From Leidyana gryllorum EB-2025a (Eukaryota > Protista > Apicomplexa): 64,000 nt of DNA. Of this stretch, positions 1 to 64,000 are shown one piece after another; position 1 is the first letter of the stretch; each line of letters opens with the position of its first letter. The stretch spans positions 62,001-126,000 of the forward strand of contig JBLWGC010000202.1 of assembly GCA_048772705.1 (NCBI GenBank), read 5' to 3'. A program made the position numbers and the translations under genes. Under the pieces are notes generated by a model. That model had not been told where the DNA came from, ran no database searches, and worked only from the letters and a program-made list of their open reading frames with translations.

Positions 1-758
1 TGACAGTCCAAGTGCTGAACCTGGGCACTCGCCTCAGTTCCATGCAACGTCAAACGAGCCGCCAACGGCGTACGCACACAAACCGAAGCGTTCACGATGG
101 CCTGGAGCTCACCATAGTCCAACACTGCATGAGCAAAGTCGTCTGCTTGATCCGCTCCCCGTTGACGTCCGAGCTTTAGAAGAACAGCCTTGGGCAGCCC
201 AAACAACACTAGCGCTTGATCAATAACATGCGGGCCCAAATCCCACCAAATTCCCGAACATGGCTGGTCGTGTTCACGCCATCGGTCACGGATCTGTGGC
301 CTCAAACGATCAAAACGACTCTCGTACAACCTTGGCTGACCCAATTTGCCCGTTTCCAACGCATCCTTCACACCCAGAAACTCAGCATCCCAACGTCTGT
401 TCTGGTAAACACACAGATGCTTTCCTTTACTCTTCGCCAAAGCCACCAACTCTCGCGCCTCCTCAACTGTTTCGGTGAACGGCTTGTCGCACACCACGTG
501 CTTATCGTTCTCAATTGCCAATTTGGTAAGTTTGTAGTGAGTCAAATTCGGGGTGGCCAACACCACCAAGTCAACCTCGGGATGCGTGCAAGCTTCCTCA
601 TACGTCGCCACAACAATAGCCTCGGAAAAGTCTGCCAAGACCTTCTCCTTGTTGCTGCTAGCAATCACGTGCAGCTTGAGCTCGGGCACCCGAATGATGT
701 ATGGGGCGTGCAATGTCTTGCCAGCGAATCCATACCCAACCAAGCCAACGCGTATCAT
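1..758 (-). CDS. Gfo/Idh/MocA-family NAD(P)-dependent oxidoreductase, YdgJ/IolW-like (3' end runs off window)
   Basis: Not in ORF track (no stop in window). Manual translation from ATG 758: MIRVGLVGYGFAGKTLHAPYI...VDLVVLATPNLTH...KHVVCDKPF...YQNRRWDAEF...FDRLRPQIRDRWRE...SGIWWDLGPHVIDQALVLFGLP. Has the Rossmann GxGxxG and family motifs; no intron in the visible part. Confidence 0.9.
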   Translation of the reverse strand, partial: MIRVGLVGYGFAGKTLHAPYIIRVPELKLHVIASSNKEKVLADFSEAIVVATYEEACTHPEVDLVVLATPNLTHYKLTKLAIENDKHVVCDKPFTETVEEARELVALAKSKGKHLCVYQNRRWDAEFLGVKDALETGKLGQPRLYESRFDRLRPQIRDRWREHDQPCSGIWWDLGPHVIDQALVLFGLPKAVLLKLGRQRGADQADDFAHAVLDYGELQAIVNASVCVRTPLAARLTLHGTEASAQVQHLDC

Positions 759-857
759 TGTTGTGTACCACAAATTCTGAATTTGTAGTTTAATGCTCTC
801 AACCCTTCGCACACGTGTGTGCTTTCGGCCAACTCTATCTAGCTAGCGATGTCCATA

Positions 858-1941
858 TTACTCAATGCGGCCAGCTGTGAATCCTGCTTTATGCTCAGCA
901 GCCATATTCATCAGATTATCAAACTCCTTTTCTGTGGCCTGACGTGGCTGGAAGATCTTGTTGCGGTCGAATCGGTTCCATGGCTCTTCGTCTTCGGAAT
1001 CAACATCTTCACCTAGCCTAGCCCTTTTAGTGTCACGCATCTGCACAAAGTGGCGATTACACCGCGAACAATTCTGTATAAACTCACATTAAGCTCCAGT
1101 TGACGTTTCCTCTGCGCAGCGCCCGACTTGCCCCACAAGTCTTGTTTCTGGATTGCGCGGTTGAACTTATCAGCTGCACCGCGGGTGTCTCCGAAGGCAC
1201 CTTCTCGGGTCAGTTCCATTAGAGACTTTTGTGGCACATCGGACTCATCAAAGTCGCGAGTATATTGCATCGCCACGACTTGTCCACCAGATTTATCCTT
1301 GAGGTCCCGATACTCATCGAGACTCATAATTCCCTGTACGACGGCAGGTTTTGTTGGTACGTTGTCTTTGTCTTCGCCTTGGTCGTCATTCTTCACTAAT
1401 TCGGAGGTGGCAGCACCCTGAGCTGCAGATAGTGCCTCGCGTATCATCTCCATTCGATTGGCATGATCGGCGGCCTCCTTATCTGTGACTTCGCGCAGTT
1501 CAGCTCGCTTATCGTCGGCTTCGCCCTGAATATCTGCTTCCTCTCGAGCGTCTCGAGAAACTGCAGCAGTCAAATGCTGTTTCAAGTCGTGTGCCAGGTT
1601 GAGCGGGCAGTCTGACGGTTTACGAAAGGAGAGGACTACCGGTTTGGCTCCCGGCACTGCAACCATGTCAACGGCACTGAGAGTATAGGCTTCGCAGAGA
1701 TGGCGGACCTTTTTGCGGAGCTGCAAGAGCATAAGAGAAGGGGAAGAGGGGTATGTAGCCTCACCTGTCGGGGCTCGAGCTCGCCCACATTGATTACATT
1801 GCCCTTGTCCAATTGTTTGAAGAGTCTGTGGGTTGTGACAGCGGCCTCGCGGCCCACCTTGCGAACCAATGCAGCGCATAGTCGCTCAACTTCCGCGTGG
1901 TCCACCCGTCGCTTCCAAAGAGTTTGGTCTTGGTCGCTCAT
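858..1941 (-). CDS. DUF3752/GPALPP1-like protein (3 exons)
   Basis: ORFs 1636-1941, 1013-1879 and 858-1046 join via GT-AG introns. The C-terminus KSLMEL...PWNRFDRNKIF...KAGFTAG resembles the DUF3752 pattern (KSLLE...PFDRDKDL...RFS.G). Confidence 0.55.
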
Positions 1942-1956
1942 GGCAGAAAAAAGAGT

Positions 1957-2926
1957 CTATCCACTATGAGAATTGATGGTGACCATGCGGAGAATCGAGA
2001 GAGAGACAAAGAAGCGTTCTTGCTCCAATTTATCAGAGAGCACCAATACGAGTTGATTGTTGTTAGTGCTGGTTGTTGTATTGTCGAGGAGTATAGTGAC
2101 GGCGAGATCCTGCATAGTCTCAGCAGCATCTTCGTCTGTGGCGCCCTGAAACCCCTTTTGCACCCCAATTACCTGCAGTTTGTGGGGAACTCTCTCAGTT
2201 GCTCAACAGAAAGGGGAGACTCACGTTACTGAAGAAGTGGTAGTCGACGTACTCAATGTCAGATTCGACAACTGTATTAGACCGAGAAACTGAAAAAGCC
2301 TGCAATCCACGCGATAGAGTAGCCAACTGGGCGTGGCCAGCAGCCTCCTTGGACCTTGGAGGGGGAGCCACTATGCACTTACGAGTAGCTTATCCACTTT
2401 GAATACTGCCGGGGACAGACGAGTCGGATCGGAGGATTCCGCTACAGACACGGGCATACCCCCCTGACCCCGCGCTATAAAGTTACGTACGATCGTCTTG
2501 AGACGCTCCTTTGCTGTTTCCTATCCGGAAGTTTGAGCACGTTCGGATAACGGCGGTGTTAAGGGAGAGGAGGGAGGGGGCGTACCCGACGAGTCGCATT
2601 CCCAGTATGGTTTCCCGCTTGACTCTCTTCCGGCGGAGACAAGGATATATCCGACCGGAAAGGTATAGTGGTGGAGCTCACTCTCGAAACTTCATCACTC
2701 TGTGAGCATCAAGAACCCTTTCTACCACTCAGATCTTTGACCTTACAGGGTCCAGTTTGTAGTGCGGTGGGAGAGGTGAGACACTGCTAACATGAACATA
2801 TATGTTGTCGTCTTCGTCGATCTGAGATGATTTCCCTTCAGCACTCCCGTCATTCCTGTGCTTAGCAACAACAAACTCCGGCCCCCGCTCGCAGCAACAA
2901 CACGCCTCCAATAAACGCCCTATCAT
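1957..2926 (-). CDS. IMC sub-compartment protein (ISP)-like PH-fold protein with N-terminal Cys cluster (5 exons)
   Basis: Four phase-0 GT-AG introns give MIGRLLEACCCCE...ETAKERLKTIVRNFIARGQGGMPVSV...FKVDKLL|AFSVSR...|VIGVQKG...LVLVLSDKLEQERFFVSLSILR. CCCC is a candidate palmitoylation site; the C-terminal helix is ISP/PH-like. Confidence 0.55.
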
Positions 2927-3072
2927 AACATCAAAGTAATCTATCCTTTTTCGATCTCCTCGGAATCCAATCAACAGAGAAGCGGTCATTCTTAACAGTC
3001 AGTTTCTATAATTGTGGGAGAAGATGCTTTCCGCTACACTCAAAACTCAATGGTTAACATTTGATCATCACT

Positions 3073-3663
3073 TTACATGGATCCCATGTACTCAGCAACA
3101 CCCTCAGCTGATGGCTTCATCGCCTTCATGCCTTTCTTCCAGTTGGCCGGACACACTTCACCATGCTGCTCAGTGAACTGAAGAGCATCCACCACGCGCA
3201 GAGCCTCCTCAACAGACCGCCCAATCGGCAAGTCGTTCATGGTGATGTGACGAATGATACCCTCCTTGTCAATGACGTACAGGGCACGGCACGCAACGGC
3301 CGGAGCATCCAAATGGCAGCCGTACACCTTAGCAATGTCGTGAGACAGATCGGAGATGAGAGGGAAGTCAATCTTGCCAATCCCGCCATCCTCCAACTTG
3401 GTGTTCCTCCAGGCAGCGTGGGTGAAGTGGGAATCAATGGAGCAGCCCAGCAGCTGAACGCCACGGTCGCTGAACTCCTTAACAGCCTTGTTGAAAGCAA
3501 CGATTTCGCTGGGGCACACGAAGGTGAAATCCAACGGCCAGAAGAACAACACAACGTGCTTTCCCTTGTATTGACTCAACTTGATCTCCTCAAACTCACC
3601 GTTAGGCATAACAGCCGTGGCGGAGAATTCAGGGGCAGCTTGAGCAACACGAGCCATCGACAT
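3073..3663 (-). CDS. Typical 2-Cys peroxiredoxin (AhpC/Prx1), copy 1
   Basis: PLDFTFVCPSE peroxidatic motif, GGIG, and HGEVCPANW resolving Cys. Probable 5'UTR intron 3674-3742 (ag|GTAAGC...TTTCTCAG). Confidence 0.97.
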   Translation of the reverse strand: MSMARVAQAAPEFSATAVMPNGEFEEIKLSQYKGKHVVLFFWPLDFTFVCPSEIVAFNKAVKEFSDRGVQLLGCSIDSHFTHAAWRNTKLEDGGIGKIDFPLISDLSHDIAKVYGCHLDAPAVACRALYVIDKEGIIRHITMNDLPIGRSVEEALRVVDALQFTEQHGEVCPANWKKGMKAMKPSAEGVAEYMGSM

Positions 3664-3841
3664 TTCACTTCGACTGAGAAACGGGAACGAGAGGAAGAGA
3701 AACTAAGAGAAGCTGTATTGAAAAGTTAATTCTGACGCTTACCTATTGACGCACACAAATTTGGGGCCTGTGTGGGACTTCTTTGAACGTTCAGTCCTGA
3801 ACAGCAAAATAAACAGTAAGAGTCTCTCAACGCGAGAAAAA

Positions 3842-4643
3842 ATGACATTCAAGATCAAGTCGTTCCGACCCCAACTATTCCTACTCTTGTTGTGTAGTCA
3901 GCTCACGACTGGTCTTCATATCAGCTCTGATTATTCATATGCATGTTTCAAGAATGAACCACTCGACAACGTCGACAGGTAGCAAGCATGGGCAACAACA
4001 GCCATGTCGCTTCTTCAGGTGCCCGTCCAATTGCGACTCTCAAGTGATGAGCGTGAACCTGGAACGAGCCGTGCCTGCCTGTCTGCGGTCGATGGCCCCT
4101 CGAAACTATCTGAAGTGTAGCTGGAACGTCGCGCAGAGCATAAGCACCCAGTGTTGGGACCCTGACCACAAATATGTCGCATTTGTCCTTCCCACACACG
4201 TGTTTGCCGGAGAATCGTGGGATACTCTTAGCTTGTCTTTTGGATCTGCGGGCTTCAGCCCTGAGTGTTTGGCTGCAGACTGGCTTTTGAAGGTCACTGA
4301 CGGAGCTGTCTCCGAAAACGGCTGTGCGGAGTGGAACTGCTCAGCTCCCGCTGTTCCCCTGATTGATGTAGCCATCGACCCCAACGAACATTTGACGGTT
4401 CAGCTTGGTGACATTCTGTGGAGCTGGCCTGAGGGTTTTGCACCCAGACGCGATGCCAAGGCTCTACTGCTTCAGAGCACAGCCCCCAATTGCACATACG
4501 AAGGGACTGGAAAGAATGCAGATGTACTATGGTCTGCAGAAGCGCTGATCCAAGGGTATAAAGACGGTGTTGCGGACTTTACACAGCGCCCTAACCCTGG
4601 ATATGTGCGATGGCGAGGTTGGAAACCGTCTAGCAGCAAGTGA
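3842..4643 (+). CDS. Secreted Cys-containing hypothetical protein (2 exons)
   Basis: MTFKIKSFRPQLFLLLLCSQLTTG is signal-peptide-like. A short GTAGCA...TTCAG intron near 3979-4018 joins it to ORF 3939-4643. Confidence 0.6.
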
Positions 4644-4757
4644 GATGAAGTACTAGTGATGGATTGGATGCGGGGATTTGAATGTCTTCATCGGCAGGTT
4701 ATTTAACAAAAAACCCTATTGTCAAGTTGAATATTGGATGGAGGACCCAACAAATGT

Positions 4758-6363
4758 TTAATCACAGTGAACGACTTTCATGAGGTTGGTGTGGCCGGCG
4801 ACTTCCTCCATGATTCCATGGACGCAGACGACGACATCACCTTGCTTGACGAAACCGCGCTCTTTGCCAGCCGTCAAAGCCTTGGCGATGACAGACTCGG
4901 TACCCTGGAAGGACTCTACCTTCACGGGGGTGACGCCACGGACGTATGAAAGTTGCGAGATGGCGACTTCGGAGGCAGCAACGGCAAGGATGGGCTGGCG
5001 GGGCTTGTATTTGGCCAACAAGCGGGCGGTGTGGCCAGTCTCAGTCAAGGCGACGATGAGAGGTGCGTTGGTGTCCTCAGCAGTCTCGACGGCGGAGCAG
5101 CAGACGGCTTCGGGGATCGAGAGGGGGCCAGGGACAGCAGAGTGGATGGCATTGTAGAGAGCGGGATAGTCGAGGCAGGACTCAGCTTCCAGACAGGTGC
5201 GAGCGAGAACTTCAACGGCGTTTACCGGGAAGGCGCCGTTGGCAGACTCGCCGGAGAGCATAACGCAATCAGCTCCGTCCAAGACAGCGTTGGCCACATC
5301 TGAGACCTCAGCGCGAGTGGGGCGCGGAGCATTGATCATCGACTCGAGCATTTGGGTCGCGACGATGACTGGTTTGCCAGCGAGATTGCATTTGGCGATC
5401 ATCATCTTCTGGGCGAGGAAGACCTTTTCAAGGGGGATTTCCATTCCCAGGTCGCCACGGGCGACCATAACGCCGTCACACTCGCGGAGGATCTCGTCAA
5501 AGTTGATCATACCCTCCTGATTCTCAATCTTGGGGATGATTTTGATGTAGCGGCCTTTGTCGCCGAGGATTTGGCGGATCTGGCGGATGTCCTCAGCACA
5601 CTGCACGAAGGAAGCAGCAATGTAATGCATCTGGTTGGGGATGCCGAACTCCAGGAAGTCTTTGATTTCACGCTCGCCACACACGGGGAGGTCCACCTTA
5701 ACGCCGGGCAGATTCATATTCTTCCGCTCGCCAATCTTAGCGTTGTTCAAAACGCGGGTGAGGACAAAATCTGGGCCGCACTCGGTGACTTCACAACTGA
5801 CAGAACCGTCAGCCATCAAAATGATGTTCCCTGGGGCTACGCTTGAGGGGAGCTTCTCGTATGTGCAGGCGATACAGGTCTCATCTCCCTTGAAGTTGTA
5901 GTCAGTGACTATTTTGAGGATTTGATCTTTCTTGAGTTCGATGGCTTTGAGCCCTTCCTTGAAGAATCCAGTACGGATTTCAGGGCCTTTAGTGTCCAAC
6001 ATGAGGGCCAACTTCTTGTTCGGGCGCAGCTTCATGGCCGCACGGAGGTTGTTGACGACCTTCTGATGGCTCTCGTGGTCTCCATGCGAGAAATTCAGCC
6101 TGGCAACGTCCATGCCAGCATCCATCAACTTGACCAACATCTCCACATCCCAGCAGGCAGGTCCCATTGTGCACACAATCTGCCATCCGACCACGACGAC
6201 ATCAACCACACAACCCCCTCACAAATACCACTCTCACCTTAGTGCGACGCTGGGAGCGATCAAAGGCATCGCGCACCTTGAAGATGTCATCGATGCCAAT
6301 CAGAGTGTTCTTGCCAAGGGCACGGTTAAGGACAGCAGTGCTGGACATTGCACGGAAAGCCAT
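4758..6363 (-). CDS. PYK: Pyruvate kinase (apicomplexan PK1 type), copy 1, 2 exons
   Basis: RRTK|IVCTMGPAC, LDTKGPEIRTG, KIEN, ARGDLG, ATQMLESM motifs; intron ~6180-6236. Confidence 0.97.
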
Positions 6364-6685
6364 GACTGAATTACTCAAGCGACGACCAAAAAACACACTG
6401 AAGCGGAAAAAACGCCGCCACGCACTTAAGATGTCGTCACGTCCCAATCAACACTTTATGTTCGTTTGAAATTATGCCGGTGCCACCAATCAATTAACAT
6501 CACCTTAGTAACAGTTACTAATACTTAGCAGCCTTTCTCAGACTATAAAAAATGAACTCGGGACTACAAACAGTCCCCAACTACTTGAGTGGCACTGCCA
6601 CACTGACACCAACGAAAGCGTGCCAAACAACCCGGGCAAAACTCAGGAACGATTTCCTGTGGACGGACATCCGCCACAAATCAAT

Positions 6686-8288
6686 TCAAGGGCAAACAAC
6701 AACCTTCATGAGGTTGGTGTGGCCAGCAACCTCCTCCATGATGCCGTGAACGGCAACAACCACATCACCAGACTGACAGTATCCTCTCTCCTTGCCAGCT
6801 GCCAGAGCTTTGGCAATAACAGACTCGGTTCCTTGGAACGAGTCCACCTTCACCGGAACCACGCCCCGGACGTAGGCGAGCTGAGAGATAGCGACATCAG
6901 AAGCAGCCACAGCCAAAATGATTTGACGAGGCTTGTATTTGGCCAACAGCCGGGCAGTGTGGCCAGTCTCTGTCAAGGCAACGATCAAAGTGGCGTTGGT
7001 GTCCTCAGCAGTCTCGACAGCGGAGGAGCAAACGGCTTCGGGGATCGAGAGTGGGCCAGGGACGGCGGCGTGGATAGCCTGGAACAGAGCGGGGTAGTCA
7101 AGGCAAGATTCAGCTTCCAAACAAGTGCGGGTAAGCACTTCAACGGCGTTTACCGGGAAGGCGCCGTTGGCAGCCTCGCCAGAGAGCATAACGCAATCAG
7201 CTCCGTCCAAGACAGCGTTGGCCACATCTGAGACCTCAGCACGAGTGGGGCGAGGGGCGCTGATCATCGACTCGAGCATTTGGGTCGCAACGATGACTGG
7301 TTTGCCAGCGAGATTGCATTTGGCGATCATCATCTTCTGGGCGAGGAAGACCTTTTCAAGGGGGATTTCCATTCCCAGATCACCACGGGCGACCATAACG
7401 CCGTCACACTCGCGGAGGATCTCGTCAAAGTTGATCATACCCTCCTGATTCTCAATCTTGGGGATGATTTTGATGTAGCGGCCTTTGTCGCCGAGAATTT
7501 GGCGGATCTGGCGGATGTCCTCAGCACACTGCACAAAGGAAGCAGCAATGTAATGCATCTGGTTGGGGATGCCGAACTTGAGGAAATCGTTAATCTCGCG
7601 CTCGCCACACACGGGGAGATCAACTTTGACTCCAGGCAGGTTCATGTTCTTCCGTTCTCCGATCTTAGCGTTGTTCAAAACGCGGGTAACAACATGATCG
7701 TCACCACAGCGAAGGACCTCACAACTGACAGAACCATCAGCCATAAGGATAATGTTGCCGGGCTGCACGGATTGAGGCAGCTTCTCATAAGTACAAGCAA
7801 TAGTAGTCTCATCACCCTTGAAAGTATAATCGGTAACAATCTTGAGTTCTTGATCCTTCTTTAATTCAACGGCTTTGACTCCCTCTTTGAAGAAACCGGT
7901 TCGGATTTCCGGACCCTTAGTATCCAACATCAGAGCGAGTTTCTTGTGGGGGCGCTGCTTCATCGCCATCCGCAAGTTCTCAATCACTTTCTGGTGACTC
8001 TCGTGGTCACCGTGCGAGAAGTTCAACCGAGCCACATCCATACCGGCGTCAATCATCTTCACCAACATGTCCACATCCCAGCAGGCAGGACCCATAGTGC
8101 ACACAATCTGAGCAGAAGGACGTTTAAGGCGACCTCTCATCCCCATTCATACTCACCTTAGTACGGCGTTGTGCGCGAGCGGCGGCATCACGCACTTTGA
8201 ACACATCGTCAATCCTGATGTTCGTGGACTTGCCCAGACAACGGTTCAAAACAGCGGTAGAGGAAACGGCACGGTTCAGCATCGGCAT
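6686..8288 (-). CDS. PYK: Pyruvate kinase, tandem copy 2, 2 exons
   Basis: Same motifs and same intron position (RRTK|IVC) as copy 1; N-terminus MPMLNRAVSSTAVLNRCLGKSTNIRIDDVF. Confidence 0.97.
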
Positions 8289-8451
8289 CTTGGAGAGAGC
8301 AATTGATCACTTGGAACAACTAAGCGCCTGCAACCACAAAGATGGCACGATAGTGAAAACAGAGTCCTGCATAATGGCCCACTTGTGTGCGGCGTCTCCT
8401 TTTGGGTCCCGCAAGTCTGCCGGCCCAACTATTCAACCATAGCCGTACACA

Positions 8452-9214
8452 ATGAGCCAAGGCAATGAAGGCGTCTATCACGGTGTCTCACGTAGCCGCC
8501 CTGCTAACTTTGATGCCGAGGGGGATGATGAAGAAATGATCTATGCAGGCGGTGATGAGCAGGGTGAGGGAGGCGGCGACGAGGGTGAAACTCAACCCTC
8601 AACTGTTTATGGTTGGTACCGTCGATGTGTTCGCAAATTCATCGAGGGCATCACTGTAATCAAAGTGACCAATTCTGGCAAATTGGTGCGACGAAAACTC
8701 TTCATTGGAGCCAAAGGAGAGGTTAGCCAACCACTCAATGAGATTATCGCCACAATCTGCTCTGAGCACAGTATCTTGAACTCACTAGTAGCAAGCTATT
8801 GGACCTTTGCTTTCACATGGGCGATGTAGACCATGTCCTATTTGGCACAGCCTCCCCTGAGTTTCAGGCTTTCAGTCGAGCCCGACCAGACCGCAAGTGA
8901 GCGCTATTTGCTGCCTTGAAGGAGATCTGATGTTAGGCCAAAACCCTTGAAGTGCCTTGTCGTGACCATCTCTGGACGGCCGATTTCGTTGATCTTCAAG
9001 TAAGGATTGGAATACACGCACACGTGTGTGTGGCCGGCGTGTCTCAGAATGGTGGGTTACGTGTTGCTAACTCTGCAGGACGGAGGCTGACCGGCGGGAT
9101 GCGCAGTTCTTAATTCGAGTTCAACGTAAAGCAATAATTGACCGCTGGAATTACATTCGCGAGACATTTGAGGCAAAGCAAAAGGAGGCTGGGTTGGGTT
9201 TGACGATTAGTTAG
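8452..9214 (+). CDS. PH-domain-like protein (4 exons)
   Basis: Spliced model: ...KFIEGITVIKVTNSGKLVRRKLFI...YLELTSSKLLDLCFHMGDVDHVLFG...CLVVTISGRPISLIFKTEADRRDAQFLI...; beta-strand plus C-terminal helix pattern of PH folds. Confidence 0.55.
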
Positions 9215-9248
9215 AAAGATTGTATAATTACAGATAGATAGGAGTAAA

Positions 9249-9773
9249 ATGTATGAGCACGAGGACAACAAGCGCTTTGTCTGTTCGATCTTCTCGACCG
9301 TGGTAACATTCGCTGTCCTGGTGGCTCAGATCGCAATAGTGGCGCTTCCAACACACGATGAGTGCCGATCGGGGATGAAGGCGTGGTTGATTATCGCTGG
9401 TCTATCGGCATTGTCTGTCGATCTGGTGGTTATATATGCTGATATTGATCGTCGGCGTAAAAGTGCAGAAGCTCCTCCGGATCGCTATTTCTTAACAATT
9501 GGTATAATGGATGCATTTGGTTTGGTATGGTTTTTCATTGGTACGGCTATGATCGTCGACATGACAGCGAAGGAAGATTTGCATGAAGCTACGTGTCCAC
9601 TGACATTCGAGATATTCTGGCTGGTTAACTGGTCTTTGATGACATTTGGCTATCTGGTCCGCGCTTTGATATGTATACATAAGCTATGCACAGGACAATC
9701 TATAGTGATGCTGGGCGGCCCCGGATCGTACTTGTGGGCCCCACGGGATCAGGATATTTTCGCGGCTGTTTAA
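9249..9773 (+). CDS. Hypothetical 4-TM membrane protein
   Basis: 174-aa intronless ORF with four hydrophobic segments. Confidence 0.65.
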   Translation: MYEHEDNKRFVCSIFSTVVTFAVLVAQIAIVALPTHDECRSGMKAWLIIAGLSALSVDLVVIYADIDRRRKSAEAPPDRYFLTIGIMDAFGLVWFFIGTAMIVDMTAKEDLHEATCPLTFEIFWLVNWSLMTFGYLVRALICIHKLCTGQSIVMLGGPGSYLWAPRDQDIFAAV

Positions 9774-9783
9774 CGCAAAGGAA

Positions 9784-12742
9784 TCACGAGATGCACAACA
9801 GCGCCTGCAGGATACGCTGCTTGTGGATGCACTCTTGTTGTGCAATCTTTGCTATTGGCTCCGCAGTCAATACACGCTGCAAACGAAATGTACCACTCTT
9901 ACGTTCGAGGGAAGTCTTAGCTTACGTATCGCATCCTCGATTCATCTTGGAATGTTTCAGTCTTAGCTTGAATTCTGAACAAGTATTCAGTCCGTCGCTG
10001 ACGGTTGAAGAAGTCCATCCAATCTTCGCCCTGAGGGCCGCTGCCCTCCAGACGAGCCATTTCAATCTCATCGGCTGGCACTCCCAAAATCATTTGCCCA
10101 ACATCACCCATCACATGACATCTCAATGTCTCGGAGTAGTCTTGAAGGTCCAATGTAAAATTGTACCGACGATCGGGTTTGGGGACTTCTTTGTTGCAAT
10201 TGTGGCAAAAGTATTGTGGGGCCACCTTGGCCGGAGTACCGAACGCATAGGCGTCTGCCGGATCACCGCTCTCCTCCCCTCCAGTCACCTTCTTGCTGCA
10301 CACAGGACAGGCACTGCCGAGCCAACAACACTGTCTCTGCTCTTACATAACCAGTTGCTTACATCCAGAAGAATTTGCGCCCGGGCTGAACTTGAAACAT
10401 CGATATACTCGCGATGCAGCTAAAGTACAGACCCGACCGAGCCACTATCAACGAGACGCCAATAGTGTCAACAAAATGTGCTCCCATCAAACTCACCTTC
10501 ACCCGAAGCTTCAGGATTCTGAGCTCCGGCAATGATCTCTGCCAATGTCTGCGAAAAGGCAGAGACATTTCAACCAACCAACCCCCCACCCACACAGCCG
10601 GTCTTACCGATCGTTTGGCGTCTCTGGATTTGTTGAGCATAGGAGTGTTGTTTTGGATACGCAGCTCCTTTCCGGCCGTCAGGTACCAATCTCGCAGCTC
10701 CAGCAGGCCTGGAATCTCCTGAGGTTGTAGCTTTGATGTGTCAGGCAGGAAGGCCCTTCGAACTTTGTCCCACACAAAGATCTCAATGGCCGTATCGACA
10801 CCGCCTTGCAGCTGTTTCAGACTGTTCCACTCGGACACTTTGGCTTTCCTGATGGCCACCAGCCACAATAAATCATCTGGGGAGGTCTGTATATCATCCG
10901 GCAGCTCAAACGCTTGGCCCCGAGAGCCCCAGACAATGTACTCTGCCGATTTGCCACTTTGATCCAAAAGCGTGAGAACCCGTTTGCCTAACGGCTGTCC
11001 AGTGCTCTTTTGAATAACGCTCCCAGCGGCACCGAGTCGGGCGACAACGGCGAGAACGTCCATCAGGTCATTCTGGCGGAGATTCTCCAGATTCTCGATA
11101 GGCTGCGCGGCCAAACTGTCGTTCAGACATGAATTCACACAAATGAATGCCTCACTCGCCCTCCCACCTGAACTTTGGGATATCGGGATCATCGTGGTCT
11201 TCGTCAATCTCTTTGATTTCAGCGTCAGCATCAAAACTGATCTCGTATTTGTGGTCGCAAGTGTTGAACTTCCTGCAGTCGCTGTTTCTGTGCCCCACAT
11301 TCGAGAGGAACTCACGGGTTGGCGGGTTTCACACTGCCCTTCGCGAACGTATATATCCTCCCTTCCTCGAGCACATCCGCAAACTGATCGACTCCTTGGT
11401 TAAAGAAGGTACTCTTGATCTCGCCAGACTGAGTTTGCCATTGTAATTAACAGTCGCAGCAGAGACAGCCAATGCACTTTTAGACACACTCACCTGGTCC
11501 CGAATGGTGATACTAAACAACTTGCCTTCTCCACGTGCACTGCAGAACGTCTTGATGTCACTCCTGCCATAGAGACACACAGACACATTTCTGTCTTGGG
11601 CGAGTGTGGACCCACTTATTCATCACCCGTCCCCGGATACACCACTTCCCGATGTAATTGGACATATCGCTTATTTGAACGAATCCTCTGGAGACATAAA
11701 TCGATCGCTATTGATCTTCGAAGGCGACTCACTTATCAGGTCGCTTGGCCACGGGCTTATAAGGAGCTGCTGGAGGTAGTCTGACGTGAACGGCAGCCGT
11801 ATACGGCGGACGGGTCTCACCTGCGCGATGCTGTGGGACGGCTGGTCCGCGGCGTTGCGCCCCGTAATATGCGGAAGCGTCGTCTTGAGGGATCGAAGGT
11901 GGGCCAGAGGTAGAGTTGGGGGGCTTGCGAGTGGACGGAGGCTCGCGCATGGATGGAGGCTCATAAGGTGACTGGGCATAGACGTCAGCAGGGGAAGGTG
12001 CCACTGGTGGGGCCGCCCGAGCGCTAAGTCCGGGAGACGGACGGGCCGCCGGAGGAGGAGCAGCCGCGGGCTGGCGGGGCGGCAGAGCGGGTTTGGCGCC
12101 CGGGGCGGCCGGCAGTTGAGGCGGGGCATTGGAGGAGGTCGCCTGAGGCCGACCACTGGCCGAAGCGAGCTGTGGGGTGGGTGTGAGGGCAACGAAGGGG
12201 TGGATTCTGGGCTCACTGGGTGTGCCGTTAGACTCATTGAAATGTCTCCACCGCAGTCATAGCTGTCGACAACCTGAGCGTTCTCGGCCTCGATGACCTT
12301 CTCGCCGGTTCTGAGAGAGAGGGGGAGTTGATGCGCGGACTTGAAGCTCTCTCACTTGAGTTTGACGAGTCTGAGCCCTGAGAGACGGAGGATGTTTCCA
12401 GTATTGAGGTCAACGGCTGCGGCTCCTGGCAGTTTGATGATCCCTCTGCAGCTGAATACAGTGTCTGGGAATTCTGGTTTGCAGTAGGATGAACCTCCGT
12501 CTACGATTAGGACGCTGCAGCGGCAAGTGGTCAGTCGTCTGGAGTGCGGTAGGCCCGCGAGACTCACGCTCTGAGGGATATGAGACAGTGGAATTGACGC
12601 CTCGCGCTCACTTCTTTCCGTCTTTCAAAGAGATCCATCTGGCATTGTAGGCGACAAAGCTGCCAGGAACGGCTCCCGGCTCATTGGCCAGTATTCTATC
12701 AAAGGTCCCGAACTCCAGCAGGTGATGTGTTGGACGGTACAT
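9784..12742 (-). CDS. RPA1: Replication protein A large (70-kDa) subunit, multi-exon
   Basis: N-terminal domain from MYRPTHHLLEFG, Pro-rich linker, OB-fold motifs (SDIKTFCSARGEGKLFSITIRD; DVLAVVARLG...KRVLTLLDQSG...KVSEWN), Zn finger CPVCSKKV...CHNCNK, and RIQAKTETFQDESRMR. Confidence 0.9.
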
Positions 12743-12765
12743 TGAAAAATGACGATTTTTGACGG

Positions 12766-15700
12766 ATGGACGGGGCCACAGATGCGGATCAAAAGGACAT
12801 CAAATGGTTATATCAGAGCCAATCCCATGTCCATCTCGTGATGAATGACGACAGCCTCCAGAGAGCGAAGCTCGGTAGGCTTACCCACCGCCCACGCGAG
12901 CCTGAGTGTCTATATATCGGCATTGAACAGTTATCGCGAAACAGAAAAGGGAACGAACGGGCGTCGGATACAATGTCCCACAGCCACGCCTTCTCAAGGC
13001 TCACAGACACACTGTCCTCGTATGTCTGCCACACACACTTATCTGTTGCGTGGAGTGTGCTGTGCCTGTCTGCCTGTCTGGTCGAACCTAACGCCTTTGA
13101 GCCGAGTTGAGAGGAGATATTGTCAACCGCTGCTTTTCAGGGCGATCATGGGGTGGGCATCCAGCTCTATTTTGAATTTGTTCGAGCAATGGCGCTGGTG
13201 TTTATCGTTCTCGGGCTGATCAAAATCCCGCAGGCCGTCTTTACCCAATCCGGAAACATGTTACGGCTTAACAAAATCTACCGCAGCCTCGTGAGTCTGG
13301 GCTGCCCGACCCCGCCATCATCTCCCAATCTGTCTCAGCTGGGAAATATTGGAGACAAGCCCGACTACAACTTGGTATCTCCGAGTGTGGCAGCTGAACT
13401 AATTCGCGATCGTCCAGTAATTATTGGATCAAATTACATGCCCGTTGCATCTTCAATACTCGCATTCGGAACTCTTGATCTCGTCTGCACTATAGTGAGT
13501 GCCAAACCGAGCCACCGCCCCAAACTGCACAGACTGTTGTGGGCTTCATGATTTGGTTCCTCCGCTACCGCATCCCTCACGTTTGCCGTGAGAATGACCG
13601 CCTTCGACACACCATGGCGGACCACACCATCATGGTCTCCAACCTCCCTCCTCTGCTTACGTAAGCCAAACCACTTATCGACCCCACGACGCACAGCGAG
13701 GTCGAACACCGACGGTATCGCCGCCATCTCAAGAACCACTTCCTCAATATTCTCGAGGATCGTCCACTGGGATTGCGCGAAAAGCGAGAAGCGTGCATCA
13801 AAGAATGCGTTCTCGTTCGTGTTGACGAGTGTGGCATCGACGAGCTGCTCGAAATAGGCAAATTAAAACAAGACGTTACGCTCATACAAGCTCGCTCTCG
13901 CCAAGGTCAACGCGTAAACGCCAGACACATACAGAAGAAGCTTCTCAAGATCGAGGAATGGACTCGCCGCCTTCAGGATAGTCCTGAGGTGCCGAATCGG
14001 GATCGTCCTGTCGCCATGGCCTTCGTGTCCTTCCAGCACAAAGAAGACAAAGAGGTGAGCGTGCTCAAAGCCCACCGAACTCAATAGCTGACTACTCGCG
14101 TCCAACCCCACCCAATCTGCAAGTTCACACACGTGTGTGTCAATGCCTATTGTTGCTACAGTTCCTGATAAATACCTACAAAGGTTCATCTTGGCTGCTG
14201 TTGGAACAGTCACAAGCCCCCTCATTGCGATTTCATGGCCGCCCCATCCGCGTAGAGCAAGCGCCAGAGCCAGAAGACATTCTCTGGGAGAACTTATTGT
14301 ATCCAACTCGAAAGCGTGTGCGCAATGTGGTGATCATCTGGCTGGTAGTGCTCGGTATGTTGACGGCGTAGGCGTCCTGTCAATCCACAACGGGGGTGTG
14401 CAGCGGTGCTGGGTGTCTCGTTCTTTATATCGTCGATTTTGGAGAAGTTGGGTTACGTACCACCACATCGAGCGAAACCTGATGCGGAAGTCTGGCGGTT
14501 GAGACGCTCGATACCATCTGGTTTCAGCTGGCGAATGTGCGATCTTTCGTTCTACAGTGATAATCTGTGCTCAGAGAGGCTTTATCCCGTGGAATTCAGA
14601 GCTCAACAGACTGCAGGGATGAGTTCAATGACTCTCAAAGCCGACAATGAACTGCTACCCTGTGTGGATGATGTTTGGTGAGTGGTTTCCAGGTGTCCGA
14701 GTCGAGATAGAGTGGTAAATTGAAGGGAGTCTGTGGACGGTGTGGCGATGGCGGGGGTCGAAGCGGACTTCCATGTGCCCACAACGGTGGCCTGTGTAGA
14801 GTTTACACAAGCTCTCGTACATAGCGATGGGAGTTTGTTGTTCGAGGAGGCAAGAGGTCATCAGAAGCACCACGGTGCTTTAGAGAGTTGTGATCTGCTG
14901 TTGGACATTGCGGATGGGAGCTCTTTGCCGTTGTGTACTCTGGCCCGTTCAGCCTCTTTGTCTACGAAGAACAGTTGGATGTGAGTTGGACGAAGCGACG
15001 GTGTGATGTCGGTGGGCAGAATGCAGACGTGGAACAGTCGGTCGACTCGGTACTGTCCGGACGTGCAGCCGGGGGAGAACGGATGGCAGTACATTGAGGA
15101 CAACCTGATGAACTCGGGGGACGAGCTTCATAACCGGGATTGGTACCTGTCTTGTTATTGTCTTGACGGTTTCGCATTGGATAAAATCGGCGTTTGCACG
15201 TGAGTTGATCCGAATGGTATATCTTGATGTGTGAGAATCTTCCTCAGCAAATTCTATGCAGAGTATGTTCGGAAGAACTCTGCTCTGTGGGCGAGTGAGT
15301 GGTCAGTAGCGGGTGTTGGAGAGGTTGTTTCGCAGTGCTTCTTTGTATCACATTGATCAACACGGGACTGCAATACCTAATTCAATGGCTGGTCCAACAC
15401 ATGGAGAAGCCGTGGTCCAATAGCCAAAGGATGGCTCTCTCCTGCTCCAAGATCTTCTTGGCTCAATACCTCAATTCGGGCTTCAACATATTGTTGACCA
15501 CTGGTCACATTTTCTCCCGCACCCTGCGAGTCGGAGAAACCGAAATCACAGTGAGTGGCCGTTGAAATTCTCCTTCAACGCAGCCCAGGGCGCATATGGT
15601 GACCTCTCGGGCGGCTGGTACGAAGAGGCCGGACTCCGACTGATGTCTTTTGGATTCTTCCATATAGCCTTCCCCCACATCTTCATGGTGAGCTTCTCCC

Positions 15701-17264
15701 TTAACAACCGAGAGTCCAACGCGACTCTCGTCTCGTCTATTAGTTGTTGATGCCGTTGTGGTGGAAACTTTGGAGATGGATGTTCGCCAAGAGACAAGTG
15801 ATCCAATACGATTTAGATAATCTGTACAAGAAGCCCGAGTTTGCCATTGACTGTAGGGCGGCGAGCGTTTTGGCCTTAGTGTGTTTTATGTTGACCTACA
15901 CGGGCCGTAAGTCTGTCTGTTCAGTATCGATCGACACTGCGCATTGATCCCCAGCGATGCCCTTATTGCCTTTCTGTGGGGCAGCTGCCATGGGAATCAT
16001 ATATTGGTGTGACAAATTCCACTTTCTCTATGGCTCCTTGAAGCCACCCCAATATAGCGAGGGGATCATAACGGTGGCCACTGGGCTCCTCCAAGTGGGG
16101 TTATTGGTGCGCACTATGATTTCCATGTCGGCTTTCGGACATCCTCTCGTAAGCTGCTAACGAAGGATACGCGCAACTGCATCCATCGATGACGACAGGT
16201 GGCGCCTTCCTCTTCTCTCGGACCCGGAAGTCACGACTTCCTCGATATGATTATAGACTCGGCTGAGAAGGAGAATATGCAGTTGACCTACGAATACGTT
16301 CCTCCAAACTCGGCAGCCTTCGATCCCTCCTGGGCCTGGGCGAGGTTCAAAGCTTACACACTTAGTTCCGCCAGTTTCCCCTCGTGAGTCCCCATCGGCT
16401 TTCAGTGACGGCAAAAGGGGCTGCAGGACTCTCTATTTGATCATCGTCACTTTCTTGGCGCTCAACATTGGCATTCTCACTCTGATGTACGCGTTCCGGC
16501 TGGTGAGAAGAGTGGTCGTCGTTTGACTCTCATGAATTCGATGACACAGACGAAGATGCGCAACTTTTTGGAGCGATGGGTCAACAAGGTGACCGAAATA
16601 GTGGAGCCGAGTTCAAAGGAGGGAACCTACGACGAGCTTCAGGAGGTGAGTTGGAGATTGGTGGCGGGAATGACAGATCGCTATGGTCCTGCAGGAGATG
16701 AAGGGTCGAGCGGCGGTGACCAGTTATAGGATGACGGCAAACCCGGCCTACGCGCTGATCAACCGGGCGCGAAGCGAGATGAAACATAGGAGGGATGTTC
16801 CAGGAGACGCGACAGGATTGGCCGCTCATCAGCAACGGAAACTGAATTGGGCTGCAGAGCACACTGTTCTCGAGGGAGATGAGGAGACAGCCGTGCCGAC
16901 AGAATTGCAAGAGAACATCCCTCCTGAGCCCCCAACTGGAACGGTCGTACCCGAGGTGCCCTCAGCTGGGCTTCTGGGCGACGAAGGAGAAGATGAGGAA
17001 GTTGATGTTCCCCGAGAGTGTGATACAGCTCGTTGTGCCGATTTGACAGCCCAAGTGCTGGCGTTGAATCCGCGACTGCAATACATACTGGCGCCAATTC
17101 ACGGCCAAGAGAATCTCTCTCCAGCAACACAAATCCAAATGTCGTCACCTGTGGTTGACGAGGTGTCCCCAACACACACACATAATGTCCCCAGACTATC
17201 TTTCACCCCACCAAACCATTTTCCATCCCCGAACAACTCTGATGATCAGTCGCCACCACTGTAA
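12766..17264 (+). CDS. OSCA/TMEM63 (CSC1-like) mechanosensitive/Ca-permeable channel, many short introns
   Basis: GVGIQLYFEFV, MAFVSFQ, EQAPEPEDILWENL, KIFLAQYLNSG, YWCDKFHFLY..KPPQYS motifs and multiple TM segments. Start could be 12766 or 12841. Confidence 0.85.
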
Positions 17265-17608
17265 ATCTGGTGTGTAATGTGATTTTTAGTGGATACAAGG
17301 GTTGATGACACAAAACAGTAACGATCAAAATGAAAAAGGAGCTCTCACTGATCCCATGAATGATCAAATGAGAGGGGGGATACTAAGTAGCAAAAGAAGT
17401 CAATTGCTTCTTTGCAACACAAACACACACACACACTCCCGCGCGTGCCCACAAAGGCACAGTAGTGTGTGGTCAAAATCCATGGTGGTGTGGTTCGCAC
17501 TCGAGACAGACAGATCCACACCTAATAAGAGGGTCAGTGAGGTGTCGCAGGGGATGGGGACAAATTAGGGCGTCAACTCTTGTTTGTGATCAAGAGGCGC
17601 CAGCAGTT

Positions 17609-18637
17609 TCATACGTCGTCATCATGACCAGCACAGACCTGAATTGAGACTCCTTGGACACAGTGATATTTTGAGACTTCTGGCAGTCCCGGATCACTGG
17701 CAGATGGAATCTCGAGTTTCGCTTGAGTGATTTCCCACTTTTGTGAACCCGTTGTGCTCATGGAAAGCGTATGCGCTTTCTTCAATGACCGAGTCTTCCT
17801 TGCCGCTGGCTGCATTGGCGAAGAACCGACATTGCTCTTTCCACCGCCACTTTTCTGCGGAGACCTCGCCTTCCCTCCATCATCTGCAGTCATCAACCTT
17901 GACGATGACGTCATCTCCTGCGATGAACGCCCTGCTCGCCGTTGGTCGCCATCTTTCCGCTGATCGCCGTCCCGTCGTCGTCCTCGCTGTGCAGCGCCTC
18001 CGGACGGAGAACAGTCGGTCGATGAAGACGTACTCGTGGCTGTTGTGGTCCTCTCTTCTTGGGGCATTCTAGGGAAATGGTGGACAGGGAACAGAGTGCC
18101 CTCAGTGAGCTGTCATAGCACAACGCAATATTGTGTCTCATCTCAGTCCTCATGACTCACCGGTATCACTCGCGATCCGAATGCCACTGCCACAACGCCA
18201 CCCGCCACGAAACCAATTCGCCACCCTGGTGGAATTTCTCCTCGATAGCATGCTTTTGTGTACTCTAAGTGAACAAAACTATACAGCTGATACTGTTCTG
18301 GTGTTGCAGGGGTCCAAAGTCCGTTTCCGAGGTCGAAGGATGTCTGCGGGGCCGCTAAATTGTATGCCGTCATCGGCATTGGCATTGACATTGCCGGCTG
18401 GCTGAAGGAAACTGGGGCGAAACCTGTCGGGGTGGCGGGCACCATGACTTGAGGGACCATATCTGGCATCGCCATTTGAGGTAGCGCACTGAGGTGCGCC
18501 ATGGGTCCTTGAGGACCGGTGACTGAAGGGATAGGTAGCTGAAGTGGAGTAGGGTGGGCAGGAGGGTTCAAAGCCTCCATCGGAACGTGGACATGAGTTT
18601 TTCGACCACTTCCACCTTTCTCCATCGATTTCATCAT
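17609..18637 (-). CDS. Pro/Met/Ser-rich hypothetical protein (exon structure uncertain)
   Basis: ORF 18143-18637 with a GTGAGT donor near 18160 and a CTAG acceptor near 18069; downstream frame ambiguous. Confidence 0.35.
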
Positions 18638-20691
18638 ATGGGTGAAGAAGCTCGCAAACTGAAAAGATCGATTGTGTGATAAAACGTGTGAGATCGATCG
18701 ATATCCACCTTGACACCCACAGAGTATCTATACCAATATAGTGTGTGCTACGTTCAATATGCCCCAATAATTCCACCAAATTCCCTTCCTGACACTCATC
18801 AACCGACCGCACCGATGTTAGGCCACCACTCGGACCAACAGATCACTTTAGTGAGCTATGGGGGCATCACAGCCGTAAAGTAATTACCTTTTCCCTCAAG
18901 TCATAATGCTTGCGTAAAATGGGCACCAGAATTAGTGCGATAATTTATTGGGGGGGCAAGTTGGCTTTCGCAGGGTTGGGGGCAATGTGGTGGATCGCCG
19001 TCATTAGGCGCGAAGTGATGAAAAATCAGAGGTTGCAGAAGGAGGGGGCACAGTTTGTAGAGTGTGGATGGATCATTCCTGTTTGAGACCCCAGGAAGCC
19101 ATCCCGCCCCACGCGGATTTTGTGGAGCACTGGCGAGGGCTGGGATGCTCGACGGTCTATCACCTCTAAAACGGTCTGTGGAGGCAGAGCTGGTGCCTGA
19201 ATGGGACGGGGCAATCATAACAGAGCGTTCGTCTGGGATTTGGGTTTGACACCTGGCGGTGGGCTATCAGAAAGCAACTAGGATTCGCCTTCTTGTCAGT
19301 TAGTGTGAGGGTAACTTGGGGCAATTAGTCACTCTGAGAGCACAAGTGATTTGCCGCTCAGATGTTATTAGGGTCCCTCGAAGCAGCCGTATTTGACTGT
19401 CTGTTCGTTACCTGAATGCTATGTCCGATTGTTTCAAAGAGCCGAGGCTGAATAGTCTAGTGTGCTAATAGTCGGCTGGGATCTCCAGAATCGTGCGAGC
19501 GGCCAAAGCTCCCCCCGCCAAACCCATCCGGCAGTTGTCGCCATGTTTACCGAGGTGTATTAAAAGCGATCTTCTGACTCCGGCCAAAGGCAGCGGCTGC
19601 CAAAGGTAGTGGTAGCTTTGGACGACCAAATCTCAATCGTGTACACCAGATTAGGCGAGACCTCCAGCTGCCTTGAGGTCGCGCTATGATCGGGCAAACC
19701 TTGACAATAAAGGCTTCAATGACCAGCCAGAAAGCCCCGTCACAGGCCGCAGCACCCCGGCACGTCGCCTAATGTTGAGATGTCACAGTTTACAGTCACC
19801 TTGCATCGCTCACCTGTTAAAAGAATTCAAGATTTGCTCAGGCGACTGGACATCTGCGGCCGACTGTGGCGGTCTCAGCGGCCACCTTCCGATTGTGTCG
19901 CGTTCTTGGCTGATATCAATTTTCTACGGCAGAGGTCGGAGACAGTTGTCGTCTTCTTTTCCGTGGCCAAGGCGTCCGCCCCACCCTGGAGCAGTTCTAC
20001 TGCCTCGACCGGTTTCGGACTATTTCATTCCCTCCCTGGAGGGGGAATACACCGTTGATGACGGGGGAATGGGACGTTTCCCGGCGTGGGCAGGCGTTGA
20101 GCTGACCTCTTCAAGCGGGGACGTAGCCTAGCCATACGCACTAGAGACTTCTCAACGTCACGACACTCCCTAAAGGAGCCAGACCTAATCCAGCAGTTGT
20201 CGCCGTGTTCACTGGAGTCTACTTGGCTCCGATCTCTAACGTGAAAGGAGTTACCTCCCATACATGTTATCTGTGCACATCTACCCTTGACACCTTTTTA
20301 TACACTGATTGGAGTTTGCGGGGTCCTGGGAGGGGTTTGGATCGGTGGTGACGCGGTGTTGGATTGGCGTGACCTCCTCAACTTGTTCCGACATGTCTGG
20401 TTGTTTAGAGGATCGCCGTTGTAGGCGTAGGCTCTGCGATCGGGTTAATACAGGTATGATGAATAGAGAAGTTGTACTAGATTAGTTGTAGCTTTGTTTG
20501 ATCTATAGTCACTGATTAGAGTCACGCATCTCTCGCTCTGTCTATCTTTTCTATTCTATCTGTACTTTTGTAGTTGTGTGTGGCATCGTCCCAATGGGCG
20601 ATGCAGCTGGGTTGTGTCTGTGTGTCTATTACAGATCACACGTTAGACTACGGTGTTCTAATACGGATGCAGCTACTTCGGATTTCTGTCT

Positions 20692-20709
20692 ATCCAGCAG
20701 TTGTCGCCA
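20692..20709 (-). promoter_or_regulatory. Primer-binding site complementary to 3' end (incl. CCA) of a tRNA-Ser
   Basis: Plus strand ATCCAGCAGTTGTCGCCA resembles a tRNA-Ser 3' end (yeast tRNA-Ser ends ...UCCUGCAGUUGUCGCCA, from memory). Near-identical copies at 20188-20205 and 19526-19543. Confidence 0.75.
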
Positions 20710-20965
20710 TGTTACTTGTTAGATCTGGGTGAGACAAGGCTAGTGAAAGTGAACTACATTGAGGACCGGAACTGAGGTGCTAAGTGTGATTTCCTTACCG
20801 TGAGGGCACAAAAAGGTAGAACAATAGGAACCTTACAGCCCCCCGTGAGGTGTAACTCGAAAGTAGCAATTCCCTTGGGACACGAGTCCTTATAAGCTGG
20901 TTACTATCGGCACTACCTTAAATCAACCCGACCGGCTCCCCGCAGCTGGTCGGGATAATAAAACA
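20710..20965 (-). repeat. Intact innermost LTR (256 bp)
   Basis: TGTTTTATTA...CAAGTAACA with TG/CA and TGTT/AACA inverted termini, TATA-like CTTATAAGG (~20888-20896), PBS directly adjacent. Confidence 0.7.
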
Positions 20966-21363
20966 CTCCGCAGTCAGGATGGATCTACATGGGACCCGAC
21001 GGGCGCCCCAGAGCGGGTGGGGATAACAAAACACGACGATGACGGCGTTCATTTTCTTTCAGCAGTGTCGGCGGGAGGCCCCAACACCAGGGGTGGGTCT
21101 AAATCGAACCCGACCAGCTCAACCGGGGCTGGTGGGAATAACATAACAATGATAAATAACACAAGAAGAACCCAGGGACAGTGAATATGTTAAATAGCAC
21201 AATTTTTGGAAAGTCAAAGGTAATTTGTAGAGGGCTTGGGACGAGGGTGAGGACTTTGGCTTTGGGGATTCGTTTCAAATAATTTATATGCTTCGTTAAT
21301 TGTAGACTGTTCTTTTGACAACGTCTATCGCATGATCATGCAAACAATCACTGAAATTAATGC

Positions 21364-21960
21364 TCATTGCTTGGACACGCCTGCCATGTACTCTGCCACA
21401 CCCTGGGCCGAAGCCTTCATGGCCTTCATGCCTTTCTTCCAGTTTGCGGGGCAGACTTCACCATGTTGCTCAGTGAACTGGAGAGCATCTACGACACGTA
21501 GAGCCTCTTCAACAGAGCGACCCAGAGGCAGGTCATTGATGGTGATGTGACGCACAACGCCAGTCTTGTCGATCAGGTAAAGGCCACGGAGGGCGACCCC
21601 GGGAGCGTCCAAATGGCAGCCGTACATTTTGGCGATATCGTGAGAAAGATCAGAAATTAGAGGGAAATCAATCTGGCCAATGCCACCATCAGCGAGCTTG
21701 GTGTTTCTCCATGCAGCGTGGACGAAGTGAGAGTCCACAGAGCAGCCAAGAAGCTGAACGCCGCGGCTTGAGAATTCCTTGACAGCTTGGTTGAAAGCAA
21801 CAATCTCACTCGGGCAGACATAAGTGAAGTCAAGTGGCCAGAAGAAAAGGACCACGTATTGACCCTTGTAGTCGGCGAGGGAGATCTCCTTGAACTCCCC
21901 GTTGGGCATCACTGCGGTGGCAGTGAAGTTGGGGGCAAGCTTGGCGACGCTGGCGGGCAT
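21364..21960 (-). CDS. Typical 2-Cys peroxiredoxin, copy 2
   Basis: PLDFTYVCPSE, GGIG, HGEVCPANW; close paralog of 3073-3663. Confidence 0.97.
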   Translation of the reverse strand: MPASVAKLAPNFTATAVMPNGEFKEISLADYKGQYVVLFFWPLDFTYVCPSEIVAFNQAVKEFSSRGVQLLGCSVDSHFVHAAWRNTKLADGGIGQIDFPLISDLSHDIAKMYGCHLDAPGVALRGLYLIDKTGVVRHITINDLPLGRSVEEALRVVDALQFTEQHGEVCPANWKKGMKAMKASAQGVAEYMAGVSKQ

Positions 21961-22088
21961 TGTGATTGACTGAAGTGAATGTATTGGACTGTAACAGGCT
22001 CGGTTGTGTTACAAAAAACGTATTACTATCCCATATTATTGTGTGCGAAGACAGTACATTGTCGGTGCCCCAAATGTGTGGCAGCCTC

Positions 22089-25000
22089 TCAATTGTTCAG
22101 ATAAAAGTCCGCAACTGCGGCTGGAAGTCTAGCTGGTTCTGACAGCAGAGCATTGAGTGGACAAGCGGGATAGAGTTTGCACTGTTCTTTCAGAACCCGT
22201 CTAGCTGAGTCCACTAATTGGCGGTCCAGCATCCCGAACAGAACAAACAACTTCTCCATCACCACCACTCTGTCCTCTTCTTTGGTTAGGAATCGGTCAA
22301 TCGGTAACGAATCCAACAGCTTCGTCAGCTGCTCGCCACCCGTCTCACTCCGAGTCTCTTCCACCCACCGCAAAGCATTCCAAATGTTCGCCAACACTGT
22401 CGCCAGTCGAACTTGCACTCCTTCCTCCCTCTTCGCCACCGCCATCTCCATACAGGTGACCAAATTCAGAAACTTCTCGTGTCGTGCGACTGCCAACGCC
22501 AGTAACGCATGGTCGGTCACCATGGCCAAACAGGCCGTTGCAGCCGACCACGCCCGCACATTGTCGACTTCACCGCAAAAGGCGATCAGCAACGTCATAT
22601 CGAACACCAATTTGCCGTTCTTCTGCAAACTCTCCAACAGTGTCTCTCTCACGCAGTCTCCACAACACAGATTGCACAACAGCTCCAACCCGGCCGCCCG
22701 AAGTAATTCGTTCTCCGACTCGGCCACCTCTCGACATGTGTCCCATCCCTTCAGATTGTTACCCATCACTCGTTTCCGAACATCGTCACTCGAAGACAAC
22801 AGATTCGTCAGTCCCAAAGCCGCTTCGTAGACAAACAGCTCATAGTTATCCGTCAACAGCTCCATCAAGTCGCTAACCATACCCATCATGTCTTGATAGG
22901 CAAACAATGTGGGAGGGATGCTGATGGCAAAATGAGCGATACTCTGTCGGAAATCCCGAATGTCGTCCGGCAGCTCTTTGAACCCTTCGATCGCTTTACG
23001 CAGAATCGCAAATCCGCCCTGTTTGAAACACGGACCCCTCAGATCCTGGTGACTCGCCGTGACGTTCCGAACAGTCATAGCACACAGTTTCAAGAAATTG
23101 CTCGTCGGAGGACTCCCACCTTCGGGTGTTCGACTGCAACACAACTGTTTCAGAATGGGGATTAATTGGCCACACTTCAACATCTCCTCCCTCATTTTAC
23201 GCGTCAGAATCTTCCCTCCCCGATGGTAAGTCGCCGAATCCTGCGGCTTAGCCTCCGAAGGTAATTGATCAAATATCTGCTGCAACTGTATCATCTGACT
23301 CTCGTCAAAGTCCGGACTGTTCTTTGTCTTCTTTAAGCGATCCTTATCCGATTGCGATCGACTCAGATTGTGACAGATACCCGCAAACAGAAACGCGGCT
23401 TCTCGACTCCCACTCAATAGTGTCACGGCCTTCCCCAAGGGTCCCAAGGCCTCAAACAGAGCTGTGGGGTGGACCTCGATACCTTCCAGAGCGTCGTCAG
23501 CGGCATTCAACGCCTTCTCTCTCGCGGCCGCGTCTCTCTGTTGACGAGCCTTTCGTTCTTGAGGCGTCTCTTCTTCTTTCGGCAACTCGGGTTCCCACTC
23601 CAAATCTGGCAACATCGGCAAACCCAAGAGGCCGCGCTTGAAGTCGCCGTGCAGCGAGAGAAAGAACAGAATCTGCAGCAGATTTGTCACTGCTCGGGCG
23701 CACCGCTTCCCCAAAGGCCCGGAGAGACGTCTATTCTTCGCAGCCGCCTACAGGGGGGATGGACAGAAATTGAGGAGCAGTCCCCTTCCGAATTTCACTC
23801 ACCTGCAGATTCTCATACAGTTTGGGGAGATCGATCAGCTCGAAAATGTTCTGAGAGAGCTCCAGAAAGTTGACTCTGTCGAATACCAAATCTTTTATGT
23901 CGTCTCGGTGCAGAGCCAATCGAGAGAGCACCGTGGCCATAGTGCAACGATACTCCATGTGGTCCCGGTGACTGGCGTTCTCAAATAGAGTGCACAATAG
24001 ATCGAGTGCATTGGCCTCCAGCACCAAGGCTCGGCATTCCGGGAACTCCATCACGTTGACCAGATACTCCGAGGCGGACTTATTGAGCCTCGTGTCATCG
24101 AACGAGGGATTCACCGCGTGATCCAATGCAACAATTGGCAATCCTTGGCTCAGACTGTACTTTTGGACCTCCTGACGGTCCGCTAACCACAACAGATTCA
24201 GAGTAGCAAAGGCCATAAACCTCTCCGTCTCAGAGTTACCCGGCTGCAGCCGAGCTCCAACCAGATCGTCCAGAATATACGACCAGTTGACAGCTTCTTC
24301 CGCACCCCTTTCCTTGTCGGCCAACAGAGCAAAGACTGCCGTCAATGCAAACTGCACCTGACGAGACACACCGTCTTCCGCAGTGTCTCCCTCCCGACTC
24401 AGCTTAGACGCGTCCACACTAAACGCGTCAATGGCAAACTCTTTATCGAACTCCAACATGGACACCAAACTCTCCAAACATCGCATCAGCCCGTGAGAGC
24501 TCTTGAGGACCTTCGCTCGAAGACCTAATCGTCGTCTGTGGTCGCAGAGGAAGGTGAACGAGGTGACTGCCCTCAGCTGGACGGGTCGGCAAGATATCAT
24601 ATCCATTCCCTCGGCCAAAGCTAAGAGAGCGTCAGAGTCTTCGAGTGTGGCAGTATAATGGATCAAGTCGACGAGGGACACAGTGATCTCGCGTCTGAGT
24701 ATCTTCATTTTGGCATCGTCGTCGAGTGGCTCGCCAGCTTTGGGTACAAATTCTGTCACTCCAGTTGAGCTAAGCTCTTGAATGACGGTATGTAACAGCT
24801 TTGACGGCAATCCTTCACACACTTTCTGACGACGGGCCTCCACTTCTTTGGGCGTTATGATGGGGGCATCGAGTCTCAAAGCTTGTTGTCGTTCCCTTTC
24901 GATCTTCTCCTCTTCATCGGCCGCCGTTGTTGTCTCCAGACACATTAGCAGACAGAAGCGAACACATTGCTGCTGCAGCCCGAGGGATTTGGGGTCACTG

Positions 25001-25710
25001 AAGGGCGTTTTGAGAGGAGGTTCTGAGGTGTCATCGGTCTTCGTGTCGGGTTTCCAGAGTTTGGCGAGGATCGCACACACGTGTTCGATAGCATTGTCCT
25101 TCTGCAAGACTTCGGGTTTGGCGTGTTTGACGAGCCACGTATTGAGGATTTGAGTGGAAAGCGTGGTGGCCTCCACATCGTTGTAGGTCCCCTGAGCGAA
25201 TTCTCGGACGATGCGGGCAGCGTCGCTGGGCGACCCGCCGTCGGCACCCTCGTTTCGTTGGCGTTCGGCTCGCTCGGTGAGACGTCGGAGGAGATTTTGG
25301 GCGTCTTTGTCTGCTCTGTCGAGGCGAAGGAGAGCGTTGAGGGCCTGAGCGCAATCCTTGAGTTGGCCGAGCTCAAGGTGGCTGAGAGCCTTGCGGTAGA
25401 GGGCTTTTGGGTGGTTTGGGGAGATTTTGAGGGCGGCATCGGCGGCGGCGATGGCGTCCTCATAGTCCTCTTGTTTGATGTGGCATAGGGCGAGATTGGT
25501 GTGGAGGGCTAAGCGTACCTGACGACAGTTTACAGTTGTAAAATCGGCCGGGAGCGGCTGTCAGTGAGTTACCTCATTTACATAGTGGTCATCTTCGGCC
25601 TGGTCTTTTATAGCGAAGAGACCTGTCTGATACTTAACTATAGCGGCTTCCCAGTTGTTGCGTTTGAATTCGGCATTGCCTTCTTCCCTGTAGCCCAGCG
25701 CCTGTAACAT
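22089..25710 (-). CDS. UNC45: UNC-45 myosin co-chaperone (TPR + ARM/UCS), 3 exons
   Basis: TPR start REEGNAEFKRNNWEAAIVKY...TNLALCHIKQEDY...PKALYRKA; UCS motifs YEAALGLTNL and ESENELLRAAGLELLCNL. Confidence 0.85.
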
Positions 25711-25740
25711 CAGAAAGTCTTTTTGACATGCGTCTGGAAC

Positions 25741-27963
25741 ATGCAGCACGAGCAAACGCGTCTACCGTCATTTGAAGTAGGTGCCGATGTGCACACTTTG
25801 GCACAGGACATCCCCCTGAGTCATGCGTTAGATATACTGAACCGCGATGGTCGTAGAAATACGTCGGTTGCCATCCAACGAGTGATCTTAATGTTCTATA
25901 GGCGCACTCCGCTTCTCGTATTGAAGACGGTTCCCGCTATTGCTGATCATTTGAGCAACCTGGTCGCCCGTCACTGTGCCTTGGTGAAGAACAAAGTGTC
26001 ATATTTTGAGACTCTGCGTGTGGCCGCTTGGCACATCCACGATGCGTATGTTGAGACCTATGCGCGGGAGATGCAGCGCGCTGTGCCTCTTCAAGTACTG
26101 AATTTGGGAGATATATCTACACTCACACAGATCCAAGTCGCCACCCGCTTGGTTGCCAAACTGCACACTTTGGTCAAAGTAGATAGTAAGGTGACCGCAG
26201 AGCTCCGCAAACATTCCTCGCCCTTACCCAAAATACGTATTCTGAAAGGTCTGTTAAGCTGCAATGTCTTATTGATCTTCGGCTATGCCGATGCTCTCTA
26301 TAACCAGAATGAGGGACGCACTGTCTCGGGTCCATCACTTTTATATACCTTAGCCGATCTCTTACACCATCGATCTCGGTACACATTCTCTGTGGTTATG
26401 ACTGTCACTTCGGCTAACGGACACGACTTGATGGAACCCAAAGTCAAAAGTCGATTGGGAAACAAACCAATGACCTCTGTTCCTCGGACAATGGAACTCG
26501 GCGACTTTGACCGCTTACTAGAGGCTTATACAGAGTACTATGACCAACTTATGGCCAAAAACTCCGAAGAGTTGGCCTGTTTGGAGGGCAACAATGAGAT
26601 TGCCACTCTCATTGACAATATAAATAACGTCGCACGTCAGTCACTCTTCACACCCGATGACGTCACCGTCAGCATCTCGCTCGTACTCGTGCGTCTCGGG
26701 GCCACCTTCCAGGGCGTATTGGGCCTCAGCCCCTACGGCGACCACGAACCCGCCATGAAAGGTCTCTGCTTCACGTGGCCCACCACAAGTCAACAGATGG
26801 GCAACGCGGGCGAAGGCGGCCCCTCTAACCGGGTGCAACCGCCAACGCCCGTGACACAGCTCAGAACTCCCATCAAAGCAATCAAACAGAGCCGCATGAG
26901 AGAGTTGGAAGGGGCTGCGGCTGCCGATAATGACATTGAGTACGCCCCCCCTCCCCGCAGTATCAGCCCCAAACGCCAAGATGTCGATATGGTCGGCCCA
27001 TCAACTCCAATATTCGGCAAGGAGAAAGGCACATCCAAACGCAGCAGAGATCCCCTCGAGTCACCCACTCCACACTCCAGTGGAAGTCGGAAGAAACCCG
27101 CCCTCATATGCACCACCTCGCAAACTAAAAGCTACCAGAACTTCAAGGAGGCTGTCCCCATCTTAGCCGGCGGGGAGGATGACGACTCCACACTCCCGAC
27201 AGAAACCTCAACTCCACCACCCAAACCGCGCAACCCCACAATGGAGTGTTACACCCCCCCGAGAACAGCACTCCGTACACCCGTCGTTCGCCGAGCTTTA
27301 GCCCTCGGAAAAATGGAAAATGATGGATCCGACTCTCTCGTCGGCAATGAAGAGGTGGGCCTCCACAACGAACAATTCACTCTTTCACTTCCACTTCCAA
27401 TTTCACTTTCAGTTGAGTACTCGTCGACTCTTTTGGATCAATCTCGCCATTATTGATCACGTCGTGCTGGCCACCTATCTGAGCATGCGGGCCAAGTTGG
27501 CCTATATTACGTTGGGCGACTTGGTGACCAATGAGAATTTGCACATGCAGTCCCCAGCGAGGGTGGGAGACGGCTTCCCGCGAGCGGTACTGTCCTGAAA
27601 TTGAGAGAGTGTCAGGCCACACATCCCATTTCAGGCCAAACTGTCGTCTGCTCTGCGTTTGGTGAAATGGCGCGTCCTAATGATCTCTGCGGCGCAACTC
27701 GAATATACACCCGACCCAACAGAGTCCGACTGGGTGACGCGGGCGGGAGACGATGTGTGGCTGCTGCATCAAGATATGTTGGCTAAGCCTATCTACTTTC
27801 CCTATAGCGAACAGTGAGTGTTCAATATTTATCATTGATCCTTTGTGTGAATATAATGTTAATGTTCAATTAAAGATATAAGGAAGTCCTGAGAATACTC
27901 CGCGAAGCCCGGGCCGTTCCAGTGTGGTTGGTGCCCACAGAAAATCATTGGCTTCGTCAATAA
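25741..27963 (+). CDS. Divergent ORC4/Cdc6-family AAA+ and winged-helix protein
   Basis: SLLYTLADLL...SVVMTVTS..HDLMEPKVKSRLG matches the ORC4 pattern LLYNLFD...LEKRVKSRFS. Spliced C-terminal exons (INLAIIDHVVLATYL ... ENHWLRQ*) are WH-like. Confidence 0.5.
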
Positions 27964-28019
27964 TGAGCCCTTTTTTGAAGGGGAGCACACACACACATCA
28001 ATCAATCAGTCGTCGATCG

Positions 28020-29831
28020 TCACCGCCGAGAGCTCGTACTCGACCGCGGACGTGATCCTGGAACCGCTAATGTGCCCGGACGCTTAGTACTGGAAGCTCG
28101 AGGGCCTGTTGCGCTCGCGGCTGAACCTGCTGGTTTGACCACTGTCGTCCCTGCACGGCTCGAAGTGCGTGCCGCTGCGCCAACACTGCGGGAAGAGAGG
28201 CTGGGACGGATCTTCGAGCTTCCTCCCGCCACAGTGGTGTCTTTTCTGGCCCCAACCGACGGTCGCGCTGGAATTCGAGTACTCTTGGCGTCTGTGGTCT
28301 TCCCTCTGACAGTCGACCGAGTCATAGACGGTCGAGGTTTAGTGCTCTTTGTCTTCTTGCCGCCTTCAGCAGGAGCCCCCTCCTCTCCCTCTTTGTCCTC
28401 CTCTGAGGCCTCGTCCCCTCCCTCAACGGCGAGGTCAGCGGCCTCAGTCAGACTGTTATCGGGAGCGGGGATGTCGAGTTTGGTGGTGGGGACGGCTCCG
28501 GGGTCGCCCGCTCCGCCGAGTCCTTCTTGCTGAATGCTGATTTGGAAAGGCGTTTTCGACTCTGAAGTTTTGAGACGAGTGTCTTCGAGATGAACAATCT
28601 CATAGTTCTTGTACAGAATGTCTCGGGCGTATCGTTCTATGACGTGCGCCGGAACCTTAACTTCCTGTTGAGGGAACGTCAGATGGAATTTATACAGTCC
28701 TTCCTGGTCCCCGGTGCTCCCAGGGGGGGCCAGGGAGTGGAGGCCGTATGCCGGCTGTTGGTTAGACCCGCCACACCCCCAGCCGGGCGGGAAACACCCT
28801 CCAAACAGATTTATCTGTAATTGCTGCTTGTTGTCGGTCCACAAAGTGTGCTGAAGTCCCTCTGGAGCCCGATCTCCCGGGAAACGTGGGAGCTCAATGG
28901 TGGCGAGTTTGGGAGGGATAATGATTTTGAGGGCACTCGCAGTGCCGAGATACTTCTCCTTTGTCGCGCCTGGCGCCTCCTTGTGTCTCGCAGCTGCACC
29001 GCCCGGAATGAGGCCTTTGTCGACCTCATCCTCTTCGCCCACCTTCCCGAGCCGTTCAAACAGTTCTTCAATGTCAAATCGGCCGTCTCCGCCTAAGGTG
29101 ACGGCCCGTTCTTCGCCAGACGCAGCTTGGCCTTCCCGGTTCTCCATCGTGGCTCTCTCCAGGTCGGAGTAGAACTGGAATTTCAGGTCATCGATGAGAC
29201 GGCCATAGTGGACATGGACTCGGGTGAGACGATCCTCCCAGGAGGCATCGCGTTCGGCGATGAGTGACTCGATGGCCGTTTGGAGATCTTCGAGAGTGAT
29301 CTCTCTCTTTCGGTGACTGTCAAAAAGAACGCGGACGGGTGTGTTGGAGGGCGGTGGGGAAGAGTCAGCGGTAAGTGAGGTCTGATTCTCCTTTTCAGCC
29401 GAGGCGGACAAAATGCTGATCTTCTGACGACAAATGGAGGCCAATTGTGTGAGATCCTGACTGGCATAATCGGTGATCTCTTTCATCAACTGCAGCCAGT
29501 AGATGGCCTGTGTGCCTTTGGTTTGAAGGAGAGTGCGCGTTTTTTCTCGCAGACTGGACGCGATACTGGCCGGCTGCTGATCGGTGGGCACTCCCACTTT
29601 GGCCGAAGCCTGGAGGGTGGTGCCAACAGCGTCGAGGGCCTCGACGACATCAACGAAGCCTCGCTGGAGTCCAAGGGCTAAACTGACCCCGGCCACCTTG
29701 GATCCTCGTTCCTGACCCACAGTGAACGATGCTCGAGCACTGCTTCCTATTGCCGATACATCGGAAGCGTTGGATGGAGTGCGTGACCATCTTCTTCTGA
29801 ACGAAGATGGCTCTTCACCTCGACTTGACAT
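28020..29831 (-). CDS. Hypothetical coiled-coil protein with basic Ser/Thr/Arg-rich tail
   Basis: ~600-aa open frame; likely start MSSRGEEPSS at 29831; no recognised domain. Confidence 0.6.
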   Translation of the reverse strand: MSSRGEEPSSFRRRWSRTPSNASDVSAIGSSARASFTVGQERGSKVAGVSLALGLQRGFVDVVEALDAVGTTLQASAKVGVPTDQQPASIASSLREKTRTLLQTKGTQAIYWLQLMKEITDYASQDLTQLASICRQKISILSASAEKENQTSLTADSSPPPSNTPVRVLFDSHRKREITLEDLQTAIESLIAERDASWEDRLTRVHVHYGRLIDDLKFQFYSDLERATMENREGQAASGEERAVTLGGDGRFDIEELFERLGKVGEEDEVDKGLIPGGAAARHKEAPGATKEKYLGTASALKIIIPPKLATIELPRFPGDRAPEGLQHTLWTDNKQQLQINLFGGCFPPGWGCGGSNQQPAYGLHSLAPPGSTGDQEGLYKFHLTFPQQEVKVPAHVIERYARDILYKNYEIVHLEDTRLKTSESKTPFQISIQQEGLGGAGDPGAVPTTKLDIPAPDNSLTEAADLAVEGGDEASEEDKEGEEGAPAEGGKKTKSTKPRPSMTRSTVRGKTTDAKSTRIPARPSVGARKDTTVAGGSSKIRPSLSSRSVGAAARTSSRAGTTVVKPAGSAASATGPRASSTKRPGTLAVPGSRPRSSTSSRR

Positions 29832-30028
29832 GGTCCATTGCACACTTAATGAGACCACATGTGCGTGTCTCCCGTCTACTTGCTGCCCGAGAGCGCTGTA
29901 CAAATGCTAAGCAGGGAATGTCGACTCGCAAAGAGAGTGTAAAGTGCCTCGATGACAGCATAAAGACATCTCATTGAGGCTTTACAGTACATTGGTCCTT
30001 CACATGCGTCCCCACACTCTCGTAGCCA

Positions 30029-31764
30029 ATGAGAAGAGCGGCATGTTTGGTGGCCTTACATCTTCTCGCAGCTCCGGCGTCGGCCGGAGTGTGTGAGGAG
30101 CTGGAGATTCCCATGGACACAGGTGAGGTGTGTGATCGGCCAAAATAGTTTCGGCCAGTCGAGGTTCCTGGCGTCGGTTGGGTCTGCAAGGTTAGAGAAT
30201 GCTCAACTCTCACCTACGACTATCGAGGCCTGCCCACCTGCGTGACTTGCAACCAAGAGGCTGCTGACCCCTCTAATCCCGCTCCACAATCGGAGTTCTG
30301 TCCCAAAGAACTGGGACGCTGCCAGGATGGAAAGTGCGTACCCACTGGAAGCTCATGGTATGAAAATAACTATGGCAAGGCTTGGAATGGTCTAGGAACC
30401 TTCTCTGCCGTCACAGCCACCCACTATGGTGGGGCGATTGGGGACTGCGGGAAAGTTGGAAATGTTGGAGATGTTGATCAAGTCACACAGTGCTTCGAAC
30501 GAATCGGCATCGATGGCCCCGCAGCCGTTCCCATCCAGGTGCGTTCAAGTGTGTGTGTGTGTTTATATAAGAGGCGACTCTCTTCGTGCAGATGTATGGA
30601 TCTTATCAAAGCTGGGGTCAGGGATGCTGGAAGAGAAACAATCTTTGTTACAAACTGGTGGGCACTGAGGGTGTAACGCGAGTGGTGACCCTCACTGATC
30701 GATGTAATGGGTACGGCCATTGCTCCAACAGCATCGGCCGCACCATTCCGTCGGCGAGAACGTCCCTCTATTTCCGAGAAATACCTCTCCCCACTGGTGC
30801 CACCGTGGAGGCCCGAGCTGAAGATTGTATCAATACTGAGGGTTCCCTACTCTACTCTGGTCTCGCCCAGCGTTGTTGGTACTTTACTGATGGCGGTGTG
30901 GGCGAGGGCAAAGCCAACTGCTGTCCAGCAGAGTGTATGGGTACCACCAACGGTCTGTGGAATCAAGTCGATTGGTGTGCCTCCCAATCCCACCCACACT
31001 TTGATCTGCCCGCCAAAGTTCTGGACGCCCTCTGCGACAATGGCAGAGGGGGTGGAATTGAGTACGGCTCCTGCCAGCTCCACTGGGTGGAACCGATCAA
31101 ATGTCCGGTCCACCCGAAGAGTGGCAAGTGCTGTTCCGGCAGCTGCTCAGAGAGCTGTACCACCATCACCAGTGGAACGTGCGCAGACAGTGTTGAGAAT
31201 TGTCGGGCGTGTGGAGGAACCTATTGCGACACCGACGCTGATTGGAACATCTGCAATGATCCCGTGCCCGACCCCGACCCCACTTGGACACCCCGTCCGA
31301 CTGATCCACCGGCAACTGGCGGCCTACAGCCCCCCACCCCCAGACCTCCCCCAGAAGGCGAAGAAACCCCTTCCCATTGGCCCCCTGGAGACGGCAGCAC
31401 CCGTAAGTGAAAGAGTGAGAGACATGTTGTCATTGTGTGTGTGTGTGTGTCCTTAGTGCCCACGGCGTCTCCGGGTGGAACGACAGCTCCCGGCGGCAGT
31501 ACGTGGACGTCGGGTGGTGGAGTGAGTCCGACTCCCACCCCGGTGCCGGGTGAAGAAGAAGAAGGCGGTCCGAATGGAGCGCTTATCGGCACAGCGGCGG
31601 CGGCGGGTGTGATTGTGGTGATGGCTGCGGCAGCCTTGGCGGCGCGGTCTCTGCGACGGCCGCCTACTCCAGTGGACGCTGCCTTCGAGGGAGATGTACA
31701 GGAAGGAGCCGAGCCTGAGACCCGTGAGGAGTTGAAGGAGGCCCATAGCGAAGACTTCCAATAG
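30029..31764 (+). CDS. Type-I membrane surface protein with expansin/GH45-like double-psi beta-barrel domain (4 exons)
   Basis: Signal peptide MRRAACLVALHLLAAPASA; ATHYGG..GDCG, AAV, C....LCYKL, VVTLTDRC, WC...HPHFDL; then a Cys-rich module, P/T-rich stalk, TM helix ALIGTAAAAGVIVVMAAAALAA and an acidic tail. Confidence 0.7.
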
Positions 31765-31814
31765 ATTGTTTTTTGTCTGATATTTGTGTCATATCTGCGG
31801 ACGTGCATCCATCA

Positions 31815-33346
31815 ATGATGAGAGTCGTTGCTCCCGGCCGAGTCAACATAATTGGTGAACACGTTGATCACCAAAACTATCCCGTGCTTCCATGCGCGGT
31901 TGAGAAGAACATTGAAATCGCGGCAGAATATGCCGCCGTTGAGGACAACAAAAATCCCGCCTTGACCGTTTGTCACAAGAACGAAGAGCAGTACCCCTCA
32001 AAAGTGTTCCAGAAAGTTGAGGATATTGTTATTGGCGAACACAATTGGACAAACTATGTCGTTGCCGCGTACCTCGGGATTGTAGAGTACCACGCCGTCA
32101 ACAAAGATGTTGCCAAAGTTGGGTCAACTCTCGATCAAAAGGCCGGTCTGACCGCAGATCAGATCAAAGCGGCCGGAAAGCTCTCTCCCACCAACTACTC
32201 TATCAAACTGACCGTCACTGGCAACATTCCCCCGGGTGCGGGCCTTTCATCGTCTTCGGCGTTGGTCGTGTGCTCTGCGTTTGCCATTAGCCTTTGTGCC
32301 GGAAAAGACAATGCCATTGATCACCACACAATGGCGGGCATCTGCACCAACGCTGAGCGGTACACGGGTACTGCTGGCGGTGGTATGGATCAGGCAGCCA
32401 TCTGTCTGAGTCAGAAGGGCAAAGCTCAGCTGATCAAGTTCCATCCACTGGAGACTGTACCCGTTCAGCTGCCCAAGGAAGTCGCTTTGGTCATCGCCAA
32501 CACCTGTCGCGAGGCCCCGAAGGTCCGTGACGCCGCCAAAATGTACAACAAACGCGTTTTTGAGCTCAAGACTGCGTGCGTACAGATCCTCTCCAAAGTG
32601 AACCCCGAGAAAGCCAAGAAACTGAGTGGCGAAGATATTATTGGCCTAACACTCCGTGAAGTGGTTCGCAACGACGTCAAAGCCACCGAGGAACAATTTT
32701 TGAAAGATCTCACCAAATACATTGAAAGTCGACCTCATTCCAAGGCCGATATGGACTCAATTCTGGGTACCGAAAGACGCGATGTTCTGTTGAAGAAACG
32801 CTGTGGAGAAGGTGTTTGGACCCAAAATGAAGAGTTCTTCCTATTTGAACGCATAAAACACGTTCTCACAGAGACCCTCCGCGTCAATCGGTTCGCAGAA
32901 ATCTGCAACACCCAGGTGGATCCAAACAAAGATACCGACATTGCCGTCCTCCGAGAACTCGGAGAGTTGTTAAATGGTTCTGGGAAATCCCTCAATGAAG
33001 ATTATGACTGCAGCTGCCCCGAAATTGAGGAGCTATGCTCCATCGCCCGCAAAGCGGGCGCCTATGGCTCTCGACTCACCGGAGCCGGCTGGGGCGGCTG
33101 CACTGTCTCCCTCATCAACAAGAAAGACACAGACACTTTCTTGAAGACGGTAAGCCCGCCCACCTGAGAGGCTCTCTCCCATTTCATACCTGCTGGCTGC
33201 AGCTGGAGACCGAATATTTCAAACCCTACATGACTGGATCCAAGAAAGCCTCGCCTCCATTAGAGCATTTGCCCAAATCCGATGGCGAGATACCTCAGGC
33301 ACTTTTCGTCACTTTGCCTGGCCCAGCTGTGTATTATGAAGAGTAA
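31815..33346 (+). CDS. GALK: Galactokinase / N-acetylgalactosamine kinase (GHMP kinase), 2 exons
   Basis: APGRVNIIGEHVDH, PPGAGLSSSSA, GGGMDQA, GSRLTGAGWGGC. Confidence 0.93.
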
Positions 33347-33362
33347 AAACACGCCCTTATAT

Positions 33363-33386
33363 ACACACACACACACACACACACAC
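33363..33386. repeat. (AC)12 microsatellite
   Basis: Direct inspection. Confidence 0.9.
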
Positions 33387-33538
33387 GTACACACAGACCA
33401 ATGCATAAGTGGTATCTCTCGATTCTGCCGTCGTCTCGACAGTTGTTTCTATCTAATGGAGTCGGAAACGATCTCCTGGTTGGGATTCTCGCCGAATATG
33501 TTTGATGGATGACGAAAAACGATCGATAGATTGATTGA

Positions 33539-34257
33539 TTATGACTCTTCCTCGGCTTCTTTGGTGGGCTTCCATTTGGACATCTGCAGTGGGGGAGGAG
33601 AAAAATACTGTATTGGATGAGAAGCTTACGTCGAGACTGTTCTCCGGACAGCCCCACAACTGAAGGTGGCCGATGCGCGTCACTTCAAAGCCTTTCTGAT
33701 TTGACTCCACAAAGATGGTCAGGAAGCGGACTCTCTGGAACTGTTGGAGGGGCGGCCAGATGATACCACTTTCTCAACTCGGGTTGGGCTTACGTTAACA
33801 TATCGCAGCGCAACTTTGTCGCCCGACGTTAGTTGAGACTCCGTCATTGTCTGGAAGAAGAATAGTGGATCATCGCACAACTCAGACTCCTCACCAGCAC
33901 TTGAGTGGGGGCGTCAGATTCAGCAGACGAAAAGTCCATATCCGGGGTATTGATGAACAGTTTGACCGATTTTGGTCCCGAGCCTTCGGCAATGACCGCT
34001 GGGGCGCATTTGATGCTGATATGAGAGATTTTAACGGGCTGCAGATAGAAAATGTTACTCCAATGATTCTCGGACCGCCAGTGTGGTGAGCTCACTGTCG
34101 AGAAGGGGATCTTGATCAACAGCTGCTCATCATCGAGTGAACGCAGTTCGAGGTCGAGATTGGGTTGGTAGAGACCGTTGTTGACGGGGAACTCGGAGTC
34201 TTCGTTCAGACACTCAACGCCAGTCTTCTCATAAAGAGTGTCGAGGACACCCGCCAT
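33539..34257 (-). CDS. PITH-domain protein (multi-exon)
   Basis: VECLNE, LRSLDDEQLLIKIPF, PKSVKLFINTPDMDF, LRYVN|FQRVRFLTIFVESNQ...TRIGHLQLWG. Confidence 0.88.
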
Positions 34258-34347
34258 TGAGCTATTGATGAAAGATTATTGAGCAGATGCCACTTCCAAT
34301 ACCTGCTGCTTGCCATCTCTCTTGAGTCGATACCCAAATAAATTTAC

Positions 34348-35573
34348 ATGCCGGACCCACCTTGCCGAACCCTCTTCCTCTGTCGTTTGGACCCGGGTAC
34401 AACCCCTCAAGAGGTCAGAGAGGCTGCTGCCACCTTTGGAGATGTCAGGAAAGTCAGCGTGCTCCCTGGCAAAATGATTGGGTTCGTGGAGTTTTGGGAT
34501 ATTCGACATGCTGAGGCCGCACAGGCCAAGTTCAGAAGCGTCACTATCCGCAACCGGCCGGTAAGAGCGAGTTGTGACTCACTGAGAAGTGTCTTTGTCA
34601 CAACAGGTCGACGCGTACTTTGCTCGGCAAAAGGAAGACGTGCGCGACCCCGTGTTGGCCCTGATATATGTGCGTGTGTGCACGAGAGACGGGTTACCTG
34701 CCAAGCTGGGGACAGCCGATATCGCTCGCTTGTTAGCGCCCGCCGGTGACGTATTGGGAGTTCAAGTGAAAGGAGAACAGTAAGCGATTGGATTTGATTG
34801 TGAGCCGTCTGTATCTGGTGCGTCTTCTCTCTCTCTTTAGTGAATGGCTGGTTGAGTTTTGCGACTCGCGGTCCAGCGAGAAGGCGTTCAAGATGTTCCA
34901 CGACAGAGAAGTGATGGGGTATTGGTTCACTCTGACGGCCCGTAGTGGGGAAATTGTCCCGCCGGCCGCGTTGATGAGAGAGAATGCCAATGGCCCGTAT
35001 GCCCGTGGACAGAAGGGGGCGCGAGGCGGGTGCGGGGGAGGGTCTGGAGTTGGAGGGACGCCTCGGGGCAGCAGCAACTGGCGGACTCGCGGCGGGCCGC
35101 AGTCCGCGAGCAGTCTCGGATTGGGGATCGTGAACGGCAATCCTCTATCTGCGGCGTCTAATAATGCTCAAAGTTCACCGCTGGCAACGTCTCCATGGGC
35201 GCGGCTCGCAGTTCAAGCCGCCGCGAGACGAGGACCTCTGACAGCGGGAGAGGAGTCGTCCCCGGAGAGAGCGACTAAACGGTTCAGTCCGATAAGTTTC
35301 ACACCGGTGAGTGGGACACAGATTCTGTTGGTTTGTTGACATTGTTTTGATTCAATCGCGCAGCCATACTGGATCAAAGCATTAGACCAGGGGAATTTAT
35401 CAACTACCGGCGGGGACAGTTCAATGGCGGATCATCGATCGGATTCATCACTTTCCTCTGTTGAAGTAGATCTGCTGCTTGACCTTCCTGCATCATCGGC
35501 AACCGTACTTCCTCCTCCAGAAGAAGAAGTAACGTCGACGGGCTTATCATCTACTCATACCAGGGGGGGGTGA
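34348..35573 (+). CDS. Two-RRM RNA-binding protein (Mei2-like RRM1/RRM2 pair), 4 exons
   Basis: PCRTLFLCRL...IGFVEFWDIRHAEAA; second RRM WLVEFCDSRSSEKAF; low-complexity C-terminus. Confidence 0.75.
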
Positions 35574-36983
35574 ACTTTCCTTGTGCCGTAGACGCTTCGC
35601 GCGACGCTCCTCTGTTGTCAGCGCAGAATCTTCTCTATTGTGCTTCCAGTGGCGCACCGCTAAAGGCACACTGTCAACAGGGGTACTCCACAGGCTCGGA
35701 ACCATTACAGTCCCCTCCCACCCGAGACGCAGTGCCCGAGCTCCAACGTCTACCCAAACAAATGTGTCGCCCAGCTCTGCGATACTACAGGGCACCGCGG
35801 GTAGGGACTGCTCACGGCGCACCTCCAGTGTCCGCGGCCGACCATCCTTCCCAGCCCCCGCTACCAACACTGATGTGGAACCACAAATAGGAATCAGTAC
35901 ATCTCCGGCTTTGGTAGTAACAACACTCAGAGGAACACCCCCACCGGGTGTCTCCACAGTTGCCAACAGCTTTGCCTCCGGCACTCCAAACAACCTCACA
36001 GTTCTATCTGCCCCCACGGAAACCAATTCCACGTCTCCAAACTTGGCTACGTCAATAATGTATTCGCTATGTCCACACAGAATAGCCTCAACAATCCACA
36101 ACTCCGGATATCGTGAGATGCGAATCTTCTCATCCCGATCACTCGTCGCCACCAAAGGGACCAACTTGCCGTCTCTCTTTCTAGCGTAATGCAATACCTT
36201 CATCTGAGTAATCGAAGCTAAATGTCCGTTCAATGCCGTCTTTAAAGCTTCGTCCTGCTCCTCTGGGCTCTCTCGGTGAACCCATTGACGACCAGCAGTC
36301 CCACCCGCCGTCTCCTCAGCACCAGCCGTCTCCTCAGCACCAGCCGTCTCCTCATCGTCTTTGATTGGGTTGCCCAGGGTGCCGCCGGTGAGGAGGACGG
36401 AGTCGTCCTTCTCCGCTTTGGGGTCTCCATCCGCTGTTTCCTTCTCCATCATCTCTTTGGCTTCGGGTAGGGCCAGGATTCCGGCATGCAGTTTGGCAAA
36501 GGCTTTGTCGGCTGGGTTCCGTTTCATATGAGAGGCGACCATTTTGATGGTGGCGATACTCATCTCTTCCAACTGAGCGAATGTGGCAGTGAAGACATCA
36601 CCGAATTTGTCTGCAATCAGAACTGGCGTCTCGAGCCCCTCGCTGGCTCGATCAGGCAGAGACACAGCTGTCACTCGGCGTTTGAGATGAAAGGTGCGAT
36701 CGTAAACAACCTCCTTGGGACTTTTGATATTGAGAATGTGGAGCTGTTTCTGATCCGTCATAGCCAACCAGTACTTGTCGGAGGCCGCCAAGCTGACGTA
36801 CTTGTCATCTTCTGATTCCCGAACCTCTCTATATATCACCTCATAGGTCTCTGTGTGGAGGATGACCAGTTCTCTCCCCCAAGCAACGGCCAGCTGGGGA
36901 AGGCTATGGTGGGGTACCAGCGGCACCACAGGGTGGTTAGGCTTAGTCAAATCGGAGCCAAAGAGGTCTGCGGGTTCAGGCAT
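35547..36983 (-). CDS. TRM82: tRNA m7G46 methyltransferase non-catalytic WD40 subunit (TRM82/WDR4)
   Basis: LIADKFGDV, GHLASIT, TSDRDEKIRISRYP...LCGHSEYI. Confidence 0.88.
   Translation of the reverse strand: MPEPADLFGSDLTKPNHPVVPLVPHHSLPQLAVAWGRELVILHTETYEVIYREVRESEDDKYVSLAASDKYWLAMTDQKQLHILNIKSPKEVVYDRTFHLKRRVTAVSLPDRASEGLETPVLIADKFGDVFTATFAQLEEMSIATIKMVASHMKRNPADKAFAKLHAGILALPEAKEMMEKETADGDPKAEKDDSVLLTGGTLGNPIKDDEETAGAEETAGAEETAGGTAGRQWVHRESPEEQDEALKTALNGHLASITQMKVLHYARKRDGKLVPLVATSDRDEKIRISRYPELWIVEAILCGHSEYIIDVAKFGDVELVSVGADRTVRLFGVPEAKLLATVETPGGGVPLSVVTTKAGDVLIPICGSTSVLVAGAGKDGRPRTLEVRREQSLPAVPCSIAELGDTFVWVDVGARALRLGWEGTVMVPSLWSTPVDSVPLAVRHWKHNREDSALTTEERRAKRLRHKESSPPPGMSR
36307..36354. 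repeat. 18-bp coding tandem repeat x2.7 (EETAGA) in TRM82
   Basis: GCCGTCTCCTCAGCACCA repeated. Confidence 0.85.
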
Positions 36984-36998
36984 GACTCAAATTTTTCG

Positions 36999-39008
36999 AT
37001 GGGGGAATCGAAGCGGAGGAGAAAGGTTGCTATCGAACGTGTGGAGGAAGCAGCCGCTGCCAAACCGGCCAAATTGGATTGGGAGATAGTCGCATATGGC
37101 GACTCAGTTCCGACCTTTGAGGAACTGCAAAACGAAGGTCACTGGACGTTGAACCCGAGTTTAATAGCTGGGCTCCCGAGGGCGGGCTACGTGAACCCAA
37201 CTGAGCTCCAGCGGGCTGCCATCCCTCTAATATTGGCCGGAGGTGATTGTTTGATCAATGCCCCGACGGGAACGGGAAAGACATTAACTTTCGGACTCCC
37301 TCTGCTGTCTCTGGTAGCTGACGAGGCGAGTTCGAGTCAGAGACATTCAGAATGGAGAGAAAGTATACGGGCCCTCATTGTGGTACCCAGCAAAGAGCTC
37401 GTTACCCAAGTCACTGAAGTATTAACCAAAGTTTGTTTCCATTGTCACGATCTAATCTCCATCTTCCCGTTCGCTGAATGTCCCAGCCGTCTCAAAGATA
37501 TTCGAGTCCCCGCCAAACATCCCAATATTTGGGTCACCCAACCCGCCGCTCTCCTCAAGATGTGCCGTCTCCTCTTCGCCTCAATGAAGAAGAAGTCCCG
37601 AGCTATCACTTTCTTCCCAAATCTCAAACACGTTGTCATTGACGAGGCCGATCTCGTCATGTCCACTTACGGTTTCCACGAGGAAACCTCAGAGCTCTTC
37701 CGTCCGACTCCGGAAAAATGGGGTGGTGCTTCCGTGTCTATCATCCCGATGGGTGTCTCGCTGGAGCTGCGAGCCCAAGTCATTCTGGCTTCAGCCACAC
37801 TAAACGAGGAGGTGAGTGCTAAAATGATTCGATCTCAAAGCGTTCCTCCCTCTCTCCACAGCTCGCTGCCCTCAAAACGTTGGCTGTCCATAAACCCTCC
37901 ATTATGTGTCTCTCGAGCGAAGACGAGCCCGAGCGTCACCCTCTGCTGTCTGAAGGAGCTGTTCGACAGCTCTTCCACGTCAGAGTAGCCAGAGACTCCG
38001 GGTCCGGCCGTGCGCTCATTGAGCACAAACACTTTGTGGTCGACCGCAAGGGCCACGAAGATTATCTGTCTCTCTTCTGTCTGCTCCATTTGGGTTGGTG
38101 CGCTCGTAAGACACTCATCTTCACCAACACGACTGAACAGTGAGTGTGACCGATGGAGCGAGAGACATTTCTTCCTCTTTTCTGTGCAGAGCCTATAAAG
38201 TATACATATTTCTCCGACACTTCGGCATAAGTTGTGGTATCGTGGCGCCGACGCAGCCGTTACAGAGACGTTTGAAGACACTAACTGAGTTCAACCAGAG
38301 TATTTGTGACGTTCTTGTGGGGTGCGACTCAGCGTTCGACAGCGCCGAGGCAGACGCGACGGCTGACATTGGTCCGGGAGTGCGTTTCGGCGACAAAAAG
38401 GGCTCCCGGAAGCGGAAGCACGCTGATGGATCTTCGAGTGTGTCTCGTGGATTGGACTTCAAGGGGGTGTCATCAGTGATTCTTTTCGAGCCCGCAAATG
38501 GCAGCGATCAGTATACCCATAGGGTAGGAAGGGCAGCGAGAGGGTTCAAAAGAGCAAATATCACCGGTTTGGCTATTTCTCTTGTGACCGAGGCTGAAAA
38601 GGAAAATCTGCAAACGGTAAGTGTTTGAGCTTTGAGTGTGATGATTGATCGGTTAGACATTCGACGAGAATGAGAGCGAAGAGGTCGAGGCCTCAAACTT
38701 GGCGGCTTTCCGTGCGTATTCTTATCGCGTTGTCGATGTGGTGCGAGGACTGACCCCCAAGGCGGTTCGCGAGGTACAAACAAAGGAGCTGGCGGAGGGT
38801 TTCATGAAATCCAAGGACACTATTGGGCTATCTGCGCCGGAAGAGTCGCTGTTGCAAGTGGTGACGGGTGGCAAGAAGAAGGTGAGTTCCGAGTTCTCTC
38901 TTATATATGTGTGACTTCTAATTACAGTTCACCGGGCCCGAGGCTAAGAAACACCTGAAAATGGTGCCCAAGTATCTCCAGGATCATACTCGAAACGTTG
39001 TTAAATAA
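36999..39008 (+). CDS. DBP9: DEAD-box RNA helicase DBP9/DDX56, multi-exon
   Basis: PTELQRAAIP, APTGTGKT, VPSKEL, DEADL, SATL, SRGLDFKGV, YTHRVGRAAR, and a DBP9-like tail YSYRVVDVVRGLTPKAVRE. Confidence 0.85.
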
Positions 39009-39028
39009 AAATTTCGTGCCGTCCGTCA

Positions 39029-40280
39029 ATGATTCTTGACTTGGAAGTACCCATATTTGACATTGCCTTCCACAGGTCTTATGACCTTTTCGGAGTCGCA
39101 GCCATAGATGGCCGTGCCCTCCTGTAAGGCTCACAAATTGAAATGAAATGAACACTCTTCTCCAAATACAGCTACAATTATGATGAGGAACTGAACCTCA
39201 GCGGGTCGCAGGCATTCGAGCTGGGGCAGGGAGCCGTACATCAGATCGCTTTCAACTCTAACAAATGTAGGTCTCGGCCACGATCGATTACCCACTGATT
39301 TTCGTCGTAATAGATCTCGCTATGGCCTTCAATTACGGCCAACACGCAGTGGTCGAGCTCGAAACTCGCAACGTCATAATGAAACAAAAGGACGGGTACG
39401 CACGCGGCGGCAAGCCTCAAACTGCACTGCAAACGTCTGTCTCCTTGCAGAGCTGAAGCCGTACGGTCTCTCTGTTGGCTGAAGCCGGACGTATTAGCGT
39501 CCGGAGACGACGACGGGTCCATCCGGATATGGGACACGCGACAAGCCTCACCTCTCATCGCCACTTGGGACGACTGTGACGACCAGATACATCGTAAGTA
39601 TTTCAAGTGGTTTTCGGCGAAGCGAATTCTTCAACACAGAGCTCTCACTCGACAACACGGGAGATATCCTTCTGGCGGCTGCGGGCGACAAGTTGGCAGT
39701 CTTCGATCTGCGAAAGCCGGGCGCTACGAAGCTGAAGGCTATGAGTGATGAATTGGAAGATGACATTATGTGTTTCGACTTGGTGCGGAATGGCACCCGC
39801 ATAGTGTCGGGCCATCAGACGGGACCGTTGGGTATCTGGGCGGTCGGTGATTATGGAGACATCAAAGAGAGAATTGTGGGTATCACTTGCGAAGTTGAGG
39901 CCATCAAGAGTCTCGACCCCAGCTTGGTGGTCGCGGGGGGCGGAGACGGTAATCTGTATGGTGAGCGACGTCTGCCACGATGGCCACGTTTGATTCGTTG
40001 TTTTGCAGCCGTTTCTGTGTTCCCACATCGCGTGTTGGGGGTGATAGGGAAGCATACTGAGATTGATCGCGACCCGGAAGGAGAAGGGGGTATTCAGACC
40101 TGTGCAATTGACAATATAGAGGTAGAGAGAAACGGGCGTATTATTGCGACGTCAAGTGTGGAGTCAACGAGAATTATATTCCACGATCCAAAGTTAGCAG
40201 TGGAGATGCTGAAACAAGCGGAAGCTGGTGAAAGGACTAATTTGGCTCCTCCGAGGAGTGACTTCTTTGAGGACTTGTGA
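39029..40280 (+). CDS. WDR55: WD40 protein WDR55/JIP5-like, multi-exon
   Basis: IFDIAFHRSYDLFGVAAIDG, LASGDDDGSIRIWDTR, EELEDDIMC-like acidic motif (DELEDDIMC), C-terminal SDFFEDL. Confidence 0.72.
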
Positions 40281-40319
40281 TAGTCAGCCAGTCAGTCACA
40301 AACTTTTTATAGTCGTCGT

Positions 40320-41561
40320 ATGGGGAAAGTCACCAACCTGTTTGGATGCCTCGTGTTACGCGATGGGGAGCTCGTTCATGATGACCTATGGATTCGGAAC
40401 GGCAAAATAATTGACCCCGAAACAGTCGACCACGATGCTGACTTATTCATTGATTGCCGAGGGTGCATAGTATCACCTGGTTTTATAGATCTGAAACTGA
40501 ATGGAGCATTCGGAATAGACTTCCAAGATCGAGCCGACGATATCGAACAGGCTATCGATGCTGTCGCTGCACAACTGCCGAGTACTGGCGTCACTAACTT
40601 TTGCCCCACTCTCATCACAACCTCTCCCTCGATCTACAAGAAGGTGCTTCCGAGGGTTGAGGCGCGGGAACCCGACTTCCACAAAGGGGCTGGTGTCATA
40701 GGACTCCATCTCGATGGCCCATTCATCACAGTGGAGGGAGCGCATCCATCAGATTCGGTTCGACGTGAACGACTCAGCATGGACGAACTCCAAAAAGTAT
40801 ACGGTTCAGATCTCGAGAAAGTTGCCATCGTCACCCTGGCGCCCGAGATCCCCGGAGCTTTGGACGTTATCCCAGAATTGGTGCGGTGGGGTATCCATGT
40901 GTCTCTCGGCCACTCTCGAGCCGATCTCGAAGTCGGAGAACAGGCAGTCGCACTCGGCGCCTCAATGATTAGCCATCTGTTCAATGCAATGCCCAATCTT
41001 CACCATCGAGACCCCTCACTGGTTGGGTTGGTGGCATCTCGAAATGTCAAGAGACCGCTTAGATTCGGTTTGATCTCTGACGGTCACCATATTCACCCAG
41101 CAGCTTTGAGAATGGCCTACAGAATGAGCCCGGAGAATCTGATGCTCGTGTCAGATGGCCAAGCCCCTCTTGGCAAAAATGATGGAGAGTATTCCGTTCA
41201 CGGCCGTCAAGTCGTCGTCTCAGAGCAAAATGGGAGTCCAATCTGTACTTTGAAAGGGTCTTCCAAACTGTTTGGTTCAGTTTGTCCTCTGAATCTGGCT
41301 GTACGTAGATTCATAGAGTTGGCTGACTGTCCGCTGGGCTACGCACTCGAGGCTGTCACGAAACGCCCAGCAGAGGCCATGGGACTGTACCCGTCGAAAG
41401 GGTCATTGTTACCCCATGCAGATGCAGACTTTACCATTATCGACCCCGAGAGTTTCAGTATCATGGCTACGTTCATTGACGGACACAAAGTCTATGATGC
41501 CGGGGAGATTCGAGATCTTGAGCAAATTCTGCTTCATGCACCCCGCTCGCCGAACGAGTAA
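40320..41561 (+). CDS. nagA: N-acetylglucosamine-6-phosphate deacetylase (NagA/AMDHD2)
   Basis: PGFIDL.LNG.FGIDF, GVTNFCPTLITT, GLHLDGPF, VTLAPE, SLGHS, SHLFNAM, DGHHIHP, LVSD; intronless. Confidence 0.92.
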   Translation: MGKVTNLFGCLVLRDGELVHDDLWIRNGKIIDPETVDHDADLFIDCRGCIVSPGFIDLKLNGAFGIDFQDRADDIEQAIDAVAAQLPSTGVTNFCPTLITTSPSIYKKVLPRVEAREPDFHKGAGVIGLHLDGPFITVEGAHPSDSVRRERLSMDELQKVYGSDLEKVAIVTLAPEIPGALDVIPELVRWGIHVSLGHSRADLEVGEQAVALGASMISHLFNAMPNLHHRDPSLVGLVASRNVKRPLRFGLISDGHHIHPAALRMAYRMSPENLMLVSDGQAPLGKNDGEYSVHGRQVVVSEQNGSPICTLKGSSKLFGSVCPLNLAVRRFIELADCPLGYALEAVTKRPAEAMGLYPSKGSLLPHADADFTIIDPESFSIMATFIDGHKVYDAGEIRDLEQILLHAPRSPNE

Positions 41562-41701
41562 GTGTTATAAAGCGGGCTGTAAGGTTTGATCTGTTCGTTG
41601 CAGAGACACTGGGATGGAGGAGAAAGGGTCCACCAGAGTCAAGAGGAGGAAGAGCGTGCAGTCCTAGTTGAAAATTTTGTACGCGTTTTTGACACCGTGC
41701 G

Positions 41702-44700
41702 ATGGCCTTTGACGCGAATGGAGTGATATGCGTGGACATTTCCAAGGCTTGTTTCTCCTTGATATCTGCCGATGACATGAAACACATATCAGTATGCAGA
41801 GTTTACTCTGCGGTTGCATTCGACGGCGAGCAGCCACGTCCGGGCGGGGTTCATGACCTGCGTATGGGTCCGTTAGAAGACCGCAGGGACGCAGATCCAT
41901 GTGCAACGTGCGGGGGAAGGGAAGATTGTCCGGGGCACTTGGGACGAATCGAACTGTATCTCCCTGCGTTTCACCCATTATTCATCGGTGACCTCATAAA
42001 GTTATTAAAAGCCTGTTGCCTCAAGTGCGGGAAGTTTAAGACGGACTCTGGCAATGCCACCAAGAACCTCAAGGCCTTCCAGATGATCCAAATGGGTCAA
42101 CTCGGCCTCTTGGCGGAGTTTGAGAAGGCCTACGAAGCGATCAAAGCAAAACGGAGAGGCCCTCGACGGCCTGGCAGCGGTGGCGGAGACGGCGGCGATC
42201 AGATCAATACCGCTGAGCTCCGCGGGATCCTCAAACGGTTCAGAGAGGCGGAGATGAGAATGCGAAAAGAGGACCCCGAGAGATTGAAGGACCTCCGTCA
42301 AGACATTTCCGCTGAAGCCACGACGATAGAAATGTGGAGATACTACAGGAATAAGTTGTTGGATGAGGCCGCCTCTGCGGTGTGTACCTCATGCGGCAAC
42401 AACTTTCAACGACGCACCATTCGGAAGGGGAAACACGACAGCTGCATCGAGATCACTTGGCCCTACGCCAGTGACATGGCTGTCACTCGAGCGACTCTCC
42501 TGAAGACTCTGGACGCCCGAGAGGAGGAGGAAATGACTGGCGAGAAAATGTTGGGGACCATTCGAGATGCTCAGATAGGTCTGGGTGTTGACGACGAGAC
42601 GATAAAAAAGGACAGCAGGATGCTCGGGCGTCGAGGTGCTGATCTGGGCTCAACCAGTTTGAGCGCATATCAAGTTGTGCCGATCCTGCGACGAGTCTTC
42701 GACAGCCCCGAGAGACCTTTGTTAGACTTTCTCTTCCCTGAGGCGGCCACTCACGGCCATAAGTTCTTTTTCCTGGAAGTCATTCCTGTCAGTTCTAACA
42801 AGTTCCGGCCTCGTAACAAATCGGACGGCTTTGGGGGCGGCGGCGGTGGTGGCGGAAAAGGCGGCGACAGCGGTGGAATCCTTCACCCGCGAACCAATGC
42901 TTTGATTGACATTATAAATGACAACGCCAAAGTTGGGTTCTCGCTCACCGCTTTGCGGTACACCGACCCGTCCAAGGCGCTGGAAGATCAGGCGAGACGG
43001 TTGGAGGACGAAGTCAAAAGCCAAGGGTCCAACGTTCGGGACGGCGCTTTGCAGAGTGTGGTTCCGGTAAGATTTCCATTCATAAACTGCCAATTCCTCC
43101 TCTGTAAACTGCAGACCAATGTCGCATGGCGAGATTCCGATCGGTTGACCACAGCCTTGAATGAGCACAAAGGAAATTATGTACAGCTTCACAATTATTG
43201 TCGGGATTTGCAGCTAAAAATCAATGCGTACATTGACTCCACCAAGAGTGGTGTCAGGAACCCTCCACCTGCGATCCGTCAATGGCTCGAGAAGAAGTCA
43301 GGAGCAATCCGTCAGAAGATGATGGGAAAGCGTGTGAACAACGCCGCGCGCACCACACTCGCTCCAGACGCGATGATTAACACCAATGAAATTGGAATCC
43401 CGATGCCATTCGCGATGAAACTCACCATTCAGGAATTCGTAAGCGATATACCTGAGCATTCCATCATCACCACTTTTTATAGGCGGTACCTCACAATGTC
43501 GAGCTGTTGTGTCGACTCATCATGAACGGTCCCAAGACGTATCCGGGATGCAATATGATTGTGGACCCCAATGGACGTCGTATGGATCTGTTACGACGAG
43601 ATCTCGATGACTATCGGAAAAAGTTGCTGTGCAAACAGATCCGCAATCACGTTGCCCAACAAGTGGCGGATGGGGGTCTGCACAACACCAAGATGAATAA
43701 GCCCTATATTGTGTTTCGGCATCTTCGAGACGGCGATGTGGTGGTGATGAACCGTCAGCCGTCGCTACACAGAGCGTCTATGATGGCTCATTTCATCCGA
43801 GTGCTGACCGGTCAAAAGACGTTCAGGATGAACTACGCGAATTGTGGGTCCTACAATGCCGACTTTGACGGCGATGAGATGAATATGCATTTGCCGCAAG
43901 ATCATTCGGCTCGAGCGGAAGCAGCTTTCGTCATCAACTCGGATTGTAACTATACCGTTGTCAAATCGGGAGAGCCCCTTCGAGGCCTAATTCAAGATCA
44001 CGTCTTGGGAGGAAACTTCTTGACAGTCCGCGGCACCTTCTTGACGCGAGATCAGTACTGCAATCTGATCTATGTGGGAGTCGCTGCCTTCATTGACAAA
44101 GGCGAACGTCTCGACGTTGATCACGGCAACCTGGTGGTACCCGAATTCTCGGCGGGAGATCCCTTCGCACGCGCGCTTGGAGCTTCCAATATCCGTGTTG
44201 TCACTGACCCACCCGCAATCTGGAAGCCCGAACCGCTCTGGACTGGGAAACAAGTCATCACTGCTGTGATGAAGACTCTCATCGACAGTATTGCGAGACA
44301 CCAGTTCGGACGGAATGCCGATGGGACAGTGAATGAGGACTTTGTGAGAGATTACAAAGGGATCAATCTGACCTCAAAGTCTAAGACGCCGGGCAACGCA
44401 TGGAATGGGGTGCTCGACAAAGATACAGAGGAGGCCAAAGTTGTTATTCGTCATTCGGAACTTCTGCAAGGCGTTTTGGACAAAGCCCAATTCGGTGCCA
44501 GCAGCTACGGACTTGTTCATCTCTGCTATGAGCTGATGGGTCCACGTGTTGCGGGCACGTTACTCTCCGTATTCAGCCGTATTTTCACCAACTATCTCCA
44601 GCAACGAGGTTTCAGTTGCAGTTCTGGCGATTTCCAAATGACGAGTGCCGGAGAGAAGACGCGGTCGGACCTCATTATGCGCATCACCGCCGCTGGTACT

Positions 44701-47700
44701 TATCTGCAGGAGTCCTTTGTCGACGCAGTCCATAACCAAATGCATTGGCAAGAAAAGATGACGAGTGCCCACGGAGTTCAAAGCAAATACGTCCACGTGG
44801 GTAACGCAATGACACGCTTTATGGCCGCCAAGTCGAACGAAGCGGGACGGCTCTCGAAGGATTATGTCAGACAGCAGTTGGTGGACTTTAACCGCGTATC
44901 CCATCTCGACGCGGCTGTTACTCCGGATGGACTGATCAACAAGAACCCGTCTCAAGTCTTGATGGAGGGAAGTCAAGTTCCGCCACAATGGCCCGCCGAT
45001 CCTAACCGACCCGTTCAGAATCAAGCCATTAATGGATGGCTGACAGCTGAACAGCGTGAGTTGTTCCGATCGAAAGGGACGCTGACGATCGGAGAGGAAG
45101 AGGACCTCAAGTTGCGAATGAAACAGGAGAAGGTCCAGCAGCAGGACGAACCTGTTCGTCTGAAGGCTATTGACTGTGATGTGAGAAACACGTGGAATCA
45201 GACGCGGTATTTGGCGACGATGCGCAATGGAGTTGACTGGCGGAAGCTGTCAAAGAAGGAGATGGCAGTGCAGTTGGCTGGAGAGATTGAAGAACTCAAG
45301 AAGATGGGTGCTGATAATGATAGAATCCGTCGCGCCATTCTTCATACCCTGACGTCGTATCCCGAGATCTCTCTTCACTTCCCGAATGTGGCCAAATTGT
45401 TGGGGACCGATCGGCTGTGGGGTCCCGGGCCGGATGTGGAGACTCGAAAATTGATCAGTTCGAGTGGGAGAGCCTTGGGGCTGGAGCCGCCTCCGGGACC
45501 CGTGGGACGTGCTGCCCCTCCTCTGCCGAATCGATCTCATTTGCTGCTTAGCGGGAAGCTTTCGCGAGGTGACGGGTCTCTGAAACGTCCGGTATTGCAC
45601 CATCCGAGTTGGTGCTGGCAGGGAGAGAAAGGTACAAAAGCCTCCGAGTTGCCATTCGAGTCTCCGCTGCGATATGTCAGTCGTATCCTCCAAATCAATG
45701 ATCAGCGCCAACAATATCATAGAATGTTAGGCGCGGGAGGCAGTACAGTGGCATCGACCCAAAGGCCATATCTCGTTATGCCTTCAGAACTGACGCGTAT
45801 GCGTATGCAACGACTTATTGAAGACTATTTCGCTGGACGTCAAGATGTCTTCTTGACAATGTTTGACAAATTCTTCCAGGGCAACATGGGCAAACTGAGT
45901 TCCAAGAATAACGATTTGGTCAGTGGAGACGTGACTCTGTATCCCTTCCCTCGGAATGGTTTCTCGAGTATGGTGACCACCGGTGCCAAAGGAAGCAAAG
46001 TCAACTTTGCTATGATTTGTGGTATGCTCAGTCAACAGTCGCTGGAAGGCAAACGAGTGCCGCTGATGATCAGTGGGAAGAGTCATCCAAGTTTCGGAGT
46101 CTGGGATTTGGGTGCCCGCGCTGGTGGCCTCATCACAGATCGTTTCCTGACCGGTCTGAGGCCCCCTGACTACTTTTTCCACTGTATGGCTGGTCGTGAA
46201 GGTCTGGTGGATACCGCTGTCAAGACGGCCCGTTCCGGATATCTGCAGCGATGTGTTATGAAGAGTCTGGAAGGTATGACGGTGGCGTATGATGGCAGTG
46301 TCCGAGAATCTGATGGGAGTGTCATCCAGTTCACTTACGGCGAAGACGGGGCGGATGTGTGTCGGATGACATATTTGGATAATCTCAATGACCTTCTCGC
46401 CAACCCGGCCATCATCAAAGCCAAATTCGGCTCCGAGTTCAAACTCAAGAATGAACAATTGGCATCGAGACTGAAGGCCGTAGAGACGGCAGAGTTGAGA
46501 CGCAAGCGGCGGGAAGCTTCGATGATGGATGAGGAAGACGTCGGCTACAAGAAAGAATCTGACCCTTTGGCTAAGGATTTGCCTCCGCTGCAGTATCCCG
46601 GCAGTATCAGTGAATGGTATGCGGATACCGCCCGGAAACAATTGTCCAAGACATTGGCGTCAAACCCCATCATCAAACGTGACCTGGCTGAGGCAGGCCT
46701 GTTGGATGTGGACAAGAGTGAAGACATCGATGCGGTGTGGTGGGAGAAGAATACATACGGCGAGGACGTCGGTATGAGTGCCTTGAGCCGTCTCCTTCGA
46801 CTGAAATTCACCAATGCCTTGGCTGATCCCGGAGATGCTGTGGGAGTGCTGGCATCCCAGTCAATGGGAGAACCCGCTACCCAGATGACACTCAATACTT
46901 TCCACTTGGCTGGTCACGGTGCCGCTAACGTGACTCTCGGTATCCCTCGTTTGAGAGAGATTCTGCAGACTGCAGGTGACGCCGCGACACCCGTCTTGTA
47001 CATCCCAGTCAAGGGGGAGGAGAAGGCGGAGTACACACACAACGCGAGCAAAGTGTTGTTGGGTTTCCGGAAGATCAATTTGGCTGATGTCATCAACTCG
47101 ATAGGAGTCGAGGCGAACATCCACTGGCAACCGGGTGACAAGAAGCTGCCAGAGAACAGTGGGAACGCTGAGTACAATATGGGGTTATACGATAAGAAAC
47201 CTGCTTATGCAGACTCGCTGGGCAAAGGACGGAAGTTCTGGAAGTACGAAGCCACAATTCAGTTCGAGAATCTCGAGCATTTCTGCAAAGTCGTTCCCAA
47301 ATACACTCCGCAAAAGATTGTCAATATGACGATCAATAGGGCTGTTAAAGAGATGATGAAAACTGTCAACAAGTTGGTCTCGGTGACCTCCATCAAGATG
47401 TCTCAGGAAGTATATGACAGTGGAGATGATGAACTTGAGCATCCAGTCGAGCGCTATGTGTTCTCGCGTAATCTTCGTACAATCATCGACAAGAAAAAGG
47501 CCACACACGAACTCTACAAGTCGGCCGGTGTAGGATTCGGCGGCACCAAAGACAATGCTTTCGGTGCGGGCGATGAGGATGGCGAGGGTGGTGCTGGAGA
47601 CATGGATCTTTTGACATCAGCCGATGCCGGAATGATCTATCGGAAAGGCAATGCAACTCGCGGCGGAAAAGATGCGGACGGAGCCGATGCTGGAGACGAT

Positions 47701-48896
47701 GATGAGGGCGCTGCAGCGGATGTCGAAGAGGAAGACGGGGCTCTGCCCGATAGTGACAATAGCATTGACGATAGCGAAGACGACCTCGAGGACCCCGAAG
47801 GTATCGATGGCGAAGCCCAACCGCCCGAAGAAGGTGAAGAGGACGCCGCCGCCGACACGGGCGCCGAGACGGGCACGGAAGCCGGCGGCGATGAAGAAGA
47901 AGAAGATACCGAAGCTGAGGATAAAATTCGAAACCTCGCCAAGCGCAAGACAGCCGATACCAAAAAGATTGCTGGCTTGGACAAATGGCACTACGACAAG
48001 AAGAGACACATCGTGAGACGAGAAGTACCTTTGGAACGGGGATTGGAACCCGACGAGCTCGAAGCGGAGGCCCTACACTCTGATGGTGGGGGAGCAGCCT
48101 TCAGGAGTAAACAGCTGCCCGATGACGCCTTCCGCTTCTTGAGCGACATTCAAGTCTGCAACAAAACATGGAGAATAGTGTTCAAGTTTGGGTGGCCGTA
48201 TGAGAAATGTCCTCGCCGTATAGAGTTCCTCCCGAGCTTCACGAGAATCATTCAGAAACAGACCCTTCAGAACACTCCCGGTGTCGCGAACCCTCACGTT
48301 GTTGGAGAAGCGGACGCCACTACGCCAAAGGCCCGTGGATCCAAGAAGAAGGTCGCCTGTGAAGTACAATGCGAGGGGTCCAACTTGCAGTGGGTGTCGC
48401 AATTGTCTGACTTGTATGTCGACCACACCAAGTAAGTTTCACACAATGTCGGCCAAATACTGTTGTAGGATCTCGACCAACGACATTCGAGCAATGTTCA
48501 AGTTCTATGGAGTGGAGTGTGGCCGCGCATGTGTCATCGGCGAGCTCGCCCGAGTATTCGGAGTGTATGGCATTGATGTCAACTTCAGACATCTCAGTCT
48601 AATCGCAGACGCTATGACTTGCAGCGGACACTTCAGAGCCTTCAGCCGAATGGGAATGCAACATAACCCGAGCCCGCTTCTGCAAATGAGCTTCGAAACC
48701 TCAATCAAATTCTTGACAGAAGGTGTCGAGAGAGGTGCCATCGGTGAGTCATCAACACACAGTACACTCTCCAACTGTCTCATCCTTCATAGACAACCTT
48801 ATCACCCCCGCTGGAGCCATTGTGGTGGGTCGAAGTACCTTCGTCGGAACTGGAATGTCTCGAGTCCTTACCAAACTCGATTTGCGCTCACACTAA
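41702..48896 (+). CDS. RPA190: RNA polymerase I largest subunit, 5 exons
   Basis: CATC...CPGHLGRIEL, MMGKRVN, NRQPSLH, YNADFDGDEMN, GREGLVDTAVKTARSGYLQR, GEPATQMTLNTFHLAG, NVTLGIPRL, acidic expander-like region, YGIDVNFRHLSLIAD. Four GT-AG introns. Confidence 0.95.
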
Positions 48897-49346
48897 ATAA
48901 CTCAGTCTAGTCTCTCTCCGCGTGCTCAACCGCCATATCTCGATTATAAATGACTGGGGGTGGGAAAGATCGCGTGCACTTATTTTACCACAATTATACT
49001 GTCGGTACACACATCACCAACTCGGCATCTGCCTTCCATTCAAATGACTTTGGCCCAGGGGCTCCACCCGCGGAATGAAACTCCGCATTAAACACTTACG
49101 GGTCAAGCGAAACCGCTGGCTGCTTGTCGATGGAGGTGATCTTCCGAAGTTCTTTGCAAGTCAATCTATGATGTACATCGCCATGTAATGCATACGCTGG
49201 CCTGTAAGTAAGCCATCACCATGTCGCAAGTGCCCAGCATCATGAGGTCAAAATGCGCTCTAACCAGCGAGATACCAGCGAACAATGCTCGCCGGTATCA
49301 ACACAACGGGATATTGCATTTTGAGAGCAAGGGATCGTGGCAAGCC

Positions 49347-49476
49347 CACCCATTCATTCTCCCACAACTCGAGTACTTGAATATCAGTGCGCACCGAGTT
49401 ATGTGAAGGGTCCCTCTATACTGACGCTCCAGAATTGGAGAGTTTGGCTGTCAAAAGGCACCAACTTGTCTTCGTC
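49347..49476 (+). pseudogene. Frameshifted fragment of the F-box-like family
   Basis: HPFILPQLEYLNI.../GSLYTDAPELESLAVKRHQLVFV aligns to HTLNFPELKFLDL...GSLHIDAPKLECLAVKRHQLPFI across a frameshift. Confidence 0.7.
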
Positions 49477-49814
49477 GCCGAAAAGACAAAGTCATTGGGT
49501 ACGCCACCCACACATCCCACTTTCAGTCTCGACCACTGTTGGTAACTACATCAAACCGCCAGGTCAGGTGAGGACTTCCTCCCGATTCGTGTGATCTCAG
49601 TCCACCTCCTTCGCACTGTCTGCCGCTTGCACCGAGAAAAGGTGACACTCGTTAAACGCGATCCTGCAAGTGACAGATGAGGGTGGACTGCAGGCAATGC
49701 GGAGGACAATGGCGAGAGCGATGTGAAGGGCGGAGATGGCTTACTCTCGACCTCAATCGAGCAGCCCACGGGAATGACGACAATCAGTCACTGGGCTGCC
49801 GTCGGCTGGGCCTC

Positions 49815-49850
49815 CCGCAACACTTGCCGAATCCGCAACACTTGCCGAAT
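49815..49850. repeat. 18-bp direct tandem duplication
   Basis: CCGCAACACTTGCCGAAT x2. Confidence 0.85.
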
Positions 49851-50130
49851 CCTGACACCACAGCTTCTGCATTTCTGTGTGGATCCAGAAATAGGAAACC
49901 CCCAGACATCTGCAGGGGGGTTTTCTCAACCCAATAGTCACAATCAATGCCCACCTGCACATCGCCCGCAGCTCAGTGAGTGTTTAGACCGAACTGTGGA
50001 AACGAGAGACTGATGTCACTTTTGTTGAGCAATCCCCCTCGGCTGCTCTCACTTTTCATCAAACCTTCTCACCCCACCGCCACCTATCGGTCCATAGAAC
50101 AGTATCATCTCACATTGTGCCGAGAGAGTG

Positions 50131-52100
50131 TCAGGACGCCTGCGGGGTGTCGCTGTGGGGGAACACTCTGGAACGCAAACTGAGGGGACAGACAGCCGGT
50201 AATGCCACAGGGACCCCCATATCTTCTAAATCTCCAAATCGTTGATTGATCAACATACTGCTCAGCCACGCATCCCGTGAGGGGATTATGATGAAATCAT
50301 CGAAGATACCGCCAACAGAGATCTGCGCCTCCTTCAGCGTCGCTTCCAGCATTTTGGAGTACCACTGACTCACGATCAATCTCGGAACGGAAGTGTGGTA
50401 AGTGGAGTTCAAACGAGCGGAGTCAGTTCGAAGACTCTTCTCGCGGAACGGTGCCCACTCCTCGCCATCCCCAACTGACTGAGCCGTCAGATACGTATCG
50501 ATCTCATCAGCCGAACACCCGATGTACTTCAGCATAGCCCGGAGAGTGGCATCAGTATAGAGTCCGGAGACGAGTTCCAATTGCACCTTAGGCCACGGGT
50601 ATTGCAGAAGGGCTGCTGCTTGGAGGCCGAAACGGATTCGAAGGCCCTTCCGTCGCCAAATAGAGTGCCCAATCAGAAACCAATCAGTCAACTGTGCGAT
50701 TCTCAAAGGTATCCCGGTAACACCGACATAGTGGATTTGACAGCTCTCAATCAAACGTCGAATTGCTTCGGGTGGGTCATCGCGTTTGGTGTGAAGGCAC
50801 AGAACTCGAACACAATCGGGAGACCAACATGGAGGCGACCCGCCTTTGGACAGTGTCTCAATGAGCTCCCAACCCTTTAGCGGTAATTCAATCCGCTTCA
50901 AACTCTGAAAGGGTAAATCGTTGATGGATTCTTCTGTCAGAGTCGGAATGGAGTTGGTGTTGACATAGAAAATCCGTCTCAGCTCGGCCCAATGGAGTCG
51001 ATGTCGGAAGCCGGTGGCACTCAGATACGCTGTGTGATCACTCGCCTGCCCAGTGCACGTGGGCGGGTATACAGCGGGAGGTTCGGTCAAAGGGAGCGCC
51101 TGCCAACAGGGAGACAATGATTCCAGATCCTGTGTGCGTGCCAACCGGAACCATCCTAAACTCGAATACGCGTGCGGGAGAAGTGCCCCATTCTCCTGAC
51201 GCTCGATGACCCACCATTGCGCTGGAAGCACGTGTTGGTACTGAGATCTTTCCAGGAATCTGCGACAAAGCGGATGCATATGACGCTCGCGGTCGGTCCA
51301 CTCTCTCATAAGATAATCGACAACCATTCGCGCCTCTCTGCATTCTGTCCAATGAGAACCGCAAAAACCCCTCACCTCGCGCTTTTTGGCCACGTGTAGG
51401 TGGTTACGTAGTGCAATTCCGGTCGGGCACTCGCCCAATCTCGCGGGTGAGGCAGAAAGTCCAATAAGAATGGAGATGTCTTCCAACCGCCGTTCACCTC
51501 GGATACGGGGACGTCTTTACCTTTGAAGATCCAATACTTGAATTCTGGATTCGTCACCACCACAATCATGTCATCGGGTCCGTCACCCACAGCCTGACGC
51601 AGTGCAAGCGCCACATTGTGGTCAATGAAAGGAAGCTGGTGCCTTTTGACAGCTAAGCACTCCAATTTCGGAGCATCAATATGTAGCGATCCTGTGGAGA
51701 AGTTGGACCTAATAAGATCCAAAAACTTCAGCTCGGGAAAGTTCAACGTATGGGATCCCCCTCTCTTGGGGAACGCACCGATCACCGCCTCAGTCAGCCT
51801 GGGGACACCCCACTGGCACATCTTCTCCAAAATGTCAATGATGGTGCGCGCTTCTACTCCATCCCCGAACAACTCCATAGATTCCAGGTGAGGGCACGAT
51901 CTGCGGAGCCACACTTCGAACCACGAGGCGCGTTGTACCCAGACCCACTGTCCCGAGTGGAGGTAGAGCTGTTCGGCAACCAACAATGAACTTTCCGAAT
52001 GCAGAATGTTGTAGATCTGTTTGGAGATCCCTGCCAGTCGTGTCAGCTCCCACAACGGCAGAAAGCCCAGAATTTGGGCCCAGATGAGGTCGCTAAGCAT
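50131..52100 (-). CDS. F-box-like protein with unknown C-terminal domain, copy 1 (2 exons, ~640 aa)
   Basis: N-terminal LSDLIWAQILGFLPLWELTRLAGISKQIYNIL is F-box-like. A 38-nt intron 51338-51375 (GTGAGG...TGCAG) joins the 242-aa and 451-aa ORFs. Confidence 0.75.
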
Positions 52101-53281
52101 TTGTCAGCACCAAAGGTTGGGGGAGTGTGTTTGCGCACCCGTGTGCGAGCTGTAACAAGTGGCCCGCCAGTGCCGTGTAGTGATTCCGCCGCATTTCCCG
52201 GACACCATAGAGCAATATGTCCCGTGTCTCGCTTCTTACAATCCCTTCTGACCTCGTGGTCGCTGGCTGCTCCATAAACGGCAACCGGATGCAGCATATG
52301 GCAATTGACGGCAAATGCTGGCTTCCAACCCTTCTCTTCACCATTGGGAAAGATCAAAGAAGTTTCATTTTTGGGTCTCAGCAGCAAGCCAGCATCCCGG
52401 CTAAGATGCTCTCGAACATCCAGTACAGTCACGCCTTGCTGGGCAATCATCACATTCAGGTTATGGTCTATCATCACTCTCTCCATCAACGAGTCGAAGA
52501 GGCCGTTCCACCACGCAGCGAGCAATCAGTCCACATCGTCAGACTCCATGAAAGATTCCATGGCCTCAATTTAAGCGGCTTTTGTGATCATTCTCTGTAC
52601 GGCAGACGACTGCTTTTGCAGTCCTACGAAATTGTTCTATCTATCTAAAGTCGGTACCTAGGGCCTCAACTATGCGTGGAACTATGCGTGGCTCCACCAA
52701 CGTCAGTATGCAACGCGTACTCCCCGGTCTTCACGGCACAATGGGCACAATGGGCTCTTCGGGCTGCATGAAGGGAGGTACTGTAGGCGGCACGGAGGCA
52801 GCTGCTGGGGGCGCCGTTGCAGATGACGGTGGGTCAGATTGCCCGATCCTCGCAACTTGATGTTCCACATTCGCAATTCTCCAAACAGTTTCCAGCATAG
52901 CTGAGCTCAGATCGAGAAGCTAAGGGCAAATACGCTCCGTCGCCACGCTGCCGTCGTTTGAGCCTCCAATCCCGGCCCCAATCCTCCACAGCAGCTCGAG
53001 CACTTCCGTGCGCACTTCTGTTTCCATTTATTTATCATGGCAGAAACAAGTAGGCACCAGAAGTCTGCAGAAACATTATCGTCAATCGGATCGAGTCGAA
53101 GTTGCGCCTGGCCCAATAGGTAGAACAGCAGCGAGCCTTTACGCCTGCGCTTTACTTAACTCTTCGTCGTCGCCCGCTCAGTTTCGCGGAAGGCTCGGCC
53201 TACTCATATGTGGAATATGAATCCCAATCCGACTGCCAGAAACAGTTCCAACACTCCAAATACCGCTGCCGAGCAGCTCAT
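52093..53281 (-). pseudogene. Decayed TM/coiled-coil partner gene, copy 1
   Basis: MSCSAAVFGVLELFLAVGLGF..., RIANVEHQVARI; several stops and frameshifts relative to the 58711-60060 homolog. Confidence 0.5.
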
Positions 53282-53434
53282 TGAGTATTCAAAAAGAAGT
53301 GTGAAAATGAAGGACTGATGTTAGTTTTGAGCGACCCCACTGCCAGTGCTTCTTTCCCTGTCGCATAGAGTCTTCTCGTCCGACGCCAAATTGTTTGACA
53401 GAACAGTATCATCTCACATTGTGCCGAGAGAGTG

Positions 53435-55407
53435 TCAGGACGCCTGTGGGGTGTCGCTGTGGGGGAACACTCTGGAACGCAAACTGAGGGGACAGACAGC
53501 CGGCAATGCCACAGGGACCCCCATATCTTCTAAATCTCCAAATCGTTGATTGATCAACATACTGCTCAGCCACGCATCCCGTGAGGGGATTATGATGAAA
53601 TCATCGAAGATACCGCCAACAGAGATCTGCGCCTCCTTCAGCGTCGCTTCCAGCATTTTGGAGTACCACTGACTCAGGATCAATCTCGGAACGGAAGTGT
53701 GGTAAGTGGAGTTCAAACGAGCGGAGTCAGTTCGACGACTCTTCTCGCGGAACGGTGCCCACTCCTCGCCATCCCCAACTGACTGAGCCGTCAGATACGT
53801 ATCGATCTCATCAGCCGAACACCCGATGTACTTCAGCATAGCCCGGAGAGTGGCATCGGTATAGAGTCCGGCGACGAGCTCCAATTGCACCTTAGGCCAC
53901 GGATATTGCAGAAGGGCTGCTGCTTGGAGGCCGAAACGGATTCGAAGGCCCTTCCGTCGCCAAATAGAGTGCCCAATCAGAAACCAATCAGTCAACTGTG
54001 CGATTCTCAAAAGTATCCCGGTAACACCGACATAGTGGATTTGACAGCTCTCAATCAAACGTCGAATTGCTTCCGGTGGGTCATCGCGTTTGGTGTGAAG
54101 GCACAGAACTCGAACACAATCGGGAGGCCAACATGGGGGCGACCCGCCTTTGGACAGTGTCTCAATGAGCTCCCAACCCTTTAGCGGTAATTCAATCCGC
54201 TTCAAACTCTGAAAGGGTAAATCGTTGATGGATTCTTCTGTCAGAGTCGGAATGGAGTCGGTGTTGACATAGAAAATTTGTCTTAGCTCGGCCCAATGGA
54301 GTCGACGTCGGAAGCCGGTGGCACTCAGATACGCTGTGTGATCACTCGCCTGCCCAGTCGTGGGCGGGTATACAGCGGGAGGTTCGGTCAAAGGGAGCGC
54401 CTGCCAACAGGGAGACAATGATTCCAGATCCTGTGTGCGTGCCAACCGAAACCATCCTAAACTCGAATACGCGTGCGGGAGAAGTGCTCCATTCTCCTGA
54501 CGCTCGATGACCCACCATTGCGCTGGAAGCACGTGTTGGTACTGAGATCTTTCCAGGAATCTGCGACAAAGCGGATGCATATGACGCTCGCGGTCGGTCC
54601 ACTCTCTCATAAGATAATCGACAACCATTCGCGCCTCTCTGCTTTCTGTCCAATGAGAACCGCAAAAACCCCTCACCTCGCGCTTTTTGGCCACGTGTAG
54701 GTGGTTCTGTACTGCAATTCCGGTCGGTCACTCGCCCAATCCCGCGGGTGAGGCAGATAGTCCAATAAGTACGGAGATGTCTTCCAACCGCCGTTCACCT
54801 CGGACACGGGAACGTCTTCACCTTTGGAGATCCAATACTTGAATTCTGGATTCGTCACCACCACAATTATGTCATCGGGTCCGTCACCTACAGCCTGACG
54901 CAGTGCAAGCGCCACATTGTGGTCAATGAAAGGAAGCTGGTGCCTTTTGACAGCTAAGCACTCCAATTTCGGAGCATCAATATGTAGCGATCCTGCGGAG
55001 AAGTTGGACCAAGTAAGATCCAAAAACTTCAGCTCGGGAAAGTTCAATGTATGGGATCCCCCCCTCTTGGGGAACGCACCGATCACCGCCTCAGTCAGCC
55101 TGGGGACACCCCACTGGCACATCTTCTCCAACATGTCAATGATGGTACGCGATTCTACTCCTACTCCACCCCCGATCCACTCCATAGATTCCAGGTGAGG
55201 GCACGATCTGCGGAGCCACACTTCGAACCACGAGGCGCGTTGTACCCAGACCCACTGTCCCGGGTGGAGGTAGAGCTGTTCGGCAACCAACAATGAACTT
55301 TCCGAATGCAGAATGTTGTAGATCTGTTTGGAGATCCCTGCCAGTCGTGTCAGCTCCCACAACGGCAGAAAGCCCAGAATTTGGGCCCAGATGAGGTCGC
55401 TAAGCAT
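53435..55407 (-). CDS. F-box-like protein, copy 2
   Basis: As copy 1; intron 54639-54676. Confidence 0.75.
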
Positions 55408-56595
55408 TTGTCAGCACCAAAGGTTGGGGGAGTGTGTTTGCGCACCCGTGTGCGAGCTGTAACAAGTGGCCCGCCAGTGCCGTGTAGTGATTCCGCCGCA
55501 GTTCCCGGACACCATAGAGCAATATGTCCCGTGTCGCGCTTCTTACAATCCCTTCTGACCTCGTGGTCGCTGGCTGCTCCATAAACGGCAACCGGATGCA
55601 GCATATGGCAATTGACGGCAAATGTTAGCTTCCAACCCTTCTCTTCACCATTGGGAAAGATCAAAGAAGTTTCATTTTTGGGTCTCAGCAGCAAGCCAGC
55701 ATCCCGGCTAAGATGCTCTTGAACATCCAGGACAGTCACGCCTTGCTGGGATATCATCACATTCAGATTATGGTCTATCATCACTCTCTCCATCAACGAG
55801 TCGAGGAGGCCGTTCCACAACGCAGCCAGCAATCAGTCCACATCGTCAGACTCCAAGAAAGATTCCATGGCCTCAATTTAAGCGGCTTTTGTGATCATTT
55901 TCTGTACGGCAGACGACTGCTTTTGCAGTCCTACGAAATTGTTCTATCTATCTAAAGTCGGTATCTAGGGCCTCAACTATGCGTGGAACTATGCGATGGC
56001 TCCACCAACGTCAGTATGCAACGTGTACTCCCCGGTCTTCACGGCACAATGGGCTCTTCGGGCTGCATGAAGGGAGGTACTGTAGGCGGCACGGAGGCAG
56101 CTGCTGGGGGCGCCGTTGTAGATGACGGTGGGTTAGATTGCCCGATCGTCGCAACTTGATGTTCCACATTCGCAATTCTCCAAACATTTTCCAGCATAGC
56201 TGAGCTCAGATCGAGAAGCTAAGGGCAAATACGCTCCGTCGCCACGCTGCCGTCGTTTGAGCCTCCAATCCCGGCCCCAATCCTCCACAGCAGCTCGAGC
56301 ACTTCCGTGCGCACTTCTGTTTCCATTTATCATGGCAGAAACAAGTAGGCACCAGAAGTCTGCAGAAACATTATCGTCAATCGGAAACATTATCGTCAAT
56401 CGGATCGAGTCGAAGTTGCGCCTGGCCCAATAGGTAGAACAGCAGCGAGCCTTTACGCCTGCGCTTTACTTAACTCTCCGTCGTCGCCCGCTCAGTTTCG
56501 CGGAAGGCTCGGCCTACTCATATGTGGAATATGAATCCCAATCCGACTGCCAGAAACAGTTCCAACACTCCAAATACCGCTGCCGAGCAGCTCAT
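55400..56595 (-). pseudogene. Decayed TM/coiled-coil partner gene, copy 2
   Basis: Near-identical to 52093-53281 with extra indels. Confidence 0.5.
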
Positions 56596-56748
56596 TGAGT
56601 ATTCAAAAAGAAGTGTGAAAATGAAGGACTGATGTTAGTTTTGAGCGACCCCACTGCCAGTGCTTCTTTCCCTGTCGCATAGAGTCTTCTCGTCCGACGC
56701 CAAATTGTTTGACAGAACAGTATCATCTCACATTGTGCCGAGAGAGTG

Positions 56749-58718
56749 TCAGGACGCCTGCGGGGTGTCGCTGTGGGGGAACACTCTGGAACGCAAACTG
56801 AGGGGACAGACAGCCGGCAATGCCACAGGGACCCCCATATCTTCTAAATCTCCAAATCGTTGATTGATCAACATACTGCTCAGCCACGCATCCCGTGAGG
56901 GGATTATGATGATTTTGTCGAAGATACCGCCAACAGAGATCTGCGCCTCCTTCAGCGTCGCTTCCAGCATTTTGGAGTACCACTGACTCACGATCAATCT
57001 CGGAACGGAAATGTGGTAAGTGGAGGTCAAACGAGCGGAGTCAGTTCGAAGACTCTTTTCGCGGAACGGTGCCCACTCCTCGCCATCCCCAACTGACTGA
57101 GCCGTCAGATACGTATCGATCTCATCAGCCGAACACCCGATGTACTTCAGCATAGCCCGGAGAGTGGCATCAGTATAGAGTCCGGAGACGAGTTCCAATT
57201 GCACCTTAGGCCACGGGTATTGCAGAAGGGCTGCTGCTTGGAGGCCGAAACGGATTCGAAGGCCCTTCCGTCGCCAAATAGAGTGCCCAATCAGAAACCA
57301 ATCAGTCAACTGTGCGATTCTCAAAGGTATCCCGGTAACACCGACATAGTGGATTTGACAGCTCTCAATCAAACGTCGAATTGCTTCCGGTGGGTCATCG
57401 CGTTTGGTGTGAAGGCACAGAACTCGAACACAATCGGGAGGCCAACATGGGGGCGACCCGCCTTTGGACAGTGTCTCAATGAGCTCCCAACCCTTTAGCG
57501 GTAATTCAATCCGCTTCAAACTCTGAAAGGGTAAATCGTTGATGGATTCTTCTGTCAGAGTCGGAATGGAGTCGGTGTTGACATAGAAAATCCGTCTCAG
57601 CTCGGCCCAATGGAGTCGACGTCGGAAGCCGGTGGCACTCAGATACGCTGTGTGATCACTCGCCTGCCCAGTGCACGTGGGCGGGTATACAGCGGGAGGT
57701 TCGGTCAAAGGGAGCGCTCTCCAACAGGGAGACAATGATTCCAGATCCTGTGTGCGTGCCAACCGAAACCATCCTAAACTCGAATAGGCGTGCGGGAGAA
57801 GTGCCCCATTCTCCTGAGGCTCTTTGACCCACCACTGCGCTGGAAGCACGTTTCGGTAATGAGATCTTTCCAGGAATCTGCGACAAAGCGGATGCATATG
57901 ACGCTCGCGGTCGGTCCACTCTCTCATAAGATAATTGACAACCATTCGCGCCTCTCTGCATTCTGTCCAATGAGAACCACAAACACCCCTCACCTCGCGC
58001 TTTTTGGCCACGTGTAGGTGGTTCTGTACTGCAATTCCGGTCGGTCACTCGCCCAATCCCGCGGGTGAGGCAGATAGTCCAATAAGTACGGAGATGTCTT
58101 CCAACCGCCGTTCACCTCGGATACGGGGACGTCTTTACCTTTGAAGATCCAATACTTGAATTCTGGATTCGTCACCACCACAATCATGTCATCGGGTCCG
58201 TCACCCACAGCCTGACGCAGTGCAAGCGCCACATTGTGGTCAATGAAAGGAAGCTGGTGCCTTTTGACAGCTAAGCACTCCAATTTCGGAGCATCAATAT
58301 GTAGCGATCCTGTGGAGAAGTTGGACCTAATAAGATCCAAAAACTTCAGCTCGGGAAAGTTCAACGTATGGGATCCCCCTCTCTTGGGGAACGCACCGAT
58401 CACCGCCTCAGTCAGCCTGGGGACACCCCACTGGCACATCTTCTCCAACATGTCAATGATGGTGCGCGCTTCTACTCCATCCCCGAACAACTCCATAGAT
58501 TCCAGGTGAGGGCACGATCTGCGGAGCCACATTTCGAACCACGAGGCGCGTTGTACCCAGACCCACTGTCCCGGGTGGAGGTAGAGCTGTTCGGCAACCA
58601 ACAATGAACTTTCCGAATGCAGAATGTTGTAGATCTGTTTGGAGATCCCTGCCAGTCGTGTCAGCTCCCACAACGGCAGAAAGCCCAGAATTTGGGCCCA
58701 GATGAGGTCGCTAAGCAT
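56749..58718 (-). CDS. F-box-like protein, copy 3
   Basis: As copy 1; intron 57956-57993. Confidence 0.75.
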
Positions 58719-60060
58719 TTGTCAGCACCAAAGGTTGGGGGAGTGTGTTTGCGCACCCGTGTGCGAGCTGTAACAAGTGGCCCGCCAGTGCCGTGTAGTG
58801 ATTCCGCCGCAGTTCCCGGACACCATAGAGCAATATGTCCCGTGTCTCGCTTTCTTCAGTCCATTGTGCCCTCGTGGCCATCGGATGACTCCCGATGCAG
58901 AAATGCCTCATGAACGGCCACCGAATGCGCGCGTGTGGAAATTGACGGCACAGCTCCCACTCCGAACTTTCTCTTCAGCCCGAAAGAATACTCGCAGCAG
59001 AATAACAGTACTATTGTTTCGGAGAATCGAGGGCGACCATTCGGGCAAAGGTGTTTTTGATCACTGAGTGCGGTAACGCCCTTGCTGGGGACTTATCACA
59101 TCAGAATTCTTGTGCTGGATCATCACACTCTCCGTCAACGACGCAAGGAGGGCCTTCCACAACGCAGCAAGCGATACACATATTTAGACCCCATGGCGTC
59201 AATTTGAGCGACTTTTGTTGTGATTGTACTTTGTACGACTGCATTTGCAGTTACGAGCTCAGTCTATCTGATCTAGTTTGGAGCCAAGTATTCATCGTTT
59301 TGAGACTAGTTCCTGTCGTGCACCTCAGGTCCTCCGGAAAGAGAGGCTGGCCGCCGCCCGGAGGGAGATTCTGGTGGAGCGGATGAGTTTGGTGGGGCGG
59401 GGGAAGAATTTGCACGCGCCAACTGCTCCGTTGGTGTAGGCATCCTGCAGGAAGGGCGTACCTCTGGCTGATCATTGCCACCTGACGTTCCAGGCAGCGA
59501 ATTCTCTGACCGAAACGTTCCACGTGGCAATTCTTTGCTCCAAATTTGCGAGTCTCTGACCGTAAAGCTCCAAAGTCGCGATTCTCTGACCGAAAGGCTC
59601 CACAGTCGCAATTCTTTGCTCCACATTCGCAATCCTCTGCTCCAAAGTTGCAATTCTCTGATTGGAAGGCTCCACATTCGCGATCCTGCGAACGTTTTCC
59701 TGCATCTCCGATCTCAGATTCTGAAATCGACTGCGAAGACAATGTGTCACCTCGCCGCCATCCTCTCCGCCTCCACCAGTCCCGCAGCAGCTTCTGCACT
59801 GCTGTGCCAAAAGCTTACAAAAGAAATAGCACAGGATCGCAACTCTGGGAACAATAATGTCAATCAGATCGCAGAACTTACACATAGCTCCAAACCCTGA
59901 ACAAGAGGTCATACGCCTGCGCTTCAACCCATTCCCGGTCGATGACCGCACGGTTTCGAGAAACGCTGGGCGTACGCACAACGTAAAAGATGACCGACAG
60001 TGCCAATGCGACACCGAAAACCGCGGCCAACACTCCAAATACTCATGCTGGGCAGCTCAT
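58711..60060 (-). pseudogene. Divergent TM + heptad-repeat coiled-coil partner gene (disrupted)
   Basis: MSCPA*VFGVLAAVFGVALALSVIFYV..., a GTAAGT...CCCAG intron, QRIATLE/QRIANVE repeats; TGA at codon 6 and a frameshift near 59522. Confidence 0.55.
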
Positions 60061-60189
60061 TGAGGATCAGGAACCCTCAAAATAAAGGACTGATCTGAAC
60101 TCTGAGCAAACCACTGCCCGTGTCTCCTGTCCCATCGACTCTTGCGGCGCCCATCTGTCTCACAGAAAAGTGTGACCTCCCATCATGCG

Positions 60190-60295
60190 TCTCGAGTGGT
60201 GGCGTCCTCGAGACGTCGGTATTGAGGAACAATTTCTTAAGGAAAGGGAGGGGACAGACAGTCGGCAACGAAACAGGCCCTGCATTTTGACTCAT
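60190..60295 (-). pseudogene. Remnant of the 3' end of another F-box-like gene
   Basis: GPVSLPTVCPLPFLKKLFLNTD vs VPVALPAVCPLSLRSRVFPHSD; followed by the same intergenic motif as in the repeat units. Confidence 0.55.
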
Positions 60296-60550
60296 AAAGA
60301 AACCAACTCTTCAGTACTCCCACACACTACCCAAAGCGGCCCCACCTTGGTGCGGTGGCCATACCCAGGTCACGGTGCGTGACTCAGTGCCCAACGCCCC
60401 AAAAAGAAGTCTATTCCACATCGAGTCGGGGTGCGAGAGTACTGAAGGCAGCCGACGAGACATCTGAGCATTCAAGATTCAAGACGTGCAACCATTCCCA
60501 GGCCGCGTCCGGAGCGGAAGCAGTAAGTCAAGGGTTAATAATAGGGCCAC

Positions 60551-62597
60551 ATGTCGATAGTGGGTGTCGATTCAACTCGTTTGTGGGCTCAGGTTCTTGC
60601 ATATGTGCCGTTGCGTGAGCTGCCACGATTTGGGAGAGTATCTCGAACAGTGCGGAACAGCATTTACAACGAGTTAGTCTCGAGCAGTATTCATCTCGAG
60701 GCTTGCGTTTACCATAAGCTGCGTAAGCTACCATGGTGGCCACAATGGGTACAGCGGTCGGCCCAGGTGGTGGAGCATCTGACACTTATTGACAATTTGG
60801 TGACTCACAGTATCATTGACTTCTTTCTGGATCTGATCGACGCGGGGATGCCCGCTTTGAAAACGGCGAGACTGACACTCCTCTTCTGTCACTGTGAGGA
60901 TGTGGAGGTGTTCGAATTCCATTGCCCACTGCTGACACACCTGAATCTGGGTCACACCGCCTTTGGAGGGGACGAAAATACCCCTACTATGATAATCAAG
61001 GCTCCGAAGCTTGTGAGCCTCGTGGTTGGTTCATTCCATCTGGACTACATTGACCACTCGCTGATCACTCCGGAGGTGCGAGAAGAAGTAAAACTTTCCG
61101 ACTTCGAGGAGGATGTCGCCTTACTGATCACCGACGAGCTTCCGTATAAATGGAGGCCTTTGAACTCGACAGATCATATCGATCCTCTGACTGGGGGTGA
61201 AGGACACGCAACCTTCTGGTACACAGGAGCGTGGAAGACGAGGTCATTCTTAGACACACCACAATTCCCCGCTCCTCTCTGGTACGTTCCCTTGGCATGG
61301 GAAGAGGACTCATCGTAAGTATGACGTGATGCAGCGTCGTGGACATCCGTTGTCACTCAGAAAGCCTAAGTGCGCAGATCTCGATGTTGTTCGTCTTTGG
61401 TGGAGGACATGGAGGACTTCTCTGTCGCCATTGATCGTTCAGTCCATTAAGGAAATAAGCTCGGTTTTTGAGGAGGGATTTGACATTGCTGAACCCCCTC
61501 CTGCATGGCACGACCTCAAATCGTCCCCCAACATCACCACCGCTATTCCCGATTGGGTGACTGTCCTGCCCACCCCCTACCCGCCTGCAAGCCCAGTCGC
61601 ACAGTCCCGAATCTGCCACTGGAGGCCGTCTGCGAGCAGGGATTCAAATATGTTTCCGGTGCACACAGCTCTGACGAATCCCGACACCGCAACCAAGACT
61701 GGCGCAGCAGGCGTCGCCGCGTTGGAATGGCTTTACATCGATGCTCGAGCGGGAGAGGACCGTGTGAGACTGGTCGAAATGCACAAAGCCGAGATGTTCA
61801 GCTGGCCAGCCAGCTGTCATGTCGTTCTACGAACGACAGTGCGCAATCGGCACATCCATTGGATTGGATGGGACTCGCTGCTTGACATGGTCGGTGCCGA
61901 GTTTTTTGCAGTCCAAGACTGGGGGATCTTTGGCGCTAATCTGCTCAGGATATATCTGCTATTGTCGTCTCGACAAGCACTGGGAAAGCCAGTCGTTCGC
62001 TTTTGGTCCGGAACCACACTTGCCTTTGAGTCGCCGTGGAAGGAAGCACTTGCAGAGGCATTGATAGGGTCTTTCACCGAAGACACGTTGCTCAAAGTGT
62101 TATCTGCGATTGCCATCAGCCCCATGAAGATCAGAGCATACCAAAGGTGTAAAGACTACCACAGCATGTTGAAAATGCAGCAAACATTCTGCAAAAGAAT
62201 GTACGAGGAGCCTGTGTGGAGTTCACCGCCCCCCATACTGGGTGAGTGGGAAAAGAAGAGGGTGAATGTGTGGTACAATGACCTGCGTCATCACCTCCTC
62301 GGCGTACAAATACCGCCAATTGACGTAACCATCACTGATCCCCCCTTCAATATTGGAAAGTGTTTTCTGTCGTCACCATGGTTTCTGCGAAATCTTACGG
62401 CGAAACGGTGTGATCTGCTCCGCAGTTGGGGGGTCAGAGACTATGCAATCCCTCTCACACCGTCTGCATTCGAAAATGAGATATCGAACTTCATCTTTTC
62501 GAGGTTCGACCTACTTGAACTACTTGAAACGAAGAATGGAAACAAGAAACTGCTAAACTCGGAACTGTCAGAAGAGATTGAGGAGATCTTAGAATAG
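60551..62597 (+). CDS. Divergent F-box-like paralog (2 exons)
   Basis: RLWAQVLAYVPLRELPRFGRVSRTV F-box-like; IKAPKL, GAWKT, SPWKEALAEALIGSFTEDTL shared with copies 1-3; phase-2 intron ~61316-61360. Confidence 0.75.
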
Positions 62598-62686
62598 TGG
62601 GACGATATCTGTGACGTGTCGCTTCATCTGCCAATAGGACAGGGACTGGCAAAAGTGGAATGTCTCAGGACAATGTCTCCGATCTT

Positions 62687-64000
62687 TCAATCGGACCACA
62701 CACTACCATCGTCGGAAGCGACTTCTTGTTCTATGTAGCGAGTGTCGATGTCCCAGTCAAGCAGTGTCTGGAGATCCCCTTTCTCGGCGAGTTGTAGCAC
62801 CCATGAACCGTTTAGGTTGGCTTGACCGACCTCACAACATATTGTCCGGCGCTCAGGGACGGAGTTTACATCTGTGGCTCGCTCCAGCTTGTGATGCCAT
62901 AGCCAAAATAACTCCAACTCTCTCCCACAGAGCTGTCCTACTGGGCCGACATCGTAGTTGACGTCTGCAATGTGGATAGCGAGTCTGTCGATCACGTCAT
63001 ATAGCTGGGGATACAGCTGATCTGTGAAGATCACTTCCCATCCGATACTTCCAGCCCTGATGAATTGCAGAATATTCCGGACTGTTTCGTCAGTGTAGTC
63101 TCCAGAGACCATTTCATAAATCGCTTCGCTCCATGGGTATGGAAAGAACCCAGTGGCAAAACAGCTCAACCGAACTTTCCTCATCTTCTTGGCCTGGCAG
63201 ATGGAGCGCAGAGCCAGATAAGCCCACAGAACTCTCGAAACACAATCAAAGTAGTCATCTATAGCAACGTATTCCACTCCCAGTTTCACAATGAGAGAGA
63301 CCCACTGTTTAACCCGCACTCGGTCTGGGAGGCTGGTTCCACACAACACACCACACACATTGGACGGGATCCATGTCAATTTCTTTGTCGTATCGTCAAC
63401 GTGAGAGTGCCACTCCTCAGGGTATATCTCCCGTCGTTCCAATTATGTGGCTCCACTGCCAATCTCCTGGCTGGCTTTGATGGGAACAACTGTGATCCAA
63501 TTAGGAACTTGAGGTCTCCTACCCTCCTCCAATGGTGTGGCAAAACTTAGCCATGCCTTTGGTCGGCCGGGAGAGCTGCATGAAATAGCCGCAGGATTGG
63601 ACATTCGGTACATTATCTCCACCACATCTGAAGGTAGGCGAGAGGCAATAAAACGTTTGTACTTTGACAAATAGTCTGCTATATGATTAGGATTCCTGTG
63701 GTTCAATAACATTGGTACGTTAGCGGTGATTAACTTGCTCACTTACCCCTCAGGGCCATCGTGCTGTACTCGCAGTGGAACTGGAATAGGCAATATCACC
63801 CAAGACATCTCGTCGTCTAGTAAGCCTCCCTTGGGATGAGCGTGAACGAGGTCGGCGAAGTCCCAGTAGCGTTTGCATGGAGGCAAATCGATAACAGTGA
63901 TGCATCCCTTTTTCAACTGTTTGCTGAAAACGACGGTGAAAGTCTCGCTCATATAGAAGGACTCGTTATAAGCGATCTCTTCGAAGTTGCAATCGAAGGG
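62687..64000 (-). pseudogene. Further divergent family member, 5' end outside window, with in-frame TAA
   Basis: YPWSEAIYEMVSGDYTDETV motif; phase-2 GTAAGT...GCTAAC...CACAG intron near 63696-63746; unexplained TAA at 63443-63445. Confidence 0.6.

Follow-up and report, generated by a model that had tools for sequence, protein, structure and literature searches.

Ty3/gypsy retrotransposons (Metaviridae) occur in several apicomplexans, including Gregarina niphandrodes, Ascogregarina taiwanensis, Eimeria and Plasmodium gallinaceum. Both of the gregarine genomes studied were reported to contain gypsy-like elements (PMC9141347), and the P. gallinaceum element carries a primer binding site (PBS) for a tRNA-Ser (PMC5880244). 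We analysed 64 kb (64,000 nucleotides, hereafter the window) from Leidyana gryllorum, a eugregarine near Gregarina; the first-pass annotation had correctly taken this DNA to be apicomplexan. With at least 150 reverse transcriptase (RT) and at least 120 integrase matches, counts which like all genome copy numbers given here are lower bounds, this gregarine genome is not transposon-poor. RT matches in it are spaced by 4.65–4.75 kb, which suggests tandem arrays. Through an intact relative at locus C123, the elements of this genome share with the known apicomplexan Ty3/gypsy elements PR-RT-RNaseH-IN, TG...CA LTR ends and a tRNA PBS. They differ in LTR length (253–469 nt in Plasmodium, ~105–125 nt here), in the primer (tRNA-Ser(GCT) in P. 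gallinaceum, tRNA-Ser(AGA) here) and in a gag start codon that straddles the LTR/PBS junction, and the window holds dead fragments only.

These fragments occupy a gap of ~1.6 kb (19526–21148), and all that can be read lie on the minus strand. We consider it likely that the locus is a small transposon graveyard, containing fragments of at least five short-LTR Ty3/gypsy families in minus-strand orientation. Followed along that strand, it begins with three truncated 5′ ends of an LTR designated S-type, continues with the head of a ~113-nt LTR and its tRNA-Ser PBS, and leads, 28 nt on, to a ~125-nt LTR2-type head, in which the PBS and a little of the beginning of gag are retained. A younger solo LTR of 333 bp splits this LTR2-type LTR immediately 5′ of its TATA box. 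The series ends with a third LTR tail (at most 71 nt) and PBS, beyond some 540 bp of decayed sequence that is not LTR.

The anatomy can be read from three copies of one motif. The 22-nt pattern ATCCRGCAGTTGTCGCCRTGTT matches the window exactly three times (plus strand, 19526, 20188 and 20692) against a chance expectation of 0.02, and three matches were reached in 0 of 100 shuffles. In minus-strand reading, AACA directly precedes (T/C)GGCGACAACTGC(T/C)GGAT in every copy, as had been claimed. The tRNA-Ser that the first-pass annotation predicted does exist: tRNA-Ser(AGA) genes at C71 (L019 1431-1512) and C43 (L016) end in ...AATCCAGCAGTTGTCG, and this end plus CCA is the exact 18-nt motif. Since the motif corresponds to the 3′ end of tRNA-Ser(AGA) plus CCA, the three copies are real LTR-end/PBS junctions, and the intact C123 element has the same junction. 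In 3/3 copies the tRNA-complementary PBS immediately follows the terminal CA of the LTR. The match ends at tRNA position 59, one base short of A58, and a PBS that ends one base before A58 has the classical length. PBS 3 (20692–20709, minus strand) pairs with tRNA-Ser(AGA)+CCA at 18/18 positions, and PBS 1 (19526–19543) and PBS 2 (20188–20205), also on the minus strand, at 17/18 each.

At C123 the same CA/TGG junction heads an intact 262-aa gag and a 1119-aa pol (PR-RT-RNaseH-IN); this element is of the Ty3/gypsy type, with a tRNA-complementary PBS and TG...CA LTR ends, and the pol of the related element is only ~30–45% identical to any database protein. In the tRNA-Ser-primed elements gag begins at an ATG formed across the LTR/PBS junction. 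All three corresponding reading frames in the window are dead: the frame from the junction ATG of PBS 3 stops after 6 codons, PBS 2 begins with C so that its ATG is now ACG, and the frame at PBS 1 spans only 36 codons. Neither gag nor pol queries found any similarity in the 64-kb window by tblastn, in line with the earlier view that gag-pol and the 3′ LTRs have been lost. Judged from its sequence, the locus appears to retain no functional transposon. We also considered that the motifs might be the ends of processed tRNA pseudogenes or SINEs. This reading was rejected: only the last 18 tRNA nucleotides are present, they are always fused to an LTR end, and the identical junction heads intact gag-pol at C123.

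The three TGTT starts noted previously at 21148, 21033 and 20965 are also real. They head homologous units, each opening with TGTT(A/T)T(G/A)TTAT and containing a GC-rich hairpin, which belong to the S-type family defined by C2:241256, C230:644965 and C208:165225. Unit 1 (21034–21148, minus strand) is a 115-nt LTR 5′ end and over its first 64 nt shares 88% identity with the beginning of a 282-bp LTR (C2:241256-241537). Unit 2 (20966–21033, minus strand) consists of a 68-nt LTR 5′ end only. In unit 3 (20894–20965, minus strand) a ~48-nt LTR start is joined to the family's tail motif GGTAGTGCCGATAGTAACCAGC; the unit is an internally deleted solo LTR without PBS. This tail motif occurs once in the window against three starts. 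A segment of ~70 nt (20823–20893, minus strand) with a polypurine-like G-run follows, for which there is no genome match among the matches listed.

LTR 3 (core 20710–20822, minus strand) spans ~113 nt from TGTTCTACC to GTAACA. It shows homology to the C123 LTR (~105 nt), with a local score of 32 against 15.6 ± 2.2 for shuffles (maximum 25). This innermost LTR probably has a length of only ~113 bp, its start position being set by that single significant local alignment. No second DNA-level copy of LTR 3 exists in the genome among the matches listed. Beyond PBS 3, a 28-nt leader remainder (20664–20691, minus strand) separates this head from the start of LTR 2 at 20663.

LTR 2 itself lies in two pieces. 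Its 5′ part (20639–20663, minus strand) comprises ~25 nt from the beginning of the LTR, where the start is degenerate (TATTAGAAC...TCTAACGTG), and its 3′ part (20206–20305, minus strand) contains the TATA box, R and U5 and ends in ...GTGAACA. Both belong to a family of ~120-bp LTRs with at least seven copies and TGTT...AACA bounds, although the start of the window copy is degenerate; the two halves align to the two ends of this family. Five copies are uninterrupted (C202:287384, C33:162977, C169:82980, C43:427452 and C51:231591), and in all five (of the at least seven) the initial 25 nt map to 20663–20639 and not to 21033–20966. The start of LTR 2 is thus only 28 nt past PBS 3 on the minus strand. 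Downstream of PBS 2 a short leader or gag N-terminal remnant (20158–20187, minus strand) is homologous to the head leaders at C43, C51 and C169 and breaks between about 20145 and 20160. We examined a common truncation of LTR2 heads about 62–65 nt past the PBS. The heads at C51 and C169 fit it; in the window the break comes earlier, at about +30 to +43, and at C43 the sequence continues, so that no general rule emerges. No target duplications were found around the ~205-nt head unit.

The sequence that separates the halves of LTR 2 is an LTR of 333 bp (20306–20638, minus strand; TGATCTG...CCAATCA), inserted just 5′ of the TATA box. It is 94–95% identical to C104:613707, C85:46577 and C138:14693. 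Besides the window copy, at least five full-length copies exist, four at 94–95% and that on C140 at 84.6%, and partial pieces occur on C85. Siblings carry perfect 5-bp target duplications (CAGCT, GCGAT), and the window copy is flanked by the imperfect duplication ACGTG/GTGTA. Both flanks are LTR2 sequence, with neither PBS nor internal region adjoining. By these features the piece is a typical solo LTR, younger than the LTR 2 that it splits. The first-pass annotation had missed this LTR. In yeast delta and sigma clusters truncated LTRs also lie side by side, and the 333-bp piece resembles the solo-LTR debris of plants and yeast, including the 5-bp target duplications of its siblings. Unlike such debris, the pieces described here keep their PBS as heads, share one orientation and lie in a window without a Pol III gene.

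Head 1 is the least complete. The LTR 1 remnant (19544–19614, minus strand) is a U5-side tail of at most 71 nt that ends in ...GGTAAACA and lacks its 5′ part; its final ~35 nt are similar to the end of LTR 2, and it is bounded at 19615, where homology to C35 starts. The fragment 19615–19717 (strand unassigned) is 81% identical to C35:256955-257058, which sits inside a 470-aa ORF, and the window copy has stop codons. A second fragment (19986–20157, strand likewise unassigned) is 85% identical to C208:167767-167909. That C208 segment itself adjoins transposon debris. The interval 19615–20157 is non-LTR sequence, and the region 19544–20187, earlier taken as the body of an outer LTR, is mostly of this kind. 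It contains two fragments, each resembling a single locus (one on C35, the other on C208), and of LTR sequence only the short tail.

These assignments bear directly on the nested arrangement proposed in the first-pass annotation, in which three related elements each inserted 68–115 bp inside the previous 5′ LTR, leaving starts and ends in mirror order (start1-start2-start3-end3-PBS-end2-PBS-end1-PBS). Three TGTT starts and three AACA/PBS ends in one orientation do suggest such an order, and LTR-into-LTR insertion is known in this genome. By the intact LTR2 copies, however, the middle LTR begins at the equivalent of 20663 and not at 21033. In uninterrupted LTRs elsewhere 20966–21033 does not run on into 20206–20310, an outcome that the first-pass annotation itself had named as refuting its model. 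The starts are S-type, a different family with its own tail motif present only once, and they had been paired with C123-type, LTR2-type and LTR2-like-stub ends. Furthermore, 20306–20638 is an unrelated solo LTR, 19615–20157 is of non-LTR character, and the proposed inner elements lack flanking target duplications. We regard this nesting as extremely improbable. A TRIM-like element with paired LTRs was rejected as well: the neighbouring LTRs come from different families, and a repeat search found no direct repeat of LTR length. TRIMs and other small non-autonomous LTR elements are alike in their very short LTRs, PBS and little or no coding sequence; the window differs from them in that it has neither paired LTRs nor a polypurine tract with 3′ LTR, and in that its adjacent LTRs belong to different families.

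According to the graveyard reading, the pile would have grown as one insertion after another landed in or next to older copies, and element bodies and 3′ LTRs would later have been removed by deletions and by recombination between directly repeated homologous parts. Since no target-site duplications of the heads were recovered, we infer the order and mode of insertion. The LTR 3, LTR 1 and S units are old and diverged, so that weak homology sets several of their boundaries. A random pile-up would not predict that the fragments all share one orientation, and similar same-orientation stacks occur at C2, C51, C173, C213, C33 and C85. That at C173 is a younger example, internally deleted and with no detectable LTR pair. 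Internally deleted copies at C51, C2 and C35 have the PBS joined straight to the pol C-terminus at three different break points.

Partial reverse transcripts, consisting of LTR, PBS and little leader, might alternatively have been captured by recombination or end joining. Plus-strand strong-stop DNA of retroviruses is composed of the LTR and exactly 18 nt of PBS, which matches the LTR and 18-nt PBS seen here, and the PBS-to-pol deletions with their three break points as well as the tandem arrays suggested by the RT spacing point in the same direction. Heads 1 and 2, on the other hand, run beyond the 18-nt PBS into leader that is not tRNA complement, and the heads in the window are of different families and too decayed for junction signatures. 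We consider this origin very unlikely. Extended strong-stop DNA, with the leader explained as read-through into the tRNA, was rejected since the sequence past 18 nt is not tRNA complement.

Some LTR retrotransposons select their sites: Ty3 integrates at Pol III start sites and Tf1 at Pol II promoters. In Dictyostelium, DGLT-A and TRE elements integrate at tRNA genes (PMC5006619). A preference of some of these elements for integrating at or beside the promoter end of LTRs already in place, perhaps where TBP is bound, could likewise have built the present stack. This would be a mechanism layered on the debris anatomy and not an alternative anatomy, and we see it as possible, though rather unlikely. 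At two loci the 333-bp LTR lies within ~15 nt of the TATA box of an LTR2-type LTR. These two entries are independent events, because the two 333-bp copies are 94% alike and the LTR2 tails behind them only 63%. The LTR2 family makes up about 0.85 kb of 15.5 Mb. At C33 an LTR2 start breaks off at the same position, after 25 nt, and a full LTR2 comes next; one 333-bp copy lies 35 nt upstream of a tRNA-Arg gene in a tRNA cluster. Moreover, 10 or 11 of ~18 Ser-PBS sites (12 loci) fall into four same-orientation clusters, whereas by our own arithmetic ~0.03 pairs within 1.1 kb would be expected by chance. Against targeting, the informative events number only two or three, three other 333-bp copies have no obvious LTR, TATA or tRNA context, the breaks in the S-type starts lie far from their TATA box, and at C2 the S-type solo LTR has the opposite orientation to the heads that it interrupts. 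Selection against insertion elsewhere in a compact genome would also concentrate transposons. The likeness to position-specific integrators consists of the one copy near a tRNA gene and the two beside a TATA box, a pattern that resembles targeting close to promoters in a compact genome; no integrase-bearing body is linked to the 333-bp LTR, and the events are too few to establish targeting. The 64-kb window contains no tRNA gene (ARAGORN) and no Rfam match, so a Pol III target does not explain this site. The further proposal, that integration directed both to promoters and to kin left the stack as its footprint, with at least the 333-bp-LTR family entering TBP-occupied sites (LTR TATA boxes and about −35 of tRNA genes), seems improbable to us.

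The surroundings of the debris bear on a regulatory role. The absence of long ORFs from the gap, as first described, holds, but the long-ORF-free stretch is wider than the debris and extends from about 15.2 kb to 21.36 kb of the window. The sequence at 15.2–19.0 kb is unique in the genome, and the ~3.8 kb next downstream on the minus strand contain no long ORF and no family match. On the other side adjoins a peroxiredoxin gene, identified by Pfam on the neighbouring window ORFs, with the debris directly downstream of it; peroxiredoxin was the only Pfam family found among these ORFs and those at C35 and C208. A paralogous peroxiredoxin locus was tried as the empty site and rejected, conservation being limited to the coding sequence. 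The LTR2 and S-type LTRs have strong TATA boxes, all directed toward the minus-strand downstream sequence, as would suit a stack retained as a putative promoter or regulatory block for a neighbouring gene. Such retention is highly unlikely in our view, since the pieces are unique and decayed, show no sign of conservation and face the ~3.8 kb free of long ORFs and family matches.

LTR-into-LTR insertion does occur at this locus, with the 333-bp LTR in LTR 2, but the locus alone shows neither a self-targeting nested family nor a promoter stack. We read it as ordinary debris left by decayed Ty3/gypsy elements, and the lineage was already known to harbour these. For annotation, a group of gypsy families with short LTRs can be recognised by the tRNA-Ser(AGA) PBS, and their LTRs of ~105–125 nt are easily missed by LTR finders; the gag start codon at the LTR/PBS junction and the same-orientation head stacks at several loci are further guides. 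Should the directed-integration proposal be true, retrotransposons in a compact gregarine genome would pile onto one another's heads, sparing the genes. The two independent entries of the 333-bp LTR beside TATA boxes, together with the tRNA-adjacent copy, provide a concrete and cheaply testable hypothesis about integration sites in a compact apicomplexan genome.

A 22-nt pattern composed of an 18-nt motif plus TGTT matches the plus strand of the window three times (19526, 20188 and 20692), where shuffled sequences give an expectation of 0.02. Read on the minus strand, all three copies consist of AACA followed by (T/C)GGCGACAACTGC(T/C)GGAT. The first-pass annotation had placed the motif after AACA at these positions and had predicted a matching tRNA-Ser 3' end, and we could confirm both points. 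The tRNA-Ser(AGA) genes of this assembly end in ...AATCCAGCAGTTGTCG, which together with the post-transcriptional CCA corresponds exactly to the 18-nt motif. Complementarity stops one base short of tRNA position A58, as is classical for the primer-binding site (PBS) of a retroelement. A search of the assembly (15.5 Mb, 237 contigs, designated C plus number; the window is C202:62001-126000) with the 14-nt core of the motif returned 13 exact and 14 one-mismatch sites, two of which lie within tRNA-Ser(AGA) genes in dense tRNA clusters. Such clusters can be very dense, with 14 genes in 3 kb at C71:17357-20370 and six in 1.6 kb at C43:69965-72978.

We refer to the three motif copies as PBS 1, 2 and 3, and to the long terminal repeats (LTRs) ending at them as LTR 1, 2 and 3. 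Directly before PBS 2, the sequence falls into a family of LTRs of about 120 bp with seven copies, which start with TGTTGAGAGA...TCTAACGTATAAAAAGG, finish with ...GTGAACA, and together account for only about 0.85 kb genome-wide. In the family alignment the first ~25 nt correspond to 20663-20639 and the portion from the TATA box onward to 20305-20206; therefore, LTR 2 starts 28 nt after PBS 3. No alignment was found between 21040-20966 and the 5' end of this family. Positions 20306-20638 are a 333-bp LTR on the minus strand (TGATCTG...CCAATCA) with 94-95% identity to copies on C104, C85 and C138, which are flanked by perfect 5-bp target duplications. By this alignment, the solo LTR, which the first-pass annotation had overlooked, splits LTR 2 just upstream of its TATA box. 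LTR 3, the last ~113 nt before PBS 3 (20822-20710), aligns to the ~105-nt LTR of an element on C123 with a local score of 32 (300 shuffles: 15.6 ± 2.2, maximum 25), and has no further DNA-level copy in the genome.

The supposed body of the outermost LTR proved not to be LTR sequence. Positions 19615-19717 are 81% identical to C35:256955-257058, there within a 470-aa ORF, and 19986-20157 are 85% identical to C208:167767-167909, a locus that adjoins transposon debris; both fragments in the window carry stop codons. What is left of LTR 1 is a tail of at most 71 nt (19544-19614), the last ~35 nt of which resemble the end of LTR 2. The edges of the oldest pieces of the stack are approximate. The gap extends well past the retroelement stack: 15200-19000 is ORF-poor, unique in the genome and matched no Pfam family, and is non-coding DNA or else a gene that is diverged, rich in introns or of low complexity.

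The three related TGTT starts at 21148, 21033 and 20965 do exist; each unit is about 50-65 nt long and contains a GC-rich hairpin, and the three are homologous to one another. They match the 5' portion of a separate LTR family (S-type), best exemplified by the 282-bp copy C2:241256-241537, with relatives at C230:644965 and C208:165225. The first two units are bare 5' ends (115 and 68 nt) and the third is a ~48-nt start joined to an S-type tail motif without a PBS, so that the window holds three starts versus only one tail. A ~45-nt GC-rich palindrome, GTGTCTCCGG...CCGGAGACAC, occurs at C2:241453-241497, C140:224732-224795, C201:66127 and 70820, C26:2549 and 7242, and C43:132095, and is common to S-type LTRs and the paired sites on C201 and C26. 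These pairs are each 4693 bp apart, which is probably the inter-LTR distance of full-length elements.

The first-pass annotation had proposed a nest of three elements, each inserted inside the previous LTR, and had named as refutation a lack of contiguity between 20966-21033 and 20206-20310 in an uninterrupted LTR elsewhere. This contiguity is absent, which refutes the proposed nest. The stack instead comprises three heads in series, each consisting of an LTR tail with its PBS and each from a different family, with a single younger solo LTR nested in the middle head and three orphan starts of another family upstream. Successive insertions into or beside older copies probably built this pile, and later deletions probably removed the element bodies and 3' LTRs. 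The orphan starts could have arisen by a simple route, in which a related element inserts into a resident LTR in the same orientation, and the distal parts of the two LTRs, now direct repeats, then recombine to leave a start-start-tail arrangement. The same pattern occurs on C33, where a 25-nt start of an LTR 2-type LTR precedes a full LTR of this type. No target duplications of the heads were recovered.

Searches with gag and pol (tblastn) found no remnants of either anywhere in the 64-kb window, and the three junction frames are dead (stop after six codons; ACG for ATG; stop after 36 codons). The genome contains at least 150 RVT_1 and at least 120 rve hits. Since the genome searches scored only the best candidates, the copy counts given here are lower bounds. 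An intact element on C123, whose LTR ends in ...CATCA followed by TGGTGACAACTGCTGGAT, encodes a 262-aa gag, whose ATG spans the junction, taking its A from the LTR end and its TG from the PBS, and an 1119-aa pol with PR, RT, RNase H and integrase in Ty3/gypsy order and only about 30-45% identity to its best protein-database matches. Ahead of its 5' LTR lie tandem repeats of ~50 nt and a tract that is polypurine-like. A gag start codon built in this way is found in the Ser-PBS families, on C123, C173, C43, C51 and C2, where the first six codons are the translated PBS (M-A/V-T-T-A-G). In internally deleted copies at C51:~232246, C2:~241203 and C35:~365353, the PBS is followed almost at once by the C-terminal end of pol. 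Their three break points differ (about pol aa 1009, 1029 and 1080), which suggests that such derivatives form recurrently. RT hits on one strand 4.65-4.75 kb apart (C82:3103/7853, C139:11286/15935, C230:340/4988) suggest tandem arrays sharing LTRs. Some 3.4 kb upstream of the window, C202:56730-58559 holds a member of a young family whose gag-pol ORF is 1544 aa long; seven copies of this family have identical RT scores. A pyruvate kinase encoded in the window shares 82-84% identity with Gregarina sp. transcripts and 76% with G. niphandrodes; therefore, the host is a eugregarine. Gypsy-like elements have been reported from both gregarines so far examined (PMC9141347), and the Plasmodium gallinaceum element provides a precedent for a tRNA-Ser PBS (PMC5880244).

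A second 333-bp LTR lies inside an LTR 2-type LTR on C85, and both this insertion and that in the window are no more than ~15 nt from the TATA box. Identity between the two 333-bp LTRs is 94% but that between the LTR 2-type tails behind them only 63%; therefore, the insertions were independent. Another transposon graveyard, at C85:~35620-36360, has several LTR 2-type tails in one orientation, a full 333-bp LTR, and an inverted 108-nt piece and an 80-nt start piece of the same LTR. A further 333-bp LTR is located 35 nt upstream of tRNA-Arg(ACG) on C138, where 13 tRNA genes are clustered within 3.3 kb (C138:13193-16528), with an identical duplicate at C123:23422-26757. These two loci are identical throughout the 3.3 kb, reflecting either a duplicated segment or assembly redundancy. 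Neither LTR-TATA nor tRNA context was found at three other copies.

Credible Ser-PBS sites (about 18 in 12 loci) are strongly clustered and co-oriented, with 10 or 11 in four same-orientation clusters on C2, C51, C173 and in the window. By our own arithmetic, about 0.03 pairs within 1.1 kb are expected by chance, and some of the clustered pairs belong to one and the same rearranged element. This clustering and the placements of the 333-bp LTR, which amount to two or three events, fit promoter-proximal targeting, perhaps with TBP-bound sites as the integration target.
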